Shown one piece after another: positions 1 to 64,000 of a stretch of 64,000 nt of DNA. The notes under the pieces are model-generated. The model was not told where the DNA came from, ran no database searches, and saw only the letters and a program-made list of their open reading frames with translations. Numbering within the stretch: position 1 is the stretch's first letter; each line of letters opens with the position of its first letter. The DNA comes from a virus (lineage: Duplodnaviria > Caudoviricetes). Location of the stretch: IMG/VR virus record IMGVR_UViG_3300021255_002065, positions 32,001 to 96,000 of that record; one strand, written 5' to 3'. The position numbers were made by a program, and so were the translations under genes.

Positions 1-2
1 AA

Positions 3-653
3 TTCCGTGAGTTTGCATATACGGATTTTATCAACTTCTTGTTGTATAATATGCGAGATACTGTGGTACAAAAAGCAATTGAGTTTAACTGTGGAGATTG
101 TGGTGCATTTGCCTCTCGGTCATATTCTTTCTGTACCCAATTCTCCAAGTGTTTCCAAGAAACGCATATTGTGCGAGATTCTCGTGAATACTACTTTGAG
201 AAAGAGCAATATGTACAAGCTTGTCGTCTGTTAGTACCTCCTGGAATTGATACTGCCTATGAAGGAGCATATGTTGCCGACCCAGCATTGAACAATTGTG
301 TGGGATTAATCATTAATGGCAAGAAAACTAATAAAGTGATATATGGAGCGTTAGATGCAGATGCCGCTTCCTATTATCCATCCACGAAAATGGGTGAGAA
401 TCAAGACCCCATGTCATTGGAATATAAAGTCATTGTGAATAACGAAGAAATATGGTTGAACGGTTCTCACAAGAATCGTTCTTTCAATCAAGAATATTGG
501 TGGTTTGATTCTGATGGAGGTAGACACAAAAAGGACCTCAGTGGTCAAATCATCAACTCATATAAGAATGGCAATATTGCATCTACGATGTACAATTGGT
601 TTAATGCACCAAGCATCACAGATGTATTTGCTTATCTTGATGCCAATTTATAA
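3..653 (+). CDS. Family B DNA polymerase, C-terminal end of the exonuclease/motif-A subunit of a split phage polymerase (5'-truncated by window)
   Basis: Frame is open from the window edge: FREFAYTDFINFLLYNMRD (ExoIII YNxxD), then YEGAYV and DADAASYYPS (PolB motif A). The ORF ends without motifs B/C. Confidence 0.8.
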   Translation, partial: FREFAYTDFINFLLYNMRDTVVQKAIEFNCGDCGAFASRSYSFCTQFSKCFQETHIVRDSREYYFEKEQYVQACRLLVPPGIDTAYEGAYVADPALNNCVGLIINGKKTNKVIYGALDADAASYYPSTKMGENQDPMSLEYKVIVNNEEIWLNGSHKNRSFNQEYWWFDSDGGRHKKDLSGQIINSYKNGNIASTMYNWFNAPSITDVFAYLDANL

Positions 654-673
654 GAAAAGGAGAAATGTGAATT

Positions 674-2938
674 ATGAATGAAGAAAGAATTGAGAATGTG
701 GAAATGTATCCAATCTCCACAAATTATTGCATGCTTTACGGTGTAAACGTTAACGTACAGCGTGCAATCCCTGAAGTGTATGATGGATTGAAACCCGTTC
801 AGCGTAGATTGTTGTATACCATGTTAAAGACTCATGGTAAAGGTCAAACGGAATCCGTGGCAACACTTGGTGGTGCTGTATTGAAGTATCATCCCCATGG
901 TGATTTGGGGATGAGAGACATCATTGCAAATATGGCACAAGACTTCTCCAATAACATTCCATTGCTTGTTGCACATGGAAATGCTGGCACAAAAGATACC
1001 GGCAACAATGCCAGTGCGGGAAGATATTGGAAAGTGTCCGTGTCTGAATTTGCATATGATGTATTGTTTGATGAATTTGATGGTAAGGTAGATATGAAAT
1101 CGAACTATGATAACACGGCAGAAGAACCCATCAGATTCCCGGCGAAATTCCCATTGATTCTGTTGAATGGTTCAATGGGGATTGGATACACCTTGTCCTC
1201 GGATATCTATCCCTATAACCTGAGTGAAATTGCAGATGCCACAATTAAGCTATTGAAGAATCCGAAAGCGAACATCCGTTTGGTACCGGATTCCCCAACT
1301 GGATGTGATATCATTATTAAAGATGAAGAGTCCTTTTGGATGCAGTCTTCCTTTGATGTGGATAATGTGAATTATACTATCACATTCACCAACACCCCAT
1401 ACAAGGAATTCTTAACCAAGATTAATAAGAAGCTTTGTGAAATCCAAGATTCTAATAATCCCATTCCGGAGATTATATCAGCAGATAATGAATCAGACTT
1501 GGTTCATGATAAGCTGAAATATACGATTCGTTGTAAACCGTGCAATCTGTATCAGGTATTAAACAAACTCTTCAAACGTGTGGATGGTTTACGAATTGCC
1601 ATCTCTACCAGAAACATGTTGGTGGTAGATAATGGTATGAATCACAAGTATACTATCAAACAGATTCTGTTGGCATGGATTCGTGCTCGTATCCAGTCCA
1701 AACGTGCATGGTTCCTCAGAAAGACGGTTCAGTTGAAGACGGATATCAACATGCTGGAAGGTAAAATGTTCATGTTATCTCCTAAGAATCTACAGATTAC
1801 CATCAAGACATTTAAGGATTGTAAAACCAAAGATGATATCGTTCCAGCACTGGTTGATGTATTCCATCCAAATGTATCAACATCACAAGCAAGATACATG
1901 ATGGATGTGAAGATGTATCAACTTACGCATGAAGAATTCTTGAAGACAGAAAAGAAGATTGCAGAACTGACAGAAGAGCTTAATAGAATTGAGGAAATCG
2001 TAAAGGACCCCCAGAAGATTAATGATGAAATTATCAATGAAATCAAACAAATCAAACAGAAGTATGGATATCCCAGAAGAAGTAAGATTATCAATGCAAA
2101 TACATCTGATGTGGTAAATATCGGATGTGTACAAATCTTACCAGATGGCAGTTTCATCTTAACAGAAACAGAGAATCCTGAACACTTATCATCGGATGTG
2201 ATTCCCATTCAGGGTGATGAGGTTTGTCTCATTGATGAAAAGGGACAGTTTGTTTGGTTAGATACGACAAAGCTGTCCCACAATACCAAGTTCACATTAA
2301 CTTCCGTTGGTAAAGTGCAAATGGGTAAATGCATCATGGCAGTATCCAACACTTCCCATAAGATTGCCATCTTGTCCAACAAAGGTAGAATCAAGTATAT
2401 GCCAATTGATAAACTGCAAGTGAATACGAAGAAACCACTCATTCCATTGGATGCAGATGAAGAGATTGTGTCCATTCTGGATATTGCGGATGAACATTGT
2501 GACATCCTCATGTATACGCCAGATGGATATGGAAAACGATTCAATGTATCCGAACTGAATGAGGTTGCATCATTGGATTCTGTTGGTCAGTTCATTATGA
2601 AGGAAGACCATGGTGCATCTGGCATGTTCATGCTCAATCCCAAGAAGCCACTTCTTATGTATGTAACAAGACTTGGTAGAATGAGATTGAATGAATCCAG
2701 ATTCCTCATATCCGGTAAGAAGTTTGGGAACACACAACCTCTCATCAAGTTATCTGCCAATGATGATTTGATTGCAGTATTGTGTGTGACCAAGGAACAA
2801 ACCATCACTCTGAATCATGCTGACTCCAGAGTCACAACGGTGCATGTAGACAGTATTGACCCGACTACCATGAGCATGCCACCGGTTCGTCCGAAGCATG
2901 TACCTGGTGTCAAAGTCATCAGAGCATTCGTATCATAA
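674..2938 (+). CDS. gyrA: Type IIA topoisomerase subunit A (GyrA/ParC-like)
   Basis: RAIPxxxDGLKPVQRR, YHPHGD, catalytic SAGRY, P.LLLNGSxGIG and a degenerate C-terminal beta-pinwheel. No clear GyrA-box, so it may be ParC-like in function. Confidence 0.9.
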   Translation: MNEERIENVEMYPISTNYCMLYGVNVNVQRAIPEVYDGLKPVQRRLLYTMLKTHGKGQTESVATLGGAVLKYHPHGDLGMRDIIANMAQDFSNNIPLLVAHGNAGTKDTGNNASAGRYWKVSVSEFAYDVLFDEFDGKVDMKSNYDNTAEEPIRFPAKFPLILLNGSMGIGYTLSSDIYPYNLSEIADATIKLLKNPKANIRLVPDSPTGCDIIIKDEESFWMQSSFDVDNVNYTITFTNTPYKEFLTKINKKLCEIQDSNNPIPEIISADNESDLVHDKLKYTIRCKPCNLYQVLNKLFKRVDGLRIAISTRNMLVVDNGMNHKYTIKQILLAWIRARIQSKRAWFLRKTVQLKTDINMLEGKMFMLSPKNLQITIKTFKDCKTKDDIVPALVDVFHPNVSTSQARYMMDVKMYQLTHEEFLKTEKKIAELTEELNRIEEIVKDPQKINDEIINEIKQIKQKYGYPRRSKIINANTSDVVNIGCVQILPDGSFILTETENPEHLSSDVIPIQGDEVCLIDEKGQFVWLDTTKLSHNTKFTLTSVGKVQMGKCIMAVSNTSHKIAILSNKGRIKYMPIDKLQVNTKKPLIPLDADEEIVSILDIADEHCDILMYTPDGYGKRFNVSELNEVASLDSVGQFIMKEDHGASGMFMLNPKKPLLMYVTRLGRMRLNESRFLISGKKFGNTQPLIKLSANDDLIAVLCVTKEQTITLNHADSRVTTVHVDSIDPTTMSMPPVRPKHVPGVKVIRAFVS

Positions 2939-2945
2939 ACGATAA

Positions 2946-2969
2946 GATGCCCGGGATATCCCGGGCATC
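2946..2969. terminator. Perfect palindrome / hairpin after gyrA
   Basis: GATGCCCGGGATATCCCGGGCATC. Confidence 0.6.
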
Positions 2970-2993
2970 ACACATTTTGAAAGGGGTTTTATC

Positions 2994-3728
2994 ATGACAA
3001 ATTTTGATATGGTGATGACATCAATCGCCGATTTCATGGATGAATGCTTGGAGAAGGTGACCAAAGAAGAACCGCTTAAATCTAAACTGAAGGAATTGAA
3101 ATATGGTCTGACATGTAACAGATTTCTCATACCAGACTATGCATTCTTTACAAATGAAATGGAGCGAATGCGAAATGAACGTGTTGAACTTGAAATAGCC
3201 GATGAAGAAATCGATAAAGATATCAATGAAGAATTGGTAAGATGTATTCGTGAAAGAGATTGCTTGAATCGAGAATGTTCAGCGAGAACACATGCTACCA
3301 TAAAGAGATATGATGAAGATGTTTGTGTGGTAAATAATATCTCAATCTATATATCTTCGGATGATATTTGTAGAACTATGTGTGATCATCCTGAATGCAG
3401 CGTGGGAGATATCATCGACCATTATAAATTGACTGTTCGTCATGAGTTTGGTCACTTCATTGACTATGTGATGTTAAATGGTGCAAGTTATTTAGAGTTT
3501 AAGAAACGTTTAGAAGAGGAAGCGGAAATCAGTAAAGGCGTTTATAGAAGGATAGATGAACTTAGAGAGAAAGCTGGTAATGACGAAGACATTTCCGGAC
3601 GGGATTTGGCCTACACATGCAATCGAATGTATTATGAAGAAATACCAGCGGAAAAGAGAGCAAACGAATATGCTAAGTTTACTCCAGAAGAATTGGAGAG
3701 ATTATATACAAACGATCATTTGAACTGA
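2994..3728 (+). CDS. Putative zinc metallopeptidase (HEXXH)
   Basis: VRHEFGH plus downstream AEKRANEYA, as in ImmA/IrrE-like zincins. Confidence 0.6.
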   Translation: MTNFDMVMTSIADFMDECLEKVTKEEPLKSKLKELKYGLTCNRFLIPDYAFFTNEMERMRNERVELEIADEEIDKDINEELVRCIRERDCLNRECSARTHATIKRYDEDVCVVNNISIYISSDDICRTMCDHPECSVGDIIDHYKLTVRHEFGHFIDYVMLNGASYLEFKKRLEEEAEISKGVYRRIDELREKAGNDEDISGRDLAYTCNRMYYEEIPAEKRANEYAKFTPEELERLYTNDHLN

Positions 3729-3766
3729 CAAATTAGATTTTTAATTAGAAAGGTAGGTGATGCCAC

Positions 3767-5316
3767 ATGTCAACCGGATTTGAAATTAGAGTATATGCAA
3801 CCAGTGTTCGTATCTATCCTGGAAGAGAGGCTGTTGAACCTCTCTCTCCACTCATTAACTTATTAACGTATGAGGATGAGTTTCAGGAGATGACAAAGAC
3901 ACTTGGATATATTCTCGATGAAGAACAAGACTTATTGTATTTCCATAAAGGTGTGGATATCTCATATATCCATCGTCTATTGGGGAATGCAAAAGTTGTT
4001 CACATGCCAGCAGATGATGCTCGTCATATGCAATTTGAATACGAGGAAATTGTTCCACCACGTAACAATGAGCAAGTGGATTGTATTAATTTCATTATGG
4101 GAATCAATCAGCATAAAGGCAACGAGAATGACCGCCAGATATTCTTAGTAAAGAACCCCGGTTTTGGTTAACTGGCAAAACATTTTGTTCAGGTGTGGCA
4201 GCTTGTAGATATGGAGTGAAAACACTCATCATTATGCATCGAGATTCACTCCGAAAACAATGGTTGAATTCGTTGTATAAGATGTGTGGATTATCTGAAG
4301 ATGAGGTTCATGAAATTCAGGACTCTCAAGAAGTCTTCGACATTGTCCATGATAACCATGAATTCGATTATGACATTTACTTGATGACACATGCAACATT
4401 CCGTGCAGGATTAAAGCGTGTCGGTAATTTCAGAGAGATGTCAAATTTAACTAAGAATCTTGGGATTGGATTGAAGATTATTGATGAAGCACATTTGGAA
4501 TTTCGTGATACACTACTCATGGATTTTGTATTTAATGTGCAACGAAATCTATATCTGACAGCGACAGATGGTAGAAGTACCAAAGCAGAGAACTCCATCT
4601 TCAAACATGTCTTTGCCAATACCACATTCTACCGTCCATCCACATTGTTAACATCTAACCAACCATCTAAATGGGTGGAATATAACATGGTGCAACTAAA
4701 CACACATGCCAAACAAAACATTGTTCGGTATCGTGTAGAGGGTGGTAGAGGAATGAATCCTGCCACGTATGGGAAATGGGTAATTGCTTATGATAAGAAA
4801 CAGACCCATTTCAAATGTTGCCGAGATATTCTCAAGATGATTTATGAGAAAGACCCTTCCGCTAAGGTATTATTGTTCATGCCATTGATTGACTTATGTA
4901 CCGAATGTTCTTACTTCTTAACGAAGAATCTGAACTATGATGAATCATTCGCATATGACTTAACCATTCGAACAATTAATTCCAAGAATACGAAAGCAGA
5001 GAATGAAGAGAACAAACATGCAGATGTGATTGTGACAACAGTTGCATCATGTGGTACTGGTACGGATATTCCCGGAATAACCGATATCATCAATTGTTCT
5101 CCATTTGTATCTCAAGTAACAGCCAAGCAAGTATTCGGTAGAATTCGTTATTGTGGAAAAGATTGTCACTTCTATGATGTCTATGATGCTTCTGTCAGAA
5201 TGGATGGATACTGGATCAAGAGTCGTTCCAAGGTATTTAAACAATTAGCCACGAAGACGAATTATATCGCATGGGAACCTGATGACGAAGAATATTCCGA
5301 GAAAAATCAAATTTGA
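3767..5316 (+). CDS. SF2 DEAH helicase (UvsW-like), interrupted at 4169-4176 within Walker A
   Basis: ORF 3767-4171 ends KNPGFG-stop. The next frame resumes GKTFCSG and contains IIDEAH, LTAT, GTDIPG and QVFGRIR. Joined length is ~513 aa. Confidence 0.85.
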
Positions 5317-5350
5317 TATATATATCATTTATATGATATAGCAATATATC
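5315..5350 (+). promoter_or_regulatory. Putative phage early promoter (TATATA-NN-ATTW-NNN-TG)
   Basis: Near-identical to 41652-41687; related copies at 43945-43970 and 38591-38620 (minus). Confidence 0.6.
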
Positions 5351-5397
5351 ATTCCTAATCATAATATCAAAAAATGAAAATGAAGGAGGAATTAATT

Positions 5398-5877
5398 ATG
5401 TTAGGAAAAATTGCAGCAGGTTTATTCGGTGTGGCAGTCGGCGCAGAGATTGTAAAGGATGCAGTTAAAGAAACATCTAACGACAGAATCTATGTTGTAC
5501 CTGAAAGCCCCCAACCGCAATACCATCAGGGTGGTAGACCTGTATATCGCGGCACTTACAGCACCACAACGCCGCCTGTACAGCAGCGCTACGTCATTCA
5601 TCAGGAGACGCTCGACGTCCTTGATGATATGAAGCATGTTTGCAATTTCAAAGCCCATTCTGTGGGCAGAGAGATTGCATACCAGATTCACGAAGGATGT
5701 GAATCTGGTTGGCATGGATATTATCCGTGCTCATGCCTTGCCCGCCGTGAACTTCGCGACCTTGCAAGACTTGTAGGAGTATACGGAGTACACCCGCATG
5801 ACGGTGATGCGGCATATCGCCGCCTTTATAGCCGCATCATGGATTTCATTAACACTAGATGTGACATTATCTGGTAA
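5398..5877 (+). CDS. Hypothetical early protein with N-terminal hydrophobic segment
   Basis: AAGGAGG RBS, GC-richer codon usage than flanks, own promoter motif and terminator. Confidence 0.7.
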   Translation: MLGKIAAGLFGVAVGAEIVKDAVKETSNDRIYVVPESPQPQYHQGGRPVYRGTYSTTTPPVQQRYVIHQETLDVLDDMKHVCNFKAHSVGREIAYQIHEGCESGWHGYYPCSCLARRELRDLARLVGVYGVHPHDGDAAYRRLYSRIMDFINTRCDIIW

Positions 5878-5993
5878 ATTATGAAAGCCATCACCGTGTA
5901 GGTGAACCCTCAGCAATAGTTGAGGCCGCCGATAGGTAATCCGACATCCGAACATCCACACAGGATGGGTTATCAATTGATAACCCATCCCAC

Positions 5994-6034
5994 AAAGAAA
6001 ATCATGATCCTGTCTGCGCCATGATTTTCTTTTT
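5994..6034 (+). terminator. Intrinsic terminator
   Basis: AAGAAAATCATG..CATGATTTTCTTTTT stem with T tract; preceded by a 28-bp perfect palindrome at 5963-5990. Confidence 0.6.
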
Positions 6035-6051
6035 ATCCGAAAGGAGTATTT

Positions 6052-6417
6052 ATGAGAGCAAAAGCAACAACAGCCAATGGAATGTTATCAACTTATAAAT
6101 GTATTGGCATGGCATGTGTGGTTGGTACATCGTTTGCTTCGATGTTGATTCCAATGCAATTGTCAAATCAGTTTAACATTCCAATCACAACAGCAAGAAT
6201 CATCACATTCTTATTGACATCGATTACATCATATGGTATTCTTAATCACATCCAACAGATTTGGTTGGAAGCACACAATCGTTTGTTGGCTAAAGAAGCA
6301 TATGATATTCAACAAGCATTGAAAGAATGTGGACGTATTGATATTGAAGACATTGATACAGTCATTAAAACATTACAGATTATCAAGGATGCAACAAATC
6401 CAAATCAGAATAAATAA
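6052..6417 (+). CDS. Hypothetical membrane protein
   Basis: AAAGGAG RBS, two hydrophobic segments. Confidence 0.65.
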   Translation: MRAKATTANGMLSTYKCIGMACVVGTSFASMLIPMQLSNQFNIPITTARIITFLLTSITSYGILNHIQQIWLEAHNRLLAKEAYDIQQALKECGRIDIEDIDTVIKTLQIIKDATNPNQNK

Positions 6418-6420
6418 CAC

Positions 6421-6440
6421 ACGGGGGCATATGCCCCCGT
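6421..6440. terminator. Bidirectional palindromic terminator
   Basis: ACGGGGGCATATGCCCCCGT between convergent genes. Confidence 0.7.
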
Positions 6441-6448
6441 CCTTAATA

Positions 6449-6961
6449 TTATTCTGAATCTTCTGTAAATCCTTGCGGTGGTGTATCCGGTGCATCATTT
6501 TCAGCATCCATAAATTGTTGAACAAATTTGGGTGGCTTTCTAAATTTAGGAAATTGAATATTGGGTTCTCTTGCCAAGAGTTCTTTCTCCAACCATTCCT
6601 GATATCGCATCGAGTCATACACAACCCATGACATCAATTGGTTGATCTGTGTCTCGAGATTTCCTACCTGTTGTTTCAATCTCTGCTCAAGTAATTCATT
6701 TTGCTGACGTAATTCCTTGAGCTCTTCCGTCCTACTTTCAAACTCCTGTTTGTATGTATCCGAAAGCTCCAACATTCGCTTTTGGATATGGTCGTCTATC
6801 TTGATTTTGGTATCAGCTTCAGCATCCGATACCTGTTGTCGGAGTTGTGCAATTTCCGCAGCATTCTTCTTTCGTTGGAAGATGGTTGTGATGACTGAGC
6901 CAACTCCTCCGGAGCCGAGAACTGCAATAATTAAAGCGGTGATTTGTTCTGTATCAAACAT
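6449..6961 (-). CDS. Holin-like / membrane-anchored coiled-coil protein
   Basis: N-terminal TM ALIIAVLGSGGVGSVITTIF followed by RKK and a long coiled coil; RBS AAAGGAG before MFDTEQ. Confidence 0.55.
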   Translation of the reverse strand: MFDTEQITALIIAVLGSGGVGSVITTIFQRKKNAAEIAQLRQQVSDAEADTKIKIDDHIQKRMLELSDTYKQEFESRTEELKELRQQNELLEQRLKQQVGNLETQINQLMSWVVYDSMRYQEWLEKELLAREPNIQFPKFRKPPKFVQQFMDAENDAPDTPPQGFTEDSE

Positions 6962-7053
6962 AAAAATTCTCCTTTCGCGTGAATGACTAATGGGTGTTAC
7001 AATACCAAAATTATCATTCCGTGAAAGGACCACAATTAGAAAGGATTTTAATT

Positions 7054-7326
7054 ATGAATAAAAAGAATAGTGTCCGTGTAAAACTTGCCATGATTGGTAC
7101 AATTGCAATGATTGTTATCGTACTTATGATTATCAGTATCCGTACCGTACTTGTAGGACATGCATATGAATATGAATCCTCACATGTATATCCTGTCAGA
7201 ATTGATGATACGGCTGTGGTGCGTGATACGAATAAGTATGTAACCACATGGGATGGTGCCCACATTATCAAAATCGATGGCAAAAACGTTGAAGAAGATG
7301 AAACTGTATTGATTCTTGTCAGCTGA
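7054..7326 (+). CDS. Small membrane-anchored protein
   Basis: Basic N-terminus plus TM helix; RBS AAAGGA. Confidence 0.6.
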   Translation: MNKKNSVRVKLAMIGTIAMIVIVLMIISIRTVLVGHAYEYESSHVYPVRIDDTAVVRDTNKYVTTWDGAHIIKIDGKNVEEDETVLILVS

Positions 7327-7380
7327 ATCATTAACAGTTATATATCTGACAAATAAATTATATGAAAGAGGTAATCAAAA

Positions 7381-7629
7381 ATGGGTAGACACAAAAAGGG
7401 TCTGGCAATTGATATTATCATAATTGACAGACTTGGAAAAATGCAAGTAATTACTGAGGACGGTTCTGAGATGAAAACAACTCGTCAAGAACGTGCAATC
7501 CTCGGGAATTATAAAAGTGAGACATATGAAGAAGACATTAAGAGAATCTTCAATAATCCAAACATCATTGGTGAAGAATTCCGTGTTGTTTATGACGGAA
7601 AATATGTATACGGAAAACATGTTTGCTAA
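7381..7629 (+). CDS. Hypothetical protein
   Basis: RBS AGAGGT, 82-aa ORF. Confidence 0.6.
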   Translation: MGRHKKGLAIDIIIIDRLGKMQVITEDGSEMKTTRQERAILGNYKSETYEEDIKRIFNNPNIIGEEFRVVYDGKYVYGKHVC

Positions 7630-7691
7630 TCAAAATCAATCAGTGGACCCGGCATATGCCGGGTCCCAACATTTTTAAGGAGGAAATTATT

Positions 7692-7979
7692 ATGACAAAG
7701 AACGCAAGAAACCGTATGTGTGAGATTGATAATTGTATCTGCACAATTCCATTGACAGTTGATATCTCTCTTGTTATTATGGAGAGATGTGAAGACATGG
7801 TCAGAACATGCTTTTGTGATGACAGAACCTCGTCCATGTATGGATATAATCCGAGATGGACCAAACTCCGTTATTACAAAGAAGGAGATAAAACATCTTG
7901 CTTTATCCAGAGAGATGGTGTAAAGTACGACTTTCTCCAAGGAACAGATGGTAAAGATGACTTGAAATATGTCGGTTAA
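7692..7979 (+). CDS. Hypothetical protein
   Basis: RBS AAGGAGG before MTKNARN. Confidence 0.6.
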   Translation: MTKNARNRMCEIDNCICTIPLTVDISLVIMERCEDMVRTCFCDDRTSSMYGYNPRWTKLRYYKEGDKTSCFIQRDGVKYDFLQGTDGKDDLKYVG

Positions 7980-8257
7980 AAGTCATCTAACTTGTTCAGC
8001 TGTTTACCAACCTGATTGATACCCGTGGCTGATGCGCCACTGCTTATTCCAATAAAAATAGCTTCAACTAAATTCGTCCCCATGTCTACATCTTCCATGA
8101 AGTATCCGATGATACCAAGGAGCAATCCGAAGAAGATGGAGATAATGGGGATGTATTTTTTAATGTCAAATCCAAAAGTAGTTTTTGCTACGTAAATTAC
8201 AATGTTATCTAACATTGTGACAAACGATGTAATGGTAATGATACTGAATTGCATCAT
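7976..8257 (-). CDS. Phage holin
   Basis: Three TM segments with KKYIPIISIFFGLLLG and GISSGASATGINQVGKQL, typical of Firmicute phage holins. Confidence 0.8.
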   Translation of the reverse strand: MMQFSIITITSFVTMLDNIVIYVAKTTFGFDIKKYIPIISIFFGLLLGIIGYFMEDVDMGTNLVEAIFIGISSGASATGINQVGKQLNKLDDF

Positions 8258-8361
8258 ATAAATCATCCTTTCGTATATATAATATTTTATTGATATCGCG
8301 AGATATTTACATTTTCGTGATACACAATCAAATACAATTTATCAAATAGGAGGAATTCGTT

Positions 8362-8919
8362 ATGAACGAAGAACTGAAAACAACCGCACAGATGCTCGAT
8401 GAAGCATTGACAGAATCCACAGATACCATCGAGGTAGATGTATCAGATGTGGAACTGTACACACCGGAAGAAATTGAAGAAGAAGCAGATGACAAATTGG
8501 AAATCCATTTGGCATCCGGTACAAGTTTGACCATGAGTTATGAGTCCATGGATTGGGAATCCGTTTGGTTGAACAATGGTCCAACCATGTTAAACAATGT
8601 GCTTGCGATTATGGCAAAGGCACGTGATATGCGTCAAGCACCCATCGGTGATGAAAGAACTAATCTGGCGAATGAGATTATCGACCTCGTGCAGAACGCA
8701 TTCAAAGAGATGGGAGTACCTGAATTGGATTATTCCGGATTCATCTTTGAAACAAAGGCAGAAGAAGCATTACTGTATATGGAAGACTATGTCAGATTGG
8801 TGTCTGAACTCGTGCACATTGCACAGGTGGAGGTTATCATGAAGCCGACAGATGGCATGTCATTCGATGACATCATCGCAAAACTCTCCGACTCCATGAA
8901 GTTTGACAAAACAGAATAA
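8362..8919 (+). CDS. Acidic hypothetical protein
   Basis: AGGAGG RBS, 185-aa strongly acidic ORF. Confidence 0.7.
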   Translation: MNEELKTTAQMLDEALTESTDTIEVDVSDVELYTPEEIEEEADDKLEIHLASGTSLTMSYESMDWESVWLNNGPTMLNNVLAIMAKARDMRQAPIGDERTNLANEIIDLVQNAFKEMGVPELDYSGFIFETKAEEALLYMEDYVRLVSELVHIAQVEVIMKPTDGMSFDDIIAKLSDSMKFDKTE

Positions 8920-8925
8920 TGATAT

Positions 8926-8943
8926 GCGGGGCTTCGGCCCCGC
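8926..8943 (+). terminator. Hairpin terminator with cUUCGg tetraloop
   Basis: GCGGGGC-TTCG-GCCCCGC right after the stop codon. Confidence 0.75.
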
Positions 8944-8962
8944 TATCTTATACTTTTATTTC

Positions 8963-9127
8963 ATGAACAATTTTCACAGCACACAAACATTGAATGGAAA
9001 TCGGTTAGCAGGTATTTGTCATTTGGATGAATACGAAAGAATCATAATGGATTAAGCGGCAACTTAATCCATTCATTGGAACCCGTTTACGTATCCACAA
9101 TGCTTATGTGTTGTGATAATTGTTCAT
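8963..9127. ncRNA. Candidate ~165-nt structured ncRNA or inverted-repeat element
   Basis: 30-nt ends are imperfectly complementary, with an internal hairpin AATGGATTAAG..CTTAATCCATT. Sits in a non-coding gap between two terminator-like hairpins. Confidence 0.5.
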
Positions 9128-9210
9128 TTATAAATCAAGTAGCTTTAACTAAAATAATACATGGATTATGCTCCATGTATTATTTTTTTATTATAAAGGA
9201 GATATTTGTT

Positions 9211-10221
9211 ATGAGTATTGAATTAATTACCCCGAGTGTCCAGTTTGTTGATGGTGTGAACGGTTTTCACATTATGAGAAATCTGGAAAAATGTGCAAGG
9301 ACATGCTACCAGTCTGAATTCAAGCAACATACAAAACCGACGGCTGATTTCCTTCGTGGGATTATCAAAAGTGGACACACCTCCGTATTGGAACACCAAT
9401 CCGTTACAGTGGATGTGGTTACATCACGTGATGTACTTGCAGAATGGACACGTCATAGAATCGGTGTTGGATATTCTGTTGAGTCCACACGTTATGTCAA
9501 CTATTCTAAAGGTGTTGAATTCATCATTCCTGTAGAATATGATAAAGATGCAAAGGTATTCCCTGATGGAAAAGCCTTGGATATTCGTTATAAGATTTTC
9601 CAAGAGGCTTGTGAAACTGCTGCTTATGCATACAATCAGCTTATCAAGAATGGTGCAAAACCTCAGGAAGCCAGGGCAGTACTTCCCCAAGCACTGAAAG
9701 TAAATATGAAAGTTACCATGAACATTCGTGCATGGAGACATTTCTTCGAACTCAGATGTGCTTCGTCTGCACATCCAAATATAAGAGAAATCGCAATTGC
9801 AATTCTGTTGGAATTCCGTAAGAAGATGCTTCCTTTGTTTGAAGACATCGAATATGATAAAGACTTCTACATCAATCACAAAACCAGAATCGATAACATT
9901 TTTCATGTTTCAACCAAAGAAACAATGCAAGCATCCAATCAGTCCGTTCTGAATCTTCCGAAAGACAGTTATGAAGAATATATGAAAGCTACAGAAAAAG
10001 AAAAGATTGACAAGATGACAGCAGCCATGGACCTTGATAAAGATGTGAAAGATGAACCAGAATTCGAACAGATGACTCTTGATCAATTGCTTGATATGAT
10101 ATTTGACAATAAGATTCCTGATAAGGAGCAGATTGAGAAAGATTTGGAATATATGAAATCAGTGCGTGACCTAACCGAAATATTGTTTGATTGGGATAGG
10201 AATGGAGGATTGATATTATGA
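9211..10221 (+). CDS. thyX: FAD-dependent thymidylate synthase with acidic C-terminal extension
   Basis: GHTSVLEH, TRHRxxxxxSVESTRY, EARAVLP, NIRAWRHFFELR; RBS AAGGAG before MSIELI. Confidence 0.92.
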   Translation: MSIELITPSVQFVDGVNGFHIMRNLEKCARTCYQSEFKQHTKPTADFLRGIIKSGHTSVLEHQSVTVDVVTSRDVLAEWTRHRIGVGYSVESTRYVNYSKGVEFIIPVEYDKDAKVFPDGKALDIRYKIFQEACETAAYAYNQLIKNGAKPQEARAVLPQALKVNMKVTMNIRAWRHFFELRCASSAHPNIREIAIAILLEFRKKMLPLFEDIEYDKDFYINHKTRIDNIFHVSTKETMQASNQSVLNLPKDSYEEYMKATEKEKIDKMTAAMDLDKDVKDEPEFEQMTLDQLLDMIFDNKIPDKEQIEKDLEYMKSVRDLTEILFDWDRNGGLIL

Positions 10222-10658
10222 AACCAGAAAAAATTACAATCGTAAGTGCAGTAGATGCTGGTCTTGCATTATATGCAAACCACGAAATCAACACCAATGA
10301 CATCAGAGAAATTGCGATGGTAAATAATCCATTGACAGATGTGACATTTGTTCGTGCGAAAACACATGATGGGAAACTCATCATATGGGAATATACCAGA
10401 GTCAGCAAAACTGTCAAGAGACAATATCACCGCACATATCGTTTTAAGATATTTGATTTCAAAACCTTTGATGATGAAGTGATGGCAATCAATGTCTTAT
10501 TTGACATGGGATATCGTGTACGTGAGATTGCGGCATTTACCGGTTATTCACCATCCACATGTACTCGTCGGAAGAATGCAATCAAGAATGAATCTGCATA
10601 TCCGCCTGAGAAATATATCGATTTCAAAGAGAATGCAATGAAACATTTTAAGAAGTAA
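10218..10658 (+). CDS. Helix-turn-helix DNA-binding protein
   Basis: GYRVREIAAFTGYSPSTCTR HTH signature. Confidence 0.65.
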   Translation: MKPEKITIVSAVDAGLALYANHEINTNDIREIAMVNNPLTDVTFVRAKTHDGKLIIWEYTRVSKTVKRQYHRTYRFKIFDFKTFDDEVMAINVLFDMGYRVREIAAFTGYSPSTCTRRKNAIKNESAYPPEKYIDFKENAMKHFKK

Positions 10659-10669
10659 GGAGTGATCAT

Positions 10670-11662
10670 ATGATATGTATTCATCACAATGATGCAGATG
10701 GACATTGTGCCGCTGCAATTGTTGCCATGCAGATTGCAAATGATTTTGAACCAAAGACATTTATCGAATACGGACATCAAAAAGCCATTGAATTAAATGA
10801 AGAAGACATTCATAACAAAGAACGAGTTATGATTGTGGATTTGGCATTGGATGAACATGTGATGCAAGTAATTCGAAAATGCTTAAAGAAAGATTGCGAT
10901 ATTATCCATATCGACCATCACATTGGTGGAAAAGAATTTGAAAAGAACCTGAGTGAACGTGATAGGATTCTGTACGAACGCGTTACAAACTTTTATCGCG
11001 TGGATATTTCTGCATGTATGCTGACATACGTTTATTCCTGTATGACAATGGATGAGCAGTTGAATCCCAATTCAGTAGAATATGATTTCACAGAAGATTA
11101 TACTCATCTGGCATTTTATCCAAATGACAAAAGACGTATGAGAGAATATGGTGTCCCAGATGCCGTTCGTTATATTAATGATCACGATACATGGACACAT
11201 CAATTCGACAATTCCAGATATTTTGAGACTGCATTACGCACGCTCGACACACAACCCTTAAACAATGATGTGTGGGAAATGTTGTTATATGAGCGCGATT
11301 ATAAACAGATTGTTTCGTTGGTGGAACTTGGTCGTGGAATTGCGAAATACCAGAAATCGATTTATGAACAAGCAAATCATAATGGATTTGAAACAGAAAT
11401 CGATGGATTCAAGGGATGGGTTGTAAACTGTCCGATTGGTAATTCTCTATTATTTGGCGATAAGTATATTGAATATGATTTCGTGTGCAAATTCTCATAC
11501 GATGGTAGTGTTGATAAATGGAGATATAGCTTTTACTCCAATGGCAATTCGCAATTTAATTGTGCTGAAATCTGTCAGAAATACTTTAATGGAAATGGCC
11601 ACGCCCACTCAGGTGGTGGAAATCTGGAATGCAATTATTTTGATGAAATTACGGATGCTTAA
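10670..11662 (+). CDS. DHH/DHHA1 family phosphoesterase
   Basis: HNDADG, VDL, IDHH, DHD and GNGHAHSGG motifs. Confidence 0.88.
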   Translation: MICIHHNDADGHCAAAIVAMQIANDFEPKTFIEYGHQKAIELNEEDIHNKERVMIVDLALDEHVMQVIRKCLKKDCDIIHIDHHIGGKEFEKNLSERDRILYERVTNFYRVDISACMLTYVYSCMTMDEQLNPNSVEYDFTEDYTHLAFYPNDKRRMREYGVPDAVRYINDHDTWTHQFDNSRYFETALRTLDTQPLNNDVWEMLLYERDYKQIVSLVELGRGIAKYQKSIYEQANHNGFETEIDGFKGWVVNCPIGNSLLFGDKYIEYDFVCKFSYDGSVDKWRYSFYSNGNSQFNCAEICQKYFNGNGHAHSGGGNLECNYFDEITDA

Positions 11663-11666
11663 TAAT

Positions 11667-11688
11667 GAAGGGGCCAAACGGCCCCTTC
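11667..11688 (+). terminator. Hairpin terminator
   Basis: GAAGGGGCC-AAAC-GGCCCCTTC. Confidence 0.6.
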
Positions 11689-11733
11689 CATATAAAACGT
11701 TTTCATAACTTATTTAAGAAAGGAGCTATTTAT

Positions 11734-13740
11734 ATGGCTAGAATTGACTTAGTTGGGGGCACACGTCTTCAACAAACATCAAATGAGAAAAAACTCGATC
11801 TGATATCAAATAACACATATGCATCTTCTACATCCAAAAAGAATCCAGCCGCATCATTTTTAAAAGACATGCCAACACCAATGAGAATTCTCAATCCAGA
11901 ATTATTGGCAAGAGATGGTAAAGTCACAATTATCAATGATACAAAGTCAACATCAACTTTTTTTAGCATAAAATATTTTGACACAGTTGATGATGCAGTT
12001 GCATATATGGCTTTGTCTGAGAACGCAGATCAAGAATTCACAATCGTATTCTCTGGGGATATGCAGATTACTAATCGCACAACCAGTTTGGCAAATGTGA
12101 AACGAATTGTGTTTGGTGATGAATCTGAGACTATTGCAATCAAATATCAAGGTTTGGAGAAATTGGAATCCGTAAAACTTGGTAAAAATATGAAAACAAT
12201 ACCATCACTTGAATTCACAGGATGTCAACAACTGACGAAAGTTGAATTGAATGATAATCTAAAATCTATCGGTGATAATGCATTCGCAAGTTGTACAAAA
12301 TTAACAACCGTTATTTTCAATGAAGGTTTACAATCAATCGGAGCTACTGCATTTACTGAATGTCCGTTTGAAAGTATTATCATTCCCGATACTGTTACAT
12401 CACTCGGACAAGCATGTTTCAATGTTTCTCAACCTGATGCTCAATATGACAGTGAGGAAGAGATTGCAGCCAAAAATGAACGTATGGATGCAACAAAGTT
12501 TGTTAAAATCGGAACTGGTATCAAATCACTTCCTCCGGGATGTTTTTCTGGCAGAAGAGGTATTACATCAATCGAATTCCCAATCACATTGGAATCGATT
12601 GGTGGATCTGGTATGTTCCAATTCTGTACAAATATTAAAACACTCGTGATTCCGCCAAGTATCAAACGAATTGATGATTACGCGTTTAATCATATGGCCG
12701 AGGATCTCAATATCATCGTTTTGAATAAAGAAGGAGCGATTTCCGGCGCACCCTGGGGTGCTACGAATGCGACAATCACATATCTTGATATCGATGATAC
12801 AAAGATCAATCTCATTAATATGACAACAAATGAATTGACAACATATGATTTGTATTCTGATATGTGTGCACATCTGGTTGCACATCCAACCGATATGTTC
12901 TCTGTTTTGATTGGTGATGATTGCACATACACAGCTACTGATGTAAATGATGAAAATACGGCATTCATCAAACGTTATCCTGGTATGTTTGTGATTGATC
13001 AGCAAGATTGGGCTATCAAGAACATTGTTCTTTATCATATGAACAATAGATTTACTGGATCATTGGATTCTGGTTGGTTGCGTAACATGACAACATTACA
13101 ATCACTCACTCTATCAAATCAACTTACCACAATAAAACAATCTGCATTTGAAATAACATCCATTCGACATATCACAATTCCCGGTAATATTAAAAATGTT
13201 ACACAAGGTGCTTTCAGAGGTCGTACTATGACACATGAACCTCCAATTGTGATAAATCCGGAAATGCGTAATGTATCTGCCGTTACATTGACACTTGAGA
13301 ATGGTGTTGAAACAATCGATGATTCTGCATTTGCATGTAATGCATTCACAGAAATTACAATTCCAAAATCCGTGAAATTAATTGACAATGGCGCCTTCAA
13401 TTATAATCCCTGGTTGGAGAACATTACATTTGAAAGCGGTGGTACCGATCTTAAGATAAAGGGTGGTGCATTTTTGGGGTGTCCATCATTAACAAATGTT
13501 ACAATTCCAGATCACTGTTCCAGTATTGGCGCTGGCGCATTCGAAGAATGTGGTGCACTTGAAGAAGTCGTAATCGGGTCTGGAATTACGGAAATACAAG
13601 AAGACATAGATGGTGGTGTATCCGGTGCATTTAAGGATTGTCCAAATCTTAAGAAAATTACAATCAATAAAGCAGAGAATTCCATTGCTGGTGCTCCTTG
13701 GGGTGCTCCAGAAGATTGTCAGGTCGTATGGACTGGCTAA
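11734..13740 (+). CDS. BspA-type leucine-rich repeat protein
   Basis: Many LxxIxIPxxVxxIGxxAFxxC repeats in two blocks, each capped by GAPWGA. Confidence 0.85.
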   Translation: MARIDLVGGTRLQQTSNEKKLDLISNNTYASSTSKKNPAASFLKDMPTPMRILNPELLARDGKVTIINDTKSTSTFFSIKYFDTVDDAVAYMALSENADQEFTIVFSGDMQITNRTTSLANVKRIVFGDESETIAIKYQGLEKLESVKLGKNMKTIPSLEFTGCQQLTKVELNDNLKSIGDNAFASCTKLTTVIFNEGLQSIGATAFTECPFESIIIPDTVTSLGQACFNVSQPDAQYDSEEEIAAKNERMDATKFVKIGTGIKSLPPGCFSGRRGITSIEFPITLESIGGSGMFQFCTNIKTLVIPPSIKRIDDYAFNHMAEDLNIIVLNKEGAISGAPWGATNATITYLDIDDTKINLINMTTNELTTYDLYSDMCAHLVAHPTDMFSVLIGDDCTYTATDVNDENTAFIKRYPGMFVIDQQDWAIKNIVLYHMNNRFTGSLDSGWLRNMTTLQSLTLSNQLTTIKQSAFEITSIRHITIPGNIKNVTQGAFRGRTMTHEPPIVINPEMRNVSAVTLTLENGVETIDDSAFACNAFTEITIPKSVKLIDNGAFNYNPWLENITFESGGTDLKIKGGAFLGCPSLTNVTIPDHCSSIGAGAFEECGALEEVVIGSGITEIQEDIDGGVSGAFKDCPNLKKITINKAENSIAGAPWGAPEDCQVVWTG

Positions 13741-13823
13741 TAACGCATATCGTTTCATGTATGCGGGGCATATGCCCCGCATATTTTTATTAACTTAATT
13801 TCATGAAATAAGGAAGTGAGATT

Positions 13824-16800
13824 ATGTCAAACAAATTGATTGGTTATGATAACCAATTATGGAGAGTAGAACAAGAATTCTCTTATACTGGTAATGATCA
13901 ACCATTTACGTTAGAACCCGGAACATATTTGTTCATTTGTGAAGGAGCGCATAGTGGAAAGGGTTCTCGTGATATCAAAGAATATGGTGGTATCACATAT
14001 GGTGAAATTACATTAAATGAAGCAACCACATTCCACGCTGTTGTTGGGTCTGATGGTGCTGATTACAACATAGATTACACATTATGCACTGGTGGATTTA
14101 ATGGTGGAGCACACGGTGGTATGAGCACATCATCAACATTTTTAAATGGTCCTGGCGGTGGTGGTGCAACTGATATTCGATTATTACCATATGACGCAAA
14201 TGAATATCCATCATACAATGATGACGGAACCCTTGTATCTCCGGTAAATAGTATGACAGTTTCAGAGTGTTATCATATTGATGATCCTGATGATAGATTT
14301 GAAAATGATGGTGTTATGTATCAAAAATGTGAATACATCATCGATTCAGGAAGTTCTTATTTTGATACAGGTGTTCTGATTCAATCTGGAACTTGTTATG
14401 CAGAAACCAAATTTATGTTCACACAATTATCATCTTCGGAACAAAATATTTTTGGAACATTTGGCGGTGCGTCTATCGGAAGCTATAGTCTCGGTATGCA
14501 GGATTATAAAATCAGAACAGTTGTGCATTGTGGTGGTTCCACATATCCAAAAGCAGAAATAAATGCAACCACAAATACAGAGTATATTGTCTCCATGAAA
14601 CTAAATGAGACACAACAGGAACTCACGGTGAATGGTACAACTGTAACACAATCACAATCTAATGCTTTACAAAATACAAGTACAATACATGTTTGTGCAA
14701 ATGGTGTAGAACACATTTGGTGTCTTGTTGGACGATTGTATTATTTGAAGATATATGATAATGATACATTGGTATTGGATCTAATCCCATGTATTAGATT
14801 GACCGACAATATTGCTGGAATGTTTGATCTTGTCACAAATCGATTCTTCAAAAGTGATACATCGACCAATTTTTCGGCTGCAGAAACACAAATTCATCCG
14901 AGTGATTATACTGCATTAGAATACATCTATGCAATCGGTAGTACGAATTCAGGATATTTTAATACAGGATATATCCCAAAAGCAAACACAAAGATTGAAA
15001 CAGAAGTTGTTTGTTATGAGAATACAATACAATCGTATGAGATCATCTTTGGTGCAAGGAATGGTTCATATCAAAATAATGCATTTGTATTCTTTTCCCG
15101 TTTTAATAACAGCAATATTCCTGTATATAATAGAAGTGGTGCTGAAACACAAGGTGTTGATTTCTTATATAATGAGAAAATTAAACTCATCTGTTATCGA
15201 GATAAAGCAGAATGGTTCTTCAATGATTCTGAAACACCAAATGGAAGCGTGACAGCTACTGGTATAGTGAATGATTGCATTTGTCCGTTATTGATCAATA
15301 CCTCAAATAATGCAACATCAAATGCTGTATCATCGGAAGGTAGTTGGAATAAATTTAAATTGTATTCTTTCAAGATATCAGAGATCGATACAGCAACAGG
15401 TGATGAGACTGTGATAAAGAATTATGTTCCAGCATATCGTAATGCAGATCACAAAGAAGGATTGTTTGATATCATAAATAATACCTTTATCACACCAAAT
15501 AGTGGAGCATGGTTACAAGGTCCTCCGAAAACAAATCATCCATCATTAAATTCTCGCATCATGGTTGCTGCTGGAGCAGGTGGACATATTGTTGCCAATG
15601 ATACTGGTGTCGCAGCTGGAGATGGATTTTCTTATGGTGGAGGGCCATATGGTTCCATGTGTCGAGATGTCGGTGGAGTGGATGGATTTTCCATGATATT
15701 TCCAACACAATCTGATGGTTATGCGTTCGGATATGGTTGTTATCCAACAAAGAGAACGACCACTAATGCTTATTCTGCAGAAGGATGTGGTGGTGGAGGT
15801 GGTGGATGGTATTCCGGATATGCATCCATTCCACATAATCAAAATGCAAGCGGTATAACAAAAGAAGGTGGAGGTGGTTCCAGTTATGTGTTAACTGCAT
15901 CATCATACAAACCATCCGATTATCATCCAGAACCAAAATATTATTTCACAAAGGCATTATTACATGGCGCACAAGCTATGGGGGATCTATTCTCCAATAA
16001 CCCAGAAGATTGGACAAATGGACATGTTTATATTTGTAAAAAAGAAACGAATATTAAGACTGGTGATATTATCGTTTATCCATGCACTGGCGATGCTGTG
16101 TCACATGATTTACCAGCAGGAAAATATAAATTAAAAGTATGGGGTGGAGACGGTGGTTCTCGTGGAAGTATCTCGCATGCTGTAAAAGGCGGATATTCCG
16201 AAGGAATTATTGATACACAAAATAATCATACGATTTATGTTTACACAGGTGGAAGTGGTGGTCCTCGTGCGGATATCGGATATTCTGATGCATTTGCAAA
16301 TACGATGACAATCGCAAATCTACCATCATTAAAATTTAATGGTGGAAAGAGTATACAGAATTGTGCCAGAATCATATCTTCATCTGGTGGAGGAACTGAT
16401 ATTCGTTTTGATGTTGATGATTTCTATCACCGTGTGATTGTCGCCGGTGGCGCCGGTTCCGAAGGCATGAACGGGTCTGTTGCAGGTGAAGGTGGTGGTA
16501 CCGAAGGCGGTACACAATCCAATGCAAATTGTGGAACCAACAATGGTCCTGGAACACAAAAATCTGGATATGCATTCGGTATTGGTGGTCCCGGATATTG
16601 CCAAAGCGGTGGATATGGTGGCTGTGGTGGCGGCGGATGGTACGGGGGATATGGTACTACTCCCGACCGTAATGGTGATGATGACCGTGCTGGCTCCGGT
16701 GGTTCTGGATTTACATTAACTGCAAATACACCTATCACCGATATTCCAAGTGGATATGCATGTAACGAAGAAGAATACTATTTGACAGAAGCCACTACCG

Positions 16801-18791
16801 TGCAAGGTGGTAACGCATTACCTATATGGCATACCAAAACACAAATCGAAGTAATATCTATAACTGCAAAATGTATTTGCCGTGATGCAGATGGTTATAA
16901 ATATTATGATAAAGAAAATGAAATATGGACATTGTTGGAAAACCAATCTATTACATCAGAAACATTTGAAACATATGGTTCAATCATAACAACAGACAAT
17001 GGTTTATTGAACGAATATTATGTATATGCATATGATGCAAATGAACAAACAAATGCAATCTCATTAAATGTTATTCCCAATTCTCAAACAATCAGAATAC
17101 AATTAGATGTTGACATTCCCGTATCAGAAATAATATTAGATGACGCATATGAAAAGGAATCCTTTCATGTATATTATAATGCAATACGAGTGAAGCAAGA
17201 AGACGACACTTACAAAACTGCATTGGAAATCTATGTCGATCATTTATTAAATGATGACAATGTTTACAAAGCATATGTGTGTCAAATATATGGATCTCCC
17301 CGAAAGACATCAAATACGTATATTAAATTGGATAGTAAAGGAAGACGTATTTTCCAACATAAATATTTTGATATCGATACTGGTGAACTTGTTACAGAAG
17401 AACGAACGATGGAATGGAAGGATCCCGAAGATTATCGTGGAGAAGATGGAATCATTCAAACTGCACAGTGGTTATTACCGGTTGGATCCGCATATAATAT
17501 TCCATATGACTATAATATGAATGTCGTGGATCATGATATCATCAACATATATAACGGCGTTGTTGCAGAACATGACAGAATCATATTCTTTGCATTAGCA
17601 TGTAGAATCCAAACAGTAAATGCAGAAACAGGTGCAGTTTCAACATCATATCAATTAATCATAAAGGCAATGAATTTAATTGACCAGACAGTTTACAGTA
17701 TATGCAGAATTCCATGGAGAACTGTATATACAATTCATGATGATATGTTCATTGGAAAAATGCTTGTGGATGATAAGTATTTCTATTTGTGCATGCAAGC
17801 AAATAACAATTCATCGGTTGCATATGAACGATCACTTGTACGCATTCATCGAAATGATTTCTCTGTAAGTATGTCATCGACATCGGGTGAAGCATTGGTT
17901 GGATATGGACACATGGAATGGTATGATGAAACACATATCCTCATACAAGGACTGACACAATATCTTTTGTATGATACCGTGAGAAATACTTGGAGTAAAA
18001 CACCACATCTGATCAATGGAACATCAATATCCACTGTCCAAGATTGGGCATTGGGTAAAACACAAATCGTATCAACATATGTGAGAAGCAATAATAAAAG
18101 TATCGCAATATGTGATCGGGAAACATTCCAATTGATTAAGATTATTACATTACCACATGCCGAAACAACTCCACGTGTATGTTATGATGGAAATGGAAAG
18201 TTTTATATCGCAACACAATACTATTTGTATGAGTATGACGAAGAGACATCTGAAATTACAAATACGATTAATTTATCCATCATGCCATATCCAAACACGG
18301 TAACATATTGCAATGGTGCAGTAATTGTAACGCAATATTCCAATGATAATAATGAAAATGAACGTCGGTTAATTGTATACCGTACCGACATTGATCAATA
18401 CACATCCATTTATATGCCATGGGGTGTTGGTTACTCGCAACAATATGATTATTGTTATATTCCATTGGCAATTCAAGGAAAATTCTTTTATGTGAAGAAT
18501 TCCACATTGATATTGGATTATTCCAAATATGCCAAATATAAGTTTGGTCCACATCGCAATCGGCACACTGTTGTATTGAACAAAAGTAATGATGATATGT
18601 TCACATATGACAGTCGATTTGTTTCTGTAATGGAAAACTGTATCAAGGTGCATGATGGAAATATCGAATATTCATTTAATGAATATGATACCAATCATAT
18701 TACGAGAACCAATCAGATCTCCAAAGAGGATTACAGATACCTGCTAGGTTCCACTGTAATTACAAATGAAGAAGGTGATTCAATTGAGTGA
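13824..18791 (+). CDS. Tail fibre / receptor-binding protein with two glycine-rich domains and lectin-like inserts
   Basis: GGGGATDIR..RIxVAGGxGG..GGGGGGWYGG..GGSG glycine-rich domains and two YFDTG..YxxKI..D.IP..R..D...GMFD modules. Confidence 0.7.
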   Translation: MSNKLIGYDNQLWRVEQEFSYTGNDQPFTLEPGTYLFICEGAHSGKGSRDIKEYGGITYGEITLNEATTFHAVVGSDGADYNIDYTLCTGGFNGGAHGGMSTSSTFLNGPGGGGATDIRLLPYDANEYPSYNDDGTLVSPVNSMTVSECYHIDDPDDRFENDGVMYQKCEYIIDSGSSYFDTGVLIQSGTCYAETKFMFTQLSSSEQNIFGTFGGASIGSYSLGMQDYKIRTVVHCGGSTYPKAEINATTNTEYIVSMKLNETQQELTVNGTTVTQSQSNALQNTSTIHVCANGVEHIWCLVGRLYYLKIYDNDTLVLDLIPCIRLTDNIAGMFDLVTNRFFKSDTSTNFSAAETQIHPSDYTALEYIYAIGSTNSGYFNTGYIPKANTKIETEVVCYENTIQSYEIIFGARNGSYQNNAFVFFSRFNNSNIPVYNRSGAETQGVDFLYNEKIKLICYRDKAEWFFNDSETPNGSVTATGIVNDCICPLLINTSNNATSNAVSSEGSWNKFKLYSFKISEIDTATGDETVIKNYVPAYRNADHKEGLFDIINNTFITPNSGAWLQGPPKTNHPSLNSRIMVAAGAGGHIVANDTGVAAGDGFSYGGGPYGSMCRDVGGVDGFSMIFPTQSDGYAFGYGCYPTKRTTTNAYSAEGCGGGGGGWYSGYASIPHNQNASGITKEGGGGSSYVLTASSYKPSDYHPEPKYYFTKALLHGAQAMGDLFSNNPEDWTNGHVYICKKETNIKTGDIIVYPCTGDAVSHDLPAGKYKLKVWGGDGGSRGSISHAVKGGYSEGIIDTQNNHTIYVYTGGSGGPRADIGYSDAFANTMTIANLPSLKFNGGKSIQNCARIISSSGGGTDIRFDVDDFYHRVIVAGGAGSEGMNGSVAGEGGGTEGGTQSNANCGTNNGPGTQKSGYAFGIGGPGYCQSGGYGGCGGGGWYGGYGTTPDRNGDDDRAGSGGSGFTLTANTPITDIPSGYACNEEEYYLTEATTVQGGNALPIWHTKTQIEVISITAKCICRDADGYKYYDKENEIWTLLENQSITSETFETYGSIITTDNGLLNEYYVYAYDANEQTNAISLNVIPNSQTIRIQLDVDIPVSEIILDDAYEKESFHVYYNAIRVKQEDDTYKTALEIYVDHLLNDDNVYKAYVCQIYGSPRKTSNTYIKLDSKGRRIFQHKYFDIDTGELVTEERTMEWKDPEDYRGEDGIIQTAQWLLPVGSAYNIPYDYNMNVVDHDIINIYNGVVAEHDRIIFFALACRIQTVNAETGAVSTSYQLIIKAMNLIDQTVYSICRIPWRTVYTIHDDMFIGKMLVDDKYFYLCMQANNNSSVAYERSLVRIHRNDFSVSMSSTSGEALVGYGHMEWYDETHILIQGLTQYLLYDTVRNTWSKTPHLINGTSISTVQDWALGKTQIVSTYVRSNNKSIAICDRETFQLIKIITLPHAETTPRVCYDGNGKFYIATQYYLYEYDEETSEITNTINLSIMPYPNTVTYCNGAVIVTQYSNDNNENERRLIVYRTDIDQYTSIYMPWGVGYSQQYDYCYIPLAIQGKFFYVKNSTLILDYSKYAKYKFGPHRNRHTVVLNKSNDDMFTYDSRFVSVMENCIKVHDGNIEYSFNEYDTNHITRTNQISKEDYRYLLGSTVITNEEGDSIE

Positions 18792-21645
18792 AGAAATGAA
18801 AATATATCACAAAGTGATGGAATTCGCTAAACACAAAAATTCACAAGGTGGTTTCGGTAACTTGTATTATGTGAGAACGATCAAACCAGATGGAACGGTA
18901 ACATCCGAAACATATGGAATGAATATGATGACGGAGTATGGCTTAACACAATATTTCTACAACAATTCAAAACCAAGTTGGCCAAATTATTTATACATTG
19001 GAAACGGTACAGATCACACGCAATCTCAAATTAATGATAATATTCCTTCTGGTTCGGGACATCAATTGTTTTCTTATTTTACAACAGAACATGATGTCGA
19101 TAGTTTACGCGATACTACCATTGATTACAAATATCCGATGTATTATTATAAAATCCCCGGTAGTAATCCAGAAGAAGGTATTGTGACATGTGTTGCCAAA
19201 TTTCGAAAATGTGGATTTGATTACAATATTACCGGTGTCACACAACCATTTGAAATTACAGAATATGGTATTGGAACAGATTCCACACATTTATGGACAC
19301 ATTCGTGGGTGTATGATAAGACAGGTCGATATACGTATGTAACAAAGACTCCTGGTGAACGTTTGGAAATGATTATTTTTTTATGCATGTCATATAAGAC
19401 AAGTGTCATTACAAACGCCATTGCAAATGGACAATATCCGGTTATTACCACATTACAACGATTCATCGGTTATCGAATGGATGAACAAACCTTTGGAACA
19501 TATTGTCGATATAATTCATTTACAAATCGAAATTCTGTTAGTAGCATTTCATACACTCCAATTTCCGGACATCAACAAACTCGCACCAGATATTTGACAT
19601 CATTTAACATCAATAATTCAGAATCTGCTGAGAATGGATATATCGATGGTTTCTATTCATATACACCTGGATTTTGTGTCATAGAACCACAAATATTAAC
19701 AACTCCGGAATCATTTGATATTGAAATCCGAGATTCGTTTGATAACTATTATCAAACATCCATCTCAGATCAATTTGGTAGAAAGAGCACTCCACAAATA
19801 CCAATTACGCAATTGACGTTTAATACATCTGCTGGAGATGGATTGTGGTTGTATAATCGATTCCATACCACAAATGAAGACGGATATTCCAACCCAATCA
19901 GTTATACAAATGAATCCAATTATTGGTATGGGGAAACATCTTTGGAAACATCTTTTAATGTGCCAATCTATATGACGGATATTAACGATACAATTATAGA
20001 GTTATTCGTATATCAAAACATGCACACGGATAATCCCATTTTACAATTCAACAATACGACGATTGGTACAATTTATGGGACAGATGCATATTGGGACAAA
20101 TCCAAATGGGTTCGTATTGTGAATCCGTTTGCAATTCCAACAGCACAACAAACATGTCGTTATTACATTACGAATTCTAATTCCACGTCGCTGAATCCGG
20201 TTCGTGCATTGTCCAAATTTACAATCACCCCAACCACTGGTGAAAATAAGACATTCTCATTCATAATGTATAATCGTGAAACACAAAGTTGTCCACAAAT
20301 GTCATGTGAAAACTTTGAGAATGGATTCTATGTCCGAAATGCTTATGTATTTATCCCATCTTTGAACACCACATATCAGATTGGTGTCAGTGGTGATAAA
20401 CTAAGCAACGCTAGTTGGAATGAGTCATCTTATCAACACATGACATATGGAAAATTAATTATTACAACAAGAACTTCTTCTAATGATGGATATTTCTTAT
20501 TAACAAGCATGGATGATTTATTAGCTCCAGCAACTGTTCAGTTTATAATGACTGGTGATGATGGATTTACTGCGACATCCAACTTTAATTTGGGAACGCT
20601 GACGTATAAAACAGAATCCGGTACGGGAATCTTTTGTTTCCAAAGAACCGATGGCAATGATGAATGTGTTGTTGTTGACTTGACACGTCGTGACGTTGGT
20701 TCTGTAAATCCTTATATCAAAACAAAATTTGATGCAAAAATGTCATGTGCTATTTGCGATACACGATCAACCACATCTTCGAACCATCATCAACGTATTG
20801 CATATTACACCACGGATACAACAAATCCATCCATTAAGATATACGATTTCGATCAAGAAACAGATGTATTAGAATTGAATCTTCCAAATGTATCTGGAAC
20901 CAGCATGACAGATATCATTATCATGTGGGCATTGAATGACCACTTGTATGCATCAAATGGTTCATCATGGACATGGCATTGGGATTTATCTTCAGGAGAT
21001 ACAAGCGGAGAAAGTTGTACTAACATCATGACATTATTCTCTGCAAAATCCAATCTATGCAAAGCTAGATTCACATGTGTGGATGATGTGATTATGATTT
21101 ATAATGTGGAAGATGTAGATATCGCACATGTATATTATAATCGAATTGACCAGCATCAAAATATCGTATATTCTTTAAAAGACTTCGGTTTTACACAAGC
21201 TGGTCGCAATAGATCTTATTACAGTTTGCGATATATTGAAAATGGAAATACATTGGCGTTGATTTGTTCATATCCATATGAGTCTGGCAGTTATTATGGT
21301 TCAACACGTGTTTTAATTGACTTTGGGCAATATCTGAATCCGCCGACGGGATATGATCCCATATATTCCAAGATTTATGTAAATACACAATCTAAATATT
21401 ACAATGAGTCACCGAATTTTGTTCCGGCATGGACAACATATGGTGAAAACGTGATATGGGGACAACGACAAATACCGATTGCATTGATGATGCCAATTCG
21501 TATGAAAGCGCGTACCAAAACGATTTCTGCAGTAAATACAATCAAACATATTTCTGGCAAGACATTCGATGTTACATTCACCAATTCACCACCTGGAGAA
21601 TGGTCGGAAGATACTCCGGGATATCCGCCTGGTGTATTAAATTGA
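18784..21645 (+). CDS. Virion tail/baseplate protein, paralogue of 22245-25988
   Basis: Shares NLYY..T...DGT...E.YG.N.MT and C-terminal TKTI.A.N....ISGKT with the paralogue. Start uncertain (18766/18784/18796). Confidence 0.6.
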   Translation: MSEEMKIYHKVMEFAKHKNSQGGFGNLYYVRTIKPDGTVTSETYGMNMMTEYGLTQYFYNNSKPSWPNYLYIGNGTDHTQSQINDNIPSGSGHQLFSYFTTEHDVDSLRDTTIDYKYPMYYYKIPGSNPEEGIVTCVAKFRKCGFDYNITGVTQPFEITEYGIGTDSTHLWTHSWVYDKTGRYTYVTKTPGERLEMIIFLCMSYKTSVITNAIANGQYPVITTLQRFIGYRMDEQTFGTYCRYNSFTNRNSVSSISYTPISGHQQTRTRYLTSFNINNSESAENGYIDGFYSYTPGFCVIEPQILTTPESFDIEIRDSFDNYYQTSISDQFGRKSTPQIPITQLTFNTSAGDGLWLYNRFHTTNEDGYSNPISYTNESNYWYGETSLETSFNVPIYMTDINDTIIELFVYQNMHTDNPILQFNNTTIGTIYGTDAYWDKSKWVRIVNPFAIPTAQQTCRYYITNSNSTSLNPVRALSKFTITPTTGENKTFSFIMYNRETQSCPQMSCENFENGFYVRNAYVFIPSLNTTYQIGVSGDKLSNASWNESSYQHMTYGKLIITTRTSSNDGYFLLTSMDDLLAPATVQFIMTGDDGFTATSNFNLGTLTYKTESGTGIFCFQRTDGNDECVVVDLTRRDVGSVNPYIKTKFDAKMSCAICDTRSTTSSNHHQRIAYYTTDTTNPSIKIYDFDQETDVLELNLPNVSGTSMTDIIIMWALNDHLYASNGSSWTWHWDLSSGDTSGESCTNIMTLFSAKSNLCKARFTCVDDVIMIYNVEDVDIAHVYYNRIDQHQNIVYSLKDFGFTQAGRNRSYYSLRYIENGNTLALICSYPYESGSYYGSTRVLIDFGQYLNPPTGYDPIYSKIYVNTQSKYYNESPNFVPAWTTYGENVIWGQRQIPIALMMPIRMKARTKTISAVNTIKHISGKTFDVTFTNSPPGEWSEDTPGYPPGVLN

Positions 21646-21663
21646 TATGTGGAGGTGTTTCTT

Positions 21664-22227
21664 ATGGCAGATATTTTTTATGCAAAAGAAATCATGAAGA
21701 ATGTAAACAATTCAACATATCATGATCCGAATGGTAAGCCTTTACGGAAAATACGAGGGCTTTATGTGACGGGGGTCTGGCGACCCCCTCACTATATTGA
21801 CCGACATTTATTTATAACAAATATTGGTTTAAATAATATTCCCGCGAAAGTTGAATCCCTCACTGAGGACACGAAACATGTACGCCCATCAGATTATTTA
21901 ACCGCAATTACAGAGTTTAAGGCAACAACTTCAGCGACATTTATTCACTTCACAAAAATAGAAAAACACCAACGTCCAGGTGATTACTTAACTGCAATCA
22001 CGGAGTTTAAATCACTTGGACCACCGTCATTTTATAAATTTACAACAGTATCAAAACATGTACATCCATCAGATTATTTAACTGCAATTACAGAGTTTAA
22101 GGCAACAACAATGGCAACATTTGTGCCATACTATATTCCAGAGGTAATTACACATGCTCCCGGTAAACCATCATTACAAATCAAAAGCATCAGTGGCACA
22201 CAGGCTACTGTTGAAGATGTAACATAA
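21664..22227 (+). CDS. Small virion protein with three ~30-aa repeats
   Basis: KHxxPxDYLTAITEFK repeated three times; GGAGGT RBS. Confidence 0.6.
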   Translation: MADIFYAKEIMKNVNNSTYHDPNGKPLRKIRGLYVTGVWRPPHYIDRHLFITNIGLNNIPAKVESLTEDTKHVRPSDYLTAITEFKATTSATFIHFTKIEKHQRPGDYLTAITEFKSLGPPSFYKFTTVSKHVHPSDYLTAITEFKATTMATFVPYYIPEVITHAPGKPSLQIKSISGTQATVEDVT

Positions 22228-22244
22228 GGAAAGGAGAGATTATT

Positions 22245-25200
22245 ATGCGTTTTGAAGATTTAACTCAAGAACAGATCGATGAAAAGATTCTTTCATTTCA
22301 AAATAATAACAAAGATTTGAAAGGGCATAATCTATATTACGCAGTTACGGTAAATGAAGATGGAACCATTGCAGATGAAGCATATGGTGCAAATCTAATG
22401 ACAAATCGTGGATTCATGATGACGTATCACAAAGAGTGTATTCAAGAAAATTGGTATAATTATAGATTCATGATTGGTACTGGTTATACAAATGACAATG
22501 GCACAACTTATACGGGACATCCAGAGTTGACAGATGAATGCATGGAAGAATATGTCGGTATTTGTACCAGTTGGACACAGTCACTCGGAGTTATTGTCAC
22601 ATCTTATGATGACATGGAAACTACTGATGAAGGTGTAATTTATCAGGTATCCCGCATTGGATATGGCTATTTCGATTATCAACATTCGTTACCGACCAAT
22701 GACAACCCTACAATCGCGGGTCATTATGGTGGCACACCAGATGGAAGAACGGTGAATGGTTCAACCGTTGTAGATAGCCGTTGGCAACAAGACGAAGTCG
22801 GTTGGTACTTTAATATTACGGAAATGGGTGGAACGTACGGTGGAGAACACCGATACTCTATATGGTACAATGGCAACTATCATTATTATTGCACAGATGG
22901 TTCCAGTAATCCGGGAGGTTGGGCAACTAGAAACGTGATATGGCATTTCTTATTGTTGGATTATAATGGAAATCCACAACCATTGAAAAAACGATACAAT
23001 CAGAAGTTGTTTATTTATGTATATCACACATCGATATTGCCAGAAAAAATGATCATTGATAATTGGAAAGATAAACAATATTTGATGATAAATCCAGAAG
23101 GATATAATAGAGGATATAACAATGAATCCATCTATGTCTCACCAATTTCTCATTACGCTAACTATACTGCATGGGAATCAAAAAACCCGATTACTAATCG
23201 ATATGCAGATATGATTAATTACGCATGTGGCATGACTGCCACACTAGATTATGTTAATAATATCTATTCGTATTCGGGTGGAGGACAACCATGGGATACA
23301 GATCCATATGGCACAACAGATGGTGTTTCTGTAACATACCGATTCACATCTAAGACGCGTTTAGTGGAAGATCATTGGGTATTTGTTTCATATTATCTGA
23401 CGGGCTTGACGTATTGGAATGGTGGCAGTCGTACTAGTTATGATACGATCAGAGGAGACACATTTTTGGTGACATATGACGAATTGGATGAGCCGGAAGA
23501 AATTACCACAGAAATTTATTGCAATAACTCGCAGAGTAATTGGATCAGTGATCAATTTGGTGAAACACCGGATACTAGTGCAAAGAACGGATTAATGCCA
23601 ATTATGGATATGGAGACAGCACCAACGCATGCTTACTTGTATAATTATGACACGAAAGAATGCGATATTCCTGTGGAGTTATATATTCCACAAAATGCAG
23701 CATGCGGTCAATATTTTTATGCACAAAGAGTGTTGATTGATAATCTGATATTGAGACAAATGTTATGTCCAGATGGTGCTACCAGAGAATGTAATGCATA
23801 TTTCAACCCTTTTGCATATAAAGAAAATGATCCTGATTATGCAGGTATCCATCCGGGCAAAATCATTACAGCCATTGATAAAACTTCGGTTACATTATTC
23901 GCTGCAGATAAGTATTGGGATATCTCCACATGGACACAATTCATCAATAATTCAGATATGGGGAATCAAACTGATACAAATGGACATCTCTTAGTGCAAA
24001 AGAAATATTTTGTTGCATATGACACCAGTACTGCATCTAATCGAGAACTATGGTTGACATTCCGTGATGAGGATTATCCGAAGATTGTACCTCATACAGA
24101 GAATGTAGATTTGTTTACGTTACCATATCATGATATCACAGAAATGATTGGGAATGATGATTATAATTACTTTACCATTGGAGATGGTGTTGTAAAACTA
24201 AGCGGAGAACCTGGCGTGGGTTTGGATAACACATTAGCATTTGATACGTATTATCATCTGCAACATGATTACTATTCGTCATTATATCATGCTCGCCAAG
24301 CTTATGGTAAGAATATTATGTTTAAAATGTGGCATCAGACTAATATGGTTGACATATGGGATATTACAGAAGAATCCACGATTTCCAGTTGGAATCATCA
24401 ATATAAGACATTAAAGAATCATTTCGCTTGCGATAGATATTGGAGTGATTGTTACGAGGATCATAACAATGGTCGATACATGATATTGAGTGGAAATAGT
24501 GGTACGGATGATATTCTTGGAGAACATGGATATGGAATCACTATATTTGATAATGCTTTGGATGTAGAAGCAGAATATCCAGAAACAATCGAAGATATTA
24601 CCAGCGTTATAACATTTGCATATCCATCAGAAAGTGGGTATGGATACTATGCGCAAGATTATAGGTCTATCGCGATGAGTGCAGGAGAATATGTGGAAGT
24701 GGATCCAGATGATGTCATTTATGGTATCATTGATTGTGATTATACAAGAAACAATAACAACGCATATTATTTCTTTGGAGCTGTATTTGATGAAAACAAG
24801 ACATTATTATATGTTTTTAATAAAAGATGCACACCATTCTGGATAAGACATCCTGATGCGAAATATGCAAGAATCTATTTTACAAATTACTCCACCGCTG
24901 GTGGTGCTGATGCAATTAATTCTATGCGAAACCCATACAATGTTTGGTTTGTGAAGAATAAGAATTATGGATTGGACATGCCATATATTAAAGATGCTCG
25001 TCATGGTATTTGTGTGAGAGGATCTTCCAACTTAATGGCATATAACGATGTATCAGAAGGACACACATATTTGCAAACATGGCGCATTATTAATATGAGT
25101 GATCCAGTTGATACAAATGGAGATCCAAAAATCTTACAAACATTTGAAATTGATGAAAACTTTATTGGTGGAACATTCACTGGTGGTATTGGTTTCTCCC

Positions 25201-25988
25201 ATTATGTATATTTAAGAATGAATGATAAGAATAACAATTATTCCTTCTGGTTATATGATACTACTTCACGAGAATTAAAACATCTTGCATCAACTACATG
25301 GAATGGGTTTAATGATTCTACTGGAAATAGACATGCATGCTTTGTTGGTAATGACGATGTATTGTGCTATTGTGGTGCTATCTATAGTAATAGCATCACA
25401 AATGATTTATCGAATTTCGGATCAAATATTTATTGTATTACAGCAGATGACCCCGAAACTCTACGCACATTGTGGAGTTATCATAATACGACAACATCAT
25501 TACAGTTGAAGACTGTGAACTGGGGGACGACATCTGATCCAAAGAATCAACTTTTGTTAGCTGGATATGGACACTATGCAAATAATCGTTTTTATTATAG
25601 ACAGCGCATTGTATTGGACATCGGGAAATGGTTGAAAACAAAGAGTTGGCCAAATGGAGAGCCTGGAAGTTATTGGGATTCCAGGTCGAACAGTAGTGAT
25701 ACCGGCAATATATATGACGGATATATTTATGCTTATATCTACAAGAAAGGTGTTATTGAATTGAAGAATGGCGATACTTCAAGAGCAACTTCTCAGATTA
25801 GTTATCGACCATTAGAGAATTTCTTACCAATGGAATTTACATGTACTACAAAAACGATTAATGCATTTAATAATCCAATTCAAATCAGTGGTAAGACATA
25901 CACATTTACCAGAACAAATAATTTGAAAGCAATTAATGTAAATCTTGATGAAAATACATCGAATATTTGGAAACAGAATACTGAATAA
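22245..25988 (+). CDS. Virion tail/baseplate protein, paralogue of 18784-21645
   Basis: Conserved termini shared with the upstream paralogue; Tyr/Asn/Thr-rich beta composition. Confidence 0.6.
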   Translation: MRFEDLTQEQIDEKILSFQNNNKDLKGHNLYYAVTVNEDGTIADEAYGANLMTNRGFMMTYHKECIQENWYNYRFMIGTGYTNDNGTTYTGHPELTDECMEEYVGICTSWTQSLGVIVTSYDDMETTDEGVIYQVSRIGYGYFDYQHSLPTNDNPTIAGHYGGTPDGRTVNGSTVVDSRWQQDEVGWYFNITEMGGTYGGEHRYSIWYNGNYHYYCTDGSSNPGGWATRNVIWHFLLLDYNGNPQPLKKRYNQKLFIYVYHTSILPEKMIIDNWKDKQYLMINPEGYNRGYNNESIYVSPISHYANYTAWESKNPITNRYADMINYACGMTATLDYVNNIYSYSGGGQPWDTDPYGTTDGVSVTYRFTSKTRLVEDHWVFVSYYLTGLTYWNGGSRTSYDTIRGDTFLVTYDELDEPEEITTEIYCNNSQSNWISDQFGETPDTSAKNGLMPIMDMETAPTHAYLYNYDTKECDIPVELYIPQNAACGQYFYAQRVLIDNLILRQMLCPDGATRECNAYFNPFAYKENDPDYAGIHPGKIITAIDKTSVTLFAADKYWDISTWTQFINNSDMGNQTDTNGHLLVQKKYFVAYDTSTASNRELWLTFRDEDYPKIVPHTENVDLFTLPYHDITEMIGNDDYNYFTIGDGVVKLSGEPGVGLDNTLAFDTYYHLQHDYYSSLYHARQAYGKNIMFKMWHQTNMVDIWDITEESTISSWNHQYKTLKNHFACDRYWSDCYEDHNNGRYMILSGNSGTDDILGEHGYGITIFDNALDVEAEYPETIEDITSVITFAYPSESGYGYYAQDYRSIAMSAGEYVEVDPDDVIYGIIDCDYTRNNNNAYYFFGAVFDENKTLLYVFNKRCTPFWIRHPDAKYARIYFTNYSTAGGADAINSMRNPYNVWFVKNKNYGLDMPYIKDARHGICVRGSSNLMAYNDVSEGHTYLQTWRIINMSDPVDTNGDPKILQTFEIDENFIGGTFTGGIGFSHYVYLRMNDKNNNYSFWLYDTTSRELKHLASTTWNGFNDSTGNRHACFVGNDDVLCYCGAIYSNSITNDLSNFGSNIYCITADDPETLRTLWSYHNTTTSLQLKTVNWGTTSDPKNQLLLAGYGHYANNRFYYRQRIVLDIGKWLKTKSWPNGEPGSYWDSRSNSSDTGNIYDGYIYAYIYKKGVIELKNGDTSRATSQISYRPLENFLPMEFTCTTKTINAFNNPIQISGKTYTFTRTNNLKAINVNLDENTSNIWKQNTE

Positions 25989-25993
25989 TGATT

Positions 25994-26017
25994 ATTGGGG
26001 GCCATATGGCCCCCAAT
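25994..26017. terminator. Bidirectional palindromic terminator
   Basis: ATTGGGGGCCATATGGCCCCCAAT between convergent operons. Confidence 0.7.
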
Positions 26018-26020
26018 TGA

Positions 26021-29000
26021 TTATACTAAAATCTCATCATCAATAATATTAATTTCGATATTTTCTTCATCCAATACAAACATCTCCGGAACATATCGTT
26101 CCAATTCGTTTGTTGGCATATCTTCCAAGCGCCTCCACCTCTGCACAATACTCTGTGTCATCGCGTCCATATAATTTCCATTTGGGTCGTTCTTTTCATT
26201 CGTATACCAACCGTTGAATTTTAAATATGCCACATTGTCATGTGATTCCATACGTTGAATGATATGAGAAACGTAAATATTATTATTCATCGTCACCAAT
26301 TGCTTTGGTGTATGCACAGTGGTTAAGCGATTGAAATAATCACGTACAATCAATCTTAATTCTTGTTTTGTATTGGAAGCTAATGCACGATTGTACAATT
26401 TTACATCAAATGAAATTTGAATATTTAGATCTGGCCAGAACAAATCATCACTTGCATAATATTGTTTATCGGAACAATAGCTATGTGGTAGACCATATGT
26501 GGCGACTAGTTTGCAATCCAGATAATGGTTTCCTTCCAAACGTTTGAAGATGACTGGTTCAATGGCTTTGTGTACCTGTGTGAAGGTTTTGACAAAGTCT
26601 TTGAATTTGTCGGATTTCATCAAAGAATATTCTACAAATGGCATGAGTTGGACTGTCATTCCACCATTCACATTAGATGTTTCGAATACTGTATTGATGA
26701 TATCTTTATAACTACATAGGATTCCATAAATGTCTTCCCAAACAATCACATTGTCCTGTTTGGTCAATGTACCATCTACAAGTTTGAATATCGTATCCAA
26801 ACCATCATCTTCTTTTATTACATAATATACATTTTCAACAGGTGCGAGTTCAATTGTACAATCTTCATCTTCATATAGTTTGGAATAATCCTTCTCCGTT
26901 TCAGGAATATCATCTACATTTACATCTCCGATTTTTTCAATTACATAAAGCATGTATTTTAAATTATCACGAACAGTGGAGATGTATGTTGTATCATTCG
27001 GAACTACATCTGTTCTACCATAATTGATATTTTTATATGATTTTGTCGTTTCATCATAAACTGGGATAACTGTAACAATATTAAATTGATATGGATTTTC
27101 TGCATATGTTTCATATGGATATTCGTTAACAAGATCTTCCCCTAAATTCAATACATAATCTCGATCACGTATTAGTGCATCATCACTGTTATCATAGATG
27201 GATTTTGGATGATTGATAATAAAGTCATAGTAGATCCGATAATTGGATATGGCATCAGCATAACGGGTATCAAATTCCTTGGCATAAACAATTTGTATAT
27301 TATCATCTTGATATGAGAAGGTTTCTACATACTCATCCGCAATTAAAATGTTTAATACATCATAGATGGGCTGTATGTTTTTATCCAACAAATAGACATC
27401 ATGATCTGTTAACACATTTTCTCTACCTTTGATATCTGTGATCATAGTTTCTAATTGTTCTTTTATATGATTGGATGTCACAGACAATGCTGCACGTGTT
27501 GTTTTGTCCATATTTGCTTGATACAACATCTGGTGTTCTGCAACTGTATAAACATCATACAATGAACCATTCACGTTATAATCATAGAATGCCGACATTT
27601 CATTGTAAGTATCTACTTGTGCAATTGTTGGCATGCTGGATTCTTGAAAATCCACAACACTTCTCATCTCTTTCAACTCTTGTACCAATGAGAAGTCACG
27701 TACATAATATTGGTCATTTAATAGATAACCGGTAAAGGTATCTCCAGTTACAATATCAGAAATACGATCTGGGTTTGTATCGGATTTGAATAAGATGGAA
27801 ATACGTAATTCTGGTTCGATGGCATTGATGGTAACAACCTTACCACTACGAACAGGAGTCCAGTTACCACCACCTACATCCAAAGAAGCAATACGAATAA
27901 TATTATCCACATCCAACATTTCATTCAATGGATACATGTCTGCTTGATATAGATATGCACCGTCAGATTCACGTTGTACCGGTAACATTTCTACATGACC
28001 TGTTTCTACACCATTCAAATACGCATGTAATACCACACGTAAATTATTCTTTTCTAATTCTACCGAAGAGGATTTGATATACAACATCGCTTCATTTTCG
28101 GAGAAAGCAGAGAATGGTATGCGATAATAATCAATTGTATTAGACGAAGGGGAGGCTTTCATTGTTGCATAAGCTAAGATGGTACCTTCACTCAAGAATC
28201 CTTGGTCGCTACCATCTGATGTGACAGGATATGAGAATCGATACACACCAGCTGTTTGTACGGGTTGTGCATTTGTTGCATATGGTAAACATACATTCAC
28301 TGCATTTTGAATATTGTATACATAGTGGAGTGTACCACCATCTGTTGCATCAATTTCTTCTCCATCATCATCGTATTCAATAAATGAATAGGAAAGGTCG
28401 ATATTTAATGTGACAGTCCGATATGCTTCACCCACATTCCAGATGGCAGCTTCACCAAACTTTTGACGAGAGGTCTTATATGCTGTATCGACAGTGATGA
28501 CAGCACTAAGGATCTTGATGGGTCGATTCTGTCCTTCGGTATCATCAATACTGATATCCTCTTTCAATTGTAATGTATAATAATCCGCCGTTCCAGATTT
28601 GTTGAATTTGAGTACATCAATCGATTCCATGCCATAACATATGATTCTTGTATCCCCTGTTACTGCAATCGGTTCACATGTACCGTTCACACCCCACAAA
28701 TCAGTATGTCCATACAAGTAATCCATGTTGGCAATATCCAAATCGATTTCTTTTACATTATCCACAACAGATTCATCACGAATCCATACATCTCCCAAAG
28801 AAATATTTCCATCATCACGAACATATTTATTTCTGACACATAAATATGTCTTTGTAGGATCAAATGGTAATGCGCCTTCTGATTTCAGATGAGGTAATAA
28901 TGGAATGTCTGTTGCGAATATATCACGTGGACGATTGAAATATGTCCAAATGATTTCATTAATTTCTGGGGATGTTGCATTGATTAATAATCGCTTCACC

Positions 29001-30742
29001 CAAGCTTCCCCATGTACTGTTGTTAATTGTGACAAATCCACATAGGTTTGTACACGATAATAGTCATCTTTGTATGTGCGAGAAATCTCCACATCAATTG
29101 GTGTTGCATGATAAATGCGTGAGATATCTTCCGTATTGATATCTTTATAAGAAATTTTATCCACAGAAGGAACGCGTGTTGGTAATACTACTAAATCCAC
29201 CCATGGATTAAAGTATGCAATTGCAAATGGATCTTTTTGAATCTTTACACCAAATGGATTTGTAAAGACAAATTTCTCATTGATGGATTGTAATGTGTTT
29301 GCCGTTTCAATGACAGTGGAACCTTTGGAAACATACGGAACAACAGTCCATGTATTTTCATCACCATATCTCCAAATCCATCCGGGTGGAATGACAATCT
29401 CATTTTGTGTGATGGTGTTGTCGGAGTTGTTGAATAACATGTAATATGGAATTTTACCATGTAATGTGTTCGTTCGATATACGTTATCATTGTCATCTTT
29501 CAATGCAAGATAACCACTCCAAATTCTTCCCCATGGATCATCGCGTCGTTTATAGAAGAAGGGATATAAGATATTTTTGAAATAAAATGTCTTAAACCAT
29601 TCATCAATATCATGATCTGTAGAAATGACATTTGCGGTATTATATGCTTCGATGGTTTCTCGACGAAGTGTTTCGGTATTCCCAATATCCGTACCGCCCA
29701 AAGAACCACTGATGACAAATGCGGCTTTTGTTACATTTGCATTATTCGGATATTTGGTCGTGGCTGTAATGACACTGGGTTGTACGGATGGCGCTTCCGT
29801 GAAGTTGGCAGCTTGTCCATGAGAGGTGTATACCACAATCTCAAATGAAGAATTCATCTTCGGTACAAAGAAACGAGTTCCCATTAATTGAAACATCAGA
29901 CGAATCGTTTTTGGATTGTCCATGATGTAATGTACATATGGTTCCATATCCTTTACATCATCATGGATTGCTAAGATGTGATCTCTGGATAATGGTTTTC
30001 TAACTTCGTTCCCATCTGTATCCGTATAGACATATGTGACATCGAATCCACAAATATGTCCATCTGTTTGAATCAGATAATCTTCATTGGGAATGGCTTG
30101 TGTATTAGAATTAATGACGGTATATTTTGTTCTTGTATATTCAGATACCGAAACAAACAAACACAACCATGTGTCTGTCACACGATAAACAATATATCGG
30201 TTTTTATTGACAGCAACACAGTTTGGTTCAAAATTGGTATATTGAATATTCCATGCGGGAGCTGCAGCACCATGATTGGTTGCGGTTTCCACCGTTTTGT
30301 ATTGGAATAAGATGTCATAATCCAATGAATATACATTTCCATTTGGAAGATTAAACTTGGTATCTTTATCCAAAATGAATTCTTTAAATCCGGTATCTGG
30401 ATTATCAACTGCATTATTCATCAAATCTGACATGCGAAGTTCCAATAATAGATTCGTACAGCTAGGAGTTGCAAAAGCATATCCCAGATTGAAGATGGCG
30501 GCTTCTGCATAAATGGAATCTGGTAACACTGCTTTTGTGATGAATGATTCATTAAAATAAAAAGATGATGTAAATGCCATCTGTTCAGTTGCTTGTGAAA
30601 TGTATTCATTAATAATACTGAATGCACCCGTGTTCAACACATTCAATGGAATGTCGTGAAATACACGTGACATCAAGTTTTGTTGGATATATTGTTTGAT
30701 TCGTGAGTCATCCGAATAGTTATTTAAAACAATATCTGGCAT
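26021..30742 (-). CDS. Baseplate wedge protein (T4 gp6/baseplate-J-like)
   Basis: NESFITKAVLPDSIY..A...GY N-terminus, YTSHGxxAN, GGTDxxxxETLR, and C-terminal IYVSHIIQ..E....VAY. Confidence 0.65.
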   Translation of the reverse strand: MPDIVLNNYSDDSRIKQYIQQNLMSRVFHDIPLNVLNTGAFSIINEYISQATEQMAFTSSFYFNESFITKAVLPDSIYAEAAIFNLGYAFATPSCTNLLLELRMSDLMNNAVDNPDTGFKEFILDKDTKFNLPNGNVYSLDYDILFQYKTVETATNHGAAAPAWNIQYTNFEPNCVAVNKNRYIVYRVTDTWLCLFVSVSEYTRTKYTVINSNTQAIPNEDYLIQTDGHICGFDVTYVYTDTDGNEVRKPLSRDHILAIHDDVKDMEPYVHYIMDNPKTIRLMFQLMGTRFFVPKMNSSFEIVVYTSHGQAANFTEAPSVQPSVITATTKYPNNANVTKAAFVISGSLGGTDIGNTETLRRETIEAYNTANVISTDHDIDEWFKTFYFKNILYPFFYKRRDDPWGRIWSGYLALKDDNDNVYRTNTLHGKIPYYMLFNNSDNTITQNEIVIPPGWIWRYGDENTWTVVPYVSKGSTVIETANTLQSINEKFVFTNPFGVKIQKDPFAIAYFNPWVDLVVLPTRVPSVDKISYKDINTEDISRIYHATPIDVEISRTYKDDYYRVQTYVDLSQLTTVHGEAWVKRLLINATSPEINEIIWTYFNRPRDIFATDIPLLPHLKSEGALPFDPTKTYLCVRNKYVRDDGNISLGDVWIRDESVVDNVKEIDLDIANMDYLYGHTDLWGVNGTCEPIAVTGDTRIICYGMESIDVLKFNKSGTADYYTLQLKEDISIDDTEGQNRPIKILSAVITVDTAYKTSRQKFGEAAIWNVGEAYRTVTLNIDLSYSFIEYDDDGEEIDATDGGTLHYVYNIQNAVNVCLPYATNAQPVQTAGVYRFSYPVTSDGSDQGFLSEGTILAYATMKASPSSNTIDYYRIPFSAFSENEAMLYIKSSSVELEKNNLRVVLHAYLNGVETGHVEMLPVQRESDGAYLYQADMYPLNEMLDVDNIIRIASLDVGGGNWTPVRSGKVVTINAIEPELRISILFKSDTNPDRISDIVTGDTFTGYLLNDQYYVRDFSLVQELKEMRSVVDFQESSMPTIAQVDTYNEMSAFYDYNVNGSLYDVYTVAEHQMLYQANMDKTTRAALSVTSNHIKEQLETMITDIKGRENVLTDHDVYLLDKNIQPIYDVLNILIADEYVETFSYQDDNIQIVYAKEFDTRYADAISNYRIYYDFIINHPKSIYDNSDDALIRDRDYVLNLGEDLVNEYPYETYAENPYQFNIVTVIPVYDETTKSYKNINYGRTDVVPNDTTYISTVRDNLKYMLYVIEKIGDVNVDDIPETEKDYSKLYEDEDCTIELAPVENVYYVIKEDDGLDTIFKLVDGTLTKQDNVIVWEDIYGILCSYKDIINTVFETSNVNGGMTVQLMPFVEYSLMKSDKFKDFVKTFTQVHKAIEPVIFKRLEGNHYLDCKLVATYGLPHSYCSDKQYYASDDLFWPDLNIQISFDVKLYNRALASNTKQELRLIVRDYFNRLTTVHTPKQLVTMNNNIYVSHIIQRMESHDNVAYLKFNGWYTNEKNDPNGNYMDAMTQSIVQRWRRLEDMPTNELERYVPEMFVLDEENIEINIIDDEILV

Positions 30743-30819
30743 GTGAATTCCTCCTTAAGTGTAATATATAAAGGTGGAACGGACATGTAAGTCCGTGCAC
30801 CATAGGTGTTCGCACGTTG

Positions 30820-30837
30820 ACGAACTTATGATTTCGT
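30820..30837. promoter_or_regulatory. Overlapping divergent putative late promoters (ACG-N6-TA/TG)
   Basis: ACG-AACTTA-TGA on plus and ACG-AAATCA-TAA on minus, between divergent structural operons; same motif at 7011-7022(-), 8307-8318(-) and 11697-11708(+). Confidence 0.5.
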
Positions 30838-30874
30838 TTTTATATCATATATAATAGAAGGAGATGAGAATGAT

Positions 30875-33286
30875 ATGGAGAAGAAAGTGCAATTAAAAGA
30901 ACAAGAGATTGTTGGACAAGAGGTTGTATTATCCGATATTTATCCAAAAACAGATACCACATCTGTTGAAGATCCTGTGACTGGAGCATCGTTGGATGTC
31001 AAGTTGGATTATCTTGTAGAAATGATCAATGACAAACTCACACGTGTTGTGAATTCTGTTAACAATAGAACAGGTGTTGTTGTATTGGATGCATCTGATG
31101 TTGGTTTGGGAAATGTAGACAATGTGTCTTATGCAGAAATCAAAGAATGGACAGATGATGCCATCGTCCAAATGTTTGCAAATAAGAAAATCATATTGGC
31201 AGATACACAAGCATCATTAGATGACTGGATGGAGACAAATAATGATCCAATCTATGACAACGTATTATTCTATATACAATCGATTGATGAAAACAACGAA
31301 TATCGTGGTAGGATTGGTTATTTGAGATATAATACAAATAATGATACATTGTATATGTCTGAATACAAAGCCATCAATACAATTGGTGAAACAGACCAAA
31401 GCCTCGTTTACCAAAATGGAAAATTGAAAGTAAGTATATCTGCTATATTCGCAAATGTATTATATAATGCAGATGATGGATTACGGGTAGACTGGGATCG
31501 AACAGGACATTTATTGTATACTTTTAATTCCATCTATGATTTTTCAAATTTAAATAATACATTAGATGGATTATTGTTGACAGATGATCATTATGGAGAT
31601 GAATCAGCTCCAAATATAGATGTCAGAATTAATGATCGAAATGTGATTAATAAGACAACGGGTCAATCTTTATTTAAATTAAATTATGACAGTATTAAGA
31701 ATAAAGCAGGTTTTAAATTATTGGATGATGGGATATCTAGTGCATATATCATCATCACAAATAGTGAAAATGATATTGCTCAAATTGAAAATATCGATTC
31801 TTTGTCGATCACACCAGAATTAATTCATCATAATACATTAGTTGGTATCTTGAGTCATTCCCGTAACACGGGTCGTTGGATGTTAAGACTTATTGCAATA
31901 AAGCAAGCAGCGTCATGGGGTTTAACAACAGATCCTGTATATCAAACACCAAACACGATTCGACATGTCAATGACAGTATTATGAGAGTGGAAACAATCG
32001 GTGATACATCCGGCATTCAAGTGTTGTCAAAACCAACACAATATGACATTGCAAATGTAGCTGATGATGGTAATTACAATAAGTCTATCCCGAATTCACA
32101 AATGAATTGGAAGTTTACTCCAGAAGGAATTCATGAAATTTATACAACTGCACCTACCAGACAAGGTGGACTGTTTATTCCGACAGATGCATCATTAATG
32201 ACATACTCTTATGATGAATATGGTTTGAAACCAGAATTAAAGAATGCATCAACAGAATTAGCATCATCCAGAATTGATAACTGGTTTGCAAATACACCAT
32301 ACCATCTGGATCAAACACAATTAGAATCTCATGAGGGCTATCTTAATAAACCAACATTTATTGGCATCAATCTTGTGAAATGGAAAAATGAGGTTGAAGA
32401 TGGTGGTGACACTGCAATTACTTTAATCCCCATCTCTGGATTAAAAGTAATTGATGCATATGATGCTAATAAACATGGAGCATTAACATGGGCTGATTTA
32501 GGACTGGATGAAACAGTTGATCATGAACGATTATTGAAAGATGCAAATGTCTTATCACCATTTGATTTACCTTTTACAGGTGGACTCATGGTGAATGTTG
32601 GGAAAGGTTTGGAAATCATGCCAACAGCAGTACCAGAACATGGCGAGGATTTCAATACACAAGGGAAAGTGAATGTGCGTATCGGTAATGGTTTGACATT
32701 TGATGATTATGGACGTATTGAAATTGCGGATGGTGCATTCGGTGCGGATACTTCATTTGATCGAATCGCCGAATTCCAATACGGAGATAAGTCTTATCAA
32801 TATCTGAATGAGATTGTAAACAATCCAAATCGACATCAAATTATGCATGAAGATCAGTTGTTGGATGGTTCAGCAACAAAAACCATATTCCGTTTGGGCG
32901 ATGGTTTACGATTAAAATATATCGAAGAGGATTTCCCACAACTTTTGTTATTCCAATTTACTATGTCACAATTGCGAAATAGTGGAATCTTTGATGAAAG
33001 TAATGTATTAGATGACATGACATTTGTTGATTTAAAAACAAGAATCGCAACATTGTATCATTCCACTGATGGGTTGGATTATGATAAATTGGTATCCGAT
33101 AGCAAATCCATTTTATATAAAAATGATTATGTGGAAAACTTTGTTAGCTATGGTATGTTATTACATCTGGGAGCTAGACTGGGTAAAACCGCAACAGAAT
33201 TGAGTATTGGATTAACAACGTCTGATCTTGAAACATTGTATGTTACAAAATATCCAGATTACGAGGGAAAAATAAAACCAGCATAA
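30875..33286 (+). CDS. Tail fibre-like structural protein
   Basis: VNSVNNRTGVVVLDASDVGLGNVDN tail-fibre repeat and several (V/L)xxGxGL motifs. Confidence 0.65.
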   Translation: MEKKVQLKEQEIVGQEVVLSDIYPKTDTTSVEDPVTGASLDVKLDYLVEMINDKLTRVVNSVNNRTGVVVLDASDVGLGNVDNVSYAEIKEWTDDAIVQMFANKKIILADTQASLDDWMETNNDPIYDNVLFYIQSIDENNEYRGRIGYLRYNTNNDTLYMSEYKAINTIGETDQSLVYQNGKLKVSISAIFANVLYNADDGLRVDWDRTGHLLYTFNSIYDFSNLNNTLDGLLLTDDHYGDESAPNIDVRINDRNVINKTTGQSLFKLNYDSIKNKAGFKLLDDGISSAYIIITNSENDIAQIENIDSLSITPELIHHNTLVGILSHSRNTGRWMLRLIAIKQAASWGLTTDPVYQTPNTIRHVNDSIMRVETIGDTSGIQVLSKPTQYDIANVADDGNYNKSIPNSQMNWKFTPEGIHEIYTTAPTRQGGLFIPTDASLMTYSYDEYGLKPELKNASTELASSRIDNWFANTPYHLDQTQLESHEGYLNKPTFIGINLVKWKNEVEDGGDTAITLIPISGLKVIDAYDANKHGALTWADLGLDETVDHERLLKDANVLSPFDLPFTGGLMVNVGKGLEIMPTAVPEHGEDFNTQGKVNVRIGNGLTFDDYGRIEIADGAFGADTSFDRIAEFQYGDKSYQYLNEIVNNPNRHQIMHEDQLLDGSATKTIFRLGDGLRLKYIEEDFPQLLLFQFTMSQLRNSGIFDESNVLDDMTFVDLKTRIATLYHSTDGLDYDKLVSDSKSILYKNDYVENFVSYGMLLHLGARLGKTATELSIGLTTSDLETLYVTKYPDYEGKIKPA

Positions 33287-33299
33287 TGGAGGTGTTAAT

Positions 33300-34052
33300 A
33301 TGCCATTGATTGAATTGAATACGGGTGATGGTTTGTCCACTTCTAAATTACAAGTAAAATTGGATACTGTCACACCAAATAATGATTTATGTGTATACGC
33401 AGATGGATTATATGTGAACGGTAGCACCTCTGATGGTTCTGGTGGTATTAAATTGAAAAAGAAACTCCATTATTATTACATCAATACAGATATGAGTCCA
33501 TGGGATGCAAACTATAATGGAGATAATGACAAATTCGAGAATCACATCTGTTGTGATTGTCAAGCACATCGTTGTTGGGATGCTACATTTGATACAGATG
33601 ATGAAGCAACCAGAGTACCAACTTTAGTATCTGGAAAAAATGAAGAAGACAAATTTCGTCCGGAAATCGATTGGGTATTACCGGGAGATTTCTTCCGTGT
33701 CAAAGTAGATGAGAACAGATATGAATACTTCATCATCACGGAAGTATCACCAGGTCCAACAACAAGAACATGTTCTGGATGTGGTCAATTAATTTATCCC
33801 TATGATGGATATTGTAAACATGGCAATCCGAAATATTATTATAATCAAACTGATAATCCCGCATATGATCCTGAAGCAGAAGGAAATGAAGTAACAAGTG
33901 TGAATGAAAATAATTATGAAGCACCAAAGATTTGTCCGATCTGTGGACAACCCATACTAAAACAATCAACCGAAGGTGTGGATGAGTTAATCGGGTTGCC
34001 AGGTAATAAACCGGTATCTTGGGCTTCTTTAGGAATTGCAGGTGATTGGTAA
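33300..34052 (+). CDS. Tail-associated protein with Zn-ribbon insert
   Basis: MPLIELNTGDGL N-terminus; CSGC and CPIC pairs. Confidence 0.55.
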   Translation: MPLIELNTGDGLSTSKLQVKLDTVTPNNDLCVYADGLYVNGSTSDGSGGIKLKKKLHYYYINTDMSPWDANYNGDNDKFENHICCDCQAHRCWDATFDTDDEATRVPTLVSGKNEEDKFRPEIDWVLPGDFFRVKVDENRYEYFIITEVSPGPTTRTCSGCGQLIYPYDGYCKHGNPKYYYNQTDNPAYDPEAEGNEVTSVNENNYEAPKICPICGQPILKQSTEGVDELIGLPGNKPVSWASLGIAGDW

Positions 34053-34465
34053 TGCCAGTGATTGAAATTACAACAGATACATCATTGGTATCAAATGATG
34101 ATGGTTTGTCATTACAATTATCCAAACGATCGGCAAATCGATTGGAATTTAATGATAAAGGTGAATTGACATTAAAAGAGGTAAAGGCGACGGGTTATCT
34201 ACCATTGAATGGTGTCATCGGAGAATATGATGTCCCCATGGAACAAATTGGTGCTGATTCCTCATGTACACGTTTGGCAAACTGGAACGATACAAATGGT
34301 GACGTGAAAGAAACTGGAGCAACTGGAATAGAAGGTAGAGATGGTGTTAATTTGATCGGTCTGTTTACTGAACTCTTGACAAATGATGGATATGATTTAA
34401 GTGTTACCTTTTGGCCAAAGGAACCTTATGCCAAAAATGAAACATACAAAGGAGAGTGGAGTTAA
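34052..34465 (+). CDS. Tail-associated protein
   Basis: MPVIEI N-terminus similar to neighbours; TAATG coupling. Confidence 0.55.
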   Translation: MPVIEITTDTSLVSNDDGLSLQLSKRSANRLEFNDKGELTLKEVKATGYLPLNGVIGEYDVPMEQIGADSSCTRLANWNDTNGDVKETGATGIEGRDGVNLIGLFTELLTNDGYDLSVTFWPKEPYAKNETYKGEWS

Positions 34466-35358
34466 TGCCATCGATTGATATTGAAGCTGGAAAGGGAATC
34501 AAAATCACCGATGATGGTGAACTCACTGTTGCATTGGATGCTTCTAAATCAACAGAATTAAAAGGTTCTGAAAATGGGATTTGGGCAAAGGGTCAGAAGA
34601 CACTCAGTGACCAATGTACGGATGAATGGAGTGTGATCACCAAACCAAATGAAACTGGTGATGAAAAAACCATTTATGGTAATGCCAGAGTTGTTGGAAA
34701 ATGTTATGTATTTTGCATGTTTCGAACAAGACGATTGTGGTCTTCTGATGATGCAGATGATCCAGACCGTGTTCGTATCCTTCGTACAAAAGACCCATCT
34801 GTCGCAACTGCAGATGATTTAAAATCCGCAGATGATTTGGTTCGAGAAATCAATTTACAACGCTTTTATGCAGCAAAAGAATCTGATGGTTCTTATGCTG
34901 GATCTCGAGTTATCCCGAGACCCGGTTCACTAATTGCATTTTCTGATGTGGTATATGGCACAACGGTTGGTTCAACAAGAATCTACGAAGATGGATCCAG
35001 ATTTCCTTGTTTGACTACTTATACAAAGAATGGAAATACCATTGAGAAGTTAACTGCTCCACAAAAGATTTATGCATTGTTCATGGTTACACGTGCACAA
35101 TATACAGAAGCTGGTGCAAATAAACAGAATTATTCCAAATCAACATTCCCGGGTGCAACACCATCTGCTTATCGATGCTTGATGAGGATTCGACTGAAAT
35201 GTTTGTGGAGTGATCAAACATCATTCCCAATCCTTGTGAATAGTTATGGATGGACAAAAGGTTCTTATTTACTAGGAACTCATGAATCAGCATCAAGAGA
35301 CTATGGTCAGTGGGATTTAACTAACATTTATGAAGACAGCCATTACAATATTTCATAA
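34465..35358 (+). CDS. Tail-associated protein
   Basis: MPSIDIEAGKGI N-terminus; TAATG coupling. Confidence 0.55.
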   Translation: MPSIDIEAGKGIKITDDGELTVALDASKSTELKGSENGIWAKGQKTLSDQCTDEWSVITKPNETGDEKTIYGNARVVGKCYVFCMFRTRRLWSSDDADDPDRVRILRTKDPSVATADDLKSADDLVREINLQRFYAAKESDGSYAGSRVIPRPGSLIAFSDVVYGTTVGSTRIYEDGSRFPCLTTYTKNGNTIEKLTAPQKIYALFMVTRAQYTEAGANKQNYSKSTFPGATPSAYRCLMRIRLKCLWSDQTSFPILVNSYGWTKGSYLLGTHESASRDYGQWDLTNIYEDSHYNIS

Positions 35359-35386
35359 TAACATTTATTGTAGGAGGAATGCAAAT

Positions 35387-36742
35387 ATGCAAAAAGAATA
35401 CATTGCAAATGAACAAATGTCATTCAAGGATAAATCGTCATTAGCTGAAGAAAAACATGGTCTTCGTGGTGTCATTCAGATTTATCGTAAGAACAAAGAA
35501 ACTGGTGAAGTTTCATTCTGGGATGAAAGTGAGAACACGATCGTACTGGGTGGGTATCAATGGATATTGATGAAAATGTTCGGTTTGTTCTTGGACAGTT
35601 CTCATGGTAAAGTGACAGATGATTTGACAAGAGATACAACATTGGCAATTCCAGATTTGAATAACAGAATGCAAATTGGTGTCAATCCCGGTGAAGATAC
35701 ACCAGAAGGAAGTGCATCTGGTTCAATCGATGGATATACCAGAATGGAAGATAATATCGCCGTAAATCATATCTGCCAAGGATTCATGATTGGTAATGGT
35801 GGTGCTGGCGAAGATTCTGTCACCACAAAGAATACATCTTATTCCTTTATTAATCTCCGGAATCCAATTCCATTCCGTGAAACAACTTCTACTGATACAA
35901 CAACAGCTGGGAAATATCTTGGTTGTTACTTTGGTAATGAAGATGCGAATGCTGGTAAAATTGTAAAGGCAGCATACATTAAGAAGTTTGATTCCACTCC
36001 TCATATCTATCATTCTTGGTGGGTAGATGGTCAGAGATGGGATTATGTTGATCCAGTTACACAGAACTATCTTGGTCCTGATACAGATACAACTGTTTGG
36101 AAGACAAATCGTATTGAGACATATGTGGAATGCAAATTATCCATTTCCGATACGGATTGTCAAGATTACTTCAAGCATGCTGGCGTTACCAGTACTGCAC
36201 AAATCAATGAATTAGGTTTGGTTGCATTTGATACTGTTTTGGGTGAACGCTCTATCATCGAAACATGCTACAATCAAAAGATTTATGATTTCTTGAAGAT
36301 TGTATATACTGCAAAAGGTGATAAAACTCCCACATCCAATCAGAATAAGATGTTTAAGTTGTTAGCAACCGAAATCAAAACGATTCTGATGCCTCTTGCA
36401 TCTCAAATCAGTCAGAGCAATATCCAAGCATTCATTGAAGCAATTCCTGACTTTACTGCAGAAGATTTGGAATCTGATGAATATCCAGTTGAGAATTATC
36501 AGTTGCTGCAACAAGAATTTTCCGCTGATAGTAATATCGGTGCACAAGCATTCTATAATCAGGATGACACCATCCAGTATGTGGAAGATAATTTCTTGAC
36601 TAAATTGCAAGATGCTGATACAGTGAATTTGACATTGGACGAAGCACAGAGAATCAAACTGATCACATATTATACATTCAATAGTATTCCGATTTCTCAA
36701 AACTGGGAAATTCTGATTAACTATCGAATCTATGCAAATTAA
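35387..36742 (+). CDS. Baseplate/tail structural protein
   Basis: LRGVIQIY..ENTIVLGG..GFMIGNGG..INELGL..INYRIY pattern of myophage baseplate/fibre-anchor proteins. Confidence 0.6.
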   Translation: MQKEYIANEQMSFKDKSSLAEEKHGLRGVIQIYRKNKETGEVSFWDESENTIVLGGYQWILMKMFGLFLDSSHGKVTDDLTRDTTLAIPDLNNRMQIGVNPGEDTPEGSASGSIDGYTRMEDNIAVNHICQGFMIGNGGAGEDSVTTKNTSYSFINLRNPIPFRETTSTDTTTAGKYLGCYFGNEDANAGKIVKAAYIKKFDSTPHIYHSWWVDGQRWDYVDPVTQNYLGPDTDTTVWKTNRIETYVECKLSISDTDCQDYFKHAGVTSTAQINELGLVAFDTVLGERSIIETCYNQKIYDFLKIVYTAKGDKTPTSNQNKMFKLLATEIKTILMPLASQISQSNIQAFIEAIPDFTAEDLESDEYPVENYQLLQQEFSADSNIGAQAFYNQDDTIQYVEDNFLTKLQDADTVNLTLDEAQRIKLITYYTFNSIPISQNWEILINYRIYAN

Positions 36743-36760
36743 ATAGGAGGAGGTGATTTC

Positions 36761-37360
36761 GTGTCTGATGTAAATCATGAAAATGAATTGAAGATGCGAG
36801 AGGAATATTCTAATTCCATACTGAATAATGTTGCAACTGTCATTGGATACTGGAGTCATATTGGTTGGTCTACGGTAAAGATTACAATTCCAATGGAACC
36901 AAAACCTTCCCAGAGACCTAGGTTGTCTGGATATCGGGTTTACGTCCCAGGAGCATACAAAAACACAGCTTTTTTCCATAAGAATGTATTACCCAAACTT
37001 GGTGATTTATGGATTAATACACCATGTAAAACTAAAATAGATATCTATGTTAAAACACCAACTTCTTTTTCCAAAGCACAAAAGTTATTGGCTGAGATGA
37101 AAATACTTCGCCCGTGGGTTAGAGCTGGTGATATAGACAACTTTGAAAAAAGTTGTCTGGATGCGATGGTTGGTAATAAAAAAAGAAAACATAAAGGAAT
37201 CATGTCAGATGATTGCATTGTCGTGGATATGGATTCGCACAAATACTATTCCATTACACCGAGATATGAAATTGAAATCACCTACATGAACAAAGTGCCA
37301 GAATGTATCAAACGAATTTTAAAAATCGAAGAACCTCAGCGAGAGGTTGACGGGGATTAA
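36761..37360 (+). CDS. rusA: RusA-like Holliday junction resolvase
   Basis: PxPSQRPR N-terminus, RP..xDIDNFEKSCLD and IMSDDCIV catalytic acidic motifs. Confidence 0.8.
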   Translation: MSDVNHENELKMREEYSNSILNNVATVIGYWSHIGWSTVKITIPMEPKPSQRPRLSGYRVYVPGAYKNTAFFHKNVLPKLGDLWINTPCKTKIDIYVKTPTSFSKAQKLLAEMKILRPWVRAGDIDNFEKSCLDAMVGNKKRKHKGIMSDDCIVVDMDSHKYYSITPRYEIEITYMNKVPECIKRILKIEEPQREVDGD

Positions 37361-38544
37361 TCCCCGTCATCTCTCATTTCATTTAACATTTTTCTTTTTA
37401 GATATTTCATATCATAAACAGTAACATGGTTCAATCCCAATCTATGAACTTCTTTGATTGCCTTAGATGGTGACATATCACATTTTTTGAGAATCTTCTT
37501 CAATATTTCTCTTTCATCCTCCTTTATTTTTCGATTAAGCTTCATATTTGGAAAATTAAATTCTTTCATTGATTCTTTTACAGTACTGATGTTGGCCACA
37601 GTAATATCAGTGTATCCCATTTCATGTAATTCTTTTAACACTGGATTTCTGTCACCATTATATTTGATTAACAATTCCCTTGTCAATTCTAATACATCAT
37701 CATATAACTTTTTATAGTGTAGGATAGTAACATTTTCTCCAGATTCAATAAAGAATTTCTTCGCATTCTGAACCATGCTAATTGAGATTTCATTGTATCC
37801 CATTTTGTGTAATTCGACAGTTGTTTCATGTGGATGCCAATCATTTCGGATAAGAACATCTTTTACTAATTTTAGTAAAAATGGATTCATAACAGATTTA
37901 CTCAGATTTGTCAATCTGGCATGTTGGTTGTTTTGTGCATATGTTACAACCTCGAGATTATCAATCCTATTGTTGTCAGTGAAGCCATCAATGTGATTGA
38001 CAATTAATTCGGGTGTCAATCCTAAAAATGCATTTGCAACGATTCTGTGAATGGGGTATGTCTTTCGAGTCCCGTCTTCGATTCTGAAGAATGATTGTTT
38101 ATATCCACAACAATATGTTCCATGTAAAGGTCCGATATTGTCATGTTTAATTCTACCCCATGACGATATGAAATATCTATTTTTGACGATGGGTGGTAAT
38201 TCCACTGGTTTCCAGATTTCGACATCTTCCACCCATTGAAGATTATCGACTGAGTTATCAGTTTTATCTCCATTGAGATGTAGAATTTCCAATTCTCCAG
38301 ATATTAATTCATCTGGGATTGGTATGAATGTTAATGCAACAAGTTTATCTGTGCGAACCAGGTGGTTTGAGTGAAAATCATCAAATACGACGAGATTGTA
38401 ACTATATCCATTCGTCGAAATATACGGTTCGACTAATGTTGGACTTCCGTTGATATTGTATCTAAAATTTCCTAATGTTGAAATTTCACAAAAGGATGCA
38501 ATTGATAAATCATTAACGGAGTTCCAAATTTCATTTTTTGTCAT
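37357..38544 (-). mobile_element. Free-standing homing endonuclease gene (two NUMOD4/HNH modules plus three C-terminal HTH-like repeats)
   Basis: HLNGDKTDNSVDNLQWV and HRIVANAF..VNHIDGFTDNNRIDNLE..NNQHA; ELHxMGY repeats; opposite strand to the operon. Confidence 0.85.
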
Positions 38545-38634
38545 ATGTGTAAACCTACTTTCTATGTTTATTTTTGAGACAATGGTGATTCATATCTCAG
38601 ATTAATATTATATATCTATCATTGTGATTTTATA

Positions 38635-38814
38635 TTGCAACCGAATAAGAAACGTGGTCACAGAGGAATCTTGGCTGATGATTCACTTGTATATGAAGTA
38701 TCTGCAAATAAGTATTATTCCATCACGCCACGATATGAAATCACCATCACATATATGACGAAGATTCCAGAATGTATTAAGAATATTATGAAATTAAGAA
38801 AGGTAGATGATTGA
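38635..38814 (+). pseudogene. Orphaned duplicate 3' end of the RusA-like gene
   Basis: Translates LQPNKKRGHRGILADDSLVYEVSANKYYSITPRYEITITYMTKIPECIKNIMKLRKVDD*, homologous to the C-terminus of 36761-37360; no RBS. Confidence 0.85.
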
Positions 38815-40408
38815 TATGCCACGTGATGAATACAAAGATTGGATAGCACGAAATGGTGGTCCGAGTGATGAAGATTATGAGACCACTATGGATACAATTG
38901 GTAATACAAAAGATTTATATAAATCTTCACTTGGTAGATTTCAAAAGGGAATGAAGAAAGCGAAAAGTACCAAATCTATTATTGGTATGGCTTCTCGTAA
39001 TACCTTTGATTTCCCTGTGTTTATTTCCAAGAGTGTACCTCTTGATTATGCAACTGCAACAACAATGTTATTGGAACAATTGTATGCGGCATATGTACAG
39101 ATGGCTGTATCTCAGAATCCATATGTTGATGCAAAGAGTGTTGAATGTGGTGGTCTATTAGCCAAGTTCAATACCAACATCACAAAGTATGTTGAATATG
39201 TTGCATTGACAGACACAGAATATCAACACGATGCTTGTCATAATGAAATCTATACGGAAGATGCAGAATTCATATTTGATATGATTGATGTATCTGATGA
39301 AGATGCAGAAGGTATTCTACAAGAAATGGATTATGAACCATTATCTGAATTCGATGACTTCTTCCAAGAAGGCGGCGGCGCCGGTGGTGGTGCTGGTGGT
39401 GGTGCCGGAGCCGGAGCAGGTGCTGGGGCTCCCGCTATTCCAGTTATGCAGGCAAGAAACATACAAGCTCGTCAGGATATTCAAAATGTCGATGCTCGCG
39501 GAAATCGTGTGGATTATGATGCACATGGGAATATTGTCGGACGTCATCGTGATACTCCTTTTGAGCAATATAACAGGGACGTATTCCGTCGTCGTCTTAA
39601 GAACAGAGCTGATTCCGAAAAAGCTGTTGCCGATGCTGAAATTGCTGCACGTGATTTGAAGAATTACAACAAACATGAACGTGAGAACACAGAAGGGCAT
39701 CGTATGAAGATGATGAATCGTTCTCCTGAAATATTAAAAGAGGAAGACATGAGAAAGATGAATTCCATGAAACCTTTATTGATGAAACTTCAGATGAGAG
39801 TGACTCGTCCAGGTCAGCCAGATGATCCACGTGAATTTGTAATCGGTGTACACTGTCATGCTCGTTTGATTGAACCATCCACATTGCCAGATGTTGTCAA
39901 GTTCCCATTGAAAGAGATGAATGCAATTGCTCGTCGTGCAAAATGGAAAGCTGGCGAATTGAAATTCATGAGAGATATCGTATTCCAGATTAAAGAAAGA
40001 AAACAAACCGCTGTCGATGCAAAGGATCCAAAACGCAAATGGTATCGTCGTTTATATGAATTAGCACATTCTAAAGGTGATGCAAATGTGTCTGGGGCTG
40101 TATCTGGAAATGGTACAACTGGTCTAATTCCGAATGCAACGATTATGATTACAAATGGAGATGTGGAAAGTATTAAATCTCAAACCAAACTTGATGTATT
40201 AAAACCATCATTGGCAAAGAGATTGTGTAATGAATTATTCCTCATTTCATTTGTGGTAATTGATCAAGATGCAGAATCAATCAAACTTTATATTCCTGAA
40301 TTATATAAAGATTGGGAAATCCATTCACTTGCAAGTGTTGAAAAACAGCTTGCTGAATTATCTACTGCAGGTTCTAAGACAAGAGACCTGTTCAAATTGA
40401 TTAAGTAA
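38807..40408 (+). CDS. Virion structural protein (probable head protein)
   Basis: 533-aa ORF; acidic stretch ending FFQE followed by a Gly/Ala linker. Confidence 0.55.
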   Translation: MIDMPRDEYKDWIARNGGPSDEDYETTMDTIGNTKDLYKSSLGRFQKGMKKAKSTKSIIGMASRNTFDFPVFISKSVPLDYATATTMLLEQLYAAYVQMAVSQNPYVDAKSVECGGLLAKFNTNITKYVEYVALTDTEYQHDACHNEIYTEDAEFIFDMIDVSDEDAEGILQEMDYEPLSEFDDFFQEGGGAGGGAGGGAGAGAGAGAPAIPVMQARNIQARQDIQNVDARGNRVDYDAHGNIVGRHRDTPFEQYNRDVFRRRLKNRADSEKAVADAEIAARDLKNYNKHERENTEGHRMKMMNRSPEILKEEDMRKMNSMKPLLMKLQMRVTRPGQPDDPREFVIGVHCHARLIEPSTLPDVVKFPLKEMNAIARRAKWKAGELKFMRDIVFQIKERKQTAVDAKDPKRKWYRRLYELAHSKGDANVSGAVSGNGTTGLIPNATIMITNGDVESIKSQTKLDVLKPSLAKRLCNELFLISFVVIDQDAESIKLYIPELYKDWEIHSLASVEKQLAELSTAGSKTRDLFKLIK

Positions 40409-40423
40409 TAGGAGGGTTGATTT

Positions 40424-41599
40424 ATGAAAGAACCTGAAAGCAATTTAAAAGGAAATTTGTCGGATGATCAAATTCAAAAAGCCATTGTGAATGTGATGAA
40501 AGAATTAAATGACATTTATAAGAACAAAAGTTCCGATGAATACAAGATGGCAGGAGACATTACCAAGTCTCCTGTCTATGATGGAATTGAATCTGCTGTT
40601 GCAAATCTGAGTACATTAAAAGGTTTTCCAAAACAAGATGTCTCAGATTATCAGAATCTGTTTAATGCATTACACAAACCCATGTACAAGAAGATGGTTG
40701 CTGAATATCTGAAATCTCCGAATGAACAGAATACGGCATTTACAACAATCTTCACACTTGGTTATCGTACATTATTGGGAGATTTGTCACGTATCTATGC
40801 AGCAACAGAAGCCACAGAAAGTGGTATCGTATACCATCCTGACCAAGCTGCTAAACAACGTGCATTGACAAAATCCTTTATTAAAGCATTCAATAAGAAT
40901 ATTGATGATGAATACAACAAAGCTGTTCGTAGAAATGGAAATAAACCAAAGATGCATCAGGAAGGTGCTTTGTTCTCCGCAATTGGTTCTGGTGTTACCG
41001 CATTATCTACATTCTCTCGTGCACATGAACTTGGACCGATCACTGCATTCTTCCGTGACATTTTCAATTTCATCTTCGGTGCTCGAAAGGAATTGAATCC
41101 TATCTCCTTCATTAGTCATCGTTTGACCAAAAGTTATGATTCTTTGGTAGATCGATTCGAAGATACACAGAAGATGTATAATGCAACAAAAGAAGCTTAT
41201 GAAGAATATAAGAATTCTCCCGGAAGAAAAGATATGGCGATTGAAGGTAGATATCTGAGAAACCTTAAGAAATACAATATTGCCATGAAAACATTACAAG
41301 CAAAGCTTGCACACTATGACTCTCGTGCACAAGCAGAAGCTGAAGAAAAGATGTATAAAGCAAGAATGGAACAACGTCAGAAGATGAAAGAAGAAGCAGA
41401 AAGAAAGGCTTCTGAAAGAAAGGAGAATACAAGACCAACTCCCAAACCAGAACCGACACGTCCAACTCCTTCTATTCCAAAGCCAACAACATCTGTTCCA
41501 AAAGAAATGCCGAAGCCCGAACCTTCTCCATCTGAACAAAAACCAACGGAAGAGAAACCCAAACCACCAAAGGTTGACACGGGGGATCTTGATTTCTAA
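40424..41599 (+). CDS. Virion structural protein with Pro/Lys-rich tail
   Basis: MHQE-GA motif, amphipathic FFRDIFNFIF, coiled coil, PKPEP tail. Confidence 0.55.
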   Translation: MKEPESNLKGNLSDDQIQKAIVNVMKELNDIYKNKSSDEYKMAGDITKSPVYDGIESAVANLSTLKGFPKQDVSDYQNLFNALHKPMYKKMVAEYLKSPNEQNTAFTTIFTLGYRTLLGDLSRIYAATEATESGIVYHPDQAAKQRALTKSFIKAFNKNIDDEYNKAVRRNGNKPKMHQEGALFSAIGSGVTALSTFSRAHELGPITAFFRDIFNFIFGARKELNPISFISHRLTKSYDSLVDRFEDTQKMYNATKEAYEEYKNSPGRKDMAIEGRYLRNLKKYNIAMKTLQAKLAHYDSRAQAEAEEKMYKARMEQRQKMKEEAERKASERKENTRPTPKPEPTRPTPSIPKPTTSVPKEMPKPEPSPSEQKPTEEKPKPPKVDTGDLDF

Positions 41600-41612
41600 A
41601 ATGATATAATGT

Positions 41613-41632
41613 GAGGGCCCATATGGGCCCTC
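41613..41632 (+). terminator. Palindromic terminator
   Basis: GAGGGCCCATATGGGCCCTC followed by a T-rich tract. Confidence 0.7.
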
Positions 41633-41651
41633 TTCTATTTTTTTAATTTTG

Positions 41652-41687
41652 TATCTATATATAATTAATATGATATAGAAATATATC
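41652..41687 (+). promoter_or_regulatory. Putative phage early promoter
   Basis: TATATATAATTAATATGATATAGAAATATATC, matches 5315-5350. Confidence 0.6.
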
Positions 41688-41783
41688 TATAATATTTCAT
41701 CCTTATGATCAACTCATAAGAACCTAAGTTGAATGCATATACACATAGGTCGATCATGTAGGATTCCAAAAGGAGGTAATCTT

Positions 41784-42311
41784 ATGAGAAGAATGTTTAG
41801 AGAATGCAGAGAGACCAGAGACGTTGAACGTCGCTGGAGCGAAAGACTGGAAGCAGCATCCAAATTTACTCAGTCTGAAGAGTTCAAATTATCAGAGGGA
41901 ATGTCCCCTGAGGAAAGAGCCAAATATGAAAGAATGGCGAGAGAACACCTGGGTATCCCGCAGGATGCTGAAGTAGACTGGTATGTGGCTGGCAAAATAG
42001 CAAAAGAAATTCTCGAAATCAAGCGAGATCAAAAACTTGGCAAAGGGAACATCCTCTTTGGAATCGGGAAGAAAAGCGATGAGGAAATCAAGGAAATCCT
42101 CGAAGCGAGGAAGCCTGAAATGCCTAAATTAAGAGAGGTTGAAAAGTCCCTCTCTAACGAAGGCGTACTTAAGGCTGAAACCCAACCGCAGCAGTCTCAG
42201 CAGTCTTATTCGGACAAATACCAGGCTGCAATGCAGGCAGCCCAGCAATTGGCATCTTCTGGTTACTATACACTGGAAGATGCCGTTCGCATTGTAATGG
42301 CAAATCTCTAA
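41784..42311 (+). CDS. Early hypothetical protein, C-terminal domain shared with next gene
   Basis: AAGGAGGT RBS; EVEKxLSNEGVL..KYxAAMQAAQxLAxSGYYTLE..IVMANL. Confidence 0.75.
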   Translation: MRRMFRECRETRDVERRWSERLEAASKFTQSEEFKLSEGMSPEERAKYERMAREHLGIPQDAEVDWYVAGKIAKEILEIKRDQKLGKGNILFGIGKKSDEEIKEILEARKPEMPKLREVEKSLSNEGVLKAETQPQQSQQSYSDKYQAAMQAAQQLASSGYYTLEDAVRIVMANL

Positions 42312-42835
42312 AACAAGCGACCTGAGTAAGTCATTAAACTGCTCAATCATATACAAATAAGTCCAGCTCATGACTTGAGAAACCGAGCGTAATTAAAGGA
42401 GGAAATCATTATGTTTGAATTCGGTAATTTTGAAGAAATCCGCGAAATAGACGAAATAGATGAACTCGATTCCAATACTTCTAATGGATACAAGTATACG
42501 AGTGCTGAAGTATGGAAGATGGGAAGAGCTGCTATTGAAAAGCTTTTTGAAGCCAACAAAGATATCTTATTCCCAGAGGTTGAAAAAGACCTCTCTAACG
42601 AAGGGGTATTGAGAGCTGAAACCAAGGCACAGGCTCAGGCACAGCAGCAATCTTACGATGAAAAGTATAGAGCTGCAATGCAGGCAGCTCAGGAGTTGGC
42701 AGCCTCTGGCTATTATACACTGGAACAGGCAATCCAGATTGTAATGGCGAATCTCTAACAGTAAGCGACCTGAGTAAGTCGTTAAAACTGCTCAATCATA
42801 AACATAAGTCCAGCTCATGACTTGAGAAACCGAGC
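42135..42835 (+). repeat. Two ~255-bp direct repeats (42135-42388 and ~42577-42835) covering gene 3' half plus intergenic pseudoknots
   Basis: Near-identical AAGCGACCTGAGTAAGTC..AAACTGCTCAATCAT..AAGTCCAGCTCATGACTTGAGAAACCGAGC in both copies. Confidence 0.9.
42411..42758 (+). CDS. Early hypothetical protein, paralogue of 41784-42311
   Basis: AAGGAGG RBS; shared C-terminal ~60 aa. Confidence 0.75.
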   Translation: MFEFGNFEEIREIDEIDELDSNTSNGYKYTSAEVWKMGRAAIEKLFEANKDILFPEVEKDLSNEGVLRAETKAQAQAQQQSYDEKYRAAMQAAQELAASGYYTLEQAIQIVMANL

Positions 42836-42857
42836 ATACCCTAAGGAGGTAATTATT

Positions 42858-43190
42858 ATGAAAAATATTGTTCAATTTTTGCAGGCAGTCGAAATCGCTG
42901 ATATTATCAGCAAAGAGCTTCAGAATGACTCCAGATATCTTGCTGATTATATCCTGGAAGCTGCAAAAGAATCCGGGTATTATATCTGGTCTCAGTCAAT
43001 GGAGGTTGCTGAATCCGCAGTAAAATTATCAATTCCGGTACTGAAATACGTACCTGAACAAGAGTGTGATGCTTCAGTTATCTATAAAATCCAGGCTGCA
43101 TTTGTGATCAACAATATCAAACAGTTGGACGAGATGAAGACTGCAGAAAGAAAGGCTCATCAAGAGCCAACTTTCATGTATTTCATCTAA
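42858..43190 (+). CDS. Early hypothetical protein
   Basis: AAGGAGGT RBS before MKNIVQ. Confidence 0.7.
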   Translation: MKNIVQFLQAVEIADIISKELQNDSRYLADYILEAAKESGYYIWSQSMEVAESAVKLSIPVLKYVPEQECDASVIYKIQAAFVINNIKQLDEMKTAERKAHQEPTFMYFI

Positions 43191-43303
43191 CAGAACATCC
43201 CTGCTGAAAAGCAGGGAGGTGAGTATATGAATTATCGTATATTGACCTCTCTGCTTTTTTCTTTTCTTGTACACACATATTGTTTAATTGAGGGGGTGAT
43301 ACA

Positions 43304-43711
43304 ATGATATTGTATCAAGCAATACAAACAAGTGCAATGATGTTATATTACTACTACTTGAGTTATAAACGGCTTCCATTACACTTAGACCAAGATGTGT
43401 TAAATCAATTTACATCACACATCATACAATTGTTCAAATGGAAATTCCCAACAATGTCATTGACAACTGATGAATTCAATGATCCGAATTTCATATTATT
43501 TGATGAACCATTTGATGAAGTATATCAATCAGATACTCGAGAGAACATGTATTCTTCTATGTTGCATGATTTAATTGAATTTCCATTAAAGCATTCGCTT
43601 ATCATAACAGATGATTATACCATACTACAAATACTACCGATTCCATTTGATAGTTTGGATATCACTCATGGTATGATAATAAACTTCTTCACTCCAATAT
43701 TGGATAGATAA
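43304..43711 (+). CDS. Hypothetical protein
   Basis: GAGGGGG RBS, 135-aa ORF. Confidence 0.55.
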   Translation: MILYQAIQTSAMMLYYYYLSYKRLPLHLDQDVLNQFTSHIIQLFKWKFPTMSLTTDEFNDPNFILFDEPFDEVYQSDTRENMYSSMLHDLIEFPLKHSLIITDDYTILQILPIPFDSLDITHGMIINFFTPILDR

Positions 43712-43728
43712 TATGATAACGTAGGCAG

Positions 43729-43929
43729 GTGAATATTATGACATTTAACATTCAAATTCTAGATATGAATCACAATCACGTCGCAGATGCAATGAATGCA
43801 TCCATGGAAGATGTATTAAAGTTCCTGAGAAAAGGAATGGTTGTGATTAACATGGCAACTGGATTGGAAATGAGTGAATCCGAATTACTCAATACAGTCG
43901 GTGTTGCTGATTGTGTTATGCCAGGATAA
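43729..43929 (+). CDS. Small hypothetical protein
   Basis: 66-aa ORF filling the gap; start uncertain. Confidence 0.55.
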   Translation: MNIMTFNIQILDMNHNHVADAMNASMEDVLKFLRKGMVVINMATGLEMSESELLNTVGVADCVMPG

Positions 43930-44025
43930 ATAAAATAATTTTGGCATATATAGTATTACAGTGTATTAGAGATACAATGTATCCTAATCATAAATTAATT
44001 ATTTTATTACAGGAGGTAATCTATT

Positions 44026-44466
44026 ATGATTACAACAGCAAATCATTCGTTAGCCGCTATCGCTGAATGGGGAAACCAGGCATTCAACAATGTGAATGGA
44101 ACCACTCCCGAACTTCAGCAAGCTTTCCGCCAGACTTTGAAAGCTGGCATTAAGAAAGCAAATTATCCGAGCTGTGAAGCAGAACTCGGTATCATCGATG
44201 AAATCAATGACTTCGATGTGACACCGATTGCCGAACAGATTCCCAATGCAGTTGCCAAGTACATGGCTGAAACAGGTCGTGCACTAAATCTTCCCGCACC
44301 GGATGAGAATACAGCACCTGCAACACTCAAACTCATTCACAAGGATGAAACTGTCAATACAGGTATCATTCAGATGGGTGACAAGAAAGGTCAGCCATAT
44401 GAATCCAAGGTAGCTGCTCATGATGAATACAAAATCAAGAGCAACAACAAACAGTTCAAAGACTAA
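44026..44466 (+). CDS. Hypothetical protein, probably highly expressed early
   Basis: AGGAGGT RBS, upstream promoter-like motif at 43945-43970. Confidence 0.7.
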   Translation: MITTANHSLAAIAEWGNQAFNNVNGTTPELQQAFRQTLKAGIKKANYPSCEAELGIIDEINDFDVTPIAEQIPNAVAKYMAETGRALNLPAPDENTAPATLKLIHKDETVNTGIIQMGDKKGQPYESKVAAHDEYKIKSNNKQFKD

Positions 44467-44525
44467 TCAGTATTACAACAATATCCCCCACATATGTGGG
44501 GGATGACTTTATGGAGGTTTTTATC

Positions 44526-45119
44526 ATGGAAAATAATGTATTTAAGATGCTCAAAGAACAGATAATGCCAGATATCGAATTCGCATATGATGCATTGATA
44601 AAGGTGGTTGACAAATTATATGAGACTTATCCGGATTTAAAATTGACAGTGAAGGGTGTTCCAAGCATGATTAATATCTGTGCTACCTTTAATACTGACG
44701 GTAGAACATTTAAATGTGACATGCGTCTCATTCCGCAGATATATACAAATGGAACACCTGTCGCATATATCGGAATAAATGAAGAAGTACAATCAGCTCG
44801 AGAACAATTCCATCATATTCCCAATGGATACACGTCAAATTTGACAAATAGTCCAACCGTGAATGTGCAAACAAGTCCAACTCTAGCAGAATTGTCTTCG
44901 AGTATCAACAATATTTGTTCCATTGATTATGGCAAGAAATATAAAAATGTCATGAAATACGACAAGGCTGTCAAGCGGTACAACAATGAAGCAATGTTTG
45001 ATTGGATTTACAATTTCATCAAAGACCTTGATAAAGAGATGGATGATGGTGGAATTCCAATTGACCTGGAGCTGGAATCAAAAATAAGACGCAATGAGTA
45101 TGATGATGAAGAATATTAA
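44526..45119 (+). CDS. Hypothetical protein
   Basis: GGAGGT RBS before MENNVF. Confidence 0.65.
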   Translation: MENNVFKMLKEQIMPDIEFAYDALIKVVDKLYETYPDLKLTVKGVPSMINICATFNTDGRTFKCDMRLIPQIYTNGTPVAYIGINEEVQSAREQFHHIPNGYTSNLTNSPTVNVQTSPTLAELSSSINNICSIDYGKKYKNVMKYDKAVKRYNNEAMFDWIYNFIKDLDKEMDDGGIPIDLELESKIRRNEYDDEEY

Positions 45120-45129
45120 TCACACAATG

Positions 45130-45157
45130 AACAACCGGGGCATATGCCCCGGTTGTT
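45130..45157. terminator. Bidirectional palindromic terminator
   Basis: AACAACCGGGGCATATGCCCCGGTTGTT between convergent genes. Confidence 0.75.
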
Positions 45158-45168
45158 TTTCTTGTGTA

Positions 45169-48100
45169 TTAAACGCCTTTTGCAAGACGTTGAATTTGTT
45201 TTGGAATATTGTTATCTGGGAAAGCATTCTGTGGTGTTTGTTTTGGAGTTGTGGTTTGTTGTTTGCTTGATAAGTTGTCCATTTTATCCAGAATCTGTTG
45301 TAACAGAATTTCCACTTGTTCCGCACGAACATTGTACGTATGATTCATCATACGATCTATCATTTCATCTTCTGCTTTAGAAGACTTTGTGACAATCACA
45401 TTCGTAGTAGATGCTCGTGGAAGTTCGTTTGCATCAATCATTAGATTGGATAGATCATTTGTACCGACAGTTTGCATGATCTTGCTTTGGTCAATCGGTG
45501 GAATCGGTATCTCGTCACCACTACCAGCAATTCGGTTGTTGATATCTTCCAAGATAGAAGAAGTCTTTCCAACAATATAGTCGCCAGGACAAGATTTATC
45601 GGTAAACATTCTATGATACGTCCACGAACCACTGGGATCTCCAGTATATTCGAATTTCTTAATACCATTACGCTTTGCAACGTCAACTGTTAATTGTTTT
45701 GCAGATTCCATTGCAGCATCGCTAATTTCCCAACTATTATCATGGTTTTTCTTGTATCTAGCATACGCTTCCGGTTTATTTGCGATTTCAATTGTAACAG
45801 CTTTTTCATCATTATCTGGACTGCTAGATGTGTTTGGTACATTACTTTCATCTACAAACAAGCCAATTTTACCACTACCATCAACACCATATGTTGCAGA
45901 AACACCGGATCTGCCATTTGGATTTGTTTTTGCAACATCTCCAGATGTTCCGGCAAATGTTTTCTTTAAGTCATCCAAGGTATCTCCATTACTATTTGCC
46001 CATGTATGCCATGTCATTTTTGTAATCGGACCAGGTCTTGGACCAGAGTGCATATCCTTTTCACCTTTACGTTCGGTAATCAGATATGAGGGATCAGCCA
46101 ATGAAGAATTGGTGAATCCAGATGTTCCACTGCTAGTTGTTAAAGAACCTGTGCTATTCACATTTGTTCCTGATGCTGATGTGGCACTTTGTGAATACTT
46201 ATTTGCATCCACATAGTTTGCAATACCACCGATAGATCCAAATGCATAACTGGAGAAGCCTTTTCCTTGACCACTGTTACGTGCAATACCTGTGTAGCCA
46301 TATGTTTTCGCTGCCCAGTTTACTGCAGTTGGATGTTTACCAACCTGATATCCCAAGATACCTCCCGCATTAGTCGATCCAGCATTAATAGTTCCAGCTA
46401 CCAATGAATTATTTGGACGAATGACATAGTTGTATTTTCCACCTAAGGTGTCAGCGTCATTCATAACTGTTGAAATGGATTCACCATTTAGAATACGATT
46501 TGCAACACTTTGTGTGATTTTAATTGCATCTGTGGATCCATAATTCCAACCTTTCAGTTTACCATCGATCATTCCATAACCTATTTCACCATGACCTGTT
46601 CCAGCGCCATAGTCTGGATGAACAAGGATGTCACCTGGTTGTACACCTTCTTTTCCAACATTTTCCCATGGTATTGCTTCGAAATCTTGTGTCTCTTGTC
46701 CATCTTTTGTGACAGGATATTGCATACCCTTTTCTGCACGATTTCTCAATCCAGAAGCACTGATGTTGTTTGTATCATAACCTAGATAATCAAATGCATA
46801 TTGATACATGCCAGTGCAATCGATACGACCATGCAATGTTTTACCATCTAATGTAATCGGAACGGTTTTGCTCATATTATAATCGTGATGACCTTCTACA
46901 TCTGTTTGATGGATTACTCTATTGAGTGTATTGATCCATGGACTGCTTGCCAAATCAGTTGTTACATTAGCACCAAACTGACCACCGTTTACGTCAACCA
47001 TACCACCATTTGTTCCCTTGAATCGTTCATATGCTTGTTGTGCACGTTCACGACGTTTAGATTGTGCTTGACCATTGCAACGTTCAAACTTATCCATCCA
47101 TGTATCTGAAGCTGCTTGTACAGAACCAACATTTTGCATTGCGGAGTGTGCTTTCTTCTCGCTATTCTCCAATTCACTTTTCATGAATTCCAATTGCATT
47201 GGTAAGTCAGCAATCGACTTTCCATCCGATGTGGCTTTAGATAACATATTTGTTCGACGACCACCAAGCCATTGTGCAATACCGTATGGATCATTTGTAC
47301 CAAGTGGCCAACTATGTGTAGAATCAAATTTGTCAACTAAATCTCTGTTGAAGCTATCGGGTTGTGAGTGGTCGGATCCACCTTGTACATAGACTGCCAT
47401 CGGATAATATCCGCTTTCTGCGGAAAGGTTACCCATGACACCAGCAGCTGCCATTTCAGAATATCCCAAGTTATTTCTCAGATAATTCCAAATAATACCC
47501 ATATTCGTATCTTGATTGGAATATGTGGAATATGCATCAGGACCACCAGTACCAGTTCCGATTTGTGCAGCATTCTCGGCATAATTGGTTTGTGCATTTG
47601 TTTCATAAGATGATGGTGCAACTGCATAACCATTTCTCAATAACCAGTTATAGACACCGACAGCAGTACCAACATTCTCTGCCAATCCTTTTGTGGTATA
47701 AACTTTCGGAGGTTGTAAGTCACCTTGATAGAAGTATGTGGAACCTTCAATCAAGTCAGTATTCAGTTTATCTGCATAACGATCACCAGGGCTAAGTGTA
47801 AACCCAGCTCTACCAGTTGTTTCTTTAAAGACAGATTCGCCACCCTTTTTCACAATATCATTACGATATGTTCCTGAAGTGGTTTTACCATCCATTGGAG
47901 TCATTCTCCAATATCTATCTTTAATATACTTCAATTGTTCTTCTACGCTATTTGCAGCAACACCTGATTCAACCCAGTTCATGATACCTTCCGCACGTTG
48001 ACCAGATCCATCATACGTTGTTGCAGTTAAGCTCTTTGTCCCAACCAGTTTTTTTGCACCATCTTCCCAGATACCTGTGGAAATGATTGTTGCAATTTCA

Positions 48101-51100
48101 GCTGGTGTCATACCAGCGGCCGCACCTTTTTGGATAAAGGCTGGCCATTCATCGGCATATTTCTTTGCATAAACGTCCCAAGTGTTACCACTTTCAAGCG
48201 AACCTTCAAATGGGATTTCACCTTGTACGGCTCCAGCAGATGCAGTAGGCTGATGGTACTTAAAGTATGTTAATGGATTAACCCATGAACCATCTTCATT
48301 ACCGTGTCCAGGTGGATTGATTTGATAGTGGACATGTTCTCCAGTAGACTTACCTGTTGAACCAATTACACCAAGCAACTGACCGGGAGTAATTGTATCA
48401 CCAATATTCACTGTTGGCTTATCACGCATATGTGCATAACGGTGGAAGTATCCGGCAGCATCTTCGAACTGTACGGAGTTGCCCCAACCACTATCGCTAG
48501 TTTGATCGTATGGAGAATTTGCATTTCCTTCATTCGCATATCGAACGTCAATTACTTTACCACCTGTAATTGCATGTAACTCAGATTTACCAGCTTGCAT
48601 AGTAGATGCAGGATATGTGAGGATGTCAACGCCTTGGTGTGATTCATCTGTGCTACCAGTACCAGTTTTGTCAGGAGTAGAACGTCTTGTATACCAACCA
48701 CCATTTTGGGAGAACGCATATTGTGTTGCACCAGTTGTATCACTTGCACCACTTGTTTGCCAGAAGAATTCATGAACTGGTGATTTGGATAATGTGGTAC
48801 CACCATCTTCAGTAATGTCTGTATCAAAGATGGTTGGCTGATATGCGTCCGTCCACATGACAGCACCGCCATCAGAAACAAACTTACCAGCGTATGGGTC
48901 ATTGTAAGAGGATTCTACGATACCACCGCCTTGACCGAGAGCAGCATTTAACATACCGCCACTCCATGTACCGGTCTCGGCATCGTATTCACCATAAATA
49001 GAAGACATACTACCTTCGGATGCATCTACCATACCATTGACTTTCATGGCATTCATGATGTTCGCATTGTTCTTAGCAACAGCATTCAGGTATTTACGTT
49101 TAATACTTTCATTTTCCCACATGGATTTTATCCGTGCTTCATAATGTTCATCTGTTTCTGTTGCAGCCTTTGGATTATTCTGACGAAGTAATTCATATGC
49201 TTGTGATGCATAACGTTCATATTCTTCATTACCAACTGCTTCACGAATTACCTTTTCAACACGTTTCTCTTCTGCTTCCTTCACTGATTCCTCTACTTCA
49301 GAATCTTCATTTGCAGAGAACATTTTCAGAATATTAGAGAAAATGCCAGTGAGTCCACTCATCGCATTCTTAATACGTTCGGAGAAACTATCACCTTCAA
49401 TTTTTGGTATGACACTCGGATTTGCATCAGCGGAGAGCTTTTGTTCTGTGCTGATATATCCTGTACTACCACCGGGTGGTGCTGTAATAGAAGTTGTTCC
49501 ACTAGTTGTTCCAAGTGAACCTGCCGTTCCAGCTGTATCTGCAATCTCTGAATTACCAGATGTACCAGATTCTAGATTCTGCAACAATGGATTTGCATCT
49601 TTAATCTTATTGAAAATCTTACTCCAGCTCCAGTTCTTACTATTGGAATACCATGAATCAAATGTCGGTGGTTGTGAAGAAGGATTCTTACTCATGTAAT
49701 CTTGTACATAATCTTTATACAAAGCTTCCAATGCTTCAGATGCAGAGTTTGCAAAGAATTCTTCAATGGATGGAGGATTCGACGATGGATTTTGCTGCAT
49801 ATACATTGCTAAATACTGTTGATACAATGGCTCAAGTACCCTGCGACGAGCAGCTGTTAATTGTGCTTTTGCAGTAGCTGCAGTAATTGTAACTTTATTG
49901 TGTGAATAAATAGATTGAATAGCAGCAGTCTTTGCAGTTTCTACTTCGCGTGGATCTTCCACTTGTCCATACTTATTTCTGTTTAATGTGTTTAATACAA
50001 ATTCCGCACGTTTATTTTTCAACCAAGCTTTGATTGCGGGAAGCACTTGATTTATATTAGATGCAGTAATCTTTGCATCATTCAATTGAGATGCAAGCCA
50101 ATTCCATTTATCACCCTTCCATGATACAGGATCACTCTGATTCCACATATTGTCAATTACTGTCTTTTCATCACTTGTTAATTCATCATAGAAATGTTTT
50201 GTGGTCGTTTTGGTAAATGTATAATAACCGGATGGTCCGGCACCATACAAATGATACCAAGCAGCATTTGCTCCACGAACATCTCCAGAACCATATAGAC
50301 CAACAACTGAAGAAGATGCCAATTCATTTGCAGAACGACGTTCTACTCGACCACTTAATGGATTGGATACATAAGCACCACCAGCATGGTCCGTACCAAC
50401 GACGTTGATGTAGTGTGTGTTTCCAGAACGTGTTCCGAATCCAGCACCACTACCAACAAGTGTAACAGGGTTATTTGGAGTTGCACGATTCAAAGATTGT
50501 GATGTCACACCACCGACCTGATATCCCATACCCATGGATGCAGCTGTATCAATAAATCCACCAACACTTGTACCACGAGAAGACGAATAACTACCAGAGG
50601 ATGCCATGCTACTTGCTAATGCACCAGCATTTACATTTCCACCACGTCTGTTTGCAGCATCCGCTAATGCAACAGGACCACATCCACGTTGACTCATATT
50701 CAGATAAGATCCATATCTACCTTGAGAATCACCAGAACCAAAGTAATCACGATAACCACTCGCTGATGTTGTCGTAACTGGTATTGTTGGGATTGTCACA
50801 GTTGTATTAGTATTCGTATTATTAGTAGGATCATTAGAAGTTTCATTGGCAACTGGTGTATTATCTTCTGCAATCTCAGAGGATGTTGTTGTGTCAGTAG
50901 CATCAGGATATAGTGATGAAATATAGAAAGGCTGTCCTGTTGTGAGATAAGATACCTGGTTTGCTTTCGATGTGACACCTTCAGCTTGATATGCCATGCC
51001 AGACGCCGATAAACCAATTGATGTTTGGAATAAGGCTGCACCAGCAGCAGTGGATCCGGCAGCGACTAATTGTAATGCATCAGCAGCAAGTTGTTGTCCA

Positions 51101-54100
51101 TAATAAGCTTGATTATTACCAATCGACAATTTTGTCAATGACTCAATCGATTCCAATGTCGGAACAACATCTGTTTTGAATGATGCATACATCGGAATGA
51201 ATACCTTAGATGCCATCATCATTTGTTTATTGATATGCTTGGTTACATTACCCAACATCATTTCTTGATATGCATTACTATTTTCCATCGACGGTTCTAC
51301 TGTTTCTTCTTGAACAGTTCTCGTCTTGTGTAATTCATTCCAAATCGCTTCTAAGAATGGACCAAATGTTTCGATTGGATTATATCGCTGATCCTCACTA
51401 TAGGTATCACCAGAACCACGGATAGAATCCATCGTACCACCAGTTGATGGAATAGGTGTTGCAATCGCATTCGATTGATCGGATTTCAATCCAGAAGCGG
51501 ATGCATCAGATTTGGTTTCTTTATTTTTACCAGTCAATGCACCAACCGACGAATCAATTTGTTCTTTTGCACCTTCTAGTGTTTCTTCTGAAGCATTAAA
51601 CATATCTGTTCCTGCTTGTTTAATCTTCTTACCGGCACTTCCCGTAAATGGCATTAAATCTATAACAGTACCAATACCTTCTAAGATTTTACCGAGAACC
51701 ATTTGTAGACCGCCAATTGCACCTTGTATGCCCCCTGCGATAATACCGAGAATATTTGCAACCTTTGTCAAGAGCCATGTCGCACCATCAATGAATTTTC
51801 CCAATGGTCCATCTGTCACATACCAATTGATCAACATTGTTGTCAGATTTAATAATGGATTGAGAATTGGCATTAATGCACCTATCAAAGAACCGACAGC
51901 TTGCAAAATAGGAGTTAATACTCCTTCTAATATATCACCGATGGATTCTACAATCGTTCCAATTGCTGTTAAAACAGGTCCGACAACATCCATGACAAGA
52001 TCCAATATCATGTTAATTGGTCCAACCAGCACATCGATTAATCCTGTTAGCACATTTAAAATGGGATCAAGTGCTCCTATGATTCCACCTAATAAATCAC
52101 CAACTAGATCAACCAATACATTTAGCACTGGCATTAACGAATCCACTAATTTAACAACTAAATTTGCAATATATTTAATGGAGTCACCGACGGCTTTTAA
52201 TAGCTTCTTAATGGTTCCTGTCAACTTCTTAAATGCTTTATTCAATGGCTTAACCGCAGTTGTCAATGTTTTTTGTACAAGATCCATGATGGCTTTCACA
52301 GCAGTTAATGATGCAATCGCAGTCAATATCATTTTACCGAAACCCTTTAAGATACTGCCGATTCCTTTTACAACCCTCAGTATACCTCCCAATGCTCCGA
52401 CGCCTCCGGACGCAGGTGCACCAATTGTTGGATCACTTGTTGTGGTTCCGTCTTCAGAATCACCTTTCTTCTTAAAGAATTTATTTTTGATATTTGAGAA
52501 GAAGCCGCCACCAGACCCTCCATTTGTGCCTGCTTTCACACCTTCTTTGGAACCCTTTTCGGAACCTTCACGTGTACCTTTCTCTGCAGCTTTTGCTAAT
52601 GCTTTTGCTTCTTTTTCAGCTCGTTTCTGTGCACGTCTCTCTTCTTTCTGTGCCTTCTTTGCTTCTGCACGTTTCTCACGTTCTTCTTTACGTTTTTCAC
52701 GTTCCTCTTGTGTTCCCCAGATTTGTGTCCATCCTTTTTTCACATCATTCATACCGGATTTCATTCCCTTTTTCACCAGATTCAATGCTGGTGTGAGAAC
52801 TTTCTGTCCGATAAATCTAAATGCCGCACCTAATTTCTTTTTAATCCATGCACCAATGACTCCAATTGCCGGAAGAATGTATTTGGAAATCGCACTACCG
52901 AGAGGGGATTTACTAAGAGCACCGTTCACTTTGTTCTTGATACTATTCTTCATGTTAGTACCCCACATGGTGAACATCTGGCTCAGTTTGTTACCCAATC
53001 CTTTATTCTTCATTTGAGAGGTGATACGTTTTAAGAATGGCAAATCACTTGCGAGATCACCATCTGAAGCTTGTGTTTGTGCCATCTTTGTTGCAGTATC
53101 AGAAATGATTTCATCTTCTTTGGAAGTTTCTTCTCCTGCTTTTTTGTCATCACCACGACCATAGATGTTATTTAAGATAGAAGGAATATTACCACTACCT
53201 GTTGTATTTTTCACATTAAGATGGTTAATAGCACTGATGATGCCTTCCAGTTTTCCAAACAAATTTGTTTCGAAATCCGCACTAATACCAGCAGTTTCTG
53301 TTTTGGAAACCTTGGTTGCATTAGACATCTTGGTTGCATCAATGTCTTCACGAATGATACCTGCTTTCGCCCTTTTGTCCTTTTCAACAATCTCGACATC
53401 TTTCTGCTGTTCTTCATTCTTCTTCAAGTTTTTGTCGGCTAGTTCTCCAGCCCAATCATTTGGATCTTTTACACTACCTCTCTTCAATTTACTTTTATTT
53501 GCTTCTTCATATTTTTTTTCTTGCTCTTTATATTCGTCCGTCTCTTTGATTCTAGCTATTTCAGCATCACGTCGTTCATTTATGTTAGTTTGTGCAGTTC
53601 TGACTTGAGCATTGTTTTTAAAAGAATTTATGATGTCTTCTTTCGTGAGGTTCTTACTTGCACGACCCATGGCTGCATCGTCATTTTTTCGTTTTATATC
53701 AGCTTCGGTTGCTGATTGTAATATTTTAAATACATCCGCCATGAATGTTCCCGGTGTTTCTGTAGACCCTGTAAAAATATTTGCTCCAGATTCTGGATTA
53801 TTAATGGCTAACCTTAATGAATTGAACCATGTATTGAAATCATCATCACCAGCCAATCCAAAATCCGGATTGGATGTGCATATAGATTTTATTGTTTCCC
53901 AATCAAAAATTTGTTGGAATTCAGTTGCATTTTTTACTTCAATCGGATCACCCATATATCTGATTAAAACTGCCGATGAGAATGCTTCCTGATAGTTCAG
54001 TGCCTTCGTCTTTATACGATGCTGCAGTTCAGATTCGATTTGCTGTCTCTTTTTCTCTCGCATTTGTTTTTTTGCTGTTACATCAAATGCTTTCCTTGTA

Positions 54101-55545
54101 TATGTTTGACCATTATTTGAAGCTTCTTGTTCCAATTTGGTTTGTTCCTCATTCCATGCGGCTTCGAGATCAGTATCATTTATTTTTCCAGCTTCTACAC
54201 CAGATCTCTTTTTCAAATCCTTATTGATATTGGCTTGATGATCTGTGCTATTAATCGCGGTAATATTAGAACTTAAGGCAGCATCTAATACACGTTCTTG
54301 TGAATTACGAGAACCATGTTGTGAAACATGACCATTCGCATGATCCCAAGCAACCCCTGTCATGGATTGTGCAATGACTTTCAAATATCCAGGAATGATT
54401 TCTGTGATGGATTGTCTGGTGATACCATCAAAGACAGCTTTGTCTCTGTTATATTCATTCTTGATTTCAGCTTGATATTCACCAACTGTACTAGATTTCA
54501 ATGTTAATCCTTTATTTAATGCTTCGGATAACATATCGCCGAAAAATGGAATCTTGCCCAATGCATCATTGAGTTTCTTATTTCCACCTAATAGCACATT
54601 GGAGATTGCATCACCAATCATATTATTGAAGCTGCTTCCAATTGTATTGAGTGAATTATTTGCAAACTTTTCAGAAAAATTGGTTTGTTTACCACCAATC
54701 AATTCTGTAAGAAAGTCGATACCACTACCAACAGCTGCTCCAACTTTACCAGTCTTCTTATCCTTTGTATCACTCAATAACATACTGATGATACCTGCTG
54801 GTGTTAATGCATCTTTTCCCATCGATAACATCTGTGCAACGATATTGTTTGTTGCAGCATCTTTCACATTGGATTTCATTTGGTTAAACCATGAACCCAA
54901 TGTCACACGTCCATGTGAATCAATTGCCGATTGATTCTGTGCTTTCATTTGTTCTTCTTCAATTTGTGTTTGGGTTTGTAATAACTTACCCAATGCATCA
55001 ATCTTTTCACCAATACCAATGATGGATTTGTTCATATTGTTTAATGATGTTACAATTTCACTTGCACGACCATCGATATGGGATACGATCTCAGCAGCAT
55101 TGATCATGGATGCTTCTGCTTGTTTTGCACCAATTTGGTACATTGCATTCACTTGTCCACGAGCAATGTCTTTCATGCTTTCTTCATCCGCAATTTTCGA
55201 ACTCGGAGATTCTTGTTCTCCGTCACCATCACCTTCACCAACTTGGAAACCGGCATCAAAATCAGAATCATTACCTCCGTTCAACAAACCATATTCATCA
55301 GATTCATCAGAACGTTGCATGAACCAATCTAATGCTTTCTTACCACCATTTTGTTTGATATCCGCAACAATATCAACTACTTTGGATTTTCCTTGGGTTA
55401 ATTGGTCACCGACTTCTTTTGCATCATTGATAAAGGTTGTGATGTTTTCAGTATAATCACTAAAATAATCCTTAGCAACTTCTTTACCAATATAAAGAAT
55501 CTGTCCGGGAATATTCGGAATGAAACTACTACCTTTTTTTGCCAT
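45169..55545 (-). CDS. Giant tape-measure-like tail protein with C39-like peptidase, M23 peptidase, tail lysozyme, NlpC/P60-like and amidase domains
   Basis: Amphipathic TMP repeats; GCGP..HY..NP (C39-like); HQGVD..YAHM..STGEHVHY (M23); AAGVMGNLSAES..GIAQW (phage tail lysozyme); IDCTG..GHGEI (NlpC/P60-like); WHT..SATY..IEIAN..HR..KSCPG (amidase_2). Confidence 0.85.
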   Translation of the reverse strand: MAKKGSSFIPNIPGQILYIGKEVAKDYFSDYTENITTFINDAKEVGDQLTQGKSKVVDIVADIKQNGGKKALDWFMQRSDESDEYGLLNGGNDSDFDAGFQVGEGDGDGEQESPSSKIADEESMKDIARGQVNAMYQIGAKQAEASMINAAEIVSHIDGRASEIVTSLNNMNKSIIGIGEKIDALGKLLQTQTQIEEEQMKAQNQSAIDSHGRVTLGSWFNQMKSNVKDAATNNIVAQMLSMGKDALTPAGIISMLLSDTKDKKTGKVGAAVGSGIDFLTELIGGKQTNFSEKFANNSLNTIGSSFNNMIGDAISNVLLGGNKKLNDALGKIPFFGDMLSEALNKGLTLKSSTVGEYQAEIKNEYNRDKAVFDGITRQSITEIIPGYLKVIAQSMTGVAWDHANGHVSQHGSRNSQERVLDAALSSNITAINSTDHQANINKDLKKRSGVEAGKINDTDLEAAWNEEQTKLEQEASNNGQTYTRKAFDVTAKKQMREKKRQQIESELQHRIKTKALNYQEAFSSAVLIRYMGDPIEVKNATEFQQIFDWETIKSICTSNPDFGLAGDDDFNTWFNSLRLAINNPESGANIFTGSTETPGTFMADVFKILQSATEADIKRKNDDAAMGRASKNLTKEDIINSFKNNAQVRTAQTNINERRDAEIARIKETDEYKEQEKKYEEANKSKLKRGSVKDPNDWAGELADKNLKKNEEQQKDVEIVEKDKRAKAGIIREDIDATKMSNATKVSKTETAGISADFETNLFGKLEGIISAINHLNVKNTTGSGNIPSILNNIYGRGDDKKAGEETSKEDEIISDTATKMAQTQASDGDLASDLPFLKRITSQMKNKGLGNKLSQMFTMWGTNMKNSIKNKVNGALSKSPLGSAISKYILPAIGVIGAWIKKKLGAAFRFIGQKVLTPALNLVKKGMKSGMNDVKKGWTQIWGTQEEREKRKEEREKRAEAKKAQKEERRAQKRAEKEAKALAKAAEKGTREGSEKGSKEGVKAGTNGGSGGGFFSNIKNKFFKKKGDSEDGTTTSDPTIGAPASGGVGALGGILRVVKGIGSILKGFGKMILTAIASLTAVKAIMDLVQKTLTTAVKPLNKAFKKLTGTIKKLLKAVGDSIKYIANLVVKLVDSLMPVLNVLVDLVGDLLGGIIGALDPILNVLTGLIDVLVGPINMILDLVMDVVGPVLTAIGTIVESIGDILEGVLTPILQAVGSLIGALMPILNPLLNLTTMLINWYVTDGPLGKFIDGATWLLTKVANILGIIAGGIQGAIGGLQMVLGKILEGIGTVIDLMPFTGSAGKKIKQAGTDMFNASEETLEGAKEQIDSSVGALTGKNKETKSDASASGLKSDQSNAIATPIPSTGGTMDSIRGSGDTYSEDQRYNPIETFGPFLEAIWNELHKTRTVQEETVEPSMENSNAYQEMMLGNVTKHINKQMMMASKVFIPMYASFKTDVVPTLESIESLTKLSIGNNQAYYGQQLAADALQLVAAGSTAAGAALFQTSIGLSASGMAYQAEGVTSKANQVSYLTTGQPFYISSLYPDATDTTTSSEIAEDNTPVANETSNDPTNNTNTNTTVTIPTIPVTTTSASGYRDYFGSGDSQGRYGSYLNMSQRGCGPVALADAANRRGGNVNAGALASSMASSGSYSSSRGTSVGGFIDTAASMGMGYQVGGVTSQSLNRATPNNPVTLVGSGAGFGTRSGNTHYINVVGTDHAGGAYVSNPLSGRVERRSANELASSSVVGLYGSGDVRGANAAWYHLYGAGPSGYYTFTKTTTKHFYDELTSDEKTVIDNMWNQSDPVSWKGDKWNWLASQLNDAKITASNINQVLPAIKAWLKNKRAEFVLNTLNRNKYGQVEDPREVETAKTAAIQSIYSHNKVTITAATAKAQLTAARRRVLEPLYQQYLAMYMQQNPSSNPPSIEEFFANSASEALEALYKDYVQDYMSKNPSSQPPTFDSWYSNSKNWSWSKIFNKIKDANPLLQNLESGTSGNSEIADTAGTAGSLGTTSGTTSITAPPGGSTGYISTEQKLSADANPSVIPKIEGDSFSERIKNAMSGLTGIFSNILKMFSANEDSEVEESVKEAEEKRVEKVIREAVGNEEYERYASQAYELLRQNNPKAATETDEHYEARIKSMWENESIKRKYLNAVAKNNANIMNAMKVNGMVDASEGSMSSIYGEYDAETGTWSGGMLNAALGQGGGIVESSYNDPYAGKFVSDGGAVMWTDAYQPTIFDTDITEDGGTTLSKSPVHEFFWQTSGASDTTGATQYAFSQNGGWYTRRSTPDKTGTGSTDESHQGVDILTYPASTMQAGKSELHAITGGKVIDVRYANEGNANSPYDQTSDSGWGNSVQFEDAAGYFHRYAHMRDKPTVNIGDTITPGQLLGVIGSTGKSTGEHVHYQINPPGHGNEDGSWVNPLTYFKYHQPTASAGAVQGEIPFEGSLESGNTWDVYAKKYADEWPAFIQKGAAAGMTPAEIATIISTGIWEDGAKKLVGTKSLTATTYDGSGQRAEGIMNWVESGVAANSVEEQLKYIKDRYWRMTPMDGKTTSGTYRNDIVKKGGESVFKETTGRAGFTLSPGDRYADKLNTDLIEGSTYFYQGDLQPPKVYTTKGLAENVGTAVGVYNWLLRNGYAVAPSSYETNAQTNYAENAAQIGTGTGGPDAYSTYSNQDTNMGIIWNYLRNNLGYSEMAAAGVMGNLSAESGYYPMAVYVQGGSDHSQPDSFNRDLVDKFDSTHSWPLGTNDPYGIAQWLGGRRTNMLSKATSDGKSIADLPMQLEFMKSELENSEKKAHSAMQNVGSVQAASDTWMDKFERCNGQAQSKRRERAQQAYERFKGTNGGMVDVNGGQFGANVTTDLASSPWINTLNRVIHQTDVEGHHDYNMSKTVPITLDGKTLHGRIDCTGMYQYAFDYLGYDTNNISASGLRNRAEKGMQYPVTKDGQETQDFEAIPWENVGKEGVQPGDILVHPDYGAGTGHGEIGYGMIDGKLKGWNYGSTDAIKITQSVANRILNGESISTVMNDADTLGGKYNYVIRPNNSLVAGTINAGSTNAGGILGYQVGKHPTAVNWAAKTYGYTGIARNSGQGKGFSSYAFGSIGGIANYVDANKYSQSATSASGTNVNSTGSLTTSSGTSGFTNSSLADPSYLITERKGEKDMHSGPRPGPITKMTWHTWANSNGDTLDDLKKTFAGTSGDVAKTNPNGRSGVSATYGVDGSGKIGLFVDESNVPNTSSSPDNDEKAVTIEIANKPEAYARYKKNHDNSWEISDAAMESAKQLTVDVAKRNGIKKFEYTGDPSGSWTYHRMFTDKSCPGDYIVGKTSSILEDINNRIAGSGDEIPIPPIDQSKIMQTVGTNDLSNLMIDANELPRASTTNVIVTKSSKAEDEMIDRMMNHTYNVRAEQVEILLQQILDKMDNLSSKQQTTTPKQTPQNAFPDNNIPKQIQRLAKGV

Positions 55546-55584
55546 ATATCATCGGCACCTCCTTTAAGATATTTTATAATATAG

Positions 55585-55609
55585 ATACAGCGGGCATTGC
55601 CCGCTGTAT
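55585..55609 (-). terminator. Hairpin terminator
   Basis: ATACAGCGGGCA-T-TGCCCGCTGTAT. Confidence 0.6.
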
Positions 55610-55620
55610 GACGATTATCA

Positions 55621-58176
55621 TTAATAAGTTGGAACATTAAATGGCATATTGAAGCCCTGTGTGTCATTTGAATGCCTCATTCGATCAATGCGCGCTTTAT
55701 TTTCTTGATCAAATCCTTGGTCGATTTTGGTTTTAATCTGAGAACCGATATTTCGTGCTGTTTGATTAATATCGGATGCAAGATCAGAGCCAGCATTAGA
55801 GCTAAGATATTGACCTGTGTCTCGGAATCTTTGCCCAATATTTTGTTGCACAAGACCATTTCCATTGTCAGCTTGTGCAATCTTCATTGTTGCCATATTT
55901 GCTCTGAAATTACTTTCATCTTGATTAGCTCTCTGATTTAATTCATCTCGTGCATTTTGAACACCTTGTGCTGTATTTGACATCATATCTTTAAATGCAT
56001 CCTTAGTACTCTTCTGACCAGCTCCAACTGTAACAAATGTCGTTTTGATTGGTGGTTCTTTACCCTTGTTATTAGGATCCGCTCTCCAATTATCCATCAT
56101 TTGTTTCTCTTCAGGTGTCATTTCAACTGGAACTTCTTCACCCATTTGATTCTGAACAAGTTTCATTTCTACTTTATCACCACGAGTTTCAGATACAAAT
56201 GCTTCCCAAGACTGAATAAAGCCATTTAAAACATTGGAGACAAAGGATGTACACCATATTGTTAGTGAATTTAGACCTATCATCGTTGGTATGAGAAGTT
56301 TAGATTTACCAATAAATCCAACTGCCAATCGTGTCCACATACTATGTCTTTGTTCTAACTTAACACCTGCTTTTTTGTCAGAATTAATTTTAAAACCAAT
56401 CTTCTCACCATTCTCATTTGTTGAAGTTTTCATTACACCACCAGAGAGATCCATTCCGCCTTGTGTGGTTCTCTCTACAGTTCCAAGATTCTGAGTTCCT
56501 GACAATAGATCAACCATGTTACTTGCAAATGTATCCGGTTTGGAAAATGCATCATCGATTTTATTGATTATCATTTGTAAATTTCCCAACAATCGATTTT
56601 CATTAACACCAGCGTACACTTTCGTTTGTAACACAGCCATTAGTGTGTTTGTCGGATTGGTATTTTCACCATTTTGATCCATTCCACGGAAAAAGTTGTC
56701 CAGATTGTTTAAAGCATTTTCTGCTTCTTCTATATCTTTAGAACCATTTACCTGTATTGCTTGATCAATTACGGCATTACAAGTTTCTGCTGCAGAACAA
56801 AATACATCAGCAATGTTCTTCAATGATTTCGCACAAACATTAACAACAGCTGTGGCTGCATTATCATTATTATCCGGCGCTTTCATTCTGCGATATGTTT
56901 TTGTAATAAGATCCAAAATAATCCAGAGCCATGGTAATGATGTAACTGCACTTGTTCCAGGAATATGTCCACCAAGCAAATCATTCATGCCTGCAAATAC
57001 CTTTTGGATCGGTTCAGGTATCGGGAGACCGAAAAGTGTTAATGGTGGTCCGATCACAAATATCTGATCCACAGGAATTGTAGATGTACCATCTTTTGTT
57101 TTTGATAATTCTTGGATAAATTGACCAAGATTGTCAATTTCAGCACCATGCATCTTTAGATTCTTCATAATGTCAAGCCATCTGATATTCGTTGTTTGAT
57201 AAGCGAAGCTGCCTTTTGCACCAACTTCATTATCCATGCTTCTCGTGCCATCCATCACATAATCACCAAGATTGCTGACATTTAACACACTCAGCGACTC
57301 CATCAATCCGATAAATCCCTTTCCTGTGTCCGGAAGGGGGATAACTCCCATGTGCTTTTCAGTAATCTTTCCGATAATAAATTTGGCAGCATCTAATACA
57401 CCTTCTTGGACAACTTCATCACCCGACTCTTGTACGACCATCTCATTTGGTTCTGTATATTTTATAAATGCCGCTTGCTGAACTGTTGGTGCACTATTGG
57501 AATTTGCACTTTCATTTGCAAATGCTTCCAATCCCTCAATCAAATCTGGATGTTCATCGCCAGCCTTTTCAATCGCAGCTTCATTCTTTTGCTCAATTGC
57601 AACAGATGTTTTATCCATAATCCTTCCCATTAATTTGGAAATTCCTTGTGCAATATCATGAATCAATTTTTTTACAAAATCAACGAATTTCTGCCAATTC
57701 GTTTTTGGAACCTCACCATTCTGTTCTTGTTGCTGTTGTTGATTTTCGGCTTCGGATTGATTCTCACTCGAGGCAGGTTGCTGATTTTGTGGTTGTTGAT
57801 TTTCTCCAGCATCAGGCTGTTTTACATCTTGTTTTGGTACATTATTGGCATTGGGTTGTTGTACCACAGCAGGTGGTTGTTTTTGTTCAGCAGATGCATC
57901 AGGTGCACTATTTGCAGAAGGAGCTTCTGGTTGTGGTTGAGGTTTAGGTTGTGGCTGAGGTTGAGGTTGTGGTGTTGGATTCGGCTGAGTTTCACCATCT
58001 TCCTTAAAAATAAATGCATCATGATATGGATCTACTTCATATCCATTTTCAAATAGATACGATTCCATTGTGATTTGTTTATCATAAAACATGATCAATT
58101 TTTCAAGAACATCCATCTCCGTGTAAAAAGTCTGAAGTTCTATATCTTCTTTATATATCACATTTTCCACCTTCAA
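55621..58176 (-). CDS. Internal head / ejection-like protein
   Basis: Acidic propeptide-like N-terminus, Gln/Pro linker, WQKFVDFVKKLI amphipathic helix, VVQE motifs. Confidence 0.55.
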   Translation of the reverse strand: MKVENVIYKEDIELQTFYTEMDVLEKLIMFYDKQITMESYLFENGYEVDPYHDAFIFKEDGETQPNPTPQPQPQPQPKPQPQPEAPSANSAPDASAEQKQPPAVVQQPNANNVPKQDVKQPDAGENQQPQNQQPASSENQSEAENQQQQQEQNGEVPKTNWQKFVDFVKKLIHDIAQGISKLMGRIMDKTSVAIEQKNEAAIEKAGDEHPDLIEGLEAFANESANSNSAPTVQQAAFIKYTEPNEMVVQESGDEVVQEGVLDAAKFIIGKITEKHMGVIPLPDTGKGFIGLMESLSVLNVSNLGDYVMDGTRSMDNEVGAKGSFAYQTTNIRWLDIMKNLKMHGAEIDNLGQFIQELSKTKDGTSTIPVDQIFVIGPPLTLFGLPIPEPIQKVFAGMNDLLGGHIPGTSAVTSLPWLWIILDLITKTYRRMKAPDNNDNAATAVVNVCAKSLKNIADVFCSAAETCNAVIDQAIQVNGSKDIEEAENALNNLDNFFRGMDQNGENTNPTNTLMAVLQTKVYAGVNENRLLGNLQMIINKIDDAFSKPDTFASNMVDLLSGTQNLGTVERTTQGGMDLSGGVMKTSTNENGEKIGFKINSDKKAGVKLEQRHSMWTRLAVGFIGKSKLLIPTMIGLNSLTIWCTSFVSNVLNGFIQSWEAFVSETRGDKVEMKLVQNQMGEEVPVEMTPEEKQMMDNWRADPNNKGKEPPIKTTFVTVGAGQKSTKDAFKDMMSNTAQGVQNARDELNQRANQDESNFRANMATMKIAQADNGNGLVQQNIGQRFRDTGQYLSSNAGSDLASDINQTARNIGSQIKTKIDQGFDQENKARIDRMRHSNDTQGFNMPFNVPTY

Positions 58177-58181
58177 TCATA

Positions 58182-59948
58182 TTATGTTGCATTAGCAGAA
58201 TTGACACCATTCACAACAGTTTGTATTACATCTCCACCAATACGAATAATGTTTATGATATTATTTACAACCGACATGATTCCTTGACCAACCTTGGTTA
58301 ATACACCTAGAATCTTTTGCAACAAACCTTTGCTTTCTTGGTCTTCTTGTATTCCCATTTCTGCACGAGCTTTTTGTGCAATTCCTTGTGCAACTCGAGC
58401 AGATGTCTGCATTCCAAAAATGGGATTGCTTGGATCATTAAACCAATTAACAAGTTGCTCAGACTTCTGTTTTAATTGGGTCAGTAATGGGTTCATGGTT
58501 TGATCATTCATATCTTTTACGAAACGTTCACATTCTGACATTGCTTGATCTTCTTCCGGTGTAATGTTTGAGACTTGCGTTTGTTGTGGAGTTGCAAATA
58601 ATGCGGATGGCTTCACAAATTTCTCATACCACAAATTCATCACACGAATCGTTTGTTCTGATTCTTTATCTTCAACCAATGTGAAGTTTTGTAAGATATT
58701 CTGCAATGATTGTTTGATATCCGGTTTTGGAGCATTTGGATCTGATTTGGGAATACCTTGTTGAAGCAATTGTATTTTTTTGGAAAGTTCTTGGTCACTC
58801 GATTGACAAGCTTTTTCGATCAATTCATATCTTGGAAGCTGTGTGATTTTATTTTTATCACGAGCATCTTTAATTTTGTTACTAACAAAATCCCATAACT
58901 TTCCAGCACCAATACCTGCAAGCAAACCAACACCTGTTAACACAAGACCGCTTCCACCAAGAGCAGTAGCTCCGGCAACCATACCAGCTTTTGCCGCAGT
59001 AGTCGCAACCTTTTTTGCACCATTTTCTACCATACCAAGGGCAGACCTTTTTGCAAGTTCTGCATCTGACAAATTGTCTTGACCAGTTGCAGAAGCCATG
59101 ACATTTTGTCGTGCAATTTCATTACTTGCTGCAGTTCTTGCACCTTTCGCTCCCATGACAGCACCAAATGCAGTTCCCAATTCTTGATAAATTTCATCAA
59201 ATGAACGGAAATCATGTATGGAATAATCCACCTTTGTTTCTTCTCCAGTTGGCACAGTTGAAGATGGTTGATCAGCTACAGGTGTTTCTGTATCCGTTGT
59301 CGGTGGTTGACCACCACCCTGTGTTCCCTTCTTGGCTTCAATCTTTTGTAGCAATGTATCAATCTCTTGATCTGACATATTGTCGACTATATTCGAAAAT
59401 TCCTGTTTGCTTTCAGCAAGTTTTTTGTCAACAATTTTCTCAATACATTTCGTAATCAAATTTGGAATCCACATAAAAATCTTTTTAACAGTATCAATGA
59501 TTTTTTGTAAGAATCCTGGTTCTTGATTATTAGTATTATTTTCAGCATTTTCGTTGGGTTTATCATCATTTGACACAACGGGCTCTTCTCCAGTTTCAGG
59601 TTGCTGATTTTGTGGCTGCTGATTTTCTCCAGCATCAGGTTGTTTTACATCTTGTTTCAGTGCATTATCACCAGATTGTTGTTGTTGTACCACAGCAGGT
59701 GGTTGTTTTTGTTCATCCTGAGATGGAGCACTATTTCCTACCTCAACCTCAGCATCTGTCTGTCCGTTATCAGTTGTAGATGTATTGTCGGGTGGTGGTG
59801 TTTCATCTTCCATGTAGTAACCCATGTTCTCCATGTAAATTCTCATTGACAATTCTTTCTGATAGTATTCACATAACTGAAGAAGTGATTCTGTATCATA
59901 AAATACCTGCACATCATCAATTTCACAAATTACATTACTTAGATTCAT
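58182..59948 (-). CDS. Internal head / ejection-like protein
   Basis: Same architecture (FLQKIIDTVKKIF); Gly/Ala hydrophobic hairpin; AGGAGG RBS before MNLSNV. Confidence 0.55.
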   Translation of the reverse strand: MNLSNVICEIDDVQVFYDTESLLQLCEYYQKELSMRIYMENMGYYMEDETPPPDNTSTTDNGQTDAEVEVGNSAPSQDEQKQPPAVVQQQQSGDNALKQDVKQPDAGENQQPQNQQPETGEEPVVSNDDKPNENAENNTNNQEPGFLQKIIDTVKKIFMWIPNLITKCIEKIVDKKLAESKQEFSNIVDNMSDQEIDTLLQKIEAKKGTQGGGQPPTTDTETPVADQPSSTVPTGEETKVDYSIHDFRSFDEIYQELGTAFGAVMGAKGARTAASNEIARQNVMASATGQDNLSDAELAKRSALGMVENGAKKVATTAAKAGMVAGATALGGSGLVLTGVGLLAGIGAGKLWDFVSNKIKDARDKNKITQLPRYELIEKACQSSDQELSKKIQLLQQGIPKSDPNAPKPDIKQSLQNILQNFTLVEDKESEQTIRVMNLWYEKFVKPSALFATPQQTQVSNITPEEDQAMSECERFVKDMNDQTMNPLLTQLKQKSEQLVNWFNDPSNPIFGMQTSARVAQGIAQKARAEMGIQEDQESKGLLQKILGVLTKVGQGIMSVVNNIINIIRIGGDVIQTVVNGVNSANAT

Positions 59949-59949
59949 G

Positions 59950-60078
59950 TCAATCCTCCTTTTCTTTGATTCCATAATCCAATAAACAATATTCTTTGTA
60001 CAAATAGTCCATTTGACTCATCGCAACATCAATCAATCCTTGTTCTTGTTCATATATGATATTATCAAAATAATTCAA
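59950..60078 (-). CDS. 42-aa mini-protein resembling the N-terminal propeptide of neighbouring head proteins (not in ORF track)
   Basis: TTG start; MNYFDNIIYEQEQGLIDVAMSQMDYLYKEYCLLDYGIKEKED*; fills the intergenic gap almost completely. Confidence 0.5.
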   Translation of the reverse strand: MNYFDNIIYEQEQGLIDVAMSQMDYLYKEYCLLDYGIKEKED

Positions 60079-60098
60079 TTTCTTTCGCCCTTTCTGTA

Positions 60099-60857
60099 TT
60101 AGAAGAATTGAACCAATTCCAAATCGTCATAATGGAAAGATTGTGTCCATTTATCAACAAGCTCTTTACGTGCTGCTTCTGCACCACTCCAGTCATCAAT
60201 CTTAACATTGATTTCTTTAAATGCAGAACCAACTTGATTCATATTCTTTAATTGATTATACAGAACTCGTTGTACATCTAATACAGCAAGTTCCATGAAA
60301 GATTCACGACAAGATTCTGGAATCGTTTCACCAGTTAAGTCGTGTTCACATTTTACCACAAATTTCACAAAAATGTTTTCGGGGAAATTGAATAATTGTA
60401 TCTTATTATAACCCAGCCATTTAGATGTTGGAGTGGTTTGGGTAATGCCTGCATACTTATTAATGGCAGCACCAGTTTGTGTTGCGTTTAGAATATCCTG
60501 TGGATAATAAGAACCGAATCCGACAAATGGTGAACCAACCGTAAAAGCATTTGTTAAAATCTCTCCATCTTGATTTGTAGCAGACGCCACGTAGGCGTCT
60601 GCATAAATCACTGGTGTTGTTGTTAATGCTTCGGGTACATAATAGATGCAATTCTTCTTTGCAATATCATCCGGAGAACGAAGTCTCTTCTTTTCTTCAA
60701 ATCCTTCTTTGATCAAAGGTTTAAATTGAGAAAATGTCCGGATCGATACTTTTAAAATTTCTCCGATCACATTCTCTGTGGAATCTTTATATGGTAATGC
60801 AATTGTGTTCAAACCCAATGTGAGTTTGATATCATTTGTTACATCGGAGATATTCAT
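60099..60857 (-). CDS. Virion structural protein, possibly neck/head-completion
   Basis: 252-aa ORF in the head cluster; ETIP..F.ELA.LDV...LY...K..IDDW pattern. Confidence 0.45.
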   Translation of the reverse strand: MNISDVTNDIKLTLGLNTIALPYKDSTENVIGEILKVSIRTFSQFKPLIKEGFEEKKRLRSPDDIAKKNCIYYVPEALTTTPVIYADAYVASATNQDGEILTNAFTVGSPFVGFGSYYPQDILNATQTGAAINKYAGITQTTPTSKWLGYNKIQLFNFPENIFVKFVVKCEHDLTGETIPESCRESFMELAVLDVQRVLYNQLKNMNQVGSAFKEINVKIDDWSGAEAARKELVDKWTQSFHYDDLELVQFF

Positions 60858-60881
60858 ATTACATCACACCTTTGTTAAAAA

Positions 60882-62369
60882 TTAACCACGTTTTGCTTTT
60901 CTTCTCGCAGATAATGCATCGGCTTTCGCCTGTGCTTTATCCGCAGCTTCTTGCGCTTTTCTTGCTTTTTCTTCCAAGTCTGCTGCTTGTTTTTCCTTAT
61001 GATCAGCTTTACGACGTTTACCATTTCTGATGTCATAATAAGCAGTCGCTTCATCATGTGCTTGATCAAATTTATCACGATACTCTTTACCAAATTCTTT
61101 ACCTGCCATCTTAACAAGTCGCTGAATTTCTTTCTCACTGTAATCACCAGATGCACGAAGTTTTTCTTCATAACTCTGTTGTCCAGCTTTGATCGTATCG
61201 TTTTTACCCTTAGACATCACATGGTCACTTGTACCAAACAACCTCTGTCCTTCAGCACCTTTATGTTTTGCATAATTTGCATCAGCAGCAGTTAATTGAA
61301 TTGCTTGCACTTCTTGATTCATGATTTTTGCCGCATTCATAACAGCTTTCATCGGACCTGTCATTTGACCAAACGCTTGATCAACTGCTGGACCTTTTTC
61401 TGGATCGGAATACAATTGATTCATTGTCTTCTGCAAGTCGGTGAAGGCATTATTCATTTTTCGACACATGTCTCCAGCCATAAAGAAATAAGTTTTCCAA
61501 ATAGAAGGAGGGGATTGCACATTCTGATTCAATGCTTTCATCAAAACTTCTGAGCTCTGATTCAATTGTTGAATCATATTATTTCCCTCTGCGATAATCT
61601 GCTGTGCTGAAAATCCCTTTAACTTCTTTGCAATCTGACTAATTAAACCAGTCAAAGCTTGCATTGCATTTACACTGTCTTTTGACATGTGTGTGGGAAT
61701 GTTTCCTTCTCTGAACCAGATTCGATAGAACTCCTCCAATTTACCAGTATCCACATTTGCTGGTTTTGAAGGTTGTGCGCCGCTTGTTGAATCATCCATT
61801 GGTCCTTTGAACATACCACTGGATTTATTCTGCCAATTTGTCATAATTTGAGAAATGAATTCATCTTCAGATATGCCACTGGATCTGGCTTTTTCAACAA
61901 CTTGTGTCGCCTTATCAACAATTCCCTCTGTTTGTTTACCGGAAAAGAATTCGCCAATCTTTTTGAAGAATCCCATAATTGCATCAAAAATTCTTTGGAA
62001 AATGTTCCTTTTCTGTGCTGGATTACCCCCTGAGGGTTTCATTATTTTTGTTTGAGCAGATGTCGCACTGGCATTTGTAGCACCAGCCTGTGGACTTGGA
62101 ATGGTGCTTCCAGGAGTTGGTTTAATATTTCCTGGAGCATTTGGATTCGGAGCCGGGGCTGCAGTTGGTGCTTGTGTGGGGGCAGGTGCCCCACCACCAG
62201 CCGGTGGTTGTGAACCAGCCGGGGCTGGAGGTGCTGGGTTTTGTGTTGCTTCAGAATAATAAGATTCTAGAAGATTGCATTTTTGAGCATATTCGAGAAT
62301 TGCAATACATGTATCAAATTCACTGGAATATTTTTCCAATTCCAGTTCTCTCATCATAAAATCGGTCAT
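60882..62369 (-). CDS. Internal head / ejection-like protein
   Basis: Propeptide ending YYSE, Pro/Ala linker, IFQRIFDAIMGFFKKIGEFF helix. Confidence 0.55.
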   Translation of the reverse strand: MTDFMMRELELEKYSSEFDTCIAILEYAQKCNLLESYYSEATQNPAPPAPAGSQPPAGGGAPAPTQAPTAAPAPNPNAPGNIKPTPGSTIPSPQAGATNASATSAQTKIMKPSGGNPAQKRNIFQRIFDAIMGFFKKIGEFFSGKQTEGIVDKATQVVEKARSSGISEDEFISQIMTNWQNKSSGMFKGPMDDSTSGAQPSKPANVDTGKLEEFYRIWFREGNIPTHMSKDSVNAMQALTGLISQIAKKLKGFSAQQIIAEGNNMIQQLNQSSEVLMKALNQNVQSPPSIWKTYFFMAGDMCRKMNNAFTDLQKTMNQLYSDPEKGPAVDQAFGQMTGPMKAVMNAAKIMNQEVQAIQLTAADANYAKHKGAEGQRLFGTSDHVMSKGKNDTIKAGQQSYEEKLRASGDYSEKEIQRLVKMAGKEFGKEYRDKFDQAHDEATAYYDIRNGKRRKADHKEKQAADLEEKARKAQEAADKAQAKADALSARRKAKRG

Positions 62370-62387
62370 ATCAATACCTCCTTAAGA

Positions 62388-63983
62388 TCAGTCTTCTGGC
62401 ATCTTCTCACTGTCTCTGAGTTGACCACGTTCATTTCTTACAGCAGTGGAGAATCCAACCGTTCTCTGGTTCTCGATATTACCGCCAGCCTGTTTAATCA
62501 TTTCAATAATAAGCTCGCAACAATGAACAGTGTAATCCAGACCTTCAGATGTCATAGCAACTGCTTCTTTCATTTTTGTCATTGCTTCAGCTAATGCTTT
62601 CACACCACTCATGTATGCACCTTGTGCACGAGGATCAATTTCAGCATCTTTCTTCTGTAATGCCTTTACAATTTTTGCAAGCTGAGAAGTTCCAGAACCA
62701 CTTACTTCATGCTGAAGATTTGTGAGTGTATCATTCATATGGTTCAATGTATCAGAAATTGCATCATACGCCTCAGTCAATTGCTGACCTGTAAAGCTTG
62801 TATGATCATCACTCTTAATGGTTTCTGTCATTTTATTATAGCACTCACGAAGTTTATTAGCTTTCGTCTCTAGAGAACGTGCCCATCCCTGTGCTTGATT
62901 GAATCCAATTGTGTATTTATCACCATGATCATTGACGTGACCACCACTTGAAGTAACTTTATTGTCAGCTCTATCAAGTTTGCCACACCAATCATTCAAA
63001 TCGTCAAGTGCTTTGCTTGCATTATTTAATGCAGAAACAAATTTCTTATTAAGAATCGGAAGTCCTTTAAATTTACCAGTAACAGCTGCATCAACAGCAG
63101 TCTTTGTGAATTTTTCATCAACGACTTCTTTTACTGTCTTTTCTTTCTTGAGTCCATCTGTAGACTTGGCCTGGTTTGCCCAGCTTTCAAAATTACCGTC
63201 TGAAATATTTGCCGGAAGCGAACCGTTACCTCTATTTGAATTGCGGCCTCCACCAGGAAGCTGATGATCGGTTGCTACACGACCTCTACTACCAGAATCA
63301 ACAGATGAACTGCGACCCGTTCCCCCATCGTTTTCTTGTCTTGCACCACCCGGAAGCTGATGACCTACGGACACAGGTCTTCCATTTTTATTACCAGCAA
63401 CAAATGTACTTCCAGCCTTTGGTGATGCCTGTCCAGGTCCAGGAAGCTGACGACTAGTACTGAGTGCAGATCTTGTCGCAGATGACAATGTACTTCCAGA
63501 ACGAATGCTTGAGGTAAATGTCGGAGTACTCCAGGAAGAATTAATTCTGCTTCTAGTTCCAGAACTTGCTCCAGATACAGCTCTTGCGGCAGTGTGTACA
63601 GTATTTCTACGACGAGTCAATCTACGAATCAACCATCTGAAGAAATTGATAATTGCCATAATCAGACGAGGCAGGAATAGCAGAAATCTTGTCAACATTC
63701 TTTCACCAGGCTGTCTTGCAAGTCTTTCATTCGCTTGATCAATTGCACGGTCTGTTTTTACACGATGTTCATACATACGAGCTCTTACTCTTGTCCCAAA
63801 TCCAGGACCATTATTTGTTGTAGCAGCTTCCATTAAGAACTCCTCAGGAATGATAGATTCATCGAAATCGTATTGCTCCAAAATTGTAGAATTCTTAATA
63901 CAATCATTCATTAAATCATAAGCTGTATCCAATTCAGCAGATACGGCATATTCGTTAATAATATCAAACATTGTTTGTGTCAT
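62388..63983 (-). CDS. Internal head / ejection-like protein
   Basis: Propeptide ending FLME, amphipathic RLIMAIINFFRWLI, Arg/Ser-rich region with QLPG repeats. Confidence 0.55.
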   Translation of the reverse strand: MTQTMFDIINEYAVSAELDTAYDLMNDCIKNSTILEQYDFDESIIPEEFLMEAATTNNGPGFGTRVRARMYEHRVKTDRAIDQANERLARQPGERMLTRFLLFLPRLIMAIINFFRWLIRRLTRRRNTVHTAARAVSGASSGTRSRINSSWSTPTFTSSIRSGSTLSSATRSALSTSRQLPGPGQASPKAGSTFVAGNKNGRPVSVGHQLPGGARQENDGGTGRSSSVDSGSRGRVATDHQLPGGGRNSNRGNGSLPANISDGNFESWANQAKSTDGLKKEKTVKEVVDEKFTKTAVDAAVTGKFKGLPILNKKFVSALNNASKALDDLNDWCGKLDRADNKVTSSGGHVNDHGDKYTIGFNQAQGWARSLETKANKLRECYNKMTETIKSDDHTSFTGQQLTEAYDAISDTLNHMNDTLTNLQHEVSGSGTSQLAKIVKALQKKDAEIDPRAQGAYMSGVKALAEAMTKMKEAVAMTSEGLDYTVHCCELIIEMIKQAGGNIENQRTVGFSTAVRNERGQLRDSEKMPED

Positions 63984-64000
63984 AATAATCAATCTCCTTA

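Follow-up and report, generated by a model that had tools for sequence, protein, structure and literature searches.

The locus described here raises the question of how an endonuclease gene comes to lie between two versions of the end of one and the same gene, and what becomes of the gene that it invades. Homing endonucleases of phages, the products of homing endonuclease genes (HEGs), are thought to persist in essential genes by means of self-splicing introns, inteins, intergenic sites or the splitting of genes. We examined a stretch of 64,000 nucleotides (IMGVR_UViG_3300021255_002065:32001-96000; hereafter the window), taken from a 148-kb genome fragment of an uncultured virus, in which the last codons of a RusA-like resolvase gene occur twice and are separated by an antisense HNH gene. 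The original prediction, made from the sequence of the window, had proposed an intron-less and intein-less homing cassette (a replacement C-terminus, a terminator and a HEG) inserted near the active-site codons of the resolvase.

Anatomy of the composite locus

The rusA gene of the window (36761-37360, plus strand, 199 aa), whose product belongs by its sequence to the RusA family of Holliday-junction resolvases, matches the Pfam RusA model from end to end (E 2.9e-18, model positions 1-124/124; phrog_140; 235 homologues) and is a hybrid of three parts: a native-like 5' part, a donor-like middle and a cassette-borne 3' tail. The middle (36850-37168, plus strand; codons ~30-136, ~320 bases), delimited by a jump in divergence from the endonuclease-free relative L009 (see below), is a probable co-conversion tract of donor type, while the replacement tail (37169-37360, plus strand; codons 137-199 and the stop) constitutes the left end of the insert and carries the last invariant Asp (D151) together with the K-Y-Y-S / P-R-x-E block. 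The gene converges on that of the endonuclease with a 4-base overlap, and the stops of both lie inside a palindromic hairpin with a perfect 9-bp stem (37348-37369), which was recovered by terminator scan and folding (-25.5 kcal/mol, z -4.9) and is likely to act as a bidirectional terminator. Because both genes code through the palindrome arms, their unrelated products share the last three residues. Convergent genes ending inside a palindrome were also observed in the loci L005, L004 and L040, with up to six common C-terminal residues in L040.

The free-standing HNH homing endonuclease gene (37357-38544, minus strand, 395 aa; Pfam HNH_3 and NUMOD4) is the sole minus-strand gene within a plus-strand block (30875-45119) and has a G+C content slightly below that of the flanks. 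It is preceded by an AT-rich spacer of 93 bases (38545-38637) that has no homology to L009, forms the right end of the insert, and presumably holds the endonuclease promoter and ribosome-binding site. The promoter motif that had been attributed to the gene was not recovered: the spacer contained no sigma-70-like site on the minus strand, and no upstream motif was conserved across the six lineages introduced below.

Beyond the spacer follows an orphan rusA tail (38638-38814, plus strand; 58 codons and a stop), homologous to the native gene and detached from any 5' part, which would serve as the right-hand homology arm for homing. Its open frame (38626/38635-38814, plus strand) still matches the last 30 positions of the Pfam RusA model and shares 36/59 residues with positions 139-197 of the hybrid protein (BLASTP, E 2e-24), so that the tail is present twice, as had been predicted. 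A comparison of their first 55 codons shows the two tails to differ at 63/165 bases; at ~62% identity they do not represent a recent in-situ duplication. The next gene (38816-40408, plus strand; virion structural protein-like, phrog_23804), whose product is 96% identical in amino acids to its L009 homologue, is the downstream flank common to the endonuclease-free relatives. Its ATG begins one base after the orphan stop (38812-38814), and the overlap with the orphan that had been proposed exists only if the alternative in-frame ATG at 38807 is used, in which case it would measure 8 bases. An assembly artefact was considered and ruled out, the composite being present in independent assemblies (the window record, the sister phage L017, and a 272,952-base contig holding P0121).

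The endonuclease and the resolvase

Within the endonuclease, a degenerate N-terminal HNH_3-like unit is followed by NUMOD4, by the catalytic HNH_3 (~residues 183-209) and by three helix-turn-helix-like C-terminal repeats, the two HNH_3 stretches (Pfam E 7.8e-18; cut-off 24.8 bits) agreeing with the double-HNH gene of the original prediction. A profile search against the PDB matched I-HmuI (1u3e; E 3e-13, residues 110-214 of the profile), and the catalytic motif (N-H...N...N..H-A) is invariant in 17 relatives. By its motifs, the protein would be placed among the HNH endonucleases of the HNH_3 / I-HmuI-like type.

As regards the resolvase, all of the 15 homologues compared share D124, D126, K130 and D151; by motif spacing, we take these residues to be the equivalents of D70, D72, K76 and D91 of Escherichia coli RusA. 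Since searches of the PDB sequences with RusA, whether the query was one sequence or a profile, returned no match, the mapping of the catalytic residues rests on Pfam and motif spacing. The full-length model match and the retention of the acidic catalytic residues nevertheless point to membership in RusA. The insertion does lie close to the active-site codons, with the D-x-D...K motif on one side and the last invariant Asp on the other, and as it separates K130 from D151, the 5' part alone would lack an essential acidic residue that the spare tail restores. The orphan of the window has neither an ATG nor a ribosome-binding site. In the locus L042, a Shine-Dalgarno-like G-G-A-G-G and, in frame, an ATG stand before the orphan (L042:3764-3949, minus strand in the locus), which could be translated.

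Which of the two tails is native

The relatives of this locus were found in metagenomes, among jumbo phages (130-295 kb) of the rumen and gut that make up a large family. Relatives of the endonuclease came from a profile scan of metagenomes, and an IMG/VR scan with the endonuclease alone gave no match. In the GenBank phage collection, no match to 35300-40500 was obtained by blastn, and tblastn with RusA retrieved only relatives of <35% identity, in Firmicutes phages.

Among the relatives whose locus is undisturbed, the closest (L009) is a complete IMG/VR genome of 294,548 bases that harbors one rusA and no endonuclease gene. Its sequence matches 33261-37321 with 93.8% identity and 38638-41696 with 94.3%, its single rusA tail aligning to both copies in the window. 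It had been specified beforehand that the rusA 3' end of a HEG-free relative should match the orphan copy, and this was found: per 165 bases, the L009 tail differs at 6 positions from the orphan of L017, at 29 from that of the window, and at 63 from the in-frame tail (18 synonymous and 22 non-synonymous codon differences). At the protein level, the window orphan is identical to the native L009 tail at 45/50 residues versus 32/48 to its own in-frame counterpart. Furthermore, the ATG of the next gene in L009 begins one base after the rusA stop, a junction identical to that of the orphan in the window, which upholds the ancestral character that the prediction had given to this end. The homology between orphan and native tail starts exactly at 38638, i.e. 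at the Gln codon 137. As the L009 tail matches the orphan and not the in-frame copy, the insert corresponds to 37169-38637 (replacement tail, hairpin, endonuclease and spacer) and comprises 1469 bases between rusA codons 136 and 137. By these comparisons the orphan groups with the element-free relatives, and the inserted terminus is divergent and apparently foreign.

Signatures of homing

The divergence between the window and L009 amounts to 3-4% up to ~36850, rises to ~16% up to ~37100, and reaches ~40% from there and in the tail. The rise from ~36850 onward indicates that donor-type sequence also makes up the greater part of rusA ahead of the insert, as co-conversion predicts. The sister phage L017, an independent assembly that is 95.6% identical overall, encodes an identical endonuclease protein, and the mismatches between the two phages are unevenly distributed (21/1466 in the cassette, 177/4354 in the flanks; Fisher p 2.7e-7), the cassette having diverged one third as much as the flanks. 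The block of low divergence spans about 37115-38666 and, taken with the donor-like tract (~36850-37168), is what co-conversion of the flanks would be expected to leave. Moreover, the locus is polymorphic for the presence of the endonuclease, which is carried by the window and L017 and is absent from L009 (~94% identity in the flanks) as well as from L006 and L007 (97%). No donor close to the cassette of the window was found outside its own lineage.

We also observed that a patch within the orphan (38667-38775) differs from both the L017 orphan and the native L009 tail at 25/110 bases, mostly synonymously, while both of its sides are nearly identical. It looks like a small recombination tract from a third native allele; in a comparison with the in-frame copy, made with internal gene conversion in mind, a few of its positions agreed. 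The mostly synonymous differences of the patch suggest that the sister phages carry orphans from different functional alleles, and we read the bias between the two orphans (25 synonymous versus 9 non-synonymous codons) as the capture of such alleles; selection on the orphan would also fit. In the next gene, a Gly/Ala-rich low-complexity stretch (39366-39565) is a hot spot of divergence from L017, with 48 mismatches in 200 bases compared with ~4% elsewhere.

Endonuclease-free alleles with traces of the cassette

Two close relatives (L006 and L007, 97% identical to the window) lack 37359-38775 and have kept the in-frame tail. HNH-free relatives with precisely this tail had been named in advance as evidence against the homing reading, and on the face of it the two loci fit that description. 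In both, however, the in-frame stop is followed by the final 33-36 bases of a native tail, the join lying at a short A-T-T-R-A repeat, and this scar shows that they derive from the composite and are not ancestral states, so that they do not truly speak against homing. Judged by their sequence, L006 and L007 arose from the composite by deletion, or else are the outcome of abortive repair.

Another two loci (L051 and L001) lack the endonuclease, have normal downstream junctions, and possess a tail that is native except for a cassette-like patch. Such patches would be expected if the right end of the break sometimes paired with the spare tail in place of the orphan. In L001 (3763-3867), a spacer separates rusA from the next gene; its interpretation as a scar of endonuclease loss was dropped, for the native-type locus L010 (4080-4175) has the same spacer, and a native locus bearing a cassette-like patch is the better reading of L001. 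The spacers of these two loci (~95-105 bases, 105 in L001, versus the usual 1-2 bases) include a hairpin rich in G+C as well as a conserved stretch rich in AT, which may together form a terminator-promoter module.

Recurrence in other phages and at a second gene

Full-length relatives of the endonuclease number 16 (35-57% identity), and in every one with a readable context the order is rusA, antisense HEG, orphan tail and next gene. This layout is shared by six lineages (the window/L017, L005, L004, L038/39, L040/41 and L042/43), and in none of the loci does the start of the orphan depart from this one rusA codon. Position 137 is Gln in all native alleles and in all seven orphans, and is Val in the window and V/M/G in the cassette alleles. 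In five of the seven loci, the first 50 residues of the orphan agree at 45-49/50 positions with a full-length RusA encoded on a different contig, compared with 32-37/48 for the in-frame tail of the same locus. Likewise, the endonuclease-free locus L053 matches the orphan of L040 at 84.5% of nucleotides, and its flanks at 72-76%.

The same design was observed at an SbcC-like gene in related jumbo phages (L036, 442-4444, on the same contig as the locus L008; and L033). Here, an SbcC-like ATPase of 847 aa (phrog_77) has a divergent in-frame tail from the Walker B motif onward, and is followed by a co-oriented HNH gene (32% identical to that of the window) and by an orphan of 56 codons that starts at the Walker B motif. 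These orphans are 80-82% identical to the SbcC tails of endonuclease-free genomes, the genome of L009 itself being among them, whereas the in-frame SbcC tail of L036 is 44% identical to its own orphan. The tail is of the orphan type in the endonuclease-free L046 and L047.

A six-frame comparison of the two flanks was run on 19 more distant relatives of the endonuclease, and in the 18 others no flanking duplication was detected (metagenome scan, E 1e-3), the flanks of L022 and L026 being too short. A second, more distant paralogue of the endonuclease, in the same record but outside the window (G000:C1:145464-146411, L045; an open frame of 360 aa with HNH_3), has a RibD_C-domain gene on one side and a GyrB-like topoisomerase gene on the other, and at this site too no flanking duplication was detected. 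Not every member of the wider family therefore shows the spare-end arrangement. In a tree of the tails (58 columns, FastTree, poorly resolved), those borne by cassettes did not form one clade (5 changes, no better than shuffles), and the cassette tails of distant lineages resemble their local native ones; the tail is thus probably not a single conserved module, and would recombine or be re-acquired.

A proposed mobile cassette that brings a spare gene end

Taken together, these observations lead us to propose, with a probability of roughly 0.85, that rusA of the window has been entered by a mobile homing-endonuclease cassette, which placed a replacement tail in frame and orphaned the native one; cleavage, its site, the expression of the endonuclease and the immunity of the hybrid allele are what we infer beyond this. 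The anatomy of the locus, the foreign in-frame tail, the native orphan, the polymorphism, the donor-like tract, the low divergence of the cassette, and the recurrence at the same codon and in a second gene are each borne out by the sequence comparisons described above. The cassette would consist of foreign, heavily recoded last 63 codons, the palindromic hairpin, the antisense I-HmuI-like HNH gene and the spacer. During mixed infection, the endonuclease would attack the native rusA of a related phage, cutting or nicking it at the junction, and repair would copy the cassette, with the 5' part of rusA as the left arm and the orphan and next gene as the right one. The recipient's own tail would turn into the new orphan, and the hybrid gene would remain functional; judging from sequence only, its junction would no longer be a target because it differs from the native one. 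The cassette reading of the original prediction thus stands, with an orphan-type tail in L009 and a genuine hairpin at the end of the spare tail.

Four other explanations were weighed against a mobile cassette. The locus could be the relic of an old invasion, the endonuclease being now inactive or domesticated (for instance in excluding related phages, or in another nuclease role) and inherited vertically. The persistence of the layout across endonucleases that are only 35-57% identical could reflect such long vertical descent, and the cassette tails of L040 and L042 do resemble their own local lineages. Yet none of the 17 relatives departs from the catalytic motif, divergence between sister phages is three times lower in the cassette than in the flanks, and a single close lineage includes alleles with the endonuclease, without it and after its loss; orphans nearly identical to functional alleles elsewhere furthermore require recent capture, and we regard a relic as unlikely. 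Quite unlikely, in our judgement, is the view that the orphan is a maintained small gene or element (a translated C-terminal fragment of RusA, or a leader for the next gene) and that the duplication was selected for the benefit of the phage. An open frame in all seven loci, the excess of synonymous differences between the sister orphans, the Shine-Dalgarno-like site and ATG of L042, and the ORFs of 57-72 aa that gene callers report would all accord with it. Against these stand the missing start signals in the orphan of the window, the degenerate 5' end of that in L004, and the loss of all but 33-36 bases in L006 and L007, while a synonymous bias is also expected of freshly captured functional tails.

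A tandem duplication of the rusA 3' end in situ, followed by divergence and by the independent landing of an endonuclease between the copies (the tail then being no part of the mobile unit), would account for two homologous copies in the same orientation, and for the lineage-specific residues that the in-frame tail and the orphan of L040 have in common. We consider it very improbable: the in-frame tail is 38% diverged in DNA from that of L009 in a genome that otherwise differs by ~6%, it is contiguous with an upstream tract diverged by ~16%, and the same junction codon was used in six lineages and the same design at sbcC. The reverse polarity, with a native in-frame tail and an orphan that arrived with the endonuclease from the donor, draws on L006 and L007, in which the in-frame tail is found next to no endonuclease. 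It appears extremely improbable, given that the undisturbed locus of L009 has an orphan-type tail continuous with the 94%-identical downstream flank, and that L006 and L007 themselves keep a piece of such a tail after the stop codon.

Returning to the mobile cassette, we tentatively advance a wider reading of it, to which we would give somewhat less than even odds. According to this reading, a lineage of I-HmuI-like endonucleases in giant rumen phages may spread by carrying recoded spare ends of its target genes (a fourth way besides introns, inteins and gene splitting), and may have specialised on recombination and repair genes of the phage itself, such as rusA and sbcC. With two alternative right-hand arms at its disposal (the spare tail and the orphan), each cut would result either in gain of the cassette or in an endonuclease-free, cassette-like patch, thereby seeding resistant mosaic alleles and diversifying enzymes at their active sites.

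The locus documents a different solution to persistence in a phage, in which the HEG brings a substitute gene end, and the evolutionary series is unusually complete (naive, invaded, deletion-derivative and patch-converted alleles; six lineages and two target genes). For phage annotation and pangenomes, short 'orphan' ORFs and hybrid gene ends beside endonuclease genes are worth recognising, and the tails of such genes differ in history from their cores, which matters for phylogeny. Moreover, every native junction constitutes a predicted target site for a new HNH enzyme.

Comparison with known systems

Free-standing homing endonucleases of the T4 type (SegF, SegG, MobE), which move by 'intronless homing' (PMC2988022), resemble the present case in the placement of the gene beside or within an essential gene, in presence/absence polymorphism and in the co-conversion of flanks. 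They differ from it in being intergenic and in cutting the neighboring gene at a distance, and the review of T4 mobile elements (PMC2988022) reports no duplicated or replacement gene end (the word stem 'duplicat' is absent from it). In the 'genes in pieces', which arise through the insertion of an endonuclease gene (Aeh1 nrdA, split by mobE, and the T4 topoisomerase genes 39/60 with mobA; PMC2988022, PMC3045599), two polypeptides reassemble, whereas here the gene is whole, a substitute end being supplied and the old one discarded. A published phage example of a replacement-end homing cassette was not found, in a literature coverage that was incomplete and can offer absence of evidence only.

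With I-HmuI, an HNH nicking endonuclease of the Bacillus phage SPO1 (PDB 1u3e) and the best solved relative of the catalytic core, the enzyme of the window has in common a modular DNA-binding extension. I-HmuI is intron-encoded and has 174 residues, whereas the phage protein described here is free-standing, has 395 residues, and possesses an extra degenerate HNH_3-like unit and three helix-turn-helix-like repeats.

The closest parallel is offered by the 'gene hybrids' produced by mobile ORFs (mORFs) in fungal mitochondria (Allomyces macrogynus atp6; Glomus atp6, atp9, cox2 and nad3; Rhizopus atp9; Mortierella cox2), in which an endonuclease ORF carries a foreign C-terminus of the target gene and strands the native one (PMC3630166, citing Paquin et al. 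1994). In both cases a foreign C-terminus in phase is followed by the endonuclease ORF and, downstream, by the native C-terminus, and the native remnant matches the element-free relative while the inserted copy is divergent. The two differ in setting and enzyme (a dsDNA jumbo phage and an I-HmuI-like HNH nuclease here; mitochondria and LAGLIDADG or GIY-YIG there), and in the arrangement of the genes: the rusA HEG is antisense and convergent, with a palindromic terminator in common, and the sbcC HEG of L036 is co-oriented but separate from the target gene, whereas the mitochondrial ORF is in phase or co-transcribed. Furthermore, the targets here are recombination genes, and cutting of the element-free allele by the mORF endonuclease has been demonstrated in Allomyces (PMC3630166), whereas the phage case is known from sequence. 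We argue that the phage cassette would work like a mORF hybrid without being a member of the mitochondrial group, and that selfish elements of phages and of mitochondria are thereby linked by convergent design.

What the first reader, a model, noticed from the sequence alone, without database searches (positions are those of the whole stretch)
41702..42835. H-type RNA pseudoknots in front of every cistron of an early operon
Seen: each intergenic repeat (42315-42388, 42763-42835) holds two tandem pseudoknots of the same architecture. The first is a (GC)GAC/GTC(GT) stem whose loop TGAGTA pairs with TGCTCA after an AAAC linker. The second is an AAGTC/GACTT stem whose loop GCTC pairs with GAGC after an AAAC linker. 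A third, sequence-unrelated one (CTTATG/CATAAG, loop TCAACT pairing AGTTGA, 41702-41732) lies in the leader. Different sequences with one fold suggests selection on structure. Known: type III antitoxins are short repeated pseudoknots, phage mimics of them exist, and Firmicutes degrade RNA 5'-3' by RNase J. Inference: exonuclease-blocking mRNA stabilisers or processed decoy RNAs against host defence.
Basis: partly seen in the sequence, partly recalled or inferred. Interest (0 to 1): 0.75.

Follow-up and report, generated by a model that had tools for sequence, protein, structure and literature searches.

The report
Widespread viral pseudoknot before capsid-assembly genes
The repeated intergenic element starts with a copy of a tiny, strongly conserved RNA pseudoknot found in hundreds of phages and in some RNA viruses, usually just after one gene's stop codon and before capsid-assembly genes; no RNA catalogue I searched lists it and its function is untested.

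Summary
The two intergenic repeats are real. They arose with a ~447-bp tandem duplication, yet their core is 93% identical against 77% for the adjoining coding DNA.

- **Pseudoknot 1** (GAC-C-UGAGUA-A-GUC-RUUAAAC-UGCUCA) is confirmed. It belongs to a large viral RNA family absent from Rfam 15. I collected over 300 non-redundant copies from IMG/VR, about 90 from prokaryotic genomes and about 150 from named phages (S. aureus Phietavirus, Lactobacillus, B. megaterium Page). The loop/downstream helix covaries decisively.
- **Family context.** Copies are intergenic and co-oriented with genes. They peak 6-10 nt after the upstream stop codon, most often precede head-scaffolding genes, and also sit in phage tRNA arrays. 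They occur too in tombus-like +ssRNA viruses, between the polymerase and coat genes.
- **Pseudoknot 2** has the same geometry but is lineage-specific, with one compensatory change.
- **Pseudoknot 3**, in the leader, is at chance level.
- **Claims not supported:** "every cistron" and "early operon".

Most likely function is a cis-acting mechanical barrier or stabiliser at the 5' boundary of a highly expressed unit. This is inferred, not shown. The decoy/antitoxin reading is unlikely.

This scan noted the same uncatalogued motif before on other DNA (e1-5161344, e1-5348254).

The parts
41613..41632 (+). Intrinsic-terminator-like hairpin (GAGGGCCC-ATAT-GGGCCCTC plus a T run) that ends the upstream structural-gene unit
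41665..41693 (+). Sigma-70-like promoter (TTAATA-17-TATAAT); predicted transcript start at about 41699-41701
   Evidence: consensus match only, not shown to be functional
41702..41732 (+). Leader hairpin CUUAUG/CAUAAG whose loop UCAACU could pair with AGUUGA. It is at chance level as a pseudoknot and lies 1-3 nt from the predicted 5' end.
41784..42311 (+). Gene A (175 aa, no family match); its C-terminal ~60 aa are paralogous to gene B
42317..42345 (+). Pseudoknot 1, copy 1. S1 GAC 42319-42321 / GUC 42330-42332; L1 C 42322; S2 UGAGUA 42323-42328 / UGCUCA 42340-42345; L3 AUUAAAC 42333-42339. GAC starts 7 nt after the stop codon.
   Evidence: E=1.5e-8
42359..42388 (+). Pseudoknot 2, copy 1. S1 AAGUC 42359-42363 / GACUU 42372-42376; L1 C 42364; loop AGCUCA 42365-42370; L3 GAGAAAC 42377-42383; GAGC 42385-42388 pairs with GCUC.
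42411..42758 (+). Gene B (115 aa), preceded by GGAGG at 42398-42402
42765..42794 (+). Pseudoknot 1, copy 2. S1 (GC)GAC 42765-42769 / GUC(GU) 42778-42782; S2 UGAGUA 42771-42776 / UGCUCA 42789-42794; L3 is one A longer. GAC starts 8 nt after the stop codon.
   Evidence: E=1.2e-6
42806..42835 (+). Pseudoknot 2, copy 2 (identical to copy 1)
42858..43190 (+). Gene C (110 aa), preceded by AAGGAGG at 42843-42849

Best explanation
Each intergenic repeat is a composite RNA leader.

Its first half is a bona fide copy of a roughly 27-nt H-type pseudoknot that is widespread in viruses. The parts are: S1 = (N)GAC/GUC(R); a single conserved C as loop 1; a 5-6-bp S2 between the hairpin loop and the hexamer after the linker; and a conserved linker RUUAAAM, probably lying in the S1 minor groove. 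The second half is a lineage-specific element of the same geometry.

The pair was copied with the 3' end of gene A when gene B arose, and has since been kept more constant than the coding DNA.

Inferred mechanism: the fold acts in cis, without a partner specific to one host, as a compact mechanical barrier at the 5' boundary of the downstream expression unit. It would stop 5'-to-3' decay (RNase J- or Xrn-type exonucleases, or 5'-end-dependent entry of endonucleases) and insulate the downstream ribosome-binding site. The cistrons behind it would then accumulate more message than those in front. In most phages those cistrons are the high-copy scaffold and capsid genes; here they are genes B and C.

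Shown: the structure, its conservation and its contexts. Inferred: the barrier/stabiliser function.
For: - It also hits 101 prokaryotic contigs, 89 of them with the unconstrained downstream signature.
- **Covariation.** S1's fourth pair is CG 66 / UG 29 / UA 27. With loop A12, partner 30 is U in 176 of 193; with G12 it is C in 87 of 107. Pair 13-29 is GC 50, AU 41, UA 5, CG 3. Fully compensated S2 variants exist.
- **Strand and place.** 245 of 314 copies are co-oriented with flanking ORFs against 23 opposite. The gap from stop codon to GAC is 4-14 nt in 83 of 133 and never 0-3.
- **Downstream genes.** About 30-35 of 76 downstream ORFs are head-scaffolding proteins. The order is portal/minor head, motif, scaffold, major capsid in S. 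aureus B166 and 37 and in B. megaterium poppyseed, a Page-type phage, where a terminator follows the capsid gene.
- **RNA viruses.** The same motif lies 8-15 nt after the RdRp stop and before the coat ORF of tombus-like viruses. This argues for a function that does not depend on one host's machinery.
- **Pattern of conservation.** S1 and the A-rich L3 are invariant while S2 varies freely. That is expected if an S1-L3 triplex is the load-bearing part.
- **In the window.** The element core is 93% identical between the duplicates against 77% for the coding DNA, and all differences fall in linkers.
Against: - No RNA data exist: no RNA run holding this phage was listed.
- The motif also occurs in hosts without a detectable RNase J.
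- In tRNA arrays it sits between tRNAs that need no stabiliser.
- A quarter of copies are followed by a U tract, which hints at other roles.
- The tight spacing after stop codons could mean it acts on the terminating ribosome instead.
Confidence: 0.4

Rival explanations
1. Termination-coupled control. The pseudoknot sits exactly where frameshift and readthrough stimulators sit, 5-9 nt past the codon in the A site. It would act on the ribosome finishing the upstream gene by pausing it, blocking post-termination sliding, or being melted by it. Downstream expression would then be coupled to, or uncoupled from, upstream translation.
For: - The distance from stop codon to GAC peaks sharply at 6-10 nt, never 0-3, in phages and RNA viruses alike.
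- It is 7 and 8 nt in the window.
- The architecture, a C in loop 1 plus an A-rich loop 3, resembles luteoviral frameshift pseudoknots (my own knowledge).
Against: - No slippery sequence is conserved upstream (columns 1-4).
- The in-frame continuation stops at once: TAA inside the loop in the window.
- Copies in tRNA arrays and after terminator hairpins have no upstream ribosome.
- The spacing is also what genome compaction would give if the fold must only escape melting by the terminating ribosome.
Confidence: 0.2
2. Processing signal ('punctuation'). The fold is recognised by a nearly universal endonuclease, such as RNase P or Z acting on a coaxial S2-S1 helix, or RNase Y or E cutting the adjacent AU-rich stretch. 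The cut separates upstream and downstream RNAs.
For: - In tRNA arrays the element lies 1-4 nt after one tRNA, and its S2 strand ends 3-5 nt before the next.
- AU- or U-rich flanks are common, with a U tract after S2 in 77 of 303.
- The host range spans Bacteria and DPANN archaea.
Against: - It also occurs in tombus-like RNA viruses, whose hosts are probably not prokaryotes: no Shine-Dalgarno sequence precedes the coat ORF.
- No CCA-like tail or T-loop mimic is present.
- Only one or two spacers per array carry it.
Confidence: 0.15
3. Attenuator or terminator. The S2 hairpin followed by a U run stops or pauses RNA polymerase, and S1/L3 tunes this.
For: 77 of 303 copies have at least 6 U in 8 right after S2, against 9 of 303 upstream. 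These are mostly Firmicutes prophages.
Against: - There is no U tract in the window copies, in tRNA arrays or in the RNA viruses.
- A terminator before the most needed late genes is counter-productive.
Confidence: 0.08
4. Small-ligand riboswitch aptamer of the size and topology of preQ1-I.
For: Compact H-type fold with an A-rich loop 3 and strongly conserved letters.
Against: - No Rfam riboswitch match, although matches with E-values up to 10 were listed.
- Loop 2 is a single variable base, and the ribosome-binding site is never part of the fold: its distance to the start codon ranges from 2 to about 250 nt.
- It is present between tRNAs and in RNA viruses.
Confidence: 0.05
5. Processed decoy or type III antitoxin mimic against host defence.
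For: It is a short pseudoknot repeated in the genome: five copies in 148 kb.
Against: - Copies are dispersed and 447 bp apart, not head-to-tail.
- Adjacent ORFs show no ToxN-like or other toxin family.
- There is no ToxI match in Rfam.
- The dominant context is the scaffold-gene leader.
Confidence: 0.03
6. DNA-level signal (promoter or operator), as annotated by BPROM in S. aureus phage B166.
For: A BPROM 'promoter' feature overlaps it. TTAGCA-18-TATTAT can be read in that phage.
Against: - Compensatory changes in S1 and S2 are an RNA signature.
- It is present in RNA viruses.
- The conserved letters fall in what would be the promoter spacer.
Confidence: 0.03

Closest known systems
Class 3 (plant-virus) exonuclease-resistant RNAs, xrRNA-D (Steckelberg et al. 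2018, PMC6299227; Gezelle et al. 2025, PMC12397905)
   Same: - A small viral stem-loop whose loop pairs with a 3' strand.
- Often found in the gap before the coat gene.
- Needs no protein partner.
- The element here occupies the same place in tombus-like viruses.
   Different: - Class 3 xrRNAs are 44-54 nt with P1, P2 and conserved L1 and L2B (..CGAGUUGCAAG.., table read).
- The element here is ~27 nt with GAC/GUC and UUAAA, and has no P2 or L2B.
- A ring topology is not evident, and resistance is untested.
preQ1-I riboswitch aptamer (Rfam RF00522)
   Same: Size (about 30 nt) and H-type topology with an A-rich third loop.
   Different: - No model match.
- No ligand-pocket loop 2 and no sequestered Shine-Dalgarno sequence.
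- It occurs in tRNA arrays and RNA viruses.
Luteoviral -1 frameshift pseudoknots (BWYV type) and the MuLV readthrough pseudoknot (my own knowledge)
   Same: A triplex-type H pseudoknot with a C in loop 1 and an A-rich loop 3, placed 5-9 nt past the codon being decoded.
   Different: It follows a genuine stop codon, with no slippery site and no extended frame.
Phage T4 gene 32 mRNA leader pseudoknot (my own knowledge)
   Same: An H-type pseudoknot of similar dimensions in a phage leader.
   Different: - The T4 pseudoknot nucleates binding of the phage's own single-stranded-DNA-binding protein.
- Its sequence is not conserved outside T-even phages, whereas this motif spans unrelated viruses.
Type III antitoxin RNAs (ToxI, CptI, TenpI)
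   Same: Short pseudoknotted RNA repeats found in phage and host conflicts.
   Different: - Antitoxins are tandem arrays next to a toxin gene and are cut by it.
- Here the copies are dispersed, lie in leaders of structural genes and have no toxin gene nearby.

Membership tests
Uncatalogued viral 'GAC..GUC-RUUAAAM' pseudoknot family (this report; scan notes e1-5161344, e1-5348254) | S1 GAC/GUC with a covarying fourth pair, a single C as loop 1, and the linker RUUAAAM | tested here: met
   Both window copies of pseudoknot 1 carry all invariant letters. Covariance model scores are E=1.5e-8 and 1.2e-6.
Uncatalogued viral 'GAC..GUC-RUUAAAM' pseudoknot family | The hexamer after the linker is complementary to the hairpin loop (S2) | tested here: met
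   UGAGUA/UGCUCA gives 6 pairs with one G-U. Family covariation is shown.
Uncatalogued viral 'GAC..GUC-RUUAAAM' pseudoknot family | Intergenic, on the coding strand, a few nt after the upstream stop codon | tested here: met
   7 and 8 nt after the stops of genes A and B. Family mode is 6-10 nt; 245 of 314 copies are co-oriented.
Same family, asked of pseudoknot 2 (42359-42388, 42806-42835) | The conserved S1 and L3 letters | tested here: not met
   S1 is AAGUC/GACUU and L3 is GAGAAAC. The model does not find it. Only the geometry, the loop-1 C and the AAAC end are shared. It works like a family member, but membership is unproven.
Type III toxin-antitoxin antitoxin RNA | A head-to-tail array of 34-45-nt repeats directly upstream of a ToxN/AbiQ-family gene | tested here: not met
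   Repeat spacing is 447 bp. No toxin family appears in the neighbours, and no Rfam ToxI match.
preQ1-I riboswitch (RF00522) | Match to the family model, and a ribosome-binding site or terminator coupled to P2 | tested here: not met
   No match among those listed with E-values up to 10. The ribosome-binding site lies 53-55 nt downstream of S2 in the window.
Class 3 xrRNA | P1-L1-P2-L2A/L2B with the conserved L1 and L2B sequence | tested here: not met
   Compared by eye with the published sequences. No Rfam hit on phage or RNA-virus copies.
Class 3 xrRNA | Halts Xrn1 or RNase J1 at the base of the fold without proteins | not testable with these tools
   Needs an in vitro degradation assay.
Recoding (frameshift/readthrough) stimulatory pseudoknot | A slippery heptamer, or a leaky stop followed by a long open frame | tested here: not met
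   The frame after TAA reads AAC AAG CGA CCU GAG UAA. Upstream columns are not conserved.
Intrinsic terminator | A hairpin directly followed by a U tract | tested here: not met
   The window copies are followed by AAUCAUA. A U tract is present in only 77 of 303 family members.

The most novel reading that the evidence does not exclude
A ~27-nt triplex pseudoknot is a portable, host-independent 'stop sign' for 5'-to-3' RNA decay. It would be a minimal exonuclease-resistant RNA, shared or convergently evolved by tailed dsDNA phages of many bacterial and archaeal phyla and by tombus-like +ssRNA viruses. Viruses would use it to carve a stable capsid/scaffold message out of a longer RNA. That would make it the first such element in prokaryotic viruses and the smallest known.
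Probability: 0.3. Interest if true: 0.9.

Novelty: new variant of a known kind. Interest (0 to 1): 0.72.

Why it matters
How tailed phages raise scaffold and capsid output more than ten-fold over the portal and terminase genes within one late operon is poorly understood. This motif marks exactly that junction in well-studied phages (the S. aureus phietaviruses 80 and phiETA, Lactobacillus KC5a, B. megaterium Page), so the question becomes testable with a 27-nt element.

Its presence in both dsDNA phages and +ssRNA viruses points to a self-contained physical function. If it blocks nucleases it would be a very small, portable RNA stabiliser for synthetic biology. At the least it is an abundant structured RNA family missing from Rfam.

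Tried and rejected
- **Rfam 15.** Scans of the window region, 20 viral loci, an S. aureus phage copy and an RNA-virus copy found nothing but tRNAs and noise.
- **Operon relatives.** BLASTN of the whole operon against 50,697 phage records gave no match. Gene A has no homologue in IMG/VR or in the one related phage, so the leader pseudoknot could not be tested by comparison.
- **Folding energy.** Nested-fold z-scores are unremarkable at -0.2 to -1.5. This says little, because the program cannot model pseudoknots.
- **RNA-seq.** No RNA holder was listed.
- **RNase J co-occurrence.** 38 of 50 genomes pass the cut-off, with clear exceptions, so the motif is not exclusive to RNase J hosts.
- **Phylum sampling.** With the covariance model, 0 of 150 other genomes matched in each of the two phyla searched, those of L. 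salivarius and of the Novosphingobium MAG. The motif is too rare in cellular genomes for a host-range statistic.
- **Literature.** Searches by sequence strings and by topic found no description. Theta (HDV-like) ribozymes next to phage tRNAs (PMC10879173) were considered and rejected, because whole spacers holding the motif are only 30-35 nt. Pistol, hammerhead and twister ribozymes were considered from memory; no Rfam match appeared and the supposed core letters vary.
- **Generic descriptor.** A scan for non-canonical S1 variants did no better than reversed-sequence controls.
- **tRNA introns.** The short introns in the phage tRNA arrays are not copies of the motif.

Full report
**What is in the window.**
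- A terminator-like hairpin (41613-41632) and a sigma-70-like promoter (41665-41693) precede a same-strand run of small ORFs: gene A 41784-42311, gene B 42411-42758, gene C 42858-43190, and at least four more down to a terminator at 45129-45158.
- The last ~180 nt of gene A plus the following gap are duplicated about 447 nt downstream as the end of gene B plus its gap.
- The non-coding core (42315-42388 against 42763-42835) is 93% identical, while the adjoining coding DNA is 77% identical. Every difference in the core lies in a linker.
- The element precedes genes B and C only. A covariance-model search finds no further copy in front of the other cistrons.
- The upstream neighbour (38807-40405) matches a virion structural protein family. 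Genes A, B and C match nothing. 'Early operon' and 'every cistron' are therefore not supported.

**More copies in the same genome.**
- The window is bases 32001-96000 of a 148-kb IMG/VR virus record estimated to be 55% complete.
- A third full copy lies at C1:127192-127286 on the minus strand. There the stem of the second hairpin has changed on both sides (AAGUC/GACUU to AAGAC/GUCUU).
- Two further copies of the first half alone lie at C1:127535-127567 and C1:26626-26658. Each sits just after a terminator-like hairpin and before a ribosome-binding site.
- One related 137-kb phage contig carries one full composite copy.

**Pseudoknot 1 belongs to a large family.**
About 3 would be expected by my own estimate, made from an assumed collection size rather than from a tool.
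- It also hits 101 prokaryotic contigs. In 89 of them the hexamer after the pattern, which the search did not constrain, is NNGCUC-like.
- Hosts include Lactobacillaceae, Lachnospiraceae, Peptococcaceae, cyanobacteria, Patescibacteria, Planctomycetes, Nautiliaceae, Trueperaceae, Bacteroidota and DPANN archaea.
- BLAST of a 30-nt copy finds 154 named phage records: about 90 S. aureus siphophages (37, 52A, 80, phiETA, phiMR11, B166), Lactobacillus KC5a, Lj771 and phig1e, B. megaterium Page and Pony, Anoxybacillus A403, Arthrobacter Amigo-type phages, a Cylindrospermopsis phage and a crAss-like phage.
- No Rfam 15 family matches any copy. I found no paper describing it.
- Earlier notes of this scan (e1-5161344, e1-5348254) describe the same uncatalogued 'scaffold-leader' pseudoknot on other DNA. 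My evidence was gathered independently of those notes.

**The structure is real.**
- In 150 aligned copies the base before GAC pairs with the base after GUC: CG 66, UG 29, UA 27.
- A second scan asked only for loop variants with G at position 12. It returned 107 non-redundant copies. The partner position is C in 87 of them, whereas it is U in 176 of 193 copies with A12. The neighbouring pair is G-C 50, A-U 41, U-A 5, C-G 3.
- Individual variants are fully compensated: UGGAUA/UAUCCA, UAAACA/UGUUUA, UAAGCA/UGCUUA.
- S2 is therefore an RNA helix. Together with S1 it gives an H-type pseudoknot with a one-base loop 1 (an invariant C), a one-base loop 2 and a 6-7-nt loop 3 (RUUAAAM).
- S1 and loop 3 are invariant while S2 varies freely. 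This would suit an S1/loop-3 minor-groove triplex, which is an inference.

**Context across the family.**
- 245 of 314 non-redundant copies lie among same-strand ORFs, against 23 among opposite-strand ORFs.
- Where an upstream ORF of at least 100 codons can be assigned, its stop codon ends 4-14 nt before GAC in 83 of 133 cases. The mode is 6 and no case is 0-3. The window values are 7 and 8.
- Of 76 downstream ORFs, roughly 30-35 match head-scaffolding families.
- In S. aureus B166 and 37 and in B. megaterium poppyseed (a Page-type phage) the order is portal or minor-head gene, motif, scaffold gene, major capsid gene.
- In phage tRNA arrays the motif makes up a whole 30-35-nt spacer. It begins 1-4 nt after one tRNA, and its S2 strand ends 3-5 nt before the next.
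- 77 of 303 copies are followed by a U tract, against 9 of 303 upstream. The window copies are not.

**An unexpected extension to RNA viruses.**
- Many hits are 1.3-5.7-kb contigs with one long ORF ending 8-15 nt before the motif and a ~330-400-aa ORF 170-550 nt after it.
- The long ORF is a tombus-type RNA polymerase (RdRP_3, E=1e-83, in L074). The second ORF is a jelly-roll coat protein in L075, L230, L243 and L299.
- In these +ssRNA viruses the motif is the first element of a long conserved, uncatalogued gap before the coat gene, and no Shine-Dalgarno sequence is present.
- A function tied to one host's proteins is therefore unlikely.

**Pseudoknot 2 and the leader pseudoknot.**
- Pseudoknot 2 has the same register as pseudoknot 1: stem, C, six loop bases, one base, stem, seven bases ending AAAC, then the complement of the four central loop bases. 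Its letters differ in both stems, and the model does not see it.
- Its stem has one compensatory change, and its GCUC/GAGC pairing never varies in four copies. The nested alternative, UGCUC with GAGCA, is equally compatible.
- I rate pseudoknot 2 as plausible, lineage-specific and working like a family member. Membership is unproven.
- The leader pattern at 41702-41732 is one of four 6+6-bp patterns in the window, against about one in shuffles. It shares no family letters and cannot be tested by comparison. Its hairpin begins 1-3 nt after the predicted transcript start, so a plain 5'-terminal stabilising hairpin is as good a reading.

**Mechanism.**
- Shown: a conserved RNA pseudoknot placed just past an upstream unit's end and ahead of a unit needed in high copy number.
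- Against it: the fold lacks the ring of proven xrRNAs and differs from class 3 xrRNAs in sequence and parts. RNase J is absent from some host genomes. tRNAs need no such protection.
- The tight spacing after stop codons keeps a ribosome-linked role alive (about 20%). The tRNA-array placement keeps an endonuclease 'punctuation' role alive (about 15%).
- Terminator, riboswitch, decoy/antitoxin and DNA-level readings are each unlikely, for the reasons given under the rival explanations.

**Verdict.** The window holds two copies of a real, abundant, uncatalogued viral RNA motif whose function remains open.

Noticed in passing
L074, L075, L045, L230, L243, L299 and about 25 more small IMG/VR contigs (e.g. 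L075:2584-2902): Tombus-like +ssRNA virus contigs share a long conserved gap between the polymerase and coat genes. After the pseudoknot come the boxes CCAUGGGGU..CCAAAACGGUG..UUCCGUGCUAA..AAUGCCGAGAGACUGCACGG..GAUGUACAGUCC. No Rfam family matches. It could be a large structured subgenomic-RNA leader.
   Followed up: partly
L059, L005, L107, L109, L024 (phage tRNA arrays): ARAGORN predicts 12-61-nt insertions in the anticodon loops of many tRNAs in these arrays. One array holds a CUA-anticodon (amber suppressor) tRNA, which suggests stop-codon-recoded phages. The insertions are not copies of the motif.
   Followed up: partly
window 41613-41632, 44483-44504, 45129-45158; G000:C1 about 26.7 kb and 127.5 kb: The terminator-like hairpins of this phage share a palindromic core with a CATATG centre (GGGCCCATATGGGCCC, CCGGGGCATATGCCCCGG, CCCCCACATATGTGGGGG).
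   Followed up: no
window 43198-43307: A 7-bp hairpin (TCCCTGC..GCAGGGA) lies right after gene C, and its 3' arm runs into a GGAGG. A 26-codon hydrophobic ORF follows (43227-43307), whose stop overlaps the next start as ATGA.
   Followed up: no
window 41784-42758: Genes A and B share a ~60-aa C-terminal module (VEK.LSNEGVL.AET..YYTLE.A..IVMANL) behind unrelated N-termini, with a Q/A-rich helical look. Given the motif's usual partner genes, they may be scaffold-like or internal head proteins. No family match.
   Followed up: partly
L098, L122, L149 (other viral loci): Two or three canonical copies of the pseudoknot occur in tandem or close together in other viruses, so tandem arrangement is a recurring theme and not peculiar to this phage.
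   Followed up: partly
L248, minus strand, about 4359: A variant has S1 GCAC/GUGC and linker UAUAAAC but the canonical loop and S2. The family is therefore wider than the fixed-letter patterns used here.
   Followed up: no
window 45169-55545 (minus strand): A 3458-aa ORF converges on the operon's terminator. It is presumably a giant virion or tail protein and was not analysed.
   Followed up: no
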